NCBI GenBank assembly: GCA_026023565.1
Contig: JAPETS010000030.1
Span: 186,001 to 250,000 of the forward strand
DNA: 64,000 nt
DNA from: Cirrosporium novae-zelandiae
Lineage: Eukaryota
Reading direction: 5' to 3'
How positions within the stretch are numbered: the first letter of the stretch is position 1; the number at the start of each line of letters is the position of its first letter. The position numbers were made by a program, and so were the translations under genes. Below are positions 1 to 64,000 of this stretch, in pieces. Under the pieces are notes generated by a model that made no database searches, was not told where the DNA came from, and saw nothing but the letters and a program-made list of their open reading frames with translations.

Positions 1-526
1 GGCTGAGGAAGGGGGTGAAGGGGAAGGGGAAGGGGAAAGGGAAAGGGAAGGGGGGGATGAAAAGGAAAGGGAGGAGGGGGATACGACTGTTATACCTAAG
101 GAGCAGGATGAGTTGTGATTGTTGCGTGCGGGATTTGGTATATGATGGGGGAGGGTGTTTGTTTTTGGGAGGTTACTCTAGGTTGTTCTCTATGAAGAAC
201 AGGAATTGATGATACAAGTATAGGCTACAAGTATAGACACACAGGTTTACAATGTCAAACAATCTTAAATTCATGTGGTTCCCTGTAATACAATGGGCAA
301 GAAAGCCGAATCGAAACAGCCGATCGGATTAAATAAATATACTGCGCCTCAAAACGTCCTTATTTTGCCCCGTCCAACCAATGCAGAAGATCCTATACCC
401 AAAGAAAACGTGTGTTCAGATAAAAGACGGATGTGCGACATCAAGGTCAACCACTTTCATACAGCCATATGCGCATTAATGCATGTCATATCCTTCATGC
501 CCTCTCAACTTGCACCCACGACCAGT

Positions 527-1469
527 TTAGAGAATCCTGCAGGACCTCTTCTTCGATTTTTTCCCTCCATGACGTGTTGAGCCTTGATTCGTTTGCGTTT
601 CGATTTCCGAATCGACGGCAATGTCCACCGCTAGTTCAAAAACTTCATCAACACCTTTCATTTCTTTGCTGCTGCACTCGACATAGCAGGCTCCCATTTG
701 ATCTGCCACCGCCTTGCCTTGATCTGGAGTGACCGGTGTTAACCCCTGTGTCTTGAGAAGATCTATGCATGTTTTCTTCGATCGCAAATCCGACTTCAGG
801 CCGACAAGGATCAAAGGGGTGTTGGGACAAAAGTGGACAACTTCGGGGTACCACTAAGGGTTGGTTAGATTTTGCATACACCATAGAACTGGAAAATAGA
901 ATTGGAAAGCTCACCTTGTCCATGACATTTTCTAATGAATTCGGGCAGTCAATGGCAAAGCAGACGAATAGTAGATCGGTTTCAGGATATGAAAGGGGTC
1001 GTAGTCGATCATATTCTTCCTGGCCAGCAGTATCCCATAGAGCTAGCTCAACACCTTTTCCCGTAGGGGCATGGACGGTATGAGTTATATAATTCTCAAA
1101 TACAGTAGGAACATATTTCTATTATTTATTAGTATAACTCCAAAATTCCGACTAGAAAAAACCAACCTCTGGAAAGTATCCTTTGCTATAACTGATGAGA
1201 AGACAAGTTTTTCCACATCCTCCATCTCCAACCACGACAAACTTTTTCGAGAATGCTGGAGGTTGAGTGATATTGGTGGCCTGGGACATTGCACTACTTG
1301 AGGCGGTGCTGACATGTGTGCTGGAGGTAGCGTTGCTTTTTCTTGCGCTTTGATGGCGAACAACAGATTTACGTTTGGGTGAAACGGATACTGAAGGAGC
1401 CTTTTCACTCAGAATTGAAGAATGGCGGCGAATGTGGTCAAAACGACTATTGTGGGCTTGGACAGACAT
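527..1469 (-). CDS. RHO4: Rho4-like small GTPase (exons 1469-1167, 1118-915, 853-527)
   Basis: P-loop GDGGCGKT; spliced effector loop [40 protein letters not shown]-terminal polybasic region + CAAX (CRIL); long N-terminal extension typical of Rho4; canonical introns keep frame. Confidence 0.9.
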
Positions 1470-2348
1470 GGTGGAAGGGGTGAATGAATGGAGCGGTGGA
1501 TAGAGCGGTATAGGTATGGTAGTTTATATGTATGGGATGTATGGGATGGAGTGTGCTGAATATGTGGTGGTTCTTCTCAATTATCAACAATGGCTAAATC
1601 ATGAAGACAAAAGGATGAGAAGAAAGTTGATTTTTCGGAGAATAATTAAAGGTCAATGGTAAAGCAAATAACAATGGGCTGTCGGTGACCTTCCAGTTAA
1701 AAGAGGGGATTTGTGGAGAAAGATGTGATCAAGGTCTATTTACAGCCAAGAAAATCATGTTGCTGGTGCAACCAATCTTTGGCGTTTCATCCAAGGCACC
1801 GACTTTTAATTTCAATTGGTCAGAGTCAAGGGATTTTCCAATTATCCACACATTTCATCGAACCATTTTACCAAGTAACTAACTATCTAACGTCAACTAG
1901 ATCATAGACATGGATTCTATTAATTGAACAATTAGACAGTCCATTGATTGATTGACCTTCATCTATTATCGATATGTCAAACTCTATCATCAGCCTCCTT
2001 CACGGACCCCTGCCTTGCCCGACTTAGAAATCCATGTCTTATCGATCGTATTTACATTACCATCACAGATCAAAGCTTGAATGTTACAATATTAAAAGTA
2101 TTTCCTCCAGATCAATAGTGATACTTTGCTCAAGAATATTGCTGACTTTTGAAACGACATAGCTACTTCTCTTTGCGGACTACTACTTAAACTTGCCAAG
2201 TCACCTTAATTGAAGCATGATCGCAACATCTGATTAGTGCTACACTCCTTAAAAACAACCAGCTTGCCATTGCTGATGGCTTTACCTTCCTATTTATTCA
2301 CGATTGATTATTGTATATCCATTTGTTGTTGTATTCAACCCATACACC

Positions 2349-4227
2349 ATGGCTACACTTAAACCCGATGCTGGGATGCGAAATCTCGATCATTGTATGC
2401 TACTCCACTCTGGGATCATCCGGAAGAGTGCATGAGAAAGGCGATGGAAAACAATCTAACCTGGGATGCGAAATAGATAAAAATAAACTTCCACTATGGC
2501 GTTACAACCCTCGCCAACGACTGATTCCATTTATACGACAAGAAACACCTTATCTGGCATGGCTGCAAGACCATTGCCGAACACCTGTGCTTGATTCATA
2601 TTTTGCTATTACGGCTAACCTTGGAACACATACGGCTTTTGTGGTCATGTTGCCAATTCTTTTCTGGTTTGGATACACCCATCTTGGTCGAGCGTATGTA
2701 TGAACGGTCCCATCAGGCATACAAGTTTTCTGATTAGATGATAAGGATCGTTCATGTTCTAGCGCTCGGTGTATACTGGAGTGGATTTGTAAAGGATCTA
2801 TTATGCCTTCCGAGGCCATTATCCCCGCCAATCCAGAGGATCACAATGTCTGGCACGGCAGCTCTTGAATATGGATTTCCTTCAACACATTCCACCAATG
2901 CCATGTCGGTGGTAGTGTATTCGTTTTTCTGTCTCCATTCTTCAGATTCAACATTTAGTCCGAGTACTAAGCTCATTTTAGAGATATGCCTATATTGGTA
3001 TGCTGTATCAATTATCTTTGGTAGAATGTATTGTGGCATGCATGGGTTTTTCGATGTAGTTATTGGAATGGTTATTGGAGCAAGCGTGTCTCTCTTGCAG
3101 TGGGGGTTTGGCAATGCCTTTGATGAATTTATTTTGAATGGCTCCATTAAATCTCTCTTCTTTACTATCGGGGTGATTCTACTTTTGATACGAGTCCATC
3201 CGGAACCGGCCGATGACTGTCCTTGTTTCGACGATAGCGTATGCTTTTCCGGAGTGTTGATAGGAGCAGAGATTGGGAATTGGCATTATGCGGGGAGTAA
3301 ATATTCCTGGAATGAACCTGTACCGGCTACAGTACCATTTCAGTATCAAGAACTTGGATTGACCATATCTATCCTGAGAGTGGTAGTTGGAGTTGGCATA
3401 ATCATTGTTTGGAGAGAGATTGCAAAGCCAACACTTCTCCGGTTTCTTCCTCCTCTGTTCCGTGTGCTGGAGAATTTCAACCTGAATTTACCGCGAAGAT
3501 TTTTCACAGTCGCCTCGTGAGTAGATACGACATGACTCGCATCGTCATATTTTGTGCTTACTACGTTACAGACAATACGAAAAGGTTCCAAAGGACCTCA
3601 AAGATGATAATGTCATTCCTTCGGTATCTGAAATTCCTACACTCCTCGATAATATGAGGCATCCACGACTACGAGCAATCTCCGTGGGACCACAATCCGA
3701 AGCTGATGCATATGAAGCTTTAGCTTACCATGAACAAAGACGACGTGAGAGCATGAACTCTCCAAATCCAGATCTCATGAAGGATAACGAAAAGGGCTTG
3801 AATGGTGATGCTCATAAATATTTTGATGAAACAATTTTACCCAAACGACCGTTATCATTCCCTACACGGCCGAATTTCGAATTACATCGTTATGAGCCTC
3901 AAATAGGCAATGGGACGGCCATCTCGCCCTTTTATGGAATGAAGCATGAGAAGAACCAGATATCCATCGACATGAACGAGGATGTTATAGATGAGAAGCC
4001 AGACGCGGAGGATGAACAGCGAGTCTTTTCAACTCTTGAAAAACCTCGTGTTCGGTATGACGTTGAAGTTGTTACCAAACTCGTCGTCTATACAGGTAAG
4101 TCTGGGAGCAGCATGTTGCAGCACGCATCGAGTTTTGGACAGATAACTGACGTGTTCTTAAGGAGTTGCTTGGTTAGCAGTAGAGGGTAATCCAATACTC
4201 TTCCAGCTCATGGGTCTGGGTTTGTAA
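2349..4227 (+). CDS. LCB3: Sphingoid long-chain base-1-phosphate phosphatase, PAP2 family (multi-exon)
   Basis: MATLKPDAGMRNLDH|YKNKLPLWRY N-terminus; PAP2 motifs KDLLCLPRP, EYGFPSTH, GRMYCGMHGFFD; HPEPADDCPCFDDSV; C-terminal RVRYDVEVVTKLVVY; stop TAA 4225-4227; canonical introns (first 2395-2476). Confidence 0.88.
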
Positions 4228-6642
4228 TGTTCATTTCTTTCGCGGCAAACCTTTCTGTGAATATGACCGGACATGCATAGATTCATTTTTCGTTCCTCTT
4301 TCAAAATATTTCCTTCATCTTCACGCCTCTCTACTAGGCGTTCGTTATGCATTCTCATAATGGGGTTGAACATGGCAGGTATGGCATGTATTTTTGGACA
4401 AGTTGCGGGTATATATTGCCTGGTAATGGAATGGGATTATTTCCTATGTATCAGTGTTATATTTGCTGCCTTTGACTAGAGTTGTGGACAAAACCTAATT
4501 GAAATAACTCCGAAGGTATGGTTCTACTCATGCTAATATCCCCAACGTACTTCTACACAGCACACTAGAAATTTAAGTAAAGTAAATACAATGACATCTC
4601 GTCCGTTACTCAAAACCCACAAATTATTTCCCTTTCCCTCATCTTCTCATCTATCCATGTTAGCTCTCTTGAACGTGCAGTCCCTCACTACTCACTAGTT
4701 AGATATATTGTTGTGCCTACCCACTCACATACCTGAACTCAAAATCCGACCGACTGACCGATAAACCTAAACATGCAAAACCTTTAATTACATTCTACTT
4801 TGAATTTCCAAACTCAATCCATCCCATCCATCACCTACCTTCATAATTAATACCACCACCTTCTTCCACCCACCCCTCTATACAGACAAAAACAAAAATT
4901 TTGTAATCTTAACTCCTACTCTACTCTACTTCACTCACATCTCTCTCCCTCTTCCCATCCATCCTCCACCGTAAATGCACATCCCACATCAACAACAAAT
5001 CTCGGCTTCCATCCCGTCAAACCATCGAATCGGATAACATGGTGGCTCGCAAAACGGCCCGCTCCCGCCTTTTTACCGAATTTATGCTAGCCATGCACGC
5101 ACGCACGCACATTAATTAAGTTAGGGTGTGTAGATCTCCCGGCGGGTAGTTAATTTAAGATTTTTGTAGGGGTAGGGGACAGGGGGACAGGGGGGTTTTT
5201 CGTTATTAGACGCGTGTTGTGATTAGATTAGATTAGATTAGACTTTTGTAAGGGGAAAAGGGGAAGAAGGGGCTTGGCGTGTAGTGTTGGATGGATGTCA
5301 TAAGTATTAGGCTTGGGTGGGATTGGGATTGGGTTTGGATTCGATTTTTAAGAACGCTGGCTAGGTAGTGATTGGGTCGGTTATGAACTGGTTATTAGTT
5401 GTTTTTCTTCTAGTAGGTAGGTACCTAGGTAGGTTTGATATAGAAATTTAAGGGTTTGGGATAGGGTTTTTTGTGTGTACATGTACGAGAGGGTTGTTTG
5501 TTTGGAATGGAATCGGAGGATTGTATGTATTTTTTTTATTTTGTTTTTGGTTGGGGTTTAATTCCAAAGCCTAATACGTATATGTGTCCATGTGAATGGG
5601 TTTTTGGTTTTTGGAGTTGGGAGAGAGTAGTAGTGACTGGGGATTTTATTTTATTTTATGGAGGTTTGGATATATTATTTTGTTAATAGGGTCATTGGAA
5701 TGAGATGAAGTGGGATAACAAGTTTACCGTTTTAGTTGGAAGATGGAGGTTTGGAAATTGGAAATTGGGATTTGTTATCTACTATCTACTATCTAGAGGG
5801 ACAGAGAGAGTGAGTGAGTTAGGTAGGAGAACTTAAAGAAGTTGTTGGATTGTTGAGATTTTGAGATTGGAAGGATTAATTTGGGATGGGATGGGATGGA
5901 TGATTGTTCTAATTGTAATTGTATGCAGCAGAGTAAGGTAAAGTCTCCTTCTAGATTTACTGCCAGAGGTAGAAAAGGTGAGATGAGATGGGCGGCCGAG
6001 TCTCTTATCGTCTGGAGAAGTTGTGGCGTTTGTCTAGTCTTCAAAGTGAGATTAGCAAAAAATATGGTCAAGTCTCTGGATTGATGGGAGGAATGCTTTT
6101 TGCTTCTACAAAGTTGCTGTGTGTGAATCATGAAAACAGTGTCTGCCCCAAGCTGTGCGTTCATACCTGACTTGAGCTGGGGAGTCAAAGCTCAACCCTG
6201 TTGATTCCTTGTCTCTGACAAAAGTCCCTGCACTTCCTCAAGATCTGGTGATTATGATGGCTTCGTGTAGAGTTTATGAACGTAGAGGCTCGGGAGTAGC
6301 TTGCTTCTCAACACAGAGGGGAAGAAATAGGAGTAGCACAAAATGATAAGAATGGCATGGTAAAAATGACAAGTGCCTTGCTCTCTTCTTCAAGACCTGA
6401 AGGACACGAATTGATGGACGCGGTAGCACGTAAAAGCTTTGATAGTGAGATCAACGTAAACAACACAAGGCTCAACATTGTCCCAGAAGGGTTGTGCCCT
6501 CACTTGCTGGAGAGTCCTTACTTGTTCTCCTAAGATAACCAGCCTCTCGAAACCAGAGTCAACAATCACAGCGACTCGCTACTCTCAGGGATCTCACGGT
6601 AAGACCCATTAAGCAGGCAACCAACTCCCAGGAGGTTTTTTT

Positions 6643-6700
6643 TATAAATTCCTCACTTCTTCTCCTCTCCCTTCTTCTTCTCTTCCACCACACACTTTCT
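6643..6700 (+). promoter_or_regulatory. TATA box followed by CT-rich tract upstream of the ULP1-like gene
   Basis: TATAAA at 6643-6648 then a pyrimidine tract, about 100 nt upstream of ATG 6746; usual filamentous-fungal core promoter layout. Confidence 0.5.
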
Positions 6701-6745
6701 AACAGAACTCTTTCACCAAGCAGACTACGAACCAACTTTTCAAGG

Positions 6746-9700
6746 ATGTTGCGGGCTTCCGCATCCCAATGCTCAGGGAGCCCTATGGCTCAAAAGAGAT
6801 CTTTCTTCTGGGGGAGATACCCCGGGGGTCAAGGACCCCAAAGATTAGTAAGTGAACCTGATCCCATCTCAAGTTACTACCAGCCCATGGTAGAATACTC
6901 TTCTATTCTTCTGTTCTTCTGTTCTTTTTCTTGTCTCCCATCCTTCGTCTTTCATGAGAGGTGACCTCAAGCGAGAGCTCAAGATACTTAAAATTCACCG
7001 TGTAAACTTAAATCAAATGCTAACCTCTACTTAATTAGGGCTTTCTCCGAGAGGGGAAGAGGGAGTTGGCGATCCCGACGGCGAAGCTAAAGGAGGGGCA
7101 GTGGGTTTCAATGCCACTGCCCAGTCGAGTTCTTGCCGATGCGATGGAACTCGACAGCCGCGAGGAGGAGTTGGAATCCCTTCTCGCGGCTATTAGTCAG
7201 CCGGTCGAGGTAAGCGAAGATCTCCCCCATGAATCTCGTCACTTTGCCTGTAGCTTTTTTGACCGGGGTTCATTTCATTTGTTTTATGCCCAAAATTTTG
7301 AATGACCTCACTTTCGTTTTACCTCTGCTTGTCGATCTTTATGGATACCGATCCCTAACAAATGTCTAGATCGTCTCACCCTTCTTCCCCCCTCCCCGAC
7401 AATCCCTCCCAACCAACAAGCGAGAGCGGGCAGCGCGCCGAGCCTGGCGACGAAAAGGCAATACAATGTTGGAGAACATCCAGGAGAAAATCTACCGCGT
7501 GTTCACCTCGAGGAGAAAAAATCCTCGCTTGGGAGCGAGAGAAGACTTGACGACGGCCGTTGAACGTTTCCAAGCGTGGATCTTGCATTACCTTTGGAAC
7601 TTCACTCCCATCCCCGTCTACCAAAAAGTAGTCAGGTCTCGCTTCATTCTCAAGAAACTCTCCTTACCGCCAACATATGAAGCTCGAGGCAGTTCTCGCA
7701 AACGCCCTCACCCTCTCACCCCCATGTCTGATGCAGATAAGCTAGATTTCATCAAAGAGGAATCACTTGAGTCTGACGGATTGAGTTACTTGTCAATGAA
7801 TGAGCGCATCGCACGTCGCATGTTCCAACTTAATCCTGAGTATTACTCAAAGTGGAAGAAGTCACGCACTCCAAGCAGTAACCGCTATCGCATTTTGAAG
7901 GGTAGAGCAACCGTATCCATGCGACGTGACGGAACAACTGCTCCTAGGGCCTTGTTAGTAGGCGTTAGTCACCGAAGGCTACCTGCGATGAAAGCCAAAT
8001 CAAGCCCATTCAGCATGAGTGTTACTCCTCCCATCAATGTTGAAAATGACCTCAAGAGCCAAATGATGGACATCGAAGACTCAATTCCAACTCACTTTGC
8101 CGACACCTCACACCAACCATCTACCGTACTCACCAATTATGGATCTTCCTCTTCGGATCCTGTCACAATTACTGAAGGACATCCTATTGTTCAAGGTGTT
8201 AAAGATCTCAGTCTTGAAGACAGTTCTGCTGCAAATACGCTTGGTCTTGGCGTTTGGACTGCACCCGACAATGCCGCGATAAACACCGGCATGAACTCTC
8301 AAATGGGCACCGTTACTGATGTCGCTACGAACACCACCATGAACAACAATGTGGGCACCTATATGGGCACCACCAATACTCTCACGGGCACCGGTATTAC
8401 GGGCACCACCATGGAAGCGATGACATGCGCTCCAGATACTACTACAGACGCGGTTGCAGATACTACTACAGACGTGGTTGCAGATACTACTACAAACGCG
8501 AATGTTGACATGGAATATGCCATGGACACCAACGAGATGATTACCATGCATACTGCCAACGGCGAAAGTTCTCTCCAGCAAGCTCAAGTACCAGAAACCT
8601 CGGCTTCAGCTTCCGAATTCACTTTTATCGACAAGGGCAAAGCACCTGCCAAGCAGATTGCTGACTTTACAGAAGCCTCGGCTTCGGGTTCTGAATCTAC
8701 TTATGTCAACAAGGGCAAAGCACCTGCCAAGCAGACTGTTGATTCTACAAACGCCTCTAGTTCAATCTCTCAACTTTCCGCTAGAAAAATCAAACCTCTC
8801 CCTGCCAGAAGACGCAAAGCTCCCATTGGACAAGGCATTGATCATACAGAATTCTCGGCTCCAACTTCTAGTTTTGCTGGTTTCGACAAGGGCAAAAGTC
8901 CCATCAGGCCAGTTGATCCAAATATCGCTGGACCATCTTCTGAGTCTACGCATATTGCCAAGGGTGAAGATACTATCAATCAGAATGATACAAGTGTCGC
9001 TGAATCTCTGTCCGATGACGACGACAGATCTGACCTTTCTTCTATTGACTCGGACGTTGGAGACTTTGATGGAGACTTGGAACAGCTACTCTTGGCAGAG
9101 CTTCAAAAGCCGTCAAGCAGTTCGTCAAGTAATAGTTCTCCGTCATGGGTTACACCCAAGAATGCACCTACGATGAGCATGGTCCAGAACCAGCCCATTT
9201 TTAACTCGAGCACTCCTCCAAATGGCTTTCGACCAAGCACTCCAAATCAGCAACCTAGTTTCCCAAGTTCGCTGCAACATACTCCAACACTGCGACCTAG
9301 TTTCCCAAGTCCGATGCAAGGTACTCCAACACAGCAACCTAGTTTCCCAAGTCCAATACAGGATACTCCAACACAGCGACCTAGCTTCCCAAGTCCAATG
9401 CAAGGTACTCCAACACAGCGACTTAAACTTAGTTTCCCAAGACCACCGCAAGATACCTCAACCCAGCCACCTAGTTCCCCAAGTCGGCTACTAAATACAA
9501 GTCAAAGACCTAGCTTCCCAAGTCCGCGACCAGTTAGCACCTATTCTCAGGAGACCTTCGAGGACCGATTTGTCAAGTTAAAGGTTTCCAATGATGCTGA
9601 GGCCAAGAGAGCTGAAGATCAACGAAAGAAGGACGAAGAGGAGCGAGTGATACAAGAGAGGAGGACAGGAGTCGTTAAAATACCCAAGAAACATTTCATT

Positions 9701-10465
9701 CAACCGATCGACAATGATACTGAAAGAATGATCTTGGAACAGGTCAGCAAAGGCGCGTATGAAACCGTCAAAATAGGGAAGATGGAAATCCTTACAGGAG
9801 ATTTGATTCGTTGTTATCCATCAGAGGACAAATGCGGAAAAGTTCAATGGCTGAATGACACAGTCATAGATCTCTACTTCGACCTCATTGTCAAGTACGC
9901 AAACAACAGAGCTTCGGAAGCTGAGCGTGAGGCTGGCCATCTCTACGGATGTTTTACAACCCAATTCTACACGGCCCTTATGGATAAGGAGAATGGTCTC
10001 ACACGCGTAAAGAATTGGGCAAGGAGGAGAGGATTCAATGGAAAGAAGATTTTCAACATGAATCGCATATTCATCCCCATGAATCCAACCGGCTGTCATT
10101 GGACTCTAATGGTCATTACTCCCGGTGCACCGGCAGGCCAACGCCTCAACTATTACGATTCTCTAGGTGGTGACAAGAGGGGATCTTTGGCCCATTATCG
10201 GAATATCAAGAACTGGTTGAACCAAGAACTCGGCGCCGACTTTGATGAACACTACTGGGGTTTCCTACCGCGAGATTATTCTCCTCGACAAAACAACAGT
10301 GACGATTGTGGAGTTTTCGCTTGTACGTCGGCGAAATGTCTCATGCTTGGTATCGATCCTATGGCTATCAAGCCAACCGATATGAAGCTACAAAGGAAAC
10401 GAATAGTAGGCGAGATTATCAACGAAGGGTTCGAGGGTAAACTAGCACCCGAAATTGAGTGGTAG
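6746..10465 (+). CDS. ULP1: Ulp1/SENP-family SUMO protease (peptidase C48), about 1122 aa with two upstream exons (6746-6847, 7039-7209, 7370-10465)
   Basis: C-terminal C48 domain: WLNDTVIDLY, HWTLMVI (His), YYDSLG (Asp), QNNSDDCGVF (Gln/Cys). Upstream phase-0 introns GTAAGT..GCTAAC..TAG and GTAAGC..CCTAAC..TAG join stop-free in frame to the 999-aa ORF. Confidence 0.85.
8433..8740 (+). repeat. Coding tandem repeats in ULP1: 24-bp x about 2.6 (DTTTDAVA) and 78-bp x2 (ETSASASEFTFIDKGKAPAKQ)
   Basis: cagatactactacagacg units at 8433/8457/8481; cagaa(a/g)cctcggcttc...acaagggcaaagcacctgccaagcaga units starting 8592 and 8670. Confidence 0.85.
9240..9530 (+). repeat. 42-bp coding minisatellite in ULP1 (QRPSFPSPMQGTPT x about 6)
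   Basis: acctag(t/c)ttcccaagt recurs at 9253, 9295, 9337, 9379 with degenerate copies to about 9525. Confidence 0.9.
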
Positions 10466-11579
10466 AGCCTAATGCTCTGACTTACCCAACGCGTACTCGA
10501 TGAGTCACTGCACATATTGAAGGGTAGGATGATGATGAATGGTTGTATGATACTGATGAGTCTTTCTAATGTTTTTTTCGACTGGGTTTTATGATAGTTT
10601 AAGCGAGTACGATGGTCCTTTTAATTTCTCTTTTTTCTTTTCTTTCTTTCTCGATAGATGTTAGTTTCTTCCTTTTTCCCTTTGTCATTATCGTCCCATG
10701 TACGTACTTTGCCCGATGATGGCGGTCAGTCTTCCACTGACATCATCTCATTTTCTGTTCTGATTTCCTCCTGGTCGAGGAGAAAAGAGGTAGCCATTCA
10801 GAATTGTTTCTTTGGGGCCATGGGCTACCTCACACTGCTCCTTGAGCGGATGTGATGATCTCGTTGGTCTTAAGGACGTGGTTCTACTGCCTGCTCTCCG
10901 AATATTCTCCCGGATTAATCAGACAGCGATGAGATGATGGTTCCTCGGTGGTAGCTACTTTTGGAGGGCTTAGTCATTCTTCATGTATCGTTTCTTTCAC
11001 TTGTCTTGTACTAGATCGCGTGCTCTTTTGGCGGATGGAAAGGAGTATGCTGGGAAGATACCCACGCCAGGTCAATGATACCTGAGCTATCGTGTTATTG
11101 TTTCATGCGTATGCGTCTGCGTCTGCGTCTGCGTCTGTGTTCATCTAAATAAATAGATAGAAAATCAATGAAAAAAGATGAAAATTAAAAAATCAAGCAA
11201 CCTTTGCTTTCTTGGTGTAGTCCATCTAGCTTTATGCCTGTCTAGTTTCCACTTGGGAAGCTCAGTGGGGAGCTCAGTGGGGAGCTCCCTTCTCGGAAAA
11301 TGCCAAGGCGATACTCAACGTCCTCCGGACCTAACGGACCGAAACTCCACCGCAGAAAATTCCCCCGAGTTTCTTTAGTCTCGGGAGGATTCATAGCAGC
11401 TTACAGCTAATCAATGTCCCCTCCTAAACCATACATGGCTCCAATGATTCAGCATTTGAATTTTTTGTTACTGTTCAAAATGCCTTTAGGCTTCAGGGAG
11501 GGGCAGTATTTAATGCCTTCCATTGTCTTTTGGGAAGAGCTTTTTGATATCATTTGACCGAAATTTACTGGGTACAATC

Positions 11580-13567
11580 ATGACCAACACATCCCATCAT
11601 CTTGGCTCCCATAGCTCTACATCTTGCGTCATACAACTCGAGCCTCTCTCTAATGAGCAGGGCGGACAGTCAGGTATGAATTGCGAAGAAGGAAAGAGTG
11701 AAGATACAGAAGTCCAACAGAATACTGAATCCAACTCCTCATCCTCATCCTCATCCTCATCCTCAACCCCGTCGACAGCAGTGAGCCCGGTTCAGACATG
11801 GAACAACCCCAGAATCAACATTTGGAGGCTCTTGTCAACCTTCATTTCCTTTATAGTCATGGGTGCCAATGATGCCGCTTATGGGGTTGGTTTTTAATTC
11901 AATTTAACACGATTTCCAAAATTGACTAACATACATCTCCCATAGGCTTTAATTCCCTATGTTTGTACTTTCATCCTAGCTTTGTCTAAGAAGTGCTAAT
12001 TGGTTTCCTTTAAGCTTGAAAAATACTATAATGTCACCTACACAACGGTGTCCTTGATATTTCTCTCTCCCGTCATCGGTTATACCGCCTCGGCTATTCT
12101 TATAAATCCTATACACACACACCTAGGACAACGAGGAATTGCATTTCTTGGACCTGGCAGTCATTTGATTTCATTCATCATAACAGCCGTTCATCCACCT
12201 TTTCCTGTCCTGGTTGTGGTGTACATACTTGCTGGGTTTGGTAATGGAACTGAAGATGGAGCGTGGAATGCATGGATTGGCGGGTTGGCAAAAAGCAATG
12301 AGATATTGGGGCTTCTGCACGGATTCTATGGGCTCGGTGCTACCCTTAGCCCTCTTATTGCGACTTCAATGATTACAAAAGCCAATTTGAAGTGGTATAC
12401 TTTTTACTATCTTATGGTGAGCTATACTTTCGTACATTATTGTTTGACTCTGTATCCTATTATTTGGCCGAAAACAGTCTTTGGTACAACTTGTATGCCT
12501 CAAGGCTCGAATAAGGAAACCAAAGTAATAGTACTTGAAATAACTAAAGCCCCTCGAAACGTTTTCCCTCCAACTCGTTTCTTCTCCACAGACGACGTCA
12601 TTATCAAATTTCCATCTCATTCCCCCATCTCCATAAACCACAAGCTCATACATATCACCTCCAGATTGCCATCTCCACCATCGAACTAGTAACCAGCGTC
12701 TATTTCTTCCGCCACGCCAACGGCGCCGCATTCCTAGCCCAAAACCCCCGTCAACACCACTCCCACTCCTCCTCCAACACCCCCACCAAACCCCCCCGAC
12801 CCATAATCCTCCGCGCCCTCTCTCACCCCACAACAAGCATAATGTCCTTCTTCCTGCTAATCTATGTCGGCATCGAAGTCTCCCTAGGAGGCTGGCTCAC
12901 AACCTTCATGCTCCGCATCCGCCTCGGCACCCCCTTCTCCTCCGGTCTCGTCTCCACGGGCTTCTGGCTCGGAATAACCCTCGGACGCGTAACCCTCGGT
13001 TTCCTAACCCCGCGCCTCGGAGGCGTCCGCCTAGCCGTGCCCCTCTACCTCCTCTGCGCCCTAATCCTCCAAATCCTATTCTGGCGTATCCCCAACTTCG
13101 TCGCCAGCGCCGTGTTTGTGTCATTCGTGGGATATTGTTTGGGACCTATGTTTCCGGCGGCGGTTGTGGCGGCTACGGAAAGGTTGCCTAGGGATTTGCA
13201 TGTGGTGGGAGTGGGGTTTCTGGCTGCGTTGGGGAGTGCGGGGGCTTGTATATTGCCGTTTGCGGTGGGGGCGGCGGCGGAGGCGAAGGGGGTTGGGGTC
13301 TTGCAGCCGATTGTTGTGGGGTTGATGGGGGGGGCGTTGGGGTTGTGGTTTTGTCTTCCGGGGAGGAAGAAGGGGGAGGAGGAGGAGGGGGGGAGGAGGA
13401 ATGGTGGTGAGGGTGGTGGTGGGAGTGGTAGGGGTGGGAGTGGTGGTGGGGGTGATGGTGAGATGGAAGAAGCATCTAGATTGAGAAAAATGATTGCATT
13501 AGCTCGGGGGAAGAGACGTGTCAGAAGGGTTTTTGGAGGTGAGAATGAGAATGAGGAGAATTGCTGA
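11580..13567 (+). CDS. MFS transporter, BSC6/fucose-permease-like (exons 11580-11885, 11946-11960, 12015-12416, 12665-13567)
   Basis: Spliced WNNPRINIWR...GANDAAYG|ALIPY|LEKYY; many hydrophobic helices; GLLHGFYGLGATLSPLIAT; YVGIEVSLGGW; GFWLGITLGR; all four exons join in frame. Confidence 0.88.
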
Positions 13568-13853
13568 GATTGATTTGTTGGCATCGTTTGTCTCCTCTTT
13601 ATATAGATATATGTGTGTATACCTCTCTCTCTGGGATGATGCAAATGATATCTATGCATCTACTATGACAATGACCATGATAATGGAAATTCTCATACAC
13701 TGATACACAATTTTCGGACTTCCTTTTCCTCTTTTATATTTTTGTTATAATATAAGTGTTTAAGTGTTTTATTCTAGCTACTGTAGCCATACTCTCATCC
13801 TCCTCTAGGCCCACACAAGAACAACAACAACAGCCCCGAGCCCACCACCCCCA

Positions 13854-14330
13854 GAATCGACCGGCTGACTAATAGCCACCGGCGTTCCTCTTCCTCTCCC
13901 ATCCTTCCCCTCATCCTCCTCCTCTTCCCCCCCCACCCCCCAACCCCCGAATCGACCGGCTGACTAATAGCCAACCGGCCACCGGAATTCCTCCCCTCCT
14001 TCTCCCCTCTTCCCAAATATATATCCAAATTGTAATTTCGGTTATATATACCACACACACATCCCACGAGCAAAACCATACCCCCACACCCCACCACCCC
14101 CGGATCGACCGGCTGACTAATAGCCAACCGGGCTCCCCTCCTCCATCCCAACTCTCTCCTCCCCTTCTCCCCCCCACACCAACAACCCCCGAATCGACCG
14201 GCTGACTAATAGCCAACCGGAACTTCTCCCCTCCATCCCCTTCTTCCCCCCTCCCAAATCCCCAAATATATATATCCAAATTGTAATTTTGTTTGTATAT
14301 ACCACGCACACACGCACACACAGTATAATG
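13854..14330. repeat. Array of four copies of a 25-30-bp motif (gaatcgaccggctgactaatagcc(a)accgg) separated by C-rich spacers, nested in an approximately 245-bp two-unit duplication
   Basis: Invariant core tcgaccggctgactaatagcc at 13857, 13952, 14105, 14194; a second element cccaaatatatatccaaattgtaattt..tatataccac at about 14012 and 14261. Confidence 0.95.
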
Positions 14331-15299
14331 TAGTCACACATTTCCATAAAGAAAAATCACCCGCGTACAAAAAAGAATCCAGAAACGAATGGAAGGAGCG
14401 AGAGAATTTTCTTTTTGGGTTTTGTGTATTTTGTTGTGTATTTTAATGTCATGCAACCAGCACCAACCACCGACCGCTCACCGGTTACATTATTCTGTTC
14501 ATCAACTGCTGCATAGCTAGCTAACCAATTGACTAAACAATCCACGACGTAGAGTTTTTGGAAAATATAAATAACTTTCGGAGGGTTTTGAATGGGGAAA
14601 GGGTAAAGGTAAAGTTGAGAGTGATGGATTAACTTGGCTCAATCAACCCAAAACCTGGTGAGGAAAGGAGGGGAGAGAAGGGAAGGGATAACGTTGCTAC
14701 TCTCAGTATGCTGTTTGTAGGTCTGGTGTTGAATTTGAAATTGATGAGTGAGGATTCGAGACCTGAAATTGAAGATTCAAAATCTGAAATTCGAAATCCG
14801 AAATTTGAAATCAAAATTGGAGATTGGTAGGCAGCCAGTCAGCCAGGCAGGTAGATAGGGATTATTGATTTCGTCTTGAAGTACTATAGTGGGTTGTTAG
14901 TTCATTTGGATTGTGTATGGCGATATGATGCATACACAATGCATAAATATATATAGATATATACCTGTGGATTTAGAATCCGTGGTCCCTGGTAAATAGG
15001 AAGGCAGGAGTAGGGATAGAGGTAGTAGGTAAGGAAATCATCGGGGAGACTCGTAGTCAACAGAGTTGTGGTAACAACCATAACCACAGACAACCAACCA
15101 CAACCACACTAACCAAACTCTAGGAGTAATGATTTTTAGAAAGATAATTCTTTCTTCCAGTATCGCTGTTTTCAGATTTTGCATTCGACTTGACTGGCCC
15201 AGGACATCTTGAGGTATAGTAAAAAAAGAGGAAAGTGCATAGATAAAGAAAAGCCCGTAGATATCTTGGCTAGTGTTAGAAGGTAAGCTAGCGCTCTTA

Positions 15300-16040
15300 C
15301 CTACCTAGACTCAGAGGGTCGCGGGATGTTCGCTACTTGAGCGGATACCCAGCGTTATGATATATATAACTTGGTTGCACCGTTGCTGGTTTGTCTAGGT
15401 ATATTTAGGGCCTCTGTCGGATTGTCTAGAAGAGTGGTTCAGAAAGGTAGTCCGGGCTGGTTTGTCAAAAGGACGACGATAACGCGGTAGATAACCAGCA
15501 TTCTGGCCTTTGGGTCTAGAAATATATTGTGCGAGGTCATACCAGTTTATCTGTTTGGCGAAGAGCGTCCTCTAAAACTGCTCCGCTGTTGTGCTCACAA
15601 CGGGCTTCGTCGATCGACTACCTAAAGACGAGGTCGATGTTTCTCCAAGCACGGACGACATTCGAAAATTTGCTTGTATCGCCAATTTGCTTCGGAACTG
15701 CAAAGACCTAGGCCACATACTTTAGTGGATACCCAGTGTTGGGATATATAATCTAGTTACACCATAACAGCTAGCTTGTATTGTTCTTTGGTGATATGAT
15801 AATTGGTGAACCCTTGGTTGTTTTATATAATCGAAAATTGGTATCGTAGTCATATATAGTTATCAGCCGCTGTATGTTAATCGATATATATCGCACCCAC
15901 ATCCTTAACAGAGGAGGGAGGTGTTTGTAGTCCGAGTCTAGAATACTGGTTGACCATGCTATCAGAGACCAAACTTGGAATTGGATATGCCGATTATGGT
16001 CAAGTCCATGTTGCTGTGTGGTTGTTGAGCTCATCAGCAA
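15300..16040 (-). mobile_element. Decayed ORF relic, probably LTR-retrotransposon (Ty3/Gypsy-type) gag-like, with RIP-like stops
   Basis: Frame of ORF 16040-15771 continues through TAG stops as LLWCN*IIYPNTGYPLKYVA*VFAVPKQIGDTSKFSNVVRAWRNIDLVFR*SIDEA...; stops are compatible with CAG>TAG. The AWxxxDxxFRxxIxE pattern resembles fungal gag-like proteins from memory (unverified). Confidence 0.4.
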
Positions 16041-16654
16041 GGACTATAAACTACCCACCATACTATAATTTGAGCGAATAGAGTAAGTAGATCGATCCTA
16101 ACGCCATCTGATGTAGATCTGTGGCAGCGATAGAGGGGTTTCAATCTCAAAATTCTTCTGAGCGTTTTTCCCTAGCCCTTCCTGCTGGCTGGTACTTTGT
16201 GGTCAAATCAAGCCATAAATAAATGACTCCGAAGAGTTTTTGTTTGGTTGGCTCGTAGCTTAGCTCAGTTCCTGATTCCATCTGCTGATCACCGTCATTG
16301 CCACCAACTTGATTGTTGGGAACTCGTTCGTTCCGTTTATTTTGAGTTGGGAGGAAACATGTAAATGAGACAGAGAATGGAAGTGGGATTCTCATATTCA
16401 TAGATATGACTGCGATGTCTCTGTTGCAAAATACCAGTCATAGTTTAAGGTTGTAATAGTAGCAGAAGCAATTTGCTTTTCCTAAAGGGTTCAACAACAA
16501 GACAAGACATAGGTCATGCAAGAGATCTTCTACTATTGAGGGGGCTTTCCACCAGAGGAGGGTTATATATTCTTTAATCAGGAATGGTGAGTATATAAAA
16601 AGAATCAACTGCCCTAAGGTGGGCGATCTTCTCCTAAAGTTTCACCACCTCCAG

Positions 16655-16702
16655 TTCTTTATCGTAAATTCTTTATCGTAAATTCTTTATCGTAAATTCT
16701 TT
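16655..16702. repeat. 14-bp tandem repeat (ttctttatcgtaaa x3.4)
   Basis: Perfect units at 16655, 16669, 16683. Confidence 0.9.
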
Positions 16703-19023
16703 TTCTTGTTTCGCCCAATTATTTGGGTGTAAGTATTAGAGTGAGGTAAAAGATGGTCGGAGAATAGCATACGAGAACTAGGAGGAATTTTTGGAGAGGA
16801 AGAAAAAAGGAGGGGCGACGATATCAGGTAGATAGTACCACCTCTAAACTTTGAGGCCTAACCTCGGGAGCCATAGATTGCTTATCGCGAGAGGAACTAG
16901 AAGAAGAAAGCTGGATCCGGTCGAGATACTTCTAGCGAAAGAATTGGCACATGTATGTATGACTCGCTATCATTCAGAAGCTTGCTCCTGTAGACAGTGC
17001 AGAGATGTAGGATATTCTGAAGGCCATTCTTTGTGGTTGAGTAATTGTCTAGATGATGGAATTAGTTTTTTTTAGATCATCAGAGGGGTGAAAGGGTCTT
17101 ACAGGAAGTGGAGTAAGCTTCGTCACCTAGAGAAATGCATCCCGGTGTGATTGAAATATCCTGGTATCCTTTGAAGTCCATTGTCTTCAGCTTATCCATT
17201 CCACTCCTCGGTCGTCTCGTTCCTCAATAACAAACACTGACAGCTGTTTCTAGATATTGGTAATTTGCTGGGCGATATTAATCATCGTGGGATATTGTTG
17301 TGTCATTGTACAGGAACAGTGTGACTAAGGTTTGGGAGAACAGTTGATATTGAAGAGTGCCTGATGTTTAAAAAGAGGTCCAAGTTTGAACACCAAGAAG
17401 GGCCTTATTAGGCTCTGACCTCAACAGTGTCAGAGCCTAGTGAATGAGCGACAAGAAGATGAAGTAGGCCTGAAGGTAGTGCTTCGGCTCTAGAAGATCG
17501 GCCACCGTTGGAGGAAATTAGCAGGTAGAGGGAAATGACATCAAAAGCAGACATGTCGTATGTTTCCTTTGGGGCCATGTATATTTAGAGTAGTTGTGCT
17601 TAATTGTAACAATAATAAAAGTAAGCTGCTTGGTGGAAGGATTCAGTGAAAGATAGAATTGCCTGAGCAGTGTTTGTGTTTGTGTGAGACCATGGAACCC
17701 GTCACTTATCTATAGTCATGTTGGACTATGTATGATGAAGTATGATCCTAAACTTGAGGCAGAAAGCAGGTTACTGCTTTGCTTCGCTTCAGAACTGTTG
17801 CTTATCTTTGGGATGTTTGGATATCCATCTGTTTCTCAAATAGAACGAGAGGTTTGAAACGGATAACTTTTTGATGATTGATAGGCGCAGTGAGAATCAC
17901 TATATCATATTTCAAAAGAAATTGTGTCTGCTCCATTCCCACAAGACGAGTAAACTGGAAAAAGTCCAACGTTAGCTAAGGAATCTTTCATTTCAGAATA
18001 GTCAGATATTTTAGAACCATATGAAGTATACTCACCAGTAGCTCCACTATATTAATCAACGTATAGGTACAATTACCACAAGCACACATTTCCCTTGCTG
18101 TTGAAAGACATAGCAACAAGGGAAAGGGTGGGCTGGGGAGAAAAATTGATAGAGGAACGCCTCTTGGCTGCTCTTTGTAAGAGTCTGGAGCTTTACTAGC
18201 TGGAGTTGTTGAAACTGTTGGGGCTGTTGAGGTTGTTGGAGTTGCTGTTGATGCTGGAATAGTTGACTGTAATAACATGCTTGCAAGTTGTTGCATAAGG
18301 ATGAGGTTAGGGTAGTGGAGAATAAAGAGAGGGGAAAACAAGTTCAGTCCCATCAAAGGAATGAGATGCAGGGAGGATTTCCGGAAAGTGAGGTAGCAGT
18401 TTGCTCGGCGTTAGGCAACAAGAAAAAAGGACCGCAGGCCATGGTTACCAAGGCGTGGACTAAGGAATGTGGTGCTGATATATGAAAGATAGTTATAATT
18501 AACCGGAGGGGAGATAGGTATATACAAAGGAATTTTTTAGTCGGTAGGCAACGACAAGAAAGGAAGTTGAATTGGATGCTTCCGGAATCAAAACGTTGGG
18601 GGGAAGGGACCCGTATTTATCTTCGTCGGGGGCATTATAATGGGCAAACGGAATTCACTGAACGGGCACAGATGCATCATATAGGGTTCATACATGCATG
18701 CGGGCATGCATGTGAGTCCGTTTCTTCTTCACTCTCCAGATGATAATAGCATGACTAAAGTAAATATTTCCTTGATAAGTGAGTCCCTATAGATTAGATC
18801 ATACAGCACAACGCATACAATGCAAGAATCAGTATCGGTGAATAGAAAGAACATAACTGACAAACAGCAAGCACTGCATGCATGGCCATTATTCCCCAAA
18901 AATATCTATCTAACCAGTGTCCAGTGAATTATACCTATGCCAGAGCAATCTCCCTGGCCGCCTGAGCCTGTCAGGCCCCCTTTGTCCTTTGTCGCCACAT
19001 CCTGTTCCCCTCAGTCTTTGGAC

Positions 19024-19857
19024 TTAACAAGCAGCAACGGAGGTAAAGATGCAGGAGTCGCTAGATCCGGAACTGATCTCGGTAGGTTCATCGCCAGTAT
19101 CATTACCCTCATATTCAACACAGATATCGTCCACACTTGTTGCACAAGTTCCAGAAATCGTTGCGGTGTCTCCATAGTTCGAATTGATGCCTGCAAGTAT
19201 ACTACCACTTTCGGCAACAACGTTGGTTATGATAACATGACGTTCATACATATCATCACAATTTCCACAGGATCGGTATAGTTTACCAAAGTTGGAGACA
19301 TAGAATCCATCGATTTCTACGCTCCCTCCTCCGTCATGCTGGATCACTTTGTCTTCTGCATTTTGGGCACCTCCGCCTTTGACATAGCTGGTACCTGAGG
19401 TCTGTCGAAGGGTCAAAGCATCTTCGCAGACAGCTTCCCACCAAACGTTTTCGATTGTGCATGCGCCCATACAATGAACGCCCTCGATCTGGTCTGCACC
19501 AATGATGACATTCTTAAGGGTTCCGCCTTCTTCAACTTGAAACACTGCATCATCGTCGCCACCTTCTGTTTGTCCTGTGCACGAGGTGCCCCGGTCGAAG
19601 CGGTACATCTGGCCATCAAAGGTACCAGAGACAACATAAGGGGTCGAGAAACTAGAGGAACCGGCAGCAGAAGGGAACGTTGTGATTGCAGTGACCGAAC
19701 CAGAAGCGGCTGCCGTACCGGTAGCGGTTGATGTACCATTGGCTCGACGATAATGTAAGCCTCCCAAGTGCCCAACTCTATGTGGGTTCGAAGCTTCAGC
19801 ACCGAGAGATAGCACACCGATGGTGGCTAAAACTAGACCGCATATTGTCGGATGCAT
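19024..19857 (-). CDS. Secreted pectate lyase, polysaccharide lyase family 3
   Basis: Signal peptide; PL3 motifs [55 protein letters not shown]; intronless 277 aa. Confidence 0.93.
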
Positions 19858-20780
19858 TTTTACTGATTGAGCAAAAAGGTGAATGAAGATGCGAGTTGTT
19901 TGGTAAATGAATTGTACCTGGAAAGGTTCGGACCTGCCAAAGATATATAGAATTGGCTACGGCTGGCGCAGCGAAAGGGAAGAGGATGGATAGATGCCTT
20001 GATGATAAAGGAAAGCTGTATGATCAAAATCATGATGAAAGCAAAGTCCTTTTTATATCAAAGATATAGCATCGGGTCATGTTCGGAACAATCTTGGTGA
20101 TCCTTGAGGTATTACTTTTGAACAATTTTGATAATGATCATCATTAGTCCTTGGATTTATGTGGGTTCCCATTATTCAGATAGATGAAGCCTGTTTCTAG
20201 AAACGAAACCAGGGAGGACTCCAGGGCTGCTCAGGTATGAAGTATTAACTATTGGCAGAGGGTTGATTGCAATCTCTAACATTGCAAGAATCTTGTTTGA
20301 AGTTGAGGGAAAATAGTTCACCGCCAGAGGATCTTCGGATATCAGAGCAAGGATCAGATATGTATTTTATCACCAGGTACCGGCTTTGGAGATTTGGTGA
20401 AAGTTAATCAGATGAAGTCCTACAATGCTCTGCCGACGTGTGTATGAGCGGATTTGGAAATATATCAACTTGAAACTTAGTAGTCCCCGCAGTCGTTGTG
20501 TGCCAAGGGAGGCATAATTTTCCTTTGCTGTCATTTATGGTCCTTATTCGGTAGCATCCCTCACCAGGCGAAAAGGGGTGGAGCCAAGAGCCAAGAGCAT
20601 GACTGTGGAAAATGCCAAGGAATAAAATTTCCGGAGCCCACCAGGATCAAAGCTTCCGCTGTCAAGCTTTTGCCTTCGGTTACTCTGTTAAGACAGTGAA
20701 ACCCCAGGCAGAGGTTTTGGTGTACTGTGTACATTGAAGACTTGTTCAAACATCAATTCCCTTTGCTCAATGCATGTCAA

Positions 20781-21731
20781 TTACATTCCAGCCCACTCAA
20801 CACAAAGTGTTCTGACTCTTTCACTGTTCTCATCCAACCCACCAAACAGATACCCTTTCTTCACTCCTGTACCCAATCTTCCTCCTCCAACTATATCCAG
20901 CAAGTCTATTTCTTCTTCCCATTTTACGCCAGTGGCTAAGAAATGACTATGATAAGCCACTGGGTCACCTGGGTATACCATATATTGGCACCCAAATCGA
21001 ATTCCGGGACTCATAACGTAGGAAAGCGAATGGAGATGTTTGAAGAGAGGATATGAAGAATGGGCAATTGGAATTTCGGCTGATAAAGGTGATGGAGGGG
21101 GAAGGGAAGCAGAAGAAGTCGTAAAGTGAGTTATACCATAAGGTTGCAACTCGGACGGTTTGCTTTCTGATTGAGAATTTTCATTTGAAGCTGTGACTAG
21201 TGGGTTTGGAGACGATTCAAACAGCGACTCCGTTTGTTCTTTAGATTCTCCTTGCCTGCTGTCTAGGCTAGTAGAATCTTGTGATGTATTTTTTTCCAGT
21301 TTGCCTCCCTTTTTTTTATTCTTCAAGCCTTGCTGTCCTTTCAGAGTTTTCAATATCTCCTCCTGCCTAGTCTTTCTCTTCTTTTCTTCTTCTAGTGCAA
21401 TTTCCATTCCTTCCTGTTCCACTTCCTGCCTGAGGCCTCTCCTTTCACTCACGGTCATTGCTCTCAGCCCTTCATAATGTAGTTTGCTATCATCTACAAC
21501 ATATGCGACACCTTTTTCAGCAAGTAATCGCACTTCTTCGGGCATTAGCTCAAGTGGGAGACCAAGTAATCGATTTTGCGCCGGAAATTGTGACAAACCA
21601 CCGATCTGAACGCCAAGAATCCTATGCTGGGTCCGCAAATAATGGGCATCATCAGGAGAGAAAATAAAGTACCGATTTTGGATGCGGGATACAGGGAGAG
21701 GGAGAACAGGTGACGGGGTTGGGAGCTCCAT
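20781..21731 (-). CDS. SEN34: tRNA-splicing endonuclease subunit Sen34
   Basis: N-terminal LRTQHRILGVQIGGLSQFPAQN..GLPLELMPEE; catalytic region PGIRFGCQYMVYPGDPVAYHSHF and GGGRLGTGVKK (Tyr/His/Lys); ends EWAGM. Confidence 0.93.
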   Translation of the reverse strand: MELPTPSPVLPLPVSRIQNRYFIFSPDDAHYLRTQHRILGVQIGGLSQFPAQNRLLGLPLELMPEEVRLLAEKGVAYVVDDSKLHYEGLRAMTVSERRGLRQEVEQEGMEIALEEEKKRKTRQEEILKTLKGQQGLKNKKKGGKLEKNTSQDSTSLDSRQGESKEQTESLFESSPNPLVTASNENSQSESKPSELQPYGITHFTTSSASLPPPSPLSAEIPIAHSSYPLFKHLHSLSYVMSPGIRFGCQYMVYPGDPVAYHSHFLATGVKWEEEIDLLDIVGGGRLGTGVKKGYLFGGLDENSERVRTLCVEWAGM

Positions 21732-22376
21732 TGGAGAAAATGGAAAACTGGTTAACCTAAACTGAATCTTCAGCTGTTAGTCGTGGACCAAAATATCAAC
21801 GCTTTGCTAAGTGGAGAAGCATGAAATATAAATTTGGATCATATAACACAATATTGGTATCGTCAAGGGTCCTCGATAGAGGATATCAGGGGATTGACAG
21901 ATTATGAATGGAGTTTAATCATATGGAGAGAAGAAATCTTGCGGCAAAGGGGAGTGACTCTTACTTATTTTCTGGTCAGGCTTTGCAGTTCCAAGCTACC
22001 TAGTGCGTTAGTTGTTGCATAAGAATGACAGTGGCCATAGCAGTCTTATATTTATAAAGTCTCAAAGGCGAGACAACACAACTGAGAGTTCCAAATCATC
22101 ATTTTGTCAATACCGAAAAGTTGGAATTGGTGGAGCTGCAATGTTCTTAATTTGAATTAAAATTTTGTTCCAAAATGTTTGCATCAATTGCACTCACTTC
22201 ACCAATTACAGCCCTAGTTTACATAATTACCGAGGTAACACACTGCAAAAATATAACCGCCACACCGAAACCGGCCAAGGCACAACACCATGACACGATG
22301 ATGCGACCAATCCAACATCCCACACCAAATACCCACAACTCGACCAAAAAATATCAAAAATTCACCGGAGCAAAAG

Positions 22377-22381
22377 AAAAA
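22377..22381 (-). terminator. Pol III oligo-T terminator of tRNA-Ile
   Basis: T5 (then CTTTT) on the minus strand about 30 nt past the tRNA 3' end. Confidence 0.6.
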
Positions 22382-22410
22382 TACTCCTTGGTTAATTTGG
22401 AGTTATACCC

Positions 22411-22513
22411 TGGTCAGTACGGGGGTCGAACCCGCGACATCCGCGTTACCTGACTGCCGCTCGAGGCGGATGTCATATTAGCACGGCGCTCTAACCAACT
22501 GAGCTAACCGACC
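22411..22513 (-). tRNA. tRNA-Ile(AAT) with a 29-nt intron (22447-22475)
   Basis: Minus strand GGTCGGTTAGCTCAGTTGGTTAGAGCGCCGTGCT-AAT-A[intron]ACGCGGATGTCGCGGGTTCGACCCCCGTACTGACCA: acceptor stem, A box, B box GGTTCGACCC, intron at canonical 37/38; mature length 74 nt. Confidence 0.95.
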
Positions 22514-23930
22514 ATTTTCTGGTGGGGTTTGTTGGAGTGTGATGAAATAAAGTGATTTATGTAGTTGATAGCATCCTAGCCAAGACTAGTACCTGGAAAT
22601 TTTCTGTTGGTAGCACAGTAGTTCAAATCGTTGATACTACACCGACCATATTTTATCAAGTGTGCAGCACAGAATCTACTCATCATTCTGAAGATCATCC
22701 ATTTGGGGGATTTAAATGTAGTGGAGTTTATAAGTGGAAGCTTGATACAGGGTAGCCTAATATAAATTTCAGGGGTTATATTAATGGTGCTTGAATCTTC
22801 AAGCATTGGGTTTATTATTTTATCCATTTGTAATATAAAATCTAGACTTGTAATTGACCAGAAGATGGCTCAAGAATTACTACGATGACGGAAGAGGAGA
22901 TTCTAGTAGCTTTGACTTCTATGAGCTTTCTCAAGGATTGACATGATGAAGGAATGCCCCCTTTAAAGGAGGGACATCATTTTGGTTCCTAGTAATTGGC
23001 ATTAATAGAATCTCTTGCATCTGTAGATTCTATAAGGCTTTAGGTGGCACAAAATTCCCCCCATCTTGGTGACCTATTCTCAGGAAGTTGAACCTCCTAG
23101 ACAAGTCTATAAATGACACCTCTTTCGCCGCTATTATCCCTATAGTGTAATGGTGAATATATATACAACTACATGAAGCTAAATTTCTACCGAATTTTGG
23201 GGTCCAGTCTGTAGTTAGATGAACTAATAGCTCTTCGGGTGTATGTTGAAAAATACAACTATATCATAGTAGAAGGAACAAACTGTCATGGACAAAATGA
23301 GTCGTTGCAATGTCATTTGCTGAAACAGTATTGGGGTCTCCTCTCTCGGAAGAAGCATACACATAGCAGTGCTACCTGGGGTAAGTCGCCCTATCTTTGC
23401 CTTCCTCCTGGAAGCTAAATATATCTTAGAAGCTGCGTTTTTTTAAACCAAAGGTACGGGTTAGGGATTTTCAGACTAACCTCCACGTTCAAATAAAGTT
23501 AGCAATATATGTAGCTATCATCATCCAATCTCCAGTTATTCTGATCAAATGCTGCTTCACCGAGGAAGTAGCAGATCTCCTATAGGAGGATGTACTTCTC
23601 GAACTCATCTGGATATCCATTCAACCCCTTAGCAAGATTATCACGGATATTATACTTGTTCGAAATAATCGGTTTGGTAAAGTCCAGGTCTCATCAAAAG
23701 TTTTACATTGATGGATTTCCAGATCGGCGAATATATTGAATAGTTCGCACTAGGAAGCCCTCCTTCATTGCTCGTGTGAAAAATTGGATAGTAGATAAAG
23801 TCGCGCGGCTATCGCATCGGTGATTCCCCAACGTTCACATGATAGATGTACTAGGGAATATTATCGCGTTATGAAGTGCGATATCATATGGAATTCCAAC
23901 AGGTCAAAACCACCCCTTGTTCGAGTCGCA

Positions 23931-24778
23931 TCACAAATACGGCATGTTCCTCCATTTGAATTTCTTGTTGGCGCGATCTGGTGGCCTATTTTTGAACTGT
24001 TCTCCGTGTAACTCAAATATGAAACTCTTCAATTTCTTATGATGTATCATATGAGGGTCGCAATGCTCATTTAGAGTTGAGTCAGAAGATGATTCAGAAT
24101 TAGGCAAAGGAACCTCGAACCGGAAAACTGTATGCTCTTTTGGTATGGCTGTACCATACGTTAGTAAAATTCCATAAAAAGTAAATAATAAGACATACTC
24201 CACACTCTTCCCTTGCCAGTTGTTATTTCGTTTCCTACGATAACAAAAGCAAACTTCCCGTCTCTCACTACCGTCCCTTTTATTCCAACCCTCCCGACGC
24301 AACGACTCCTTACCACTGTAAGTTCAGCTCCATGAAAATCCGCACTTGCTAGTTTACTTCCATGTGCTTGTGCTGACACGAAAGTCTCTAGACTAGCCAG
24401 GTCCAACTCTAATATTTCTTGCATATATCCTACCCATAGTCCCCTAAGTTTCCGCAAAACCTCTTCCCTTTGAATAATATCTTCCTTGTCTGTACTTGTC
24501 CAAAGTTTCTCCCTACTTAGATCATGGAGTCCAAGTGTTCGTTTTTCGTGCGCAGACAGTGGTGCTGGGGTACGGTGAGCCTTGTAGTGGGCCTTTTTAA
24601 GAGCTCGCAGACGGCGACGCTTAGCTCGATTGTCGGGAGGTGGAGGAGATGAGGCTCCCAATAACAGTTTGCGGTGTTGAATTCGATCAGTGAAGATTTC
24701 AGTTGCTCTGGAAAGTGGATGCGCGCGAGCAAGAAGTTGGTGCGCTGGATGCGCTGCCTGCTGTGGTGTAGATGTCAT
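23931..24778 (-). CDS. POP4: RNase P/MRP protein subunit Pop4/Rpp29 (intron 24149-24198)
   Basis: LRGLWVGYMQEIL, KLASADFHGAELTVVRSRCVGRVGIKGTVVRD, spliced W|TIPKEHTVFRFE, ELHGEQFKNRPPDRANKKFK. Confidence 0.92.
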
Positions 24779-25270
24779 GTTGTGTCTAGCATCCTCTATC
24801 TATATAGAGCAACTGTTGGTTTTAACAAGCCTACTACTTTCGAATGTAAATGGTAAGGAGAACTTGCATGAAATAGGTTCATCTATGCAACTTTGGAAAA
24901 TGCTCAAGTGAAAGCAAACCTAAGAATTGGCGGGGCAGGTCTTGGGCGGCACGACGCGAACGTAATGGCATGAACCTTGTTTTAGCGACTTGATAGGTAA
25001 TATCCTAATTGAGTCTACACCGGATCTTGGTCTTAGATCGAGAAGGTCAATTAATTTGATTACGGTTTTGAGATTCCTGGTTCTGGTCTACCTCGGTATA
25101 TAAACATGTTTACGAATAATTATAATAGTCCAAGACATTTTGAACATTGTGAGAGTATATCAAACGAATAATTTTTTACTTAGTCCATCCATCATAGGAT
25201 CTTTCCGCATAATTTATTTAACATAAAAAGGAAAAATACCTTTGCGCCTTATCCACGTAATTTAAAGACC

Positions 25271-28200
25271 CTAGACAAGCTTTTTCTTAACTTCTAGGAT
25301 AATCACATCTCCATCCTGACCATTCTGCTCTTCATCATTATTGCCCTCGTTAGCATCGTCATCAAGTAGAATCGGAGACCTGGCCGAAGAGCCTGAATTT
25401 ATGAGTCTTCCACTTGTTTCAAATTGGGTTTGCATAGCCTCACACATTTTCAGATGGTCAGGGTTTTTCTCATGATGGTCCTTACAACGAGAGCATTTGA
25501 TAAGGTACCAATGTTGAGATGCTTCATAGCCCAAAGCCTGAAGTTCTGGAACGTTATCATCAATGAGCATAGTGTTTTCCCAATCGACGCAATCTTCACA
25601 GAATCCAGCCTCACACCAGCGACAGCGGAAAATCATACCACCAGCGGCCGCAGCACCCTTTCTACATTGCGCACATAAATGTTGAGAACAGCTAAATATT
25701 GGCAGGTTAACCCGAACTTGTAGCTTCGGGCTGAGACAATCATAGTGAAAGGTACGGGGGCACAAATCGCAGAGTATGAGCTCCCCTCCGTCATAGCAAC
25801 ATTGACAATACTATTAAACGGGTTAGCTGTTTCATTATTAAGTCATGTAATGGCTACTAACACTTTGATGTTCAAACTTTTCCTTGTTAGATTTGGCCTC
25901 GGTAATCTGTGGGCTCTTTCTTCCGAATGTTGGGACAGCCTCTCCGTCTCTACAAGCCAAAGAATCTGTCGAAACCGAAAACCCGTCGATAACAACGGTA
26001 CGGGATCTTCGAATTCTAGGTGTGGTGGTGTCGGTTTCCGTTGAAGCTGGCTCTGAATCTCTGAGTGAATAATGTTTCCCTTCAAATACTCTTGACTTAA
26101 CGTGTTCAATTGTTGAGAGCCATTGCCGTTCATCCTCTTCAGAGTTTTCGGGGAGAGCTTTACTTGATGATTGACTCTTGCATCTTTCTAGAACTGTTTG
26201 CCAGTCCCAGCTTAAGAGTTCCTCAATATTTATCTCCGATTCCAGAGCTCGGGTACCTCCTCTCACAAAAGACATTAGTTCGGTGACTGACAATCTCTGT
26301 GCCTCCTTATTAGAGCCTTCCTCATTGCGAATACTCTCGGTTGTTTTATCCTCAGCAGAATAAACATCATGCATTGATTCAGTAATTTTTGCCGAAAGAT
26401 ATAGCTTCTTTTGGATTCGACCCATCATCTGTTCTTCCACCGTTCCTTGCGTGCAGAATTTATATATCGTAATAGGCTTGTTCTGCCCAATCCTATGTGC
26501 CCGGGATTCTGCCTGTAATACGATCTGTGGATTCCAGTCTTGATCCAAAAGAACGACGGCAGATGCTGAAACCAGGTTGATTCCAAGACCACCAGCTCTC
26601 AAGGTCATGAGCATTACTCGATGTTCGGATTCTTCGTCACTGAAAAGCCTGATGGTGAGGTTACGTCGAGCACGACATGTGTTCCCGTCTAGACGGAGAT
26701 ATTTGAACTCTCCAGAACCAGCACCTCGAAGCATGAGGAGTTCTTCGCAACTATCCAGCATTTCCGTAGAGGTAGAGAATATCAAGACCTTTTTCTTTTG
26801 TTCAACCACAAGTTTACTTAGCAACTTTTCAAGAACGATAAACTTCGACGACGCATATATCAAATGTTCTCCTGTTGTATAAGACTCTGGGACAGCTCCT
26901 GGGACTATATAAGGGTGGTTGCAGACCTTTTGAAGTTGGACCAAAAGATTCTGTAATTTGAGCCACATACTCTTCTCTTTATCCTTTGCCGAAGCTGTCT
27001 GTGAACTGAGGCCGAGGGACTGCGGCCCTTCGGGTTGTGATTTTGGGTCCTGAAAAATTTCCTCGAGGAGAGCTTGATCCGTTCGAGTTAACAAGGTCTT
27101 ATACCAAGCCCGTTGCAAGGGTGTCAAGGGAATGAACAGCTGGACTTCTGATTTTGGTGGAATGTCTAGGTTGACATTCTGTGAATCTTTCATCCTTCGA
27201 ATCATTATCAATTCTAGCAAGTCTCTTGCCTTATCCATAAACCCTGTATCAACCTGACCCTTTGATAAGTTGAACGCTGATTGGAATAGTTTTTCTGTAT
27301 TGTTTATAAACACGTCAGGATACAACCAATGAAGTAACCCCCAAAGTTCTTTGAGATCATTTTGTAACGGGGTTCTAGATGGATTGTCAGCCAGTATTCG
27401 TCATGAGATGAAAACGGAAGAGGCCTACCCTGTTATTATTAATCGATATTCAGATGTTAACCCTTGAAGGGCCCTTGCACTTTGCGTATTCTGCCTCTTT
27501 ATTCGATGTCCTTCGTCAAGGACGACATATCTCCAGACGAAAGCTCTGCTAAACCACGCCTTCTCGAAGTTGAATGTTTCGTAGGTTGTAACAATCAGGT
27601 CGATTGGTCTCCCATCACCTTGAGCATCATCGTTGTCGAGATCTATTACTGGCGGCAGGGTCGCAAGTTGCTTTAATGCAGCCCTCTCTGGTGGTGATCC
27701 ATGAAATCGCAATACTTTAAGCTTTGGCGTCCACTTTTTTGCCTCTTTGATCCATGGTTCAAGTACGCTCAGGGGGCAAATGACAAGAAATGGTCTATTC
27801 TCAAGGGTTGACGCAGTTCCCTGTTGCTCTTTCAAGTATTCAAACAAGGACAAAGTCTGTAGCGTCTTACCAAGGCCCATTTCGTCTCCAAGGATACCGG
27901 AAAGGCCATTTTTATGCAAAAAGACTAGAAATGAGAGTCCTGATAACTGATATGGTTTGAGTTGGGCTGTCACACCTTTGGGCTGACTAACAGTTTCGTA
28001 TTTCGCAATGACCGGTTTTCCAAATGGATACTGTTCCCGATAATCTTCAATCAAAGCTTGAATATGATTTCTACTTGGAAGCAATGGAAGGAAAACTTCG
28101 CTGTGTGCAATCAAGAAGTTCGCTCGTTTGACTGCTGTCTTTTCTGCGATAGCTTTGCGGACTTCAATTCGAACGGTTGAAGTCTTAGTTCCTGCCTGGA

Positions 28201-28565
28201 GGGCAGCGACAGATTGCTGTGTGCTAAGATTCTTCTTTCGGACGAAAGGTTTTACAGCTTTGGTCTTATCGATGGTTGACTTTCGGAGCGATCGACCAGT
28301 TGAAGGAGCACTGCCAACAGAGATTTCATCTAGAATCATAGTTAGCAATGAGATTCGGATTGAGGTTAGTTGAACTGTATAACTAACATTGCTCTGACAA
28401 GCTAATTCCTGCAATGCCTCTGGCCGAGGAAGCGATGCTACTTCCTGGAACGTGTAAGTTATTAAGTGAGGAATAAGTATGGGACTCTGGAAATGCATCT
28501 GAAGAGGATTCCATAGCATCGGCTTTCCTCTTCCGAGGGAGAGAACTCAGTGGCTGAGAATCCAT
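25271..28565 (-). CDS. SNF2-family (ISWI-like core) chromatin-remodelling ATPase with C-terminal PHD/Cys-rich fingers (exons 28565-28388, 28329-27429, 27374-25862, 25810-25271)
   Basis: LKPYQLSGL, Walker A GILGDEMGLGKTLQT, VVLDEGHRIK, TG|TPLQN, QLQKVCNHPY, LRAGGLGINL, QDWNPQ..QAESRAHRIGQ; final exon YCQCCYDGGELILCDLCPRTFHYDCL (PHD) + CSQHLCAQC..CRWC..FCEDC. Confidence 0.9.
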
Positions 28566-28801
28566 AGTAAAAACGGAAAACCTTGAGATTTGAGTCGTAA
28601 CGTTGAGGTAAGACAAGAAAAAAATAAAAGAAATCCGTTAGGCTTCTAAGTATTAGGACAAGAGTCTGGATGAACTTGAGCAATGCGTATGAGCTATTGA
28701 AAGTCACGGAACTGACTAGAAAGATAGAAACTAAAGCGGATTCGCTTTGTGGGTAAATAGAAGGTGTAACATCAAGTGAAAATATTAAACAATAATCCAA
28801 A

Positions 28802-29130
28802 TTAGGGGACCGTGTTTGACACCGTACGGACCGCCGAGAGGGTGCTATGAAATCCATGATACATCTTCAGCAGTTCGCGGAAGGAATTGACTATATGCTG
28901 CCTTTCATGCACGTAGGCTTCATAACTATGCGGATTGCGAATATCAGTGTGAATAGGAGCTTGTTCGGGCACGACAGCAACAAACTGATACTTATCATAA
29001 CGGTTTTTTATCATTTCCATAGCTTTTTAGGGTTATAACCGTTTCTCTCCCTTTGTTAAATGGTTAGATGTCCATCCCAGAGGGCTCATAGAAGTATTTA
29101 CAAAATGTTGTTAAAGGGGTATTATATAAC
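28802..29130 (-). pseudogene. Possible decayed DDE (pogo/Fot1-like) transposase fragment
   Basis: In-frame TSMSPLGWTSNHL upstream of the 72-aa ORF, interrupted by two TAA stops (compatible with CAA>TAA); SxxGWTSN is a typical pogo/Fot1 DDE motif; no TIRs identified. Confidence 0.25.
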
Positions 29131-29788
29131 GAGGTGAATTTAAAGTTACGGTATATCATAGCTCTGGGCTAGCCTGGAGGGGTTACGGCCCGGAGTTAGT
29201 GGGCTTGTTAACGAATGTCTGGCCGGAGTTGAGAAACTTCCGGCCTTGTCATATATACCCATTACTGAGCTTCAGAAAAATTGGGGAAAATATACTGGCA
29301 TTCAACAGCTGCCGATGAGGCTGTTAATACTATCTCCAAATTAGCAATCGAATGTCAGTAATTCCTCACTATTTCTAGGATACGAATCTTGGGTTTTCCG
29401 AATTGCACAAGCGAGGTTCTTACCGACTCTAACGTTATTCCTCTCATTATACAGCCATACTGTCTAGGTACTCATCGTTTAATGATTTCTGTGCAGTGAT
29501 TTTTTCTGGTTGATCGTGTGGGTTGATTCTAAAAGCAAGGGGATAGAATCCCTATTTGAATTAGCCTTTTTATACTGTGTATTCACGCAGGGACAGCTAT
29601 CTTAGTTTTCCCGTTTTAAAACCGATGAGCGAATAAGCTATCTTGTATTCGAATAGAATCATTCACTCATCGACAACCCAGATAGCTTGTTTGGTGACTC
29701 CTGGTGCCATTGTGATTCTCGTCTAAGCAAAATTCGCTAGTCGTTCTCTTGTCCATTATCAGAATCGAATTATCCGATTTTAGTCATC

Positions 29789-31652
29789 ATGCCTCAGGAA
29801 CAAGCATATTATGCGATGTATGTCGCACGTTCGGACGGTAAACTCTCGACGATGAAGAAAGATGGCCGCGAGGATAATTGTCCCTCCAAGGAACAACGAG
29901 ATAAGAAACCAAATGAAGCTGGGGTTCAAGATTATTATGAGGAGCTTGACTCAAATGCAGAAAAGGCCAAGGACTGGAGGAGAAAACTTGGTGGAATGTT
30001 GGTCCAAGAGCTACTGGAGAGAAAGATGATGCCTGAGGAACAGCGGTCCTTACTGTTAGATGAGGATGGGAATCGTGAGTAGAAGACTGGAGCATAATTT
30101 TGTCATTCCTAACATGTTGACAGGCAAACTTTGTGTTCTTGAAAATTTCCCAGAAAACTATCGCCTATACGAACACATCAAGAAAAAGGCCGAAAAGTCA
30201 GACAAAAGTCATGCAGCTGGGGACGCTGATAGGAGGGATGCATATCTTTATGGCCATCCCTATGGTCGAAAGAGCAGGTTCCGAAGCCCGGCAGATTTCT
30301 TCCATCATCTTTGGTGGCTAGTTACAGATGAAAGTGGAGATGAAGGAAATTGTTGTTGTAAAGTTTGTGCACCAAATCCGGCGGATTCAGGATCTACTCC
30401 TACTACTAAAAGTTCGAGCGCTGCCGCCGTCGCAGGTGCCATCACCCCGACTCCAACCCCAGGCTTGGTTCATCGAGCAGCTGTTCCCGTGGACAGTGGG
30501 GTTAGCGCGACCAAGAGTAATAACAATACTCCTAGTGTTCCCAATACGCCTCCTGCACTTCCCCCATTCACGTACCGCATTGGAGAAATGCTATGGGTGA
30601 AGGAGCCAGAAACAGCTTACTCGATTTGTATAGCTACCAATCATCAATACAAAAGACTCGCGGATTCAAGTGTTGTACCAATATATACAATACGATGTTT
30701 ATCACATCCCTACTTCCATCCAGCCGAGAAAGAAAGCCAAAATGGTCTCGGACTAAAACCTTTTCGTTGCTTTCAAGTGCCTCCCCCAGAGATCGTTACT
30801 TACACAGGCCATACATACAAGACGGTGGATTGGAATAGTCTGTCCCTTGCTTATAAACAAAACCCAAGATTTATCGAACAAGAGGCAATGAAGTTCGCCG
30901 CAATAGGTGTGGACCGGACGTATACACTTGAGGGTGAAATAAACGCAAGTTCAAACATAGAGGGAAATAATAATCCAAATATAAAGGGATGGAAGTCACT
31001 GTATCTGGGGGCAGAGAAGATATTACCTGGAGATCCTATCCGTTTGGAGTCTCTAGCAACCGAATACCGAACGGCTCTCCAACAGTCAGGCCATATGGGT
31101 CATCCCCAAATCCTGGTTCTTCAGAAAATATTTGAGGAGATTGATCAACAAGGAAACTCCAAGATTTCCCTTGTTGGGGATTTGTATATCCAAGTACCAG
31201 CCACGGACGAGTTTCAGTCAAAGGGGTTCACACCGCAGGACGAGCGACTTCCCGCGGATATTCTCCGGACTCTAGTATCGCGAAACCATCGAGCGTTGCA
31301 ACTTGGGGGCAGAATAGTTCGATGGCTTCCGTTTAAACCCAGGTATGTTGCGAACATAAATGATGTATCTGGTCGGTGGTACGACTACGATCATTTGGCG
31401 AACATATTCCTGGCAACGGAGGAATTGAAGCAAAGCTTTCTACGTGGAGGTTCACCCCCGGAACCAAATGAAATGTTCTTTATTACAGGACATTGCTGTG
31501 AAAAGGCTACTGGAAATGAAAGGACATTGCAGCGAACATGGCTTCGCCGGGAGGCGTTTGGAGAATCAGTTCCTCAACAAACATTACAAGAAAGCTCAGG
31601 GGGCCAGGGGACATCCAGAGAAGATATGCAGACTGGTGCAAAGCAGGAGTAA
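29789..31652 (+). CDS. CLR2: Transcription-silencing protein Clr2 (cryptic loci regulator 2) family (intron 30075-30123)
   Basis: DWRRKLGGML, LENFPENYRLYEH, DAYLYGHPYGRKSRFRSPADFFHHLWWL..CCCKVC (N-terminal Clr2 domain); YRIGEMLWV; LYLGAEKILPGDPIRL; SGRWY. Confidence 0.85.
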
Positions 31653-32968
31653 AAGGTGGATTATTTTTGATATATTGTTTTTCGGGAGTAGCCTTGTGAA
31701 CAGTGTGGCGCAAGCAGATGTGGAGGTTGCAAGGTACTAAAATTGTGCATTATTCTATTGGCTTCGTGATACTGTTCTAGAATTCTTCAATATTTACAGT
31801 AGTCTCATGCCTCCATGCGAAGGCAACCATCAACGACGTATAATGAGGACCTGCCAGACTGATATTATATGGCTTAGCTAATTATTGATTGATCTTGCCT
31901 ACATATGTAACCAATTTAATCAAGAGCATTCATTTTCCAGGATTTAGTAATTTGGAGTTGTGGCTCACAGAAAAGGGAAGCATTGACCATGCCATCATCA
32001 GCCTCGGGATGTTAGTGGGAAAAAAGAAGCCTTTGACACGTAGCCACCCTTGACCAACCAAGCCCTACGTTATCTGATACTGGTGGCGGGAGTATTACAT
32101 GCAGTTGTAGGTTGTATCCTCGTCGATAGAAGGAGGGAAATAAGTAGCATTTATGCCTCAGGCAGATATCCCGAAACCCCTCCATGTTGCTGATACACAC
32201 AGTGGTAAGTGGCGGTGAAAATCAACAAGAGGCAAAATAAACAAACAAAAGAAATACAGAACCATGTCACCCAGTGATGATGATGCAACTCTGCAAAGAC
32301 CCAAGGGTAATAAGAATCCTAAACAGGAGAAATTGTAGTGCGTTGTAAGCACTTCCCTTTTGGAGCTGTGTGTTTCGGTTCTGTTGTTTGGAGGTGCACA
32401 ACCCTTGGACGCCATCATCGGGTGGGCTGAATGTCCCCCATTCATTCTAATCCCCCCTCAACTGATTATCCTATTAATCCCCCCCCCCCAACTTTATGAA
32501 TTCATTTTGCGATATCACCAAGGTAATATTCTTACCAATATCTCTTTCCCTGTGATTTGGACCCCATCTCTTGACTCTTGTTATCGTCGATACCAACAAT
32601 TCCATACCTTTCTAGTCAGAACCGTGGCCGAAGTCGCGTTGCGCACCTTTTTGCCCAACATCATCTACCCAACTCTAAAACAAACCCCGGGTTATTCTTA
32701 GGGTACAGGTCCCTCATGATTCTTTGTTTCGAAGATCACAACAGAATGACAAGCGTGAAATGAAACTGCAAACTACAAGCCGCTGTTTACATTGATCCAT
32801 TGCTTTACCTGCTGTCATTTGCACCCTTTTCGCGGGGTTGTCGCTCGACGTCGAATGCACAATTTTCTTCTCGGACCCATCTACACAAGCACCAACTCAC
32901 AAGCTATCGTACTTTTGACCTGCTATCACTGAATTTTCCATAATTATTCATCCAAAAAATCCACCAAG

Positions 32969-35900
32969 ATGGATGACAACGATCTTATCAAGCAGGTTTA
33001 TCACAAGATTGAGCGGGAGAAGGCCTTTATTCAAGGCGCGAACACTATGCGTCAATCTTCAGATAACCCTGCTGTACAGCAAAGTTTGGAGTCTCAAATA
33101 CGAGAAGGAAGGAAAAATATTGCATATCTGGAGGATCGTATGAGAGAACTACAGTTGCGCAAGATGGGAGGAGACCCGAGCGGAAGTGGCGGCCCTCCTC
33201 CTCCAACACATGCAAGCTATCCGCCTGCCACTCCAGGCTCAAGAACTTCTTACAAAGATGGGCCACAATCACAACACCAGTCATGGCAGGGCGATCCAAG
33301 AGGTAGCTATGGTGATCCTGGACCAGATGGTTATAGCCAAATCGACAGCAGTGGCCAAATGCCACCTAGCGCTCCTTACAGTCCACCTGGTCCTGGTGGG
33401 CGGGCTCCAAAAGCTAGACCGAATTATAGCAAACTTGGTCAGTAATATGAAAAATACCGCTTTCTTCCACTCTGTTACTGATATGAAGAAACTTAGATCT
33501 TATCAAATATGACACCCCACATCTTGGACCCCGCATTCAGCTTATGCTGTCACAGCTTGAATTCAAATTGAGTGTGGAACGACAATATAAGGCGGGAATC
33601 GAGAAAATGGTTAGATTATACCAGGATGAGGGGGATCGCAAAAGCCGACAAGACGCACAACGGCGTCTTTTGGAAAGTAATCAAAAAATCCAATTGCTCA
33701 GACAAGCTTTAAAGCGCTATGAAGATTTACATGTGGATATGGACAGCGAAAGAGATGCTCCAGATGGTATGTTATTCTAATTACCTGCATCATGACAGAT
33801 TACTAAACATGTTTTGCCTTTCTACAGATGATAGTATAAATAGTCCTAACATGAGAAGACCACTAACTGGTCACCTGATGTTACGCATCCATGCCGTTCA
33901 AGATATCGACCACACAGCGACCGGAAGGTTTGCTCGCTCACCAGAGACATTCGTTATCGTGAAGGTCGAAGATAGCTTTAAGGGAAGAACGAAATCAACG
34001 AGGACTGATAAGTGGACTGATGAGCTTCATGAAATCGACGTCGACAAGGCAAATGAAATAGAACTTACGGTTTATGACAAATCAAGTGACCATCCAACGC
34101 CTGTTGGAATGTTGTGGATTCGAATTGCAGATATTGCCGAGGAGATGCGTCGGAAAAAGATTGAAACCGAATTTAATAACTCCGGTTGGGCAACGGCCGA
34201 CCAAATGGTGGAGGGTCGAGATAGTTTTCGTTCTGATACTAACTCCCCTCAGAACCGATTCTCCGGGGGTTCCCAAACTAGGGACAACAGAACAAGTAAA
34301 CTTGCCATGGCACCTCCACCGGCGGCTCCATCTGGGCCAGTCTTCATAGATGCATGGTTCGCATTGGAACCGGTAGGACGAGTCCATTTGACTTTGACCT
34401 TTAGTAAGCGTTGTGCAATGCCTCCTACTTATTTACCTGCTGACGGCTATTCTAGTGAAACTTAACAAGGATCGTAGGCCAATTGATCTTGGACTAAACA
34501 GAAAAGGTGCTATTCGACAAAAGAAGGAGGAAGTACATGAAATTTACGGACACAAATTCATTCAGCAACAGTTTTACAACATCATGCGCTGCGCACTTTG
34601 TGGAGACTTTCTCAAATATGCTGCTGGAATGCAATGTGCGGATTGCAAATATACGTGCCACAAGAAATGTTATCCCAAGGTCGTTACGAAATGTATCAGT
34701 AAGTCCAATGGTGACCAGGATCCAGACGAAGAGAAGCTAAACCATCGGATACACCATCGTTTCGAGAACTTTTCAAACATGGGCGCAAATTGGTGTTGCC
34801 ATTGTGGATATGTTTTACCATTTGGCAGAAAGAACTGCAAGAAATGCACTGGTAAATACTTGAGCCCGTGTATTGTTCCATATACTTACTACTGAAACAG
34901 AATGCGGCCTTACCTGCCACACTCAATGTACTCATTTGGTTCCAGACCTCTGCGGTATGCCAATGGAGACGGCGAATGAATTGATCAGACAAATAAAAGC
35001 AACGAAGATGCATCAGAAAACAATGTCGGCAAGCTCGGGTATGGCCAATCGAACGTTGCGTCCAAGCTCCCGTCCAACCCCCTCTCCAAGTGCCCAGACT
35101 TATGCATCTTCTACTTCGGATCAATCCTCCCTGGACCAAAGGCTCTCCTATGGCCAAGACTCCGGATTTCAGGAGGCACAGGCGGCCGAGGCACGTAACG
35201 CTGCAAAAGCGTCCTACGGACCTTCCCAATCTCCTCCCCCCCAGTCGCCTCCAAGTGCCAGCAGACCTCCGCAGCCCCCACGCACAAGCTCTGCTCAAGC
35301 TAATTTGGCTGCTAGTGCTGCTAGTGCCGCTTACCAGAACAGAACCTCCGTGCCACCACAGTATCAACGTTCTTCTACAGATTATGGCAACGCTCCACCA
35401 CCGCGAACTACTAGTCAATACCCACCACAAATAGAATCCCGCATTGATGCAGGACCTCCATACAATCAAGCCAGACCTCCTCAACCAGAACCCCCACAGC
35501 AGACATATAATCCAGCCGCATACGCAGCCGTCAATGCTGGATATCCCCCTCAACCCCAAATGCAGCCACAGCCACAAGCACCTCACCAGGTCGCTCCGCC
35601 CCCAGCAGAGCTGGTTCAACCAGCAAAGGTTCCAGAACAGCGACCTGAGCCCTCGAAAGCAAGAATTGGTCTTGATCATTTCAACTTTCTTGCTGTCCTT
35701 GGTAAAGGTAACTTCGGTAAGGTCATGTTAGCAGAAACCAAGTCTACCAAGAAACTTTATGCTATCAAAGTCCTTAAGAAGGAATTTATCATTGAAAATG
35801 ATGAAGTTGAGAGCACCAAATCGGAGAAGAGAGTATTTTTGATTGCAAACAAAGAGCGTCATCCATTTTTGTTGAGCCTACATGCCTGCTTCCAGACGGA

Positions 35901-36765
35901 GACGCGCGTTTACTTCGTTATGGAGTATATCAGCGGTGGAGATTTGATGTTACATATCCAACGAGGCCAGTTTGGATTGAAGCGTGCACAGTTTTATGCC
36001 GCAGAAGTTTGCCTGGCTTTGAAATATTTCCACGAGAACGGTGTTATCTATCGTGATCTCAAGCTCGACAATATTCTTCTCACTTTGGATGGACACATCA
36101 AGATTGCTGATTATGGTCTTTGCAAAGAAGAGATGTGGTATGGCGCTACGACAAGTACCTTTTGTGGTACGCCTGAATTTATGGCACCCGAGGTAGGTAT
36201 CATTTTTACTGTTTTGAATTTCAAAGTGCTAACAAAGACAGATTCTACTTGATAAGAAATATGGTCGGGCTGTGGACTGGTGGGCTTTCGGTGTTTTGAT
36301 ATACCAGATGCTACTTCAACAATCGCCCTTCCGTGGTGAAGATGAAGATGAAATTTACGATGCCATTCTCGCCGACGAACCCCTATACCCCATCCATATG
36401 CCCCGTGATTCCGTGTCTATCCTACAAAAACTTCTTACCCGAGAACCAGAAATGCGATTGGGCTCGGGTGTTACGGATGCACAAGAAATTATGAGCCATG
36501 CCTTCTTCCGAAACGTCAACTGGGATGATATTTATCATAAGCGCGTGGAACCTCCATTTTTACCCAAGATTAAGGATGCAACGGATACTAGCAATTTCGA
36601 CCAAGAATTTACAAGTGTTACGCCGGTACTTACGCCGGTGCAGTCAGGTCAGTGTGGTAAAGAAATTGTCTGTGGCGTGGTTGATGCTAATGTTGTGATA
36701 CAGTTTTATCTCAATCTATGCAAGAACAATTCCGGGGGTTCTCCTATGCGGCAGATAACCTTTAA
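32969..36765 (+). CDS. PKC1: Protein kinase C (fungal Pkc1/PkcA), multi-exon
   Basis: Two HR1 domains, C2-like domain, pseudosubstrate RKGAIRQKK, two C1 domains, kinase [36 protein letters not shown]-terminal [14 protein letters not shown]. Confidence 0.97.
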
Positions 36766-37272
36766 AAGCCGTCTTGATTTTTGTAACAGTGACTTTCTGT
36801 ATCGTGTTATCATTGATGGAGGGGAAAGGCAAGGGAAAAGTAAACGCAATACCACGCCATCTCCATGCCTCCCACTAGCGTTCGATAGAGCAATGCCAAC
36901 TATTCGATACCCCTTTTTGAAACGCGCACAGCGGACTCGCCAGTCATTATTGATTCCTGTGGTTAGGGAGAAAGCATGCATTGGCGGAAGCCAATATCTT
37001 GAGCGTGGCTTTTCTACTTTGACATTTTTGCTCACGGTGTTGTCGCACAAAATATTGTTTGATTTGACTTGGCAAGAAGTTTTGTGTGTTGAATTGTTTT
37101 TTAGGTCAGTAACGGGTTGGGCTGACGAAGCGCTCTCGTGACTGACATGCCTACTCGTTTTAATATATGTGTGATATTTCTTTGATGAGAATGAAGATGG
37201 AATATCCCATTAATTCAGTGCCGAGGTACGTACAGATGTCGTCGTAGGCTAATAAGCTCAAGCTTCAAGCTT

Positions 37273-37417
37273 CCAATCATGGTGTAATCAATCATAATTA
37301 GTTGACGTCACGTGATTACGGCTTTTCTCTCACTGAATTCAAATCACCATGACATCATCCAGAGACCTTTCAACCCGAAGGGCTGCATCCAAAGAAGAAA
37401 CCTGTACCTTATAAATA
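37273..37417 (+). promoter_or_regulatory. CCAAT box, overlapping CRE/E-box (TGACGTCACGTGA) and TATA upstream of the small 37690 gene
   Basis: CCAATCA about 37273; TGACGTCA 37303-37310 overlapping TCACGTGA 37308-37315; TATAAATA 37410-37417. Confidence 0.45.
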
Positions 37418-37689
37418 CTTAGCAAGGCTCCCAATAGAATTTTCCCCAATTTAACTTGATCGGCTTCGACATTCAATTGCTTCTTCCTGTTGAATCATTT
37501 AGAAATTACTGATTTCTCTTAACCTACTTTCCATTCCCCTCTCGTCATTCACCCAGGAGCTATCTACATACAGAGAGGGAGCTCATTGTTTCCCAACGTA
37601 TCAAACAAATAAAAACACAAAAAGAAGACAAATCTCTACTGTATTTTAACAATCAATCCCCTTATCTCACATAGAACACTTTGTCAAAC

Positions 37690-38447
37690 ATGGCATCCTT
37701 TTGCATGAACCGAACCATGATGTCAATGAGGGGCGTTGTGAAGCTTGAGGGCACCAGAGTTGCTGTCTTGGGTGCGGCACCACGGCAATTTCATGCTGTA
37801 GGTGGGAGAATGTCGTTGAATGAAACTGATAGGGGTAAGTTGGGCGTTTTATATCTCTGATTTTGTTAAGCATTAGAGGCAGAAGGTCAGAGCATGAGAA
37901 TGTTATTCTAGCTATCCTCTTCCTAGATTTATTTTTTATTTTCTTTTTTTTCAGGGAGATTGATGGGACACCCCCTTCTGGTATATCCTTCATCCATCAG
38001 TGTGTCTGGATCTATCTATCTACCTAATTCTCTTCATATTTCCTTACACCTCTCCAACAAAGCTATATAATCATCCATCCACCTATAAATGACCCAATAA
38101 AGCCCGAACTAACCACCTCACAGACCGTGAAAATGCCTCCCAAGAAATAGACCACCACAAATCCGACTCCCTTAGCAAACAAAAGGTCGGAAAAGGGCAG
38201 TGGAAACACGAGTTAGCCAGTGAGAGTGAAGCTGCTGTATGTCTGCAAGACCCATCATCCACCCATCCATTCATTCCATCAAAGAATAAGAAGAGAGAAA
38301 AAAATAGCTAACAGATGGACGTTGGTGCTGGACGTATAGATCAAAGCGGATAGAGGCGACGTCGAGGCTTCGCAGGAGGCAATTGATAAATTGCAGAAGG
38401 AGACGGAGGGTTTTTTGAGTGAGAAGGAGGGAGAGGGGAAGAAATAA
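37690..38447 (+). CDS. Small (121 aa) putative mitochondrial protein, absent from the ORF track (exons 37690-37834, 38124-38236, 38340-38447)
   Basis: MASFCMNRTMMSMRGVVKLEGTRVAVLGAAPRQFHAVGGRMSLNETDR|DRENASQEIDHHKSDSLSKQKVGKGQWKHELASESEAA|IKADRGDVEASQEAIDKLQKETEGFLSEKEGEGKK*; GTAAGT/CTAAC/CAG and GTATGT/CTAAC/TAG introns keep frame; presequence-like N-terminus (RQFH). Confidence 0.8.
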
Positions 38448-39003
38448 AAAATAAGGGGATGCTGGGATGTAGGAGGGGGTGTCACATCAAGGTGCCTTGG
38501 AGCAACTGTTGTGTTGTAGGATTGGCGTGTCATCCAAATCCTTCCTTTTTTTAGTCTTAAGCTTGAAGAAGTCGTACTAATCAAAGGACAAGCGCAATGC
38601 GTGATGCGTGCATGTGTTATTAGAAGTGAAGTGTGAAAAAACAATATCAACCCAACTTGACTTGAGGAAGAAAAAGAGAAAGAGATTGTACAGAGTATGC
38701 ACGCCATTGCATTGAGAAATGGAAATATTATGTAATATATATTTTTATCTGCCCTGCTTAGATGATGCTGTCTGCAGATATGATGCCTCCTCTTGTGAAT
38801 AAGAAACCAGAGGCCGATACGTAGACCTGAACGCCAGACCACTGCCACCACCACCTTATGCGCCGGACAAGAAAGTATGTAGGTGTAACCCCTTTCAATT
38901 CCAACAGCGCCATTTGTACCGCGCCACCGTAGCCAAGCTTTAAGAAACCCGGATGGAGTCCCTTGCGCCAAGTCGATATAGGTAGAAAGGATGATATTTT
39001 CCG

Positions 39004-39972
39004 TCACTTCAGCAGAATAATCAACAAGACTAGTATAATAATCAGAATCACAATGATAGTAATCTGCCCATTATCTTTCGCCTTCCTCGCTACGATCCCT
39101 AACTTCCTCCTCGCCCCATCTAGCCGGCTCTGGTGCCTCTCCACCCCTTGATCTACATCATCTAGTATCGCAACATGATCATCTAGTTCATCTCCAATCT
39201 GGATACTCAGCTCGCGCTGCCGGCTCACAGATTGGCCCAGTGTATCCAGATGGGCATCCTGTTCCGCGAGGACTTGACGGTGGTATTGGTGGATCTGTTG
39301 GTTTGAAAGCGCGGATTGGTCGGGCGGGGAGTCATTGTCGGCGGGGTCGTCGCGGTAGGGGAAGAGCTTTGCGCGGTTTGGATCTTCTTCGGAATCTGAA
39401 TCCGAGGCTGGCGGGGAGGCTAGTGGGTTGTCGGAGAAGCGAACGGATTTTGAGGCTGGGATCGAGGGTGTGCGTCTTATGGATGAGGAGGGGTGTGAGC
39501 GGAGCGGTTTATTGGATTGCGCGCGGGTGAAATCCGAGGCGAGGACTGGGTCGTTGGGGGAGGCCGTTATTTGGTTAGCAGTGGCAGTGGGGGGTGGGAA
39601 GCCTTGGAATTGTGAGTGTAGGGCTGTGTATTGGGTGCGCAGGCGGGTGGTTTGATCTAGGAGGGATGAAGCAGAACTATAAGGACCTTGGATGTTAATG
39701 CGGAGTCTCGAGATATTACATATCCTTTTGGGGCAAGTATAATAAAGGGAGAAGTCTGACAAAGAGATAACTTACGGATCGTCGGCTTCCGCCAATCGAG
39801 CTTGTTCGGCTTCCGCGGCCTCGACACCCTCTCGGAATGACTCTAGTGAGCGGGATATGTGTGTGTCTTGGGAGTTTGGCTCTAGGTTTAACGATATGGC
39901 TCGCTGGCGTTCCAGGAGGGAGAGTTTGATGTGGTCGGCGAGGAGGAAGAGTTGGGATGGATTCGAGGACAT
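39004..39972 (-). CDS. SYN8: Syntaxin-8-like Qc SNARE (exons 39972-39776, 39676-39004)
   Basis: QLFLLADHIKLSLLERQRA N-terminus; SNARE motif EQDAHLDTLGQSVSRQRELSIQIGDELDDH; C-terminal TM anchor. Confidence 0.88.
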
Positions 39973-40648
39973 GGTGATGGGTGTTTATGGTGTGGTGTGG
40001 TATGGTGCGGCGCGGGGGTGAGGCCGAGATAACTGACGATTGATGTCTTTCACTTTTCTTTATTTGTCGTTCTAGAAATCGGGTTGGGTGGGAATCGGAA
40101 ATGAGAAGCGGATATATGGTTGGAGGTGGTATATTATCATTTAATAGGCGCCGAGGAGGTAGGAGGTCAGAAGTAAATGGTAATTTGATCTAAAAGTAGC
40201 TACCTTTGACACAAGTAGCGAAAGGAAAGGAAAGGAATCAAACAGTCTGACAGCCTGACAGTCTGACAAACGGTTACGCAATTATCCAATTATGTAATGA
40301 ATAAAACCAAAGTATAAAGTTATGAGTTATGCAACGTGGATCCCGTGACATATCCGTGACCTCGGGACCTTTTAAGGTGTGAAATCAGTGACGCTACGTT
40401 TCTTGGCCTTAGGCATTTCATTCATACGCAGATGAGGAGTCCTTCAGCTCCCCCGCAAGCCCTCCAAAGCACGAGAAGCACGAGAAGCTCACCGTTCTTT
40501 ATCACTATCCCTCTACAAAAAGTACAGTTTATTAATTAAAGACTACCACAGTATAATAACCTACTAAAGCTCCCCTGAATCATACAAAACTATAATTATA
40601 ATTCTTGTTCCTGCGTAGAACAATATTCTTGCATCTATCCCACCCAGT

Positions 40649-42411
40649 ATGTCGTCCGCCGGCCAAGATCCCCCGGAAAATCCGTCGCCTCCTCAATCTC
40701 CACCATCTCTCCACGACGAAGAATCTGTAGTATGGCAGTCGCCACTTCAAGGGGAAAATACGTCTCCATCGTCATGGAATTCCCCCATTACTTTTCCCAC
40801 CGCCCTCGGAATTGATATAGATGTGAATGGTGGCGTTCTTGATAGCGAGCCCCACCATCATAGGTCAGCCCAACGCTTGTCCCCCTTCATTCACCAAACC
40901 CTTCTCTCCTTGCAAGCTCTTTACTTCAGCTAACAATCATTATTACCAGATCTCTCTCTCAAACCCACCACAACAACTCCGAACTTATGTCAACCACAAG
41001 CTCTCAACATCCATCTCTCCAAGGTACCATGTCCCAGAGTCTCAATGGCCCCGTGGATTTCCGCCAGCTTGAATATGTTTCTCCCTACGATGACCAGCTC
41101 ATAGACCAGCTCATGTGCCCCATCTGTTTTTGCCCCTTCATTGAACCTCTCCGTCTCAAATGTGATCATATTTTCTGCATGAGATGCGTCTCCAAGGCCC
41201 TTTCATTCCAACGGCCGGAGGTCCGCAATTGCCCCACCTGCCGCTCGCCCGTGGCCTCCTCTCCGAATCTTCGGATGGCAGCGCCAGTCCCGAAGATAAT
41301 TACCCGCATGTTAGAGAACTTGCTTGTGAGATGTCCCAATGCAAAAGATGGGTGCAAGGAGGCTGTGACGCGTGGATTCGTTCAGCATCATGTGGATCAC
41401 TATTGTCAGTACTCAAAGGTGCCGTGTCCAAATTATGAATGCTCCAAGGCAACTACTCGCAAAAATGCTCAAGTTGGGAGCTGCCTACATGAACTTACCT
41501 TATGCCAATATTGTGGAGAAGAAATGGCTTTGCAGGATTACCAGGTATGTTTTAAGGCATTGTAGAACATGGATTCTTTGCTAACCCTCTCATAGGCCCA
41601 TCTAGCCGCCTCCTGCCCTAATCACAAACCTCCACTAGCCTGTCCTGGCTCAAGTTATGGCTGTCCCTTTAATACTACTGATGAAGTCGCTTTCTCTACA
41701 CATACCACAACCTGTCCCATCGCAATGATGTGCCCCTTTCTCAAAAGTCAGAATGACCGTCTTGAAGCCCATGAAGCCGCGCTCAAGCACCTCCAACGCA
41801 AAAATGAAATTCTAGAAGATGGTCTCGCATTAATCGAGCAAAGGCTCTCCGGTTCCGCTTCGACATTAGATCCTGCCATTCTCTCCCAATCTTCATCTCC
41901 CCCCCTCGACCTCGATCTCCCATTAAGGTCTTCCTCAAACACCCATTCCCCAATCTTCTCCCCTTCCTCGGTACACTTCCCAGAAACTTCCTCCACCCCT
42001 AACCACAACACCACCAACCACGACTTTATAACCGAACCAACCCGCACCCTCCTCTCTCTACATGAATCCCTCCGCGACGACGTCAGCCGCTTAACAACCC
42101 GCGTTGCTGAGCTTGACGCCCGTTCAACTCTTCTCCTCGCAAATGAAGCTACTCGAACAAGAGACGATTTCGCGCATGCGACTGCTGCTATCAATTCCCT
42201 GCGCATGCAGTTGCATTGGGTCATGAGTAGTCAAAGGTTCCAAACTGCGACACAGGGTCACGGCCAGACAGGGAGGGCCAGCACGGCTTCAACGGCAGGG
42301 GGTGGTGGAGTACCGACCACAGTTGCAGGTCCAAGCTCAACGAGTGCGGGGGGCGTGAGGCTAGGCAGACGATTGAGCGATTCATCCAGGGAGGGGGGAA
42401 CCAAGCTATGA
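40649..42411 (+). CDS. RING-finger / TRAF-type zinc-finger coiled-coil protein, putative E3 ligase (exons 40649-40863, 40950-41544, 41596-42411)
   Basis: C3HC4 RING CPIC..CDHIFC..C..CPTC; TRAF/SIAH-like zinc fingers; coiled coil; ends RRLSDSSREGGTKL; introns restore frame. Confidence 0.85.
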
Positions 42412-43789
42412 GAGAAAAAGATGGAGATCTCAAACACGAAAAACGGGAAACACGAATATGAGAAAATGAAAAAAAAAAACAAGAACAAGAACATTATTAT
42501 ACCCCCTTTTTCCCCAACTTTTCCATTTTTTTTCGATCCTGTCCAATTAAAACCACGTATAATTATCGTTATGAATCTATTTTGTTTTTAAAAAAAAAAA
42601 CCTTGCATTCGGAATAGGTATATGTCTTAAGAAGCATTTCCTTTTCTATTTCCTTTTTTTTTTTTTTTTGCAAATGGGGTTCTCGGGTATCTATTTGGAC
42701 TGAGATGGAATTACTCGAGTATTATTCAACGGATTAGACTTGGGGACGGACGGCCGGATATGTTTTTTTTTTTTTCAATCTTTGAGGGCAAGCAAAAAAT
42801 ATCTACAGTCTATGTTGGAATTGGAATTGGGATTACGAAATCCGAGATTCGGGGACTCATAATTTCTCTATTTTACTATTCCATTATTCCACCATTCCAC
42901 CATCGTGCGTCAGTCAATCAGCCAGGTACTGTACTGTCGTATAGCTATTTATATATTTATATATGTATCCTACCCATAGTATACAAAATCAAACAAATCA
43001 AATCAAACAAATCAAATCAAACCAACCAATTCCTCAATTACCCCCTCGCCGCCATCCCCCCAGTACATGTACATAGTACGGACTACAGTACTATATAAAC
43101 TAATTAGAACTAATTAGCGAGGTACTGTAGAAGTGTAGAAGAAACTCCCTTCTTTTCTCTTCTCCTATGAAGACGCCGTTGTTAAGCGCTATCAAACGCC
43201 TACCGTAAGCACCTTAAACTCCAAGTACATAGAATTATTTATTACCTAGATATTTATTTGAAACTTCCCCCCCTGCCCCCCTTTTCGACCTGACTTCGGT
43301 GGCTTCGGTGGTTTCGGTGGTTTGTGGTTTGTGGTTTGTGGAATGTGAAATGTAATAATAATAATAATAATTAATTAGGCACATGTGAACATGTGTGGAA
43401 TCCTGAATCTTTCAACCCGAGAGAGACTCTTTTGTAATTATTAATTACCACAAAATACCTTAGTCTACTTCCCGCATATGTTTAATCTAAGACAGAAATA
43501 AAAGAAAGGAAATGGAATAAGGGAAAAGACATGTGCAAGTACGGTAGTCGCACTATAACTGCATTCTTGCTTCCCACATTCTCCCATTCCGTTTCTTTCC
43601 CTGTTTCCCCTTCCTCATTCCCTCATTTTCCGTTTCTTTCTCGCTTCTTTCTCGCTTGCTATACCTCGATCTAGCTATCTACTCTTAAGTTAAAAAAAAG
43701 TGGGACAGGGGAAAAAAACAAGCTCCGTGATTCTATGGGATTTGGGAGTCTGAGGGGTTTAGGGAAAGAGGTTGGGAGGAAGAGGCTGG

Positions 43790-44290
43790 AGAGTGTATAT
43801 ATACGATCCACCACTGTAAGGGATATGAGATATAATTTGGAATATTTTTTTTGTTTTTGGTTTTTATATTTTTCCTTTCCTTTCCTTTCTTTATGACTTT
43901 CCTGCTTCTATATGCCGATATCCATCAATCCGCCCTTAATATAAAAAACCCCCCCGTGGTTCTAAGGGGGAAAGGGGGAGGGGGGGATGTATATATGTAT
44001 ATATCATATATACGATACGTTCTAAGGGACATGATTTGGGTATTTTTCACTTTCTTTCTTTTCGTTTCCTTTGCTTTGCTTACTTTCTGGGGGAAGGATT
44101 GGAAAGGTATATATGTATATGTATATATATCATATCATCATATATACGATACAAAAAAAAAGAGTTTGTAAGGGATGTAATTGGGTATTCTTTCTTTCCT
44201 TTGCTTTCCTTTCCTTTCTGTCTTTATGTCTTTCTGTCTTTCTTGTCTTTCCTTATGTCTTTCCTTTCTTTCCTTTCTGGGGGAATGAAT
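43790..44290. repeat. Degenerate three-unit intergenic repeat
   Basis: G-rich block + atatatacgat + taaggga..attt/gggtatt + CT tract recurs at about 43797, 44006, 44140. Confidence 0.6.
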
Positions 44291-44661
44291 AACAACACAC
44301 ACAGAATGCCACACAACACCACATACAGGCACACATATAGGCACTCGACATACATGGTATCTCGCTTTCGCTTCGCTTTGCTTTGCTTTGCTCCATCTTG
44401 GGAGAAGAAAGAGAAAAGAGAAAAGAGAAAGAGAGAGATGGATATAAGATGAACAAATGCCACAAATGAATTTCATCCCTCCTATCCGTCAATCAATCCA
44501 TTCATATCCGCCATCCCATATTATCTATCATCATCAATATCATTCATATCCACCTTAAAGGTTCGTAATCAATCAATCAACCCCAAACCTATCCTATTCC
44601 ATCCCATCAATTCCATCAATTCCATCATGATCCCACGGATATCCCGCCACTAATGACCCCT

Positions 44662-47600
44662 TTACCCCTGCATGCCCTCCTGCAGCAACCTCTTCTCCTC
44701 ATCCGTCAGCGCATTAAACCTCTCCTGGAACACTGGTTTCTCGGCAGCCTCCCTGAAGAACCCCACCAGACATTTCTGGGTCTCGTCATCACGTTCTCGG
44801 AATCGATTTGCTCCATCCGCATAGGCCATGAGATCCTGTCTCGTGGCCGCGCTGCCGAGATCTAGCGAATTGGGTTCATCTTCCCACTCTTCGTCGCCGC
44901 TTCCCTCCTCGTCGAGCGATGCGAGGGCCGCTGCGTCTAGCTGTCTTCGGAGAGGGGAGGAAGAGGGGGTTGAGAATTCGGAAATTAGAACCTTGATGAT
45001 TTTGAGGGGGATGGGGATCATGGTGTACTGTTCGGGGTGGGCGAGGGATTGGGAGCGGGTCATGATGCGGTCGGATTGGGGGACGATGATTTCTCCTTTG
45101 ACTTGGATGTTGGCGAGGCGGGCGTCTTCTAGGCGGTAGATGTTTGTGAGAGCCATGACGTTCTGGCGGATTTCTTGGTACCCGACGAATTCGATCGAGT
45201 GTTCGAGCCATTTAGCCATAACGACTGCAAGTCCTGATTGATTGTCTACCGAGATTGAGGCTAAGAAGTTTATAACTTCTTGTGGAGAGATGAGAGAGAG
45301 GCGGCCGAAGACGAGGATAAGGGATTGGATGAATTGCGCGTGTGAAGCGCTCGCAAGACGCTGGGCTACGGCTCGGAGGAGCTGGGGGAGGTATGGGCCG
45401 AGTTTCTCGCCACCGGCCTTTTCAACTAGTTCGGCTGCTAGCTTACCTACTTCTTGGGCGGCGATGTCTTCGATGGTGGGGGAGAGGAGACGATCCACAA
45501 TTATGAGGGCGGTTTCGAGTGCGCCTTTATTGGTTGTTTGGTCGTGCCACGCGAGGAACTGCGGACAGTCGTGGGAGAGCATGTGGGTGATTGCAGAGGT
45601 GGCTGGTCCTAGTAACTCAGGGTCTTCTGAAGTTAAGAGAAGACGATTGAGCTTCGGCATCACTGCTGCTACAAACCCCGCTGGGAGAGGCTTGCAGGAA
45701 TTTTCTGCTAGAGCGTTTAGGAGTTCAGCTGCAAGGTTAGTGAGAGCATTCTCTTCGCTGATATTGGCAACATCAAAGGCACCAGATAAGGTTGGTAACA
45801 CCCGTTCGCAAAGACGAGTAAACGCTTCGGGACCTTGTTCTGCTACAGACTCGGTGATATCTTCAAAAGCCTCTGTGACGATTGATGCCACTTGAAAGTT
45901 TGCTGCACCTTGACTAGCAATGTTGAAGAGAATATCTAGTGCTAATGAGTTAACGCAGATTCCTACGTCGATCATTATTGCATCACGAAGCGTTTCTGTC
46001 AGAGTCACAATAACGTCATCACTGTCAATGAGTTCTGACATGTCTTGCGCGTTGAGATAGTTCGCCAAAGCAGAGATAATCGCTCCCTGAACAGGCTTCG
46101 TTGTTTGAGAAGGAAGAATTTCAAGATAGTCTTGCAACACCCGAATGCATGCAACCTTTACAACATCCGAAGGGTCATCACATATAGCCTTTAGAGACGT
46201 TTCTAAATACGCGCGAGCGATCTGATGTAGTGGCTGTGCCGATGTTTTGAGTATCATTCCCCCGATTAGAAAACCGCGCGCTCTTAGAAATGGGTCCTCT
46301 ATACATCCTAGCTGTTAGAAGTGGGTTTGAAATATCACGAGGCTCAGAAACATAATTGTGAAAACGCTAATAAGATGGTATGACCGACCTTGTTGCATGG
46401 AATATTGTACGAATTGAGTATAACTATTGGCAATTTCCGTTGGAATAGACTGTTGGACATCATGAAGGTCCATTAAATCTTGCCCAAGGACATAAAGAGC
46501 AGCCTCCTTTGCTTTCCAGCTATTAAATCATCATTAGCAAAACTGTCCCAAAGAACTGTGCATGGAGTACCAACTTACGTTGATCCGGGGTCTGAGAAAA
46601 GTGTTGTTGTATAGCCCAAATGAGCTTGTAAACAAACGAGTTTCAGCCACTCGCTCAGTTTAATAATGAGGTCACCGCACGCTGTTCTGGGTGTGTAATT
46701 CGCTGTCACCGATGTTTCTTCTGACAGGAACACGTTGACGTCGATATCCCATAAGCCCTCTTCCTCTGTTGTAATTTGAGCATATGCAACGGATAGTTTC
46801 ATCATCTCTGTGAGCCAGTTCGGGCTAGTTCCCTCTGCAAGTTGCTTTTCAAGTTCCGCCCTGACAGGTGGAGCTCGAAGTAAGCTCTGTACAAAGTCAA
46901 GTTCTTCCATGACAAGAAAGTCAAGTGTATAAGGAAGTTCGTCGGAATCAATTAGTCTACCCTGTCTCTCATCATCAATATAAAGTTGCCGATAAGCATT
47001 TTGCAGGCCTGAAAGCTCCTGCCATGTCACGCTAAAGAAGACTAAGCTTTGGGGAATCAACAAGACGGGGAGAACGGAGCGAATTTTCATCAGTGTCTAA
47101 CACGTTGCGTTAGCAAAATATGGAAATTATATAGACCTAAGTGCATCCTACTTTAACGACCTGTAGTTTTAACGTGATGGTACCTCTCCACTCCAAGGCA
47201 GTTCCAGTACCAGCATTTTCCTCATCTTCACTAGGAACCGCTGGTAGAGGGCTTCGCATGATAGTTGTGAACATGGGAGCCCATGCGCCTAGAGCTTCAT
47301 CTGCAAACTGTTTCACGGCTGCCTTGTGGTCCTCCATGACCATTTCAAGTGTATCAAAGCATCCCCGGAAAACAGAGATGGCCAAAGCTCTTAATGTCGA
47401 TTTGTGCTGTCCATTCGCGGCCACGTCAAAAAGTACTTTGACTAATTCACGGGCGCTCTTGAAGAACTGCATTTCATCAAAGCCATCGTCCACCAACTCT
47501 CCCAAAACTCGAAGAGCGCCATGTAGTTGAGATTCGGTGGCGCGCGAGATGGTTGCTAGGAGAAAAGGAAGAAGATCGGGCCACTGATCTGGGAAGTCTG

Positions 47601-47961
47601 CCCTGGCAATTTTGCTCACGACGGCACTGGCGGCGACCTTGATCTTCCTGTCAGCATTTCCACTTGTGGCCAATTGAAGTAATAACGGGCGGAGTTGAGA
47701 TTTGGTTGCGTCGTCGACAAGAACATCGCCTCTGAAATCGTCTAGAGCTGGAGACCAGGAATGAACAACGAAAGTGCGCAGAATGATCAAGGCCTGTTGG
47801 CGCAAGCTGGTAGGAACTTCGTTGTGAGAGGCAATGGAGGCTAGAGAGACTGGGAATGTCGGGTTAGTGTGTAGTCGTGCTAGCTGCGCCTCTGCGTGCT
47901 TCCGGGGTCCCTCCTCCGAAGACTGCGTCTGTGATAAAACTTGGAGGAGTTCTTGCTCCAT
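44662..47961 (-). CDS. KAP114: Importin-9 / Kap114 karyopherin-beta (multi-exon)
   Basis: IBN_N start MEQELLQVLSQTQSS..LRQQALIILRTFVVHSW; ADFPDQWPDLL; YAQITTEEEGLWDIDVNVFLSEE; C-terminal DRIMTRSQS..PEQYTMIPIPLKIIKVL and acidic EEWED. Confidence 0.92.
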
Positions 47962-48342
47962 GATTATAAAGCGAGGATTCTAGGAATTGACCGTAAAGGA
48001 AAGAAGAAAACAGTCAAAGCTGAACTCGGAGAACTGAAGGACTGGCTCGAAAAATGTCAAGATATTAAGATACTGGGGAGTTGTGCTTTTTATTCTGTAG
48101 GGAGGGATGATCTGTACGGATATTCCCGCTCTTTGACCTGCAGCTGATTTCGTGATTTAGGGGATTTGGTGAATTTCGCGTTGAAATGAATTGGGGCGGA
48201 CAGAAGGCCTAAAGAACGTGTCAGTCTATAGCCAAAATCCCCCACCTAACACGCTCATACGCCTAAACGATATGCACATCAACGGCCTTCCCCACCACCA
48301 TCACCACCATCCCCCCGCAGAACATATCATCCCAAATTCAAC

Positions 48343-49178
48343 ATGAGTATTCCACCAAGGAAGCCTGTCATTGAAAATTACTTTACAGTGGTAAAGACCT
48401 TTGGGGAATTTTTAACTGTCGCAATCCATACCATTCTTTATGAACGTAACATATACCCCCAGTCAACGTTCATCACTGCTCGAAAGTACAACTATCCTGT
48501 ACGGCAGAACAGACATCCTAAAGTCTGTAAATGGATTATGGATGCTGTTGCTGCCGTAGAGGAGCAAATGCTTCAGGTATTCTTCTATGACTTTATATAT
48601 TTATCGTCACTGATTTGTTTGTCTAGGGTACTGTGGATAAGATCAATGTGATTCTATATGCTCCTTCAGGTGAACCAGTTGAACGGGTTGTGTTTGACAT
48701 CTCATCTTTCCCGACTGTTCCTGAAAAAGAAAAGTTTACGCCGTTTGAACGGACTCCTGCAGCACAAACCGAAGGCAACCCGGAAGAACTGGAGCCAGGG
48801 CAGCAAGTAACCGATGAAGGTGGCATGGGTATGAATGAGGTAGCAACTATCAACTTCGAAGAACAATTTCGTGCTGTATTCGCAAGATTAGCTTTTTGTG
48901 GATCTTCCCTTGCTCCACTACCTGATGATTCTTCCTTCAATGTCTGCATTGAATTAAAGGAGGAAGCTGATCCGCCACTTGATAATGCACATCATCAGCC
49001 ATGGGCTCCTGCCCAACCAAGTGTATATCAGCCTCCCAGTGTGTCTGAAGAGTCAGAGACATATCAACCTTCGAAAGGACCGAAAACTTATCCCATCCGA
49101 TCTGTCGCCGTAGGTGATTTTGCATTTGAAGTATTTTTCGAGGAGGGAACATTAAAGAAACCAAGAGGACGACAATAA
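48343..49178 (+). CDS. REV7: HORMA-domain DNA polymerase zeta subunit Rev7/MAD2L2 (one intron from 48577)
   Basis: EFLTVAIHTILYERNIYPQSTFITARKYNYPVRQNRHPKVCKWI; ERVVFDISSFP; EEQFRAVFARL; PIRSVAVG. Confidence 0.9.
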
Positions 49179-49966
49179 TATCAAATAGTTTGCACAAGGT
49201 GTTTTGCACAGGTATTTTATCCTACTAGGTAACCAGCAGCCCTAGCAAGCGATTCAGCCATGGAGTACAACTGAGGCTTATGAGGATAATATCATTTACT
49301 ACCGTTATGCATGTGTATGATCAGCTTAATGGCTAATTAATTATTAATTATAATAGCTTACACAGTAAATAAACCAAAATTTGGACATGGTTATAAGTTC
49401 CTACTTGGTAAACACCTACCTTGGTACTTTCTCATAGGTTAATAGTCAAAATTACTCCAGGTCGGCGGTGAGACAATTAACTGGTTCGGATGGTCCCCTC
49501 AAGCTCCACTTCAACTGACGTGGTCTAGAAAGGCTGGGGAGCTAAAGAACCCTGGAGCCCTGCCCTGGATGGCGGCCCTGAAGTCCTGGAGCCTTCAGAA
49601 CCGTCTGAGCTTCAAAAAGTCGAACAAAGAGTAGATTAACTACCTCACTATGCTTTCAGATCCTATTAATGCCGACAATAAAAATTCATCTGCAACCGGT
49701 ATAGAGCATTCTCAAATAATGAAAAACTTCTACATTCTCCTATGATAATTCTCGAGCTCTCTGGTCATCACCAATTTTCGATTCCTCAACCGTCTTTCAG
49801 TGCCTAATAACCAACAACTTCAATCGTTACATTTCCTCCACGTCTTAAATCCCTTTGCGCGTCGATATTCCATTCAAGCTTATTCCTTTTTCTTTATTCA
49901 GCCTTCCTATACACTATTTTGGCATTCTCAAGAAAAAATTCACGTCATCAACAATTAAGAATCATC

Positions 49967-51268
49967 ATGGCCTATTTTGCAGCTCTTCGCCAGTCATTTT
50001 CGGCCTATTTCAGTCCTATAAAGAAGCCAAAGCAGAGATCAACGAGCCCAAAGACAACCTCTCGTCCACTCTGTGATCAGCTTGACCGGAGGTCAATGAC
50101 TCCTGGAACTCGAACCTCAACTTGGCTTTCACGACTCACTCCATGCGACTCTACGAAGTCTCCTTCTCTTCGAGGTGTCAAAGGTTCGAAGATCGGCAAG
50201 ACTCCAATGAAAAAGGCGGTCCGTAAGCCCCTAACACCGAGAGAGCTGGAAGATGATTCGGAGGACCCTGATGCTACTTTGGTGGATGAAGAAATCGACA
50301 TTGAGGGGGATACAACGCTGGTAGATGATGGCCCAACTATGAAGAATAAGATTCCTGGGGAGTGGGAGTGGACCGAAGAAGATGAAGCAGAGTGGTTTCA
50401 AGAACAACAAGAGCGTCTCAAGAATAAAATTGCTGAACGTCAAGGGAGGGTCAGAGACTCCATTCTTCCAAATCAAGATCGATCAGAACGAGAACACTTC
50501 CTACGTGAAAAGATCCGATTGCGAGGCTTCGAACCACTACTCCCAAACAACTGGATCCTAGATTTTCCAACCTATCCTCTCTCCTTGTTCGCTGAGCCCA
50601 AAGACTATACCACACCTTTCATCAAGGCTCTCAACCCTAACAAGGAATTTCGAGGTACGTTTTACGATCTAAAAATTTATATATCCCATTTCCTTTTGTC
50701 TTTTAAATATGCGGTCTAACTGAGTTTCTATACAGCAATTAAAGCCCTCGATGACCTGGCCACTCTCGGTACCCGTGCTCGCGACAAACTTCTTCAAGGG
50801 CAGTCTGCGACTCACACCATATACCGCGGTCTAAAAGCTTATCTGAAGTGGGCTTTTGAAGATGCAAACCTTAGTACTAAATCTTTTAACGGCATACATA
50901 CCATAATCGAAGCTACCACAGGCGAGCCAGCTCACACTATAGTGAAGAAAACCACCGATGAGCTTATTTTCCTACGTTCAACATATTGGAGCAATGAAGA
51001 TGAGGATACTCTATCTGATCTCCCATCTCCAACCTTCTATGGTATCATTGTCACTCATACACTCCTTTACATTGTTACCTTACCGCCCGATGCTCCTGAA
51101 ATAGATGCTGAGGTTAATTCCATCGGTTTGTTCGACTTTAAGACGTCTGGCGCCGATGTGTGGAATGCTCTTGGTTTCGCGATTACCATTATGTGTATTC
51201 GAAATGACGTGTTGGCCACAGGACATGTCAAAGAATACGCAGATTCCACAGATGATGTTGACGCGTAA
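49967..51268 (+). CDS. Hypothetical protein (intron 50655-50736)
   Basis: S/T-P-rich and acidic N-half; globular part RGFEPLLPNNWILDFPTYPLSLF...PTFYGIIVTHT..FDFKTSGADVWNALGFAITIMCIRN; canonical intron. Confidence 0.75.
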
Positions 51269-52111
51269 ATAAGAAATAATGGAATACCTGCAAGATGTGT
51301 CTCCATGGACTGTCGTAGCAATGGATATGATGATTATGATGACGAAGCGTGCACGAAGATAGGTCCATGTTTATTGAAACCCAAGTCTGCCCTATGATAA
51401 TTATGCTTGCGTGTCTATATACCTTTTCGCAAGCAAGAATACAGTGACAACATTGGTTCAACGTTCTTTTCAACTGTATATGATGAATGGAGTTAGTTTC
51501 TGGTTAAGGAAGATAGCGATGGAATACTTCACTTGGTTAACAAAATGGGTGACGGATACCTAGATGAAGGACCAGGAGCAGGTGAAATAGGTGAAGGACT
51601 CATTACTGTTCTAAGCTAATCCGAAGTGTGTGTTGACAGCGTTGGTTCAATCCTATATCCCGATATAAACAGCACAATACTAAGTGCTCATAAATGAAAA
51701 AGATAATTTTATTCTTCATTTAGAGTGCTGTGGGGATATGTAATTAATGAATGTGGCTCAACCATGAACCATGGGTAGGAGCGGAATATGACGTCAAAGT
51801 GTGGCAGTGCGTTGTGGGATTCCGGCTGAAGTTTGGGACTCTCGGACTTTAGGTATCCATGTCCAGCTGAAAATAAGTACTAATTCTCTTATCCACCTAT
51901 CCTCTGTCCTTATCCTATTACTTCTTTTGATACCCCAGCACTTGTCCGTAAATTCTTCTCGCTGTTGAGGCACTGGCAACTGCTTAACATCATAATCGCA
52001 TTCTGTCAGCACTAGGCGAACGAGATCACTTCCAAACCACAACATATAACCAACTACCCCTCCTTCAATACTTGGATACGGACAAATTATTTTGATACTG
52101 CCATCACTAAC

Positions 52112-54815
52112 ATGGCCCTACACTTCTCCCCTCTCACTATCGTCCTTCTTTTCTGTATCGTCCTTGTTGTCCTGCCCTCACCTGCTCATGCGTTTGGTGC
52201 TGGAAGTAAGTTGATCTCTACCTCAATACCATGTTGAAATTCCATGCTAATCGTTCCTAGATATCGCATCAATCTCCAAAATTGAAGGACATAACTGGAG
52301 ACATGGAGATATTGAAGATATGCTTAAAACTGTGGCCTGTATCAAAGGCCACAAATGGACGGCTATGATGGTTAAACGCACTTACTTTGGGAATTGGTTG
52401 AGAGACTAGTATGTACATCCTAGACGCAATTATTTCTTTACGAAACCTCGACTTACAGACCTTAGTTCCCAAGCTGTCGACGTTGGAACCCTTAAAGGCG
52501 TCCAGGCGGATACAATCCGTGTCCTCGTCTGGATCCTCTCATTCCTCAGTTTTGGTTACGCCACTGCGGAATTCGAAGTCACCAGCGAACGTCTCGGCGT
52601 TTATAGACCCGAAGAACATATTGATAACCCAAAAGACTACGCCGACAATCTTGATGCTCGTCAATTTGACCAACGCCTCCGTGGCCCTGTAGAGCAAATC
52701 GAACTTCAGATTGATCCTCAAACAGGGATGAAGAACTATATCGCCAACGAAAACGGGGGATGGTCCACTAGTGCGGCGTATATTAGGTATAGTTTTGGAA
52801 GGAGTATTCATTATGGACGCATGTATTGCAAGGGGGTGGGAGGGCCTAAAGGCCGTGAGGAAGACCTCAGCGAAGCCCTTCGTTGCCTTGGTCAAGGTCT
52901 TCACTGTCTCGAGGATTTTGGTGCCCATACAAATTACACAGAACTAGCGCTTCGCGAAATGGGTTTCCACAACGTCTTCACACACACTGGTATTGCTACT
53001 GAAATCAACCTCAACAGTAAACGAGTGTTTCCACTTGTCACGGGAACATTTGGCGGCGTCGACTTTTTACACTCGGTGCTAGGAGAAGCAAATGACCACT
53101 TTGCGCAGACGGAAGTTGACGAGATGGATACTGCACTAGGTGATGCACAAGTACAATCAAAACGCTCTGGTGGCGATAGTTCAACCCGCAGTCTTGGTGG
53201 CTCTTCTTCTGGCTCCCAATGTGCATTCCTCACAAGCATGCTTTCTAAAGTCCCCGGTGCAGGTGACCTATGTCGCGAAGCAGAAAAACTCCAAGCCGAG
53301 TCCGATGCACAAGAACATGCCCATTCGTCCCGGGGTTTAGGGGGGCCAGAATATGGATCGTCAGATCCATATTCCACCACCCGTGCCGGGCCAGGCCAGC
53401 AGCAAACACCCTATTTCGCTGCGCCTCCAGGTCAACAAGGCGGTCCTCCCGGCCCTGGAATTCCAGGGATGGATCCGTCCATGGACCCCGTAGCCATATC
53501 CAAGAAAATCTACCCGATTCTCGAGTTCCGAGACAAGGTTGTCAAGCGTATATCGGCCGTTATCGAAAAAATACCAGGCCTTTCCGCCCTAGTAGATAAG
53601 ATCACCGAGACCCTCACGCTCTTCGTTCTCAGCTTACTGGCCCCCTTCATCCGTCCCATCATCACTGCCGTCTCCAACCAACTGAAGACAGGAAGTTCCG
53701 CCGTCATCGACGCTTCTGGAAAACACCAATATGAGCCCTGGACGGATCCAAACTGCACCGATCCTACCCACTCTCTTCTCTCCAAAGATCACTTCAGCAA
53801 CATCCTTAACCCACCCGCAGGCCAAATCGCCGCGACCATCCTCAAACACAGCGCGCCATTGGTGCTAGAAGCGTGGCAGCATCCAGACCAGCCAGAGGAC
53901 CAGGTCTTCCATGAAATATTGCAAGCATTCCATCACCCAGCAGCGCGGAACCCCCACAGCAGAATCCAAAGCGAAATGTTCAACACCGTCGACAAATGGG
54001 TGAAAACCCTTCCAGACCACGGCCAAAGCTTAAACAGCATCCTTTCAAGCGAAAGCGTCCGCGCAGGGAAGAACCACAAAGCCGACCTCAACGAAGCCGG
54101 AGGCGGGCACGGCCATGGCCATGGCCATGGTGGTGGTCAATCCCAACAAACCTCCACCCAGCACAACTACGGCTCCTTCGCCAACTCCGTCCTCGGCAAG
54201 CTCGGCGTCTCTAACCCTCTTCCCGACCCGAGTAAACTCACCTCCCACATCCCCGGCGTCGGAAGCGGATCCTCCGCCGCAAACCCTACCTCCAAACTCT
54301 TTAGCCTACGTCCGCAGGGCTTCACCCGCGACACCATGGACGAAACCGCCGATACGATTCAGGGTGCTTATCCGGGGACCGCAGCCGCCCACGATAATCA
54401 AATGCAGGGGCCATATCCACCAGCCGTAGGCGATCCATACTCTACTCAAACTCAAGGCACCACATCATATGCAGGACAGCAACAGCAACCAGAAAGCTGC
54501 ACTGGCGGTTACGACACTTACACCCAACAGCAACAGCAATACCAACAACCCTACGATTACTCACAACCACCCCCATCAGACCCGTATGCTAATACAGGAG
54601 GATATGGACAACCGCCACCACCACCCCCACAAGGCGATTATTATTCCCAGCCACAAGAATCTTACGATTCCAATGAACCCCAAGGTAGCTGGGCGAACCT
54701 TCCTGGTGGTCCTCCGCCACCACCTGGACCGCCCGGCCAGTGGGATCCTAATGCGCCACCTCCGCCTCCATCTGGCGGATATGGGTATGATTATCAAGGA
54801 GGGCCGAGGTATTAA
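52112..54815 (+). CDS. HET-C family protein (het-c/TinC-like) with signal peptide and G/Q/P/Y-rich tail (introns 52206-52260, 52410-52465)
   Basis: Spliced AHAFGAGN|IASISKIEGHNWRHGDIED..YFGNWLRDY|SQAVDVG; YRPEEHIDNPKDY; LGQGLHCLEDFGAHTNY; DPTHSLLSKDHFSNILN. Confidence 0.93.
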
Positions 54816-55802
54816 GGAGGTCTAGTTAAGGGAATGAACGCAACGGAATGGAATGGGTGTTTATGACTGGATGTCAATAAGGATGAATGGATTGTGCTTT
54901 TTTGCTAAGGAGGAAAGATGGCTATTTGGGATATGGACGGCAGGCAGATAGGTAGGCGGGCTGGTAAACTAGTTGGCGATATCTTATCTTAATCCTAAGA
55001 TCCCAACGTTCATTCCCCCGAGGAGATATCAATAATAATTAACTACTACAATAAATCAAGATTCATTCAAGGCCTTTTTTGGTATGATGACTTTACTTTA
55101 CTGCTTCGTGAGGCAATAAGTAGAGTTGGGGTTTTCTGAATTTATATTATTGAATGAATGAATGGATGCATAGGACCTGAAAGTTATATATTTTGTCATC
55201 TTCACAACCATCTTTTTTAAGGGTTAATTATGTATCACCGGAGAATTTTAGGTGAGAAACGAAGGATATGTTGTCGTTGATGGTGATTTGGCATCGTTTA
55301 GCTAGGGAGTTTAGGTACCGCATGCAATAGGCGACAAGAGTAAGAGACAAGAAAATATGGATGGATGGATGAGATGGTAATAGAGAGGGTGATGGAAAAG
55401 AAATTATATGCATGGAAGAGGGAAGAAAATAGTTACACATATTGCCCAAAATGGCATTGTCCTTGGTTCTTGAACGAATAGACATCGAAGTCTTGGAGGT
55501 AGGAAGTTTGTGTTAGCTTGAATATTAAACAGAAAAAGTCTGATGAACATAGTGAGACCAACCAATTTCATTGAAGCTCTAGCCTCGTAATGACATCCGT
55601 AATTCATCCCTAGTCGATATATGTACGTATGGGGTTTGTGACTCGTGCCTCATGAGCACCATATTGTCCGAGAGTCCTTCCCTGTATTTCATGTCATTGA
55701 TAATGCATAAGTGATATTTCTCCCTTTCATCCCTTCGAATCGATGGTCACTCCAACAGAACCGTATCTAGAAAGCCATGGTTCATGCACGGCACTCGTTC
55801 CT

Positions 55803-56378
55803 CTAGTAGCGGTACCTAGTGGAGTAGTCCTTAGGACTCACGACCAGACCACGACCTTTCTTGGCACCTCGGTAGATGGTCTCGATAATATCAATCAGTT
55901 CCTGCTTATCTTCCAGCACCCAATTTAACTTGTTGTTGTTACCAGTCCCGAAATCGCACATCATGTGTTTGTTCCTGAAAAAGAACATGATGGTCATGGG
56001 GTCGTAGAGTTCATACCTATCATTTACAACAAAAGTTAGTATTTCGATTTACAAGAGTGAAATATTAAGAGGGGCTTGGAGGTGGGAGTTACTCACATCT
56101 GCTTGAAATCCGGAACCTGATCTAAATCGCAGACGTAGATGACAGCGAAATTCTTGACACGATCAGCAATTCGATACAGGACTTCGTCTTGCCGCATGCA
56201 ATCAGGATCCCTAAATTACAGTTAGCTAGACAATTCTCTTAAGCAAGTAAAAAGAACGAAAGTAAGAATCATACCAATCACGACCAAAACGAATAATGAC
56301 TAGGCGATCTTCTTCAGTAAGGATGCATTGATCCACATGCCATCCAGTAACAAGATGAGGAAGAACGACAGAACCCAT
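55803..56378 (-). CDS. DIB1: U5 snRNP thioredoxin-like protein Dib1/Dim1 (2 introns)
   Basis: MGSVVLPHLVTGWHVDQ..IRFGRDW|DPDCMRQDEVL..VPDFKQM|YELYDP..FFFRNKHMMCDFGTGNNNKL..KGRGLVVSPKDYSTRYRY. Confidence 0.96.
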
Positions 56379-56977
56379 GTTAAAAGGTTGATTTTAGGGT
56401 AGTAATGAAGCTGTGGGGTAACGGTGGAGATCAGTTTAAATGGATGTATTGGTAGTGTGTTGGCGAGGATGCTTTTTCTATGAGAAGAATGAATATTAGA
56501 GAGGATTATCTAGCAGTTGTAGTATTGTTTTTTATTGAGGATGATGTTAACAGTTATAACAATGTTTTGGGGTTGCGAAAGAGAGTTGATGAATTGATGT
56601 ACTGAAGAGGAAATGGAATCTGGATATGGGCATGGATATTTGAGGCAGCCTGGAACTTTCCACTGTTGAGCCACAGCGCCACACCTTGAGACCTTATTCA
56701 TAATCCTTGTCGCCTATCACTTGCAATCTTTGCAGAAGTTTGCTGAGTTTGTTTCCATTGGGCTGAAGGGAAAAAAATGTACCCCTCCATGACCCTCCAT
56801 CCAGGCCAATTAACCCCACTAGTACTGATATTATTTTTCTCATTTTTTAATTATTTATTCCCTCTTCTACCTCCCCTCAGCCCACCGTCATCTGAATCCT
56901 TGTTCCAATACTCTCGCTGCCTTCTCCTCCTTAAATACATCCATCCTCAACTTCCAAGAATCAAAAAACTTTCAAAA

Positions 56978-58087
56978 ATGTCCAACCTCGAAAAAGTTGC
57001 GCCAACCAAAAAACGCTCCCCCATCCCTGCATTGAAAGATGCCCTAGCATGCGAGTCCATCCCTCTTGCAACTCGCTTTCGCGCCTTATTCTCTCTCAAA
57101 TTTATTGCCTCCCAAAAGCCCCCCACTTCTGAAGCGCTTGAAGCCATCAAGGCCATTGCCAACGCCTTCAGTGCCAAGTCCGCCCTCCTCAAACACGAGC
57201 TTGCTTACTGCCTTGGCCAAACTCGCAATTGGGATGCCGTGCCCTTCTTGACAGCTAGGATTGAGGATCCCAAGGAGGAGGTCATTGTAAAGCATGAGGC
57301 CGCCGAGGCGTTGGGTGCATTAGGACATATTGGAAGTTTGGAGTTGTTGAAAAAATATAGAGACGATCCTAATGTGCATATTGCCGTTAGAGAGACCTGT
57401 GAGCTGGCTGTGGATAGGATTGAGTGGGAGGCGAGTGACAGGAGTAAGACAGAAACGATACATGAAAGGTATGAATATACCACTTTCTGTACAATTCTAC
57501 GCGCCCGAGGTAAGGTCGCATTTGAAATGCTAATAGATTATAACAGCGATTTCGGCTCCACTGATCCCGCTCCCGCTCTCCCTGATGACCTTGCCCACCG
57601 ATCAATCGACCAACTAGAAGCCGATCTCCTAAACCCTAAACTATCTCTCTTCGTGCGTTACAGAACCATGTTTGCCCTTCGCGAACTTGCCTCGCCGCCT
57701 GATATTCCTACTGCTCCAAGAGCCATCAAGGCCCTAGCAGCTGGTTTCAAAGACAAATCTGCATTGTTCAAGCACGAAGTAGCGTTTGTTTTTGGTCAAT
57801 TGTCGCATCCTGATGCTATTCCTACTTTGGTTGCGGTTTTGAAGGATCCAAGCGAGGCAGATATGGTACGCCACGAAGCTGCCGAAGCCTTAGGTAGTCT
57901 GGGTGATAACGAGGGCGTCGAAGATGTTCTCAAGCAATTCATTAATGACCCCGAGGACGTGGTGAGGGAGAGTTGTATTGTGGCTTTGGATATGGCAGAA
58001 TTTGAGAAGAGTGGCGAATTTGATTATACAGATATCCCTCAAGTCGAGATTGAACATACCCCTGCCGTTGCTGCGGCCACCGCTTAA
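56978..58087 (+). CDS. LIA1: Deoxyhypusine hydroxylase (HEAT-like repeats; intron 57469-57546)
   Basis: Four HE motifs (LLKHELAYCLGQ, VKHEAAEALG, FKHEVAFVFGQ, VRHEAAEALG); RFRALFSL; SDFGSTDPAP. Confidence 0.95.
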   Translation: MSNLEKVAPTKKRSPIPALKDALACESIPLATRFRALFSLKFIASQKPPTSEALEAIKAIANAFSAKSALLKHELAYCLGQTRNWDAVPFLTARIEDPKEEVIVKHEAAEALGALGHIGSLELLKKYRDDPNVHIAVRETCELAVDRIEWEASDRSKTETIHERYEYTTFCTILRARGKVAFEMLIDYNSDFGSTDPAPALPDDLAHRSIDQLEADLLNPKLSLFVRYRTMFALRELASPPDIPTAPRAIKALAAGFKDKSALFKHEVAFVFGQLSHPDAIPTLVAVLKDPSEADMVRHEAAEALGSLGDNEGVEDVLKQFINDPEDVVRESCIVALDMAEFEKSGEFDYTDIPQVEIEHTPAVAAATA

Positions 58088-58669
58088 GTTTAAAGTGGTG
58101 GTTTGAGAGCCGGTTAATGAGTTTTTTGAATGAAAAGAGATTCCTGCTTCGAATAGACAAGGTTTAATGGTCTCAACTCGGTTGAATGTATACTAGAAAC
58201 CTCTTCTTCTTTGAAATGTTACTTTTATCCCTTCTTGGTCTATCGCAAACGACATCCTTGGGACAATAGAGAATGTCGCACTTTCCAGGTGATAACTCGC
58301 CTGTGGTAACAGCAAGTAGTCTCCTAACCATCATTACTATCAAGTAGTACAGTACCCCGTTCAAGGAACGAATCACAGACCATGTCTAGCACAGCAAGTC
58401 CACCATAATTGATATCATGTCCGTCATCTGCCAATGCCCATGATTACAATCTCTTCACCCATGGCCGCCATTTAAAACATCTATTAAATAATCCCCAATC
58501 ATACTCTCCCTCCATATAATTACATTGGGTGAATTTCTTACTCCTAGAAAATGAATATAAATAGCATTCCCTTGGTTTCCGAAATCCAATAATGGGTGGT
58601 GCAATCTCAGGAAAAAAATGTCCGTAGTAATGCAAATATGGTTATTATTATTATTATTAGAAGAAGACC

Positions 58670-59276
58670 CTAGTTATTCTCGTTATATCTAGGAATAATG
58701 TTAGCAAAAATTTTTATTGCCCCCCCCAAAAGGCAACATGGGCCAGTTAATAATATTTTAGAAACTTACGTATACCCGCAATCGCATACATAAAAGACCG
58801 TAGATCCTTCATCAGCACTTCTCAATTGCTGAGTATAGTAGCGCATTTCGGGACTACCACATTCAGGACAAGTCTGCTTGATCCTAGCTGTTGTTTGAGC
58901 TTCGTTTGCCGTTGTTGTCTGAACCGCAGATCGCTTTGCGCGCAGGGACGAAGGGAAAGCACTTGGTTTGGATTTGGAGATAATAGTTTTAGAAGATGTG
59001 TCTTTTTTGAGAGAAGGCATGTTAGCTTGGAAGGGGGGGCACATGATATATGACTTGTAAGAAGATATATATATATCCGGCTTGCTGAAGCGACAAATGA
59101 AGAAGAAAACGCTAGAGAATTTTTTTCATCACAAGTATATATATGAAAGGGACCAGCTAACCTTCATTTCTTTGCCCACAGGTATTGCAAACAAGTATGC
59201 TTTGGTTGCTGGTAGATGAACCGTCCAGAAGATTGCCGCAATCAGTGCAGAATACTAGAGAGCCGATGGCAGACAT
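58670..59276 (-). CDS. RPA12: RNA polymerase I subunit A12.2 (3 exons)
   Basis: MSAIGSLVFCTDCGNLL zinc ribbon; FPSSLRAKRS; TFIIS-like CPECG..QLRSADEGSTVFYVC; last exon YNENN*. Confidence 0.95.
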
Positions 59277-59941
59277 TGTGATGTTTGTTGTAGCAAGAAA
59301 AGTGCTATTTTTGTATTTTCCGGTGTTTGGTCAAAGATTTTATGAAAGCTATCTAATAAGGTCTGTAGGTCGTGCATAACTGGTTAATGAGAGCTTCTGG
59401 TAGGGCTTAGCGCCCGCATCTTTATTTTAATGACTTTATAACCTACTCGAGTACTATGTATTATTCATGATAAACTTATTTCCACGATACTCAGGAAAGT
59501 TACAATAATCAGTTGATTAGCCATCTAAGATTTCAAGCAAGATGGACGAGCATGGGTTAAGAAAATTACCTCAGTCTCTTTGCTATATATTCATAGATTC
59601 TCTTTCCGCATTAAAACCCTTGCAAGTTTCCATTCTACAATGGGCTAGGATTAAAGCTAACTGTGGTCTAGTGAAGAGATGAAAATCTTGTTGGAAAAGG
59701 TGGTGAATCTACCTTCTGCTACTCGATAAAATACTATAAACCAAGCTTGGTTAAAAGTATATCATGGTTTCCTGGGGATTATGAGATCCAGTGTAGAAGA
59801 ATCTCTTCATGAGTAGTGGTGTGAATAGACTAGACCGACCGATCACACCTACCTCCTCAGTCTGGTAAGTCTATCAAAACCCAAGGCTTGTTCTAGGACA
59901 ACTAGCTGCGTGCCAGTGTGTCAGATTGACGCTCCCAGAAA

Positions 59942-62900
59942 TTACATTTCCTCATCACCACGCGACCTCTTATTTCTGGAACCAATAGAGAATAACTTAA
60001 AGAAACCCAAGGCTGAACCGGGAACTTGGTTCCTTCCATTTTTTTCTTGTTCATGGATTTCTCCTGTATCACTGCTTTTCTTTGTGTCCTTTGAATTTTC
60101 CTCATTATGTGTTATTTCGGGGGATTCTCTTTCCTCAGCTTGACTCGATGATGATTGTTGTAGTGGCTGAGAAGGTGTCAATGCTCCTGAAAGAACTCCG
60201 CCCTGGGCGATACTGTGATGGCTGCCATTCTCCGTGCCACTTGCCTGCTCTCGTATCGATTTCATTAATCGTAAAGGAAGGAGTCTTCTTATAGTACAAA
60301 TGCGACGAATATACGCCTGTTCCTGATTTGATCCGGAGACTCGATCAACGGAATTTGACTGGCCCAGCCGAGTTGACGCGGCCCGTGAGGGCGGTTCAAT
60401 GTCGCCATTCCAAAGCCTTATAATGATATCTCGGAAATTCAAAGCAAGGAACCAGAAGATATAACCGATAAGGTATACTGGTACCATGAGAGCGCCAAGG
60501 AGGACGTTAGCCACCATACATGCCAAAATCGAATAGCTACCGTCGCCATGGGCTAGACCTTTAATGGCAAGATACGCATCTGCAATGCATCCAGCGGGGA
60601 GCGTAATGGAGCAATGGTAGATTAAGAATAGCAAATACCACCATTTATTGTATAATTCTTCTAGTTAGTCTCCTGCTTGTGTTCGTCGTATATTTTTGGC
60701 TCGTGAAACCTGGTCTAGTTTTTGAGCTATCACATTCCAATTCCGATCAGCTTGGCTCAACATAATTTTCTGTATTCGTTTAAAGGGCGGATTTGCTGCG
60801 TTGTGCGCAAAAAGCTTCAAGGTCTTGATGTTGAACAGGATGAGTATAGTCACGGACAACGCAATGGCTGTCGTCACAATGAAGGTAACAAGAGTTGAAC
60901 TGGCTCTTACTAAAAAGTTAGATATCAATACAATCACAATGGGGCGGAGGGAAGCATCTCTTACGGTGAACCAGCCATGCTGAAGAGACTCTACGAGAGG
61001 TATTAGTAGAAATATGAGTAGACAGATACCACATACCGAAGAAAAGCTCAAAGGTAAGAACACTACTGTTGCACATCTGAAGCCTGTTAATAGTACAATC
61101 ATTCTGAAATATGTTACGGCTCATACGTGAAAAGTTTGACGTCCTCGGCCTGCTTTGTTGCTTCGATAGCCGACCTTCGAGATTCTTTCGATTCTCTCAA
61201 TGACAGAATACTCATTAACTGTATAATAATTAGTCGCTTAATTCTTGACATTTGGAGTGGTTGATGTGGTGCTTACCGCCTGTTTCAAAGAGTTTACACG
61301 CTCACTGTCTCTTGAAATTTGCGATTTGAGCTGTTCCAATCGCGTAATATTTGCCTGTCCAGACTTGTTCTCGACGTCCAGGATTTTCCTATAAGTGGAC
61401 TCATCGTTCTTTGACCATCTTGGTTTATCTACTACATTGAACCTATCCCTCCAGTCTTTTGTTGCTAGTAGAGTATTCTCGATGTTGTGATTTAGACGAG
61501 CGAGTAGCTTTGTAGACTGGAGATATATGCTTATCAATTCTGGTCCGCGCTCTTCGATCTTGTGAGATTGTTTGTCTTCGTCATGTTGAGTAAGAAACTC
61601 GTAGGTAGATGATTCCTAAATGTGTCAGTCTTTTCTAATAGGACTAAGAATACAAGTAAAACGTACGGAATTTTCTAGAACCTTGTTGAGCGCATCAAGA
61701 ATTTCTTTCGTGCTTTTGCAAACTTGGTTTGTCATTTTCGCAAATAGTCGTACTTCTAGGACCTGCCGCTGGCCGTAAAACTCGGGCGCTTTCTTAGTCT
61801 GACCTTGAGATTGCGTATTGTAGAATTCCTTCGCGTTGAACCACCCTGATGCATGAGTTTGAGACAATATAGTACACGTCCAGTAGCGGTCATGAGCATC
61901 ACCGACAAAGCGATAACCTACGGTTGCTTGTTGCCAGGACTCTATATTTCCAGAGGAATCTTGGGGAAATTTCTCTTTTTGATAGTCTCCTATCCACCCA
62001 TTTTTTATATCGACAGGAGTTGAGATTTGGTCGTCCTTAACGAGAGTAATGTATCCAATATGAAACTCTGTTACCCATATATTTGCATTTTTGTGGAGCT
62101 TGGATACGCTTTGTATTAGCTTCAATCGATACTATGGATTATATGTGTAACATACGTGATTTTTCATGAAATTTGGGCAGTCAGAGTGCCTTCTCAAGAA
62201 TCCAGACATCGATAGCCATTCTTCTCCCACGTTCCTATAAGAAGCCTTGCATAAAGTGACGGCGACACTTTGTGTACATCCTTCTACAAAGCTAGAGCGA
62301 TATATTAGCCATATTACTAAAAAATCAAATTTAAATGAACCGGGGTACTTGCCATAACTGTTTTTTACTTGTGCTTATTTCCCGTTGCCGAGTAATTCGT
62401 CGCTTTAGCAATTCAAAGTTAGAAGTGAGAAGACAGTCGGTCTGGCTCGAAGTTCTCGATTTTTTTTGACCAATATCAACTACGAAAGCTTCATTGAAAC
62501 GGTTCATTTCAACTTGGTCTGGCCTGCTGTCGCGTTGATTAAAAACAGGATTATCCCATAGCTCCTGTTCGAAATCCTCATCTTCGATGTTCTCAGGCGT
62601 CTTGAGAGGAAAATTTGGAAGTCCGAAAATTTGATACGGGCGATAATTCTCAACAAAATTTTTTAAATCTATCGAGCTAGTTAGCATCGTCTTCCGACCT
62701 GTCAACTTCCCTTTGCCATTCGGAACTTCTTCTTGGGCCATCCGGGTATTAGGCTCTGAGGGCCGAGCAGAAGTGAAAGGCCGTGCTTGTTTAGACGCAT
62801 CTGATTCCCAAGAGACCTCTAACGTAGTTTTAAAATGGTCCCTAGGGATGATTAGTCTTGAGCTAGTCTTAGCGACATAATCGAGCAGACTTACTTCGTA

Positions 62901-64000
62901 TCTTCATGGAATTTCGCATATCCAAGATAGTGTATGGCGATTAAGGAAGATTGGGTATAGTACCATAAAATCTCGTCACTGCATAGCGTAATTGGATCGA
63001 ACCTAAATAGAATTATCCCATCCTTAAAGACAGTTTTTTTTCAATACGGAGATCGCTCTGGCTCTCACCTCACTAGCATCCTTCCGCGAGGAGCTGATGA
63101 TATTCCCGAATCTGCCATAGCCAGAGCCAATGCATATCGCACTGGGCTAAGCAAGTGATTTTCTTGCTTTGCCACTTCCTCTAAGCTCTGTACCTTTAAA
63201 ATTTTAGTCCATGCTGCATTTCGTGTAGAGTCTTGGCAAAAAAAGTCCTGGAAGATTGGATGAAGAGGGAATTCTAGTTGTGACTTGAACGCAAAGCGGT
63301 CTGTGGAGGCGGAGCGATAGAGAGTGTAGTCCTGTCCTAGATCACCGACGCGTTCTGCCTTGAACGTTTTCAGAATTCTTTCACAGTATCTATCTGGACA
63401 CAGTAGGGTATAGTCCCTGTTCTCTTTGAGCTGCTTGAGGATCTGGGACTGATGCTGTAGGTTTTCTCTTTCTAAAGCATGACTGATAAACTTGTCGAGT
63501 GATTTAACCACCCACCACATCAAAACATTGTCCAAAAATTGATATTTTGGAAACTCAGGAACTTCGTTTTCCCTGTACTAGAGATCACCCCAATCAACAG
63601 ATATTGAGCAACTTCTAAACTTTAGAAGACCGGTCTGCGGTTCGAGAGATCTAACAAGATCTGGATACCAGTCCTTAAGGCGGTTACTTAACTTATGCAT
63701 GATAAAATTATCCTCCCCACGAAAGACACCATGGAAATCAAATAGATTGATCAACAAACACCAGTAACGCCGCGCCACCTGTGGGAAGTCAACACGGCTA
63801 TCACTCTCAACAGATCCATCGACATTCCAATCCCATCCTTCAAAATTAGGCGCCAAATCAAAACACCAGTTGAGATATCCGATGCAGACGTCGAAGATTC
63901 TTTTTTTAAGTTTTGTATCGTACTTTGTTAGGTTCTCCAATCTTTCATACATGGTCAGAAGATATTCGATGTTCCGACTATTCCTGTTATGAGCTAATGA
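59942..64000 (-). CDS. Large multi-exon protein with C-terminal CorA-like coiled-coil + TM region, 5' end outside the window (may be more than one gene)
   Basis: Chain of minus-strand ORFs separated by short canonical introns; spliced ..ATKQAEDVKLFT|YATVVFLPLSFSS|SLFSM.. followed by hydrophobic helices, matching the fungal CorA-like TM signature; probable acceptor near 63984 implies upstream exons. Confidence 0.6.

Follow-up and report, generated by a model that had tools for sequence, protein, structure and literature searches.

A 21-nt word at the end of a ULP1 exon recurs inverted in a tandem array that resembles a duplicated DNA control element more than an antisense RNA

Why does the end of a coding exon of a SUMO protease gene recur, inverted and four times over, in a C-rich array beyond the neighbouring MFS transporter gene of the same fungal DNA? 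The window analysed here is a 64-kb stretch from a fungal MAG labelled Cirrosporium novae-zelandiae. The 21-mer GGCTATTAGTCAGCCGGTCGA occurs in it once on the plus strand, at 7188-7208, and four sites carry the exact reverse complement: 13857-13877, 13952-13972, 14105-14125 and 14194-14214. A search of the window allowing up to three mismatches returns these five matches, each with 0 mismatches, and confirms the exon word and its four inverted copies as described in the initial annotation. The claim that such an exact match is improbable by chance is also borne out: 100 dinucleotide-preserving shuffles gave none (mean 0.00, maximum 0). From its sequence context, the recurrence looks more like that of a duplicated DNA control element than that of an antisense RNA.

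The plus-strand copy lies in ULP1, the SUMO protease gene. Exons 6746-6847, 7039-7209 and 7370-10465, when joined, give exactly the 1122-aa NCBI model P0001, which agrees with the proposed end of exon 2 at 7209 and its donor at 7210; the word itself ends at 7208. Exon 2 (7039..7209, plus strand, 57 codons) has canonical introns on both sides and coding-like codon usage, with 0.248 log2 units per codon in the annotated frame (coding windows, 0.22 +/- 0.10; non-coding windows, -0.35 +/- 0.19). The exon copy runs from the third base of codon 84 to the second base of codon 91 (..LLAAISQPVE). Its length equals exactly 7 codons, in frame, and it occupies exon positions -22 to -2, with a single exon base left between it and the GTAAGC donor that follows. 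This donor opens intron 2 (7210..7369, plus strand), which has 160 nt and the form GTAAGC...CCCTAAC...TAG. If the intron were retained, translation in frame 0 would hit a stop, and an in-frame ATG is placed further 3', at 7466 (M124). The 3' end of exon 2 (7118..7215, plus strand) is predicted to be unusually structured, with fold z-scores of -3.77 and -3.75, the latter below all 151 coding windows (minimum -3.02). Two perfect predicted hairpins, 7124-7155 and 7156-7191, stand directly 5' of the 21-mer and the donor, and the 21-mer is predicted to be mostly unpaired. In searches for relatives of ULP1, the best 150 of 3212 matches all lie at residue 572 or beyond, and other searches returned only the protein itself. 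With no detectable relative, the N-terminal half is therefore regarded as weakly constrained.

The inverted copies are located past the MFS gene. The stop codon of this gene occupies 13565-13567 and the first core begins 289 nt later, in line with the distance of about 290 nt given at first. The AT-rich stretch with TATATA-type words that follows the stop (13568..13800, plus strand, read directly from the sequence) is likely the 3'-end region of the MFS mRNA. The array probably lies outside this mRNA, because the TATATA-rich sequence separates it from the MFS stop. A block of 23 nt (A + 21-mer + A) is invariant across the four array copies, at 13856..13878, 13951..13973, 14104..14126 and 14193..14215 on the plus strand, with core spacings of 95, 153 and 89 nt. 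The first half of the array (13826..14061, plus strand) is composed of a C tract, core 1, a CT spacer, a C tract, core 2, a CT tract, an AT-rich TATA-like tail and a CA run. The second half (14074..14312, plus strand) is its tandem duplicate, with a tail 91% identical at a spacing of 251. The array is a head-to-tail duplication of a block of ~250 bp with two cores per block; the halves align end to end, and the conserved sites, the CT tract and the TATA-like box are repeated head to tail. The flanks of copies 1 and 2 are hardly alignable. Around the 21-mer, one weak extra similarity was observed (copy 3, 0/300 shuffles), and the other seven flank tests were unremarkable. The array shows no consistent coding potential: its cores do not keep to one frame, and ORFs on the minus strand score -0.17.

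The invariance of the cores amid drifting spacers, as originally noted, is evident from the alignment of the two halves (223 matches, 35 mismatches and 51 gap columns), in which the cores carry 0 changes against the 35 mismatches overall. The changes affect 0 of 46 core positions, 4 of 45 positions in the AT-rich tail and 35 of the 212 aligned non-core positions. By our own calculation the difference between core and tail has a P of about 0.013 with the tail's rate as neutral, a statistic that depends on the neutral rate assumed, and low-complexity spacers change fast via slippage. The conserved unit, CCCCCGAATCGACCGGCTGACTAATAGCCAACCGG, has about 35 nt and is wider than the 21 nt common to the ULP1 exon, since it extends past the complementarity by 8 nt on the left and 6 nt on the right. 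Copies 2-4 are alike over 35-38 nt around the core, copies 2 and 4 forming an identical 38-mer; the conservation is therefore not set by the complementarity to ULP1. The unit holds a 23-bp imperfect palindrome, CCGG-C-TGACTA-A-TAGCCA-A-CCGG, which is complete at 13956-13978 in copy 2 and is found at 14109-14131 in copy 3 and at 14198-14220 in copy 4; in copy 1 a 1-nt deletion displaces the right arm. Symmetry holds for 9 of the 11 pairs in the 23-mer that copies 2-4 carry; among all other 23-mers of the 64 kb, just 16 reach this value, and the significance of the dyad is modest. The exon copy corresponds to 21 of the 35 bp of the unit, inverted, with one dyad arm (the right) missing.

Our preferred reading, to which we give a probability of about 0.4, sees the array as an intergenic cis-regulatory module, duplicated in tandem (2 x 2), which would act on the DNA level. 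In the 23-bp dyad, an AP-1/Yap-type TGACTAA is placed between inverted CGG/CCG triplets, a layout typical for a dimeric transcription factor, which may bind there. A CT tract on the plus strand, a TATA-like AT box and a CA run come after each pair of units, and the block could represent a UAS with a core promoter that would fire on the plus strand into the 4.6 kb past the MFS gene, a region without annotatable ORF. The antisense relation to ULP1 would then be a by-product of an orientation-independent site. The initial annotation had also offered a DNA-binding site or a dispersed element present at both loci; the site fits the anatomy better than the antisense reading does, whereas for the dispersed element no further copy was found in the window, nor any of at least 30 nt of the unit in 35.7 Mb of contigs.

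A second word is shared by the two loci. The CT-tract 18-mer CCCTTCTTCCCCCCTCCC is placed at 7379..7396 (plus strand), at the start of ULP1 exon 3 and 70 nt before ATG 7466 (M124), and its second exact copy at 14238..14255 (plus strand), 23 nt past core 4. No other non-periodic 18-mer of pure C/T is shared within the window. At both loci it is downstream of the core and its orientation is kept, whereas the core is inverted, an arrangement consistent with a UAS that works in either orientation together with a core-promoter tract that is oriented. The exon copy may have originated as a short templated copy between neighbouring loci, tolerated by the poorly conserved ULP1 N-terminus. Alternatively, it may be an intragenic site that serves the second CT box and ATG (7379-7396, ATG 7466) and would yield a short ULP1 isoform.

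The candidate site can be compared with known regulatory sequences. All four cores contain TGACTAA, and the exon copy has it inverted; heptamers of this type are not enriched in the window (14 observed against 8.9 +/- 3.0 expected). The Yap1 sites listed in the excerpts of PMC6545440 and PMC7261193 include TGACTAA, TTAGTCA and TTACTAA. The Yap8 13-bp element TGATTAATAATCA, in the excerpts of PMC7261193 and PMC6545440, shares 10 of 13 bases with the central 13-mer TGACTAATAGCCA here, a pseudo-palindrome, and the candidate element would likewise be long and have very few targets. In contrast to the 7-bp core between TGA and TCA, with A/T-rich flanks, given for Yap8 in these excerpts, the present site reads TGA-CTAATAG-CCA, which agrees on the left and has CCA on the right, with G+C-rich CCGG flanks. 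According to the excerpts of PMC3730340, CGG/CCG motifs are common Zn2Cys6 targets and Aspergillus genes are typically preceded by gene-proximal CT tracts on their own strand. Here CGG-N15-CCG brackets the dyad in copies 2-4, in likeness to the Zn2Cys6 form CGG-Nx-CCG; on the other hand, copy 1 has N14, the exon copy has one triplet, and the whole inter-triplet interval is invariant. Dimer sites of Zn2Cys6 factors have two CGG triplets, inverted at a fixed distance, and individual factors have their own CGG/CCG spacings. Azole-resistance alleles of cyp51A carry duplicated promoter enhancer repeats, and the array resembles tandem fungal promoter repeats of this type in that units with a candidate site are repeated head to tail by CT tracts and TATA-like boxes. 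It differs from them in its position 3' of the nearest known gene, in its old and diverged spacers, and in the partial copy inside a coding exon 6.6 kb away.

Several observations weigh against the cis-regulatory module. Perfect identity over 21-23 nt at five places exceeds the usual transcription-factor footprints. Without the right dyad arm, the exon copy would be a half site at best. Searches downstream of the array (14340-19000) turned up no gene, Pfam domain or Rfam family, so the putative promoter has no known product. In addition, the donor 1 nt from the exon copy is left as a coincidence, with an a priori chance of ~0.3-0.5% by our own post hoc estimate. Within the 64-kb window, the searches found neither a bZIP or Zn2Cys6 gene nor another copy of the motif.

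Among the other explanations, it is somewhat unlikely that the shared words are a functionless mutational patchwork, in which template switching or break repair would have copied the 21-nt word inverted and the 18-nt word directly between loci 6.6 kb apart, in either direction, tandem duplication would have raised the array word to four copies, and the exon copy would persist as it is in frame. Two short exact words of mixed orientation that are common to neighbouring loci and present nowhere else in the window are consistent with this origin, as are the length of exactly 7 codons, the weakly constrained ULP1 N-terminal half without detectable relative, and the single weak further similarity in the 21-mer flanks (copy 3). 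However, the four cores remained identical while their flanks diverged across two duplication rounds, and the copied piece falls wholly within the conserved unit, for which we estimate a 2-12% chance; it also adjoins the donor. It is quite unlikely that the 21-23-nt block belongs to a family of short elements spread through the genome (such as a mobile mini-element, footprint or common site), with two loci in the window by chance. The sharp block boundaries (23 nt invariant in the array, 21 nt shared with the exon) would suit such a family, and copies 1 and 2, with barely alignable flanks, look like separate insertions; the searches argue against it. In run X1, which contains this DNA (157,048 contigs, 35.7 Mb), a 58-nt unit query found no copy of at least 30 nt outside this array; all four matching contigs are array pieces, and bare 21-mers escape this search, the exon copy itself being unreported. 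In the rest of the 64 kb there is no partial copy of at least 11 nt of the 35-nt unit and no 21-mer within three mismatches; the JGI metagenome contigs gave 0 exact matches, and 8 loci of MFS relatives hold no copy of the element. It is highly improbable that the element acts on the minus strand, as a hairpin amid G-rich, G-quadruplex-prone tracts, or as a plus-strand splicing signal that mimics a fungal intron 3' end. On the minus strand the unit is predicted to fold at -24.5 kcal/mol (z -4.25, 0/200 shuffles as stable), the plus strand being weak, and both dyad exceptions become G-U pairs there; yet transitions in any palindrome yield G-U on one strand, so this asymmetry is weak evidence, and the minus strand of the whole array has a z of -0.31. 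The plus strand, read directly, offers a pyrimidine tract and CTGAC-TAA-TAG with a branch-like word, the branch-site consensus being CTRAC, but neither strand has a known donor, transcript or gene.

An antisense role is unlikely. A plus-strand RNA, from MFS read-through or from its own transcript, would carry four 21-nt segments complementary to the end of ULP1 exon 2 and, by pairing there, would block the donor or silence the long isoform, leaving the short M124 isoform. In favour of it, the complement measures exactly 21 nt and all four copies have one orientation. Its target (exon positions -22 to -2) directly follows two strong predicted hairpins and should itself be mostly unpaired, and retention of intron 2 would meet the stop and then the in-frame ATG at 7466. 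A precedent is ZEB2-AS1, an antisense RNA on a 5' splice site that leads to intron retention (excerpts of PMC5838512); in both cases the complementarity adjoins a donor whose block would retain an intron and alter the protein. ZEB2-AS1 in that source is a cis-overlapping transcript, whereas here a putative RNA would have its complement 6.6 kb off, in four repeats of just 21 nt that end before the GU. The plus-strand word starts with U, a 1-in-4 chance, and with its 21 nt fits the 5' U and the ~19-25 nt expected of small RNAs. Fungal milRNAs favour a 5' U, and at their loci the small RNA is expected in one arm of a precursor stem-loop (excerpts of PMC3547838). The array resembles these microRNA-like RNAs, as far as the excerpts describe them, in the 21 nt, the 5' U and the intergenic position, but no precursor stem-loop with the word in one arm is predicted. 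The plus-strand unit folds only as a 5-bp hairpin with its loop inside the word (-9.5 kcal/mol, z -1.19; whole array on this strand, z -1.89). The conserved unit has 35 nt against 21 nt of pairing, the core spacings (95, 153, 89 nt) are unphased, and AT-rich 3'-end-like sequence precedes the array. The pairing is not extendable, the next bases being G-A and C-A, and masking of the donor, as initially suggested, would have to come from a duplex that ends 1 nt before the exon end and leaves base -1 and the GU uncovered. U1 pairs to about -3..+6 of a donor, and the predicted 21-nt duplex would abut this region without covering it. To our knowledge, which is not exhaustive, no trans-acting case of such splice-site antisense exists in fungi. 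The complete trans-acting device is improbable: in it, a four-guide plus-strand RNA would pair with the accessible exon-2 end and switch ULP1 from the long to the short M124 isoform. If true, fungi would have a type of regulator not described in them so far, a multi-copy guide array that controls how a neighbouring gene is spliced.

The 21-mer GGCTATTAGTCAGCCGGTCGA occurs at a single plus-strand site in the 64-kb window (7188-7208), at the end of exon 2 of the SUMO protease gene ULP1. Its reverse complement occurs at 13857, 13952, 14105 and 14194 (cores 1 to 4), in an array 3' of an MFS transporter gene. All five sites are exact, as the initial annotation had described, and no sixth site with three or fewer mismatches is present in the window. 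Its statement that such a match is very unlikely by chance is borne out by 100 shuffles, which returned no match; the 21-mer match is real and chance is excluded. The central 15-mer retrieves the same five sites and one chance-level site at 27981 (3 mismatches). The window contains eight inverted-repeat pairs of at least 20 nt, and only the four formed by the 21-mer are 100% complementary. No piece of at least 11 nt from the 35-nt unit, the conserved stretch around each core, is found elsewhere in the 64 kb.

The MFS gene (MFS_1 in two ORFs) has its stop codon at 13565-13567 and core 1 begins 289 nt after it. The array is not a set of simply spaced repeats, but a tandem duplication of a block of about 250 bp that contains, in this order, a C tract, a core, a CT spacer, a C tract, a core, a CT tract, an AT-rich tail (ATATATATCCAAATTGTAATTT..TATATACC) and a CA run. 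The tails of the two blocks, spaced 251 apart, show 91% identity, and the alignment of the array halves gives 223 matches, 35 mismatches and 51 gap columns. In contrast, 23 nt (the 21-mer with one A on either side) are invariant in all four copies, in agreement with the earlier observation that the core is kept while the spacers drift. Copies 2-4 have CCCCCG(A/G)ATCGACCGGCTGACTAATAGCCAACCGG in common, and a 38-mer is identical between copies 2 and 4. The conservation therefore runs past the core in these copies, and the unit of about 35 nt is wider than the 21 nt that match ULP1. Between the halves, none of the 46 core positions changed versus four of the 45 tail positions, which by our own calculation has a P of about 0.013 if the cores changed at the tail rate. 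Since, in addition, copies 1 and 2 have identical cores in flanks that hardly align, the core appears to be under constraint, with the caveat that low-complexity spacers change rapidly through slippage. A single DNA sequencing run (run X1) was found to contain this stretch. Its contig lying between cores 2 and 4 (13941-14214) is covered at a word depth of 147, compared with 281 and 373 for the contigs on either side and 360 for the 38-mer of copies 2 and 4. This drop could reflect coexisting two-copy and four-copy alleles or a coverage bias in C-rich DNA, contig depth not being copy number.

The large ORF at 7370-10465 encodes the Ulp1 protease domain and is identical to 'MAG: hypothetical protein M1834_005255 [Cirrosporium novae-zelandiae]' (P0001, 1122 aa), from an ascomycete of the class Xylobotryomycetes. 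The joined exons 6746-6847, 7039-7209 and 7370-10465 reproduce this protein letter for letter. The model is, as far as can be told, an ab initio prediction. Both introns have canonical fungal signals: GTAAGT, GCTAAC and TAG in intron 1 (191 nt), and GTAAGC, CCTAAC and TAG in intron 2 (160 nt). Exon 2 is very probably real, because its codon score in the annotated frame (0.248 log2 units per codon) matches the mean of windows that are certainly coding (0.22 ± 0.10) and is well removed from the non-coding ones (-0.35 ± 0.19). The word within it encodes ..AAISQPVE, its seven codons being either ancestral or inserted, and stops 1 nt short of the exon end. The 3' part of the exon (7118-7215, +) folds into two adjoining perfect hairpins, 7124-7155 and 7156-7191, with -45.1 kcal/mol and a fold z of -3.75, below all 151 coding windows of 98 nt (minimum -3.02). 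GTCGAG is present at 7124 and 7204 and either copy could pair with CTCGAC at 7150, so that alternative pairings beside the donor are possible. Further downstream, the coding sequence contains internal tandem repeats between 8433 and 9525 (+), namely a 24-nt unit three times (8433-8504), a 78-nt unit three times (8592-8924) and a 42-nt unit five to six times (9239-9525), so that the middle part of the protein, which is not conserved, carries peptide repeats rich in Thr, Pro and Ser.

The conserved unit contains the 23-mer CCGGCTGACTAATAGCCAACCGG (13956-13978, 14109-14131 and 14198-14220), an imperfect palindrome in which 9 of 11 pairs are symmetric, a level attained by just 16 further 23-mers of the window. 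The exon copy comprises TCGA and 17 of the 23 dyad bases, with the right arm missing. The dyad centre, TGACTA-A-TAGCCA, includes TGACTAA, a heptamer among the Yap1 sites listed in PMC6545440 and PMC7261193. The centre also matches the 13-bp Yap8 element TGATTAATAATCA at 10 of 13 bases, although its right flank is CCA instead of TCA. Inverted CGG/CCG triplets lie on either side of the centre at a spacing of N15 (N14 in copy 1). For Aspergillus upstream regions, PMC3730340 describes CGG/CCG motifs as targets of zinc-cluster factors, as well as gene-proximal CT tracts on the strand of the gene. No bZIP or zinc-cluster gene is seen in the 64-kb window.

A second word links the two loci. The window contains exactly two copies of the 18-mer CCCTTCTTCCCCCCTCCC, both on the plus strand. 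One, at 7379-7396, is in the opening part of ULP1 exon 3, with the in-frame ATG at 7466 (M124) following 70 nt later; the other, at 14238-14255, is 23 nt past core 4. Of the 201 pure C/T 18-mers in the window, no other non-periodic one is common to distant places. The 18-mer has the same orientation at both loci and the 21-mer is inverted, a combination consistent with an upstream site that is indifferent to orientation, paired with a core-promoter tract that is not. A retro-copy of the spliced exon 2-exon 3 junction was rejected, because the relative orientation of the two words is opposite at the two loci. An internal promoter could give rise to a short ULP1 isoform beginning at M124. Our preferred reading, held at a probability of roughly 40%, is that the array is a duplicated cis-regulatory, promoter-like module and that ULP1 has a partial in-frame copy of it or an intragenic site.

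Relatives of the MFS gene are found at eight loci in metagenome contigs (45-71% identity). At none of the eight is ULP1 placed upstream, the 15-mer core or the 9-mer core present, or a comparable repeat found downstream; seven have no repeated 14-mer there and the other (L007) has one unrelated to the array. Three word-indexed searches with ULP1 (large exon, residues 1-130 and residues 100-330) retrieved only the protein itself, and the best 150 of 3212 HMMER hits all match residue 572 or later; among these matches, no relative of the N-terminal half was detected.

The surroundings are ordinary housekeeping DNA, with genes for Ras, PAP2, ULP1, MFS, pectate lyase, tRNA-intron endonuclease, Pop4, SNF2/PHD, Clr2, PKC, SNARE, RING, importin-9, HORMA, Het-C and others. 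About 200 nt past the array, CCAAT is directly followed by TGACTAA (CCAATTGACTAA, 14524-14536, +), a further bZIP-type heptamer beside a CCAAT box. Also a short way downstream of the array, TGAAGATTCGAAATCTGAAAT is repeated in three tandem copies with a period of 21 (14749-14811, +). Similar words, GGATACCCAG-C/T-GTT..GATATATA, at 15331-15380 and 15721-15765 (+), about 386 nt apart, bracket a short segment and could represent the termini of a small inserted element. Over the roughly 4.6 kb of 14340-19000, no ORF matches Pfam or shows convincing codon usage. The weak, scattered codon signal of this region is mostly on the minus strand (16150-16437, 17411-17584, 17805-17975, 18059-18343 and 18502-18654), and the region could hold an orphan multi-exon gene or a non-coding RNA, or be a decayed element. 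The only Rfam match in the window at the gathering score is a tRNA gene (22411-22513, -; 103 nt, presumably intron-containing), which adjoins the genes for a tRNA-intron endonuclease subunit (20781-21776, -) and Pop4 (RNase P/MRP p29; 23931-24799, -). At E ≤ 1 nothing credible was found at either locus, the single match being a bacterial family at 18.6 bits. A minus-strand coding repeat (LAISQPVD motifs) was rejected, with cores in different frames and a codon score of -0.17. A tRNA, SINE A-box, Helitron end and recombinase site were dropped on reading the sequence, their defining parts being missing, and a sigma-70 promoter/terminator scan was set aside as not meaningful for a fungus.

Other readings of the array were weighed. 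A functionless product of short templated copying and tandem duplication is doubtful; the apparent constraint on the core speaks against it. That the word is a short element found throughout the genome, close to the dispersed element of the initial annotation, is quite unlikely. Run X1 (157,048 contigs with 35.7 Mb), from which the assembly may have been made, was queried with the 58-nt unit and gave four contigs, every one a piece of the array, so the unit is not repeated elsewhere in the run at a length of at least 30 nt. The bare 21-nt exon copy went unreported, so the search is blind to 21-nt matches, and other bare copies of that length may exist. The four contigs show no new joint that would point to an inversion between the inverted words. 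JGI metagenome contigs gave no exact 21-mer match. As far as could be searched, the relation is specific to two neighbouring loci.

The initial annotation had also proposed antisense guides that mask the donor, and an array RNA acting on the end of ULP1 exon 2 is unlikely. In its favor, the plus-strand word has a 5' U and a length of 21 nt, the exon target is predicted to be mostly unpaired right after the two hairpins, and retention of intron 2 would reach a stop. A mammalian analogy may be drawn with ZEB2-AS1, an antisense RNA that masks a 5' splice site (PMC5838512). However, pairing is limited to 21 bp, is not extendable and covers exon positions -22 to -2, leaving the GU uncovered. The plus-strand array RNA folds only marginally better than shuffles (z -1.89), and a single unit forms a 5-bp hairpin with the loop inside the word (-9.5 kcal/mol, z -1.19). 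The word thus does not occupy one arm of a stem-loop, as it would in the fungal milRNA precursors described in PMC3547838. The core spacings (95, 153 and 89 nt) are unphased, and the TATATA-rich stretch that separates the MFS stop from the array points to an end of the MFS mRNA upstream of the array. The place of the word against the donor is the one feature explained by RNA-level readings only. A minus-strand or splice-signal function is very improbable.

As it stands, the finding is a real yet unexplained sequence relation and not a demonstrated system, and there is at present no evidence for a new kind of system. At present it offers a sharply delimited 23-bp probe. Should the antisense reading be true, it would represent a new mode by which splicing is controlled in trans in fungi. 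If the array is a control element, it would be a DNA site of unusual length and specificity that has very few targets, from the almost unstudied fungal class Xylobotryomycetes. One copy would lie inside coding sequence, just before an alternative start of an essential SUMO protease, a tidy example of a coding exon doubling as regulatory DNA.
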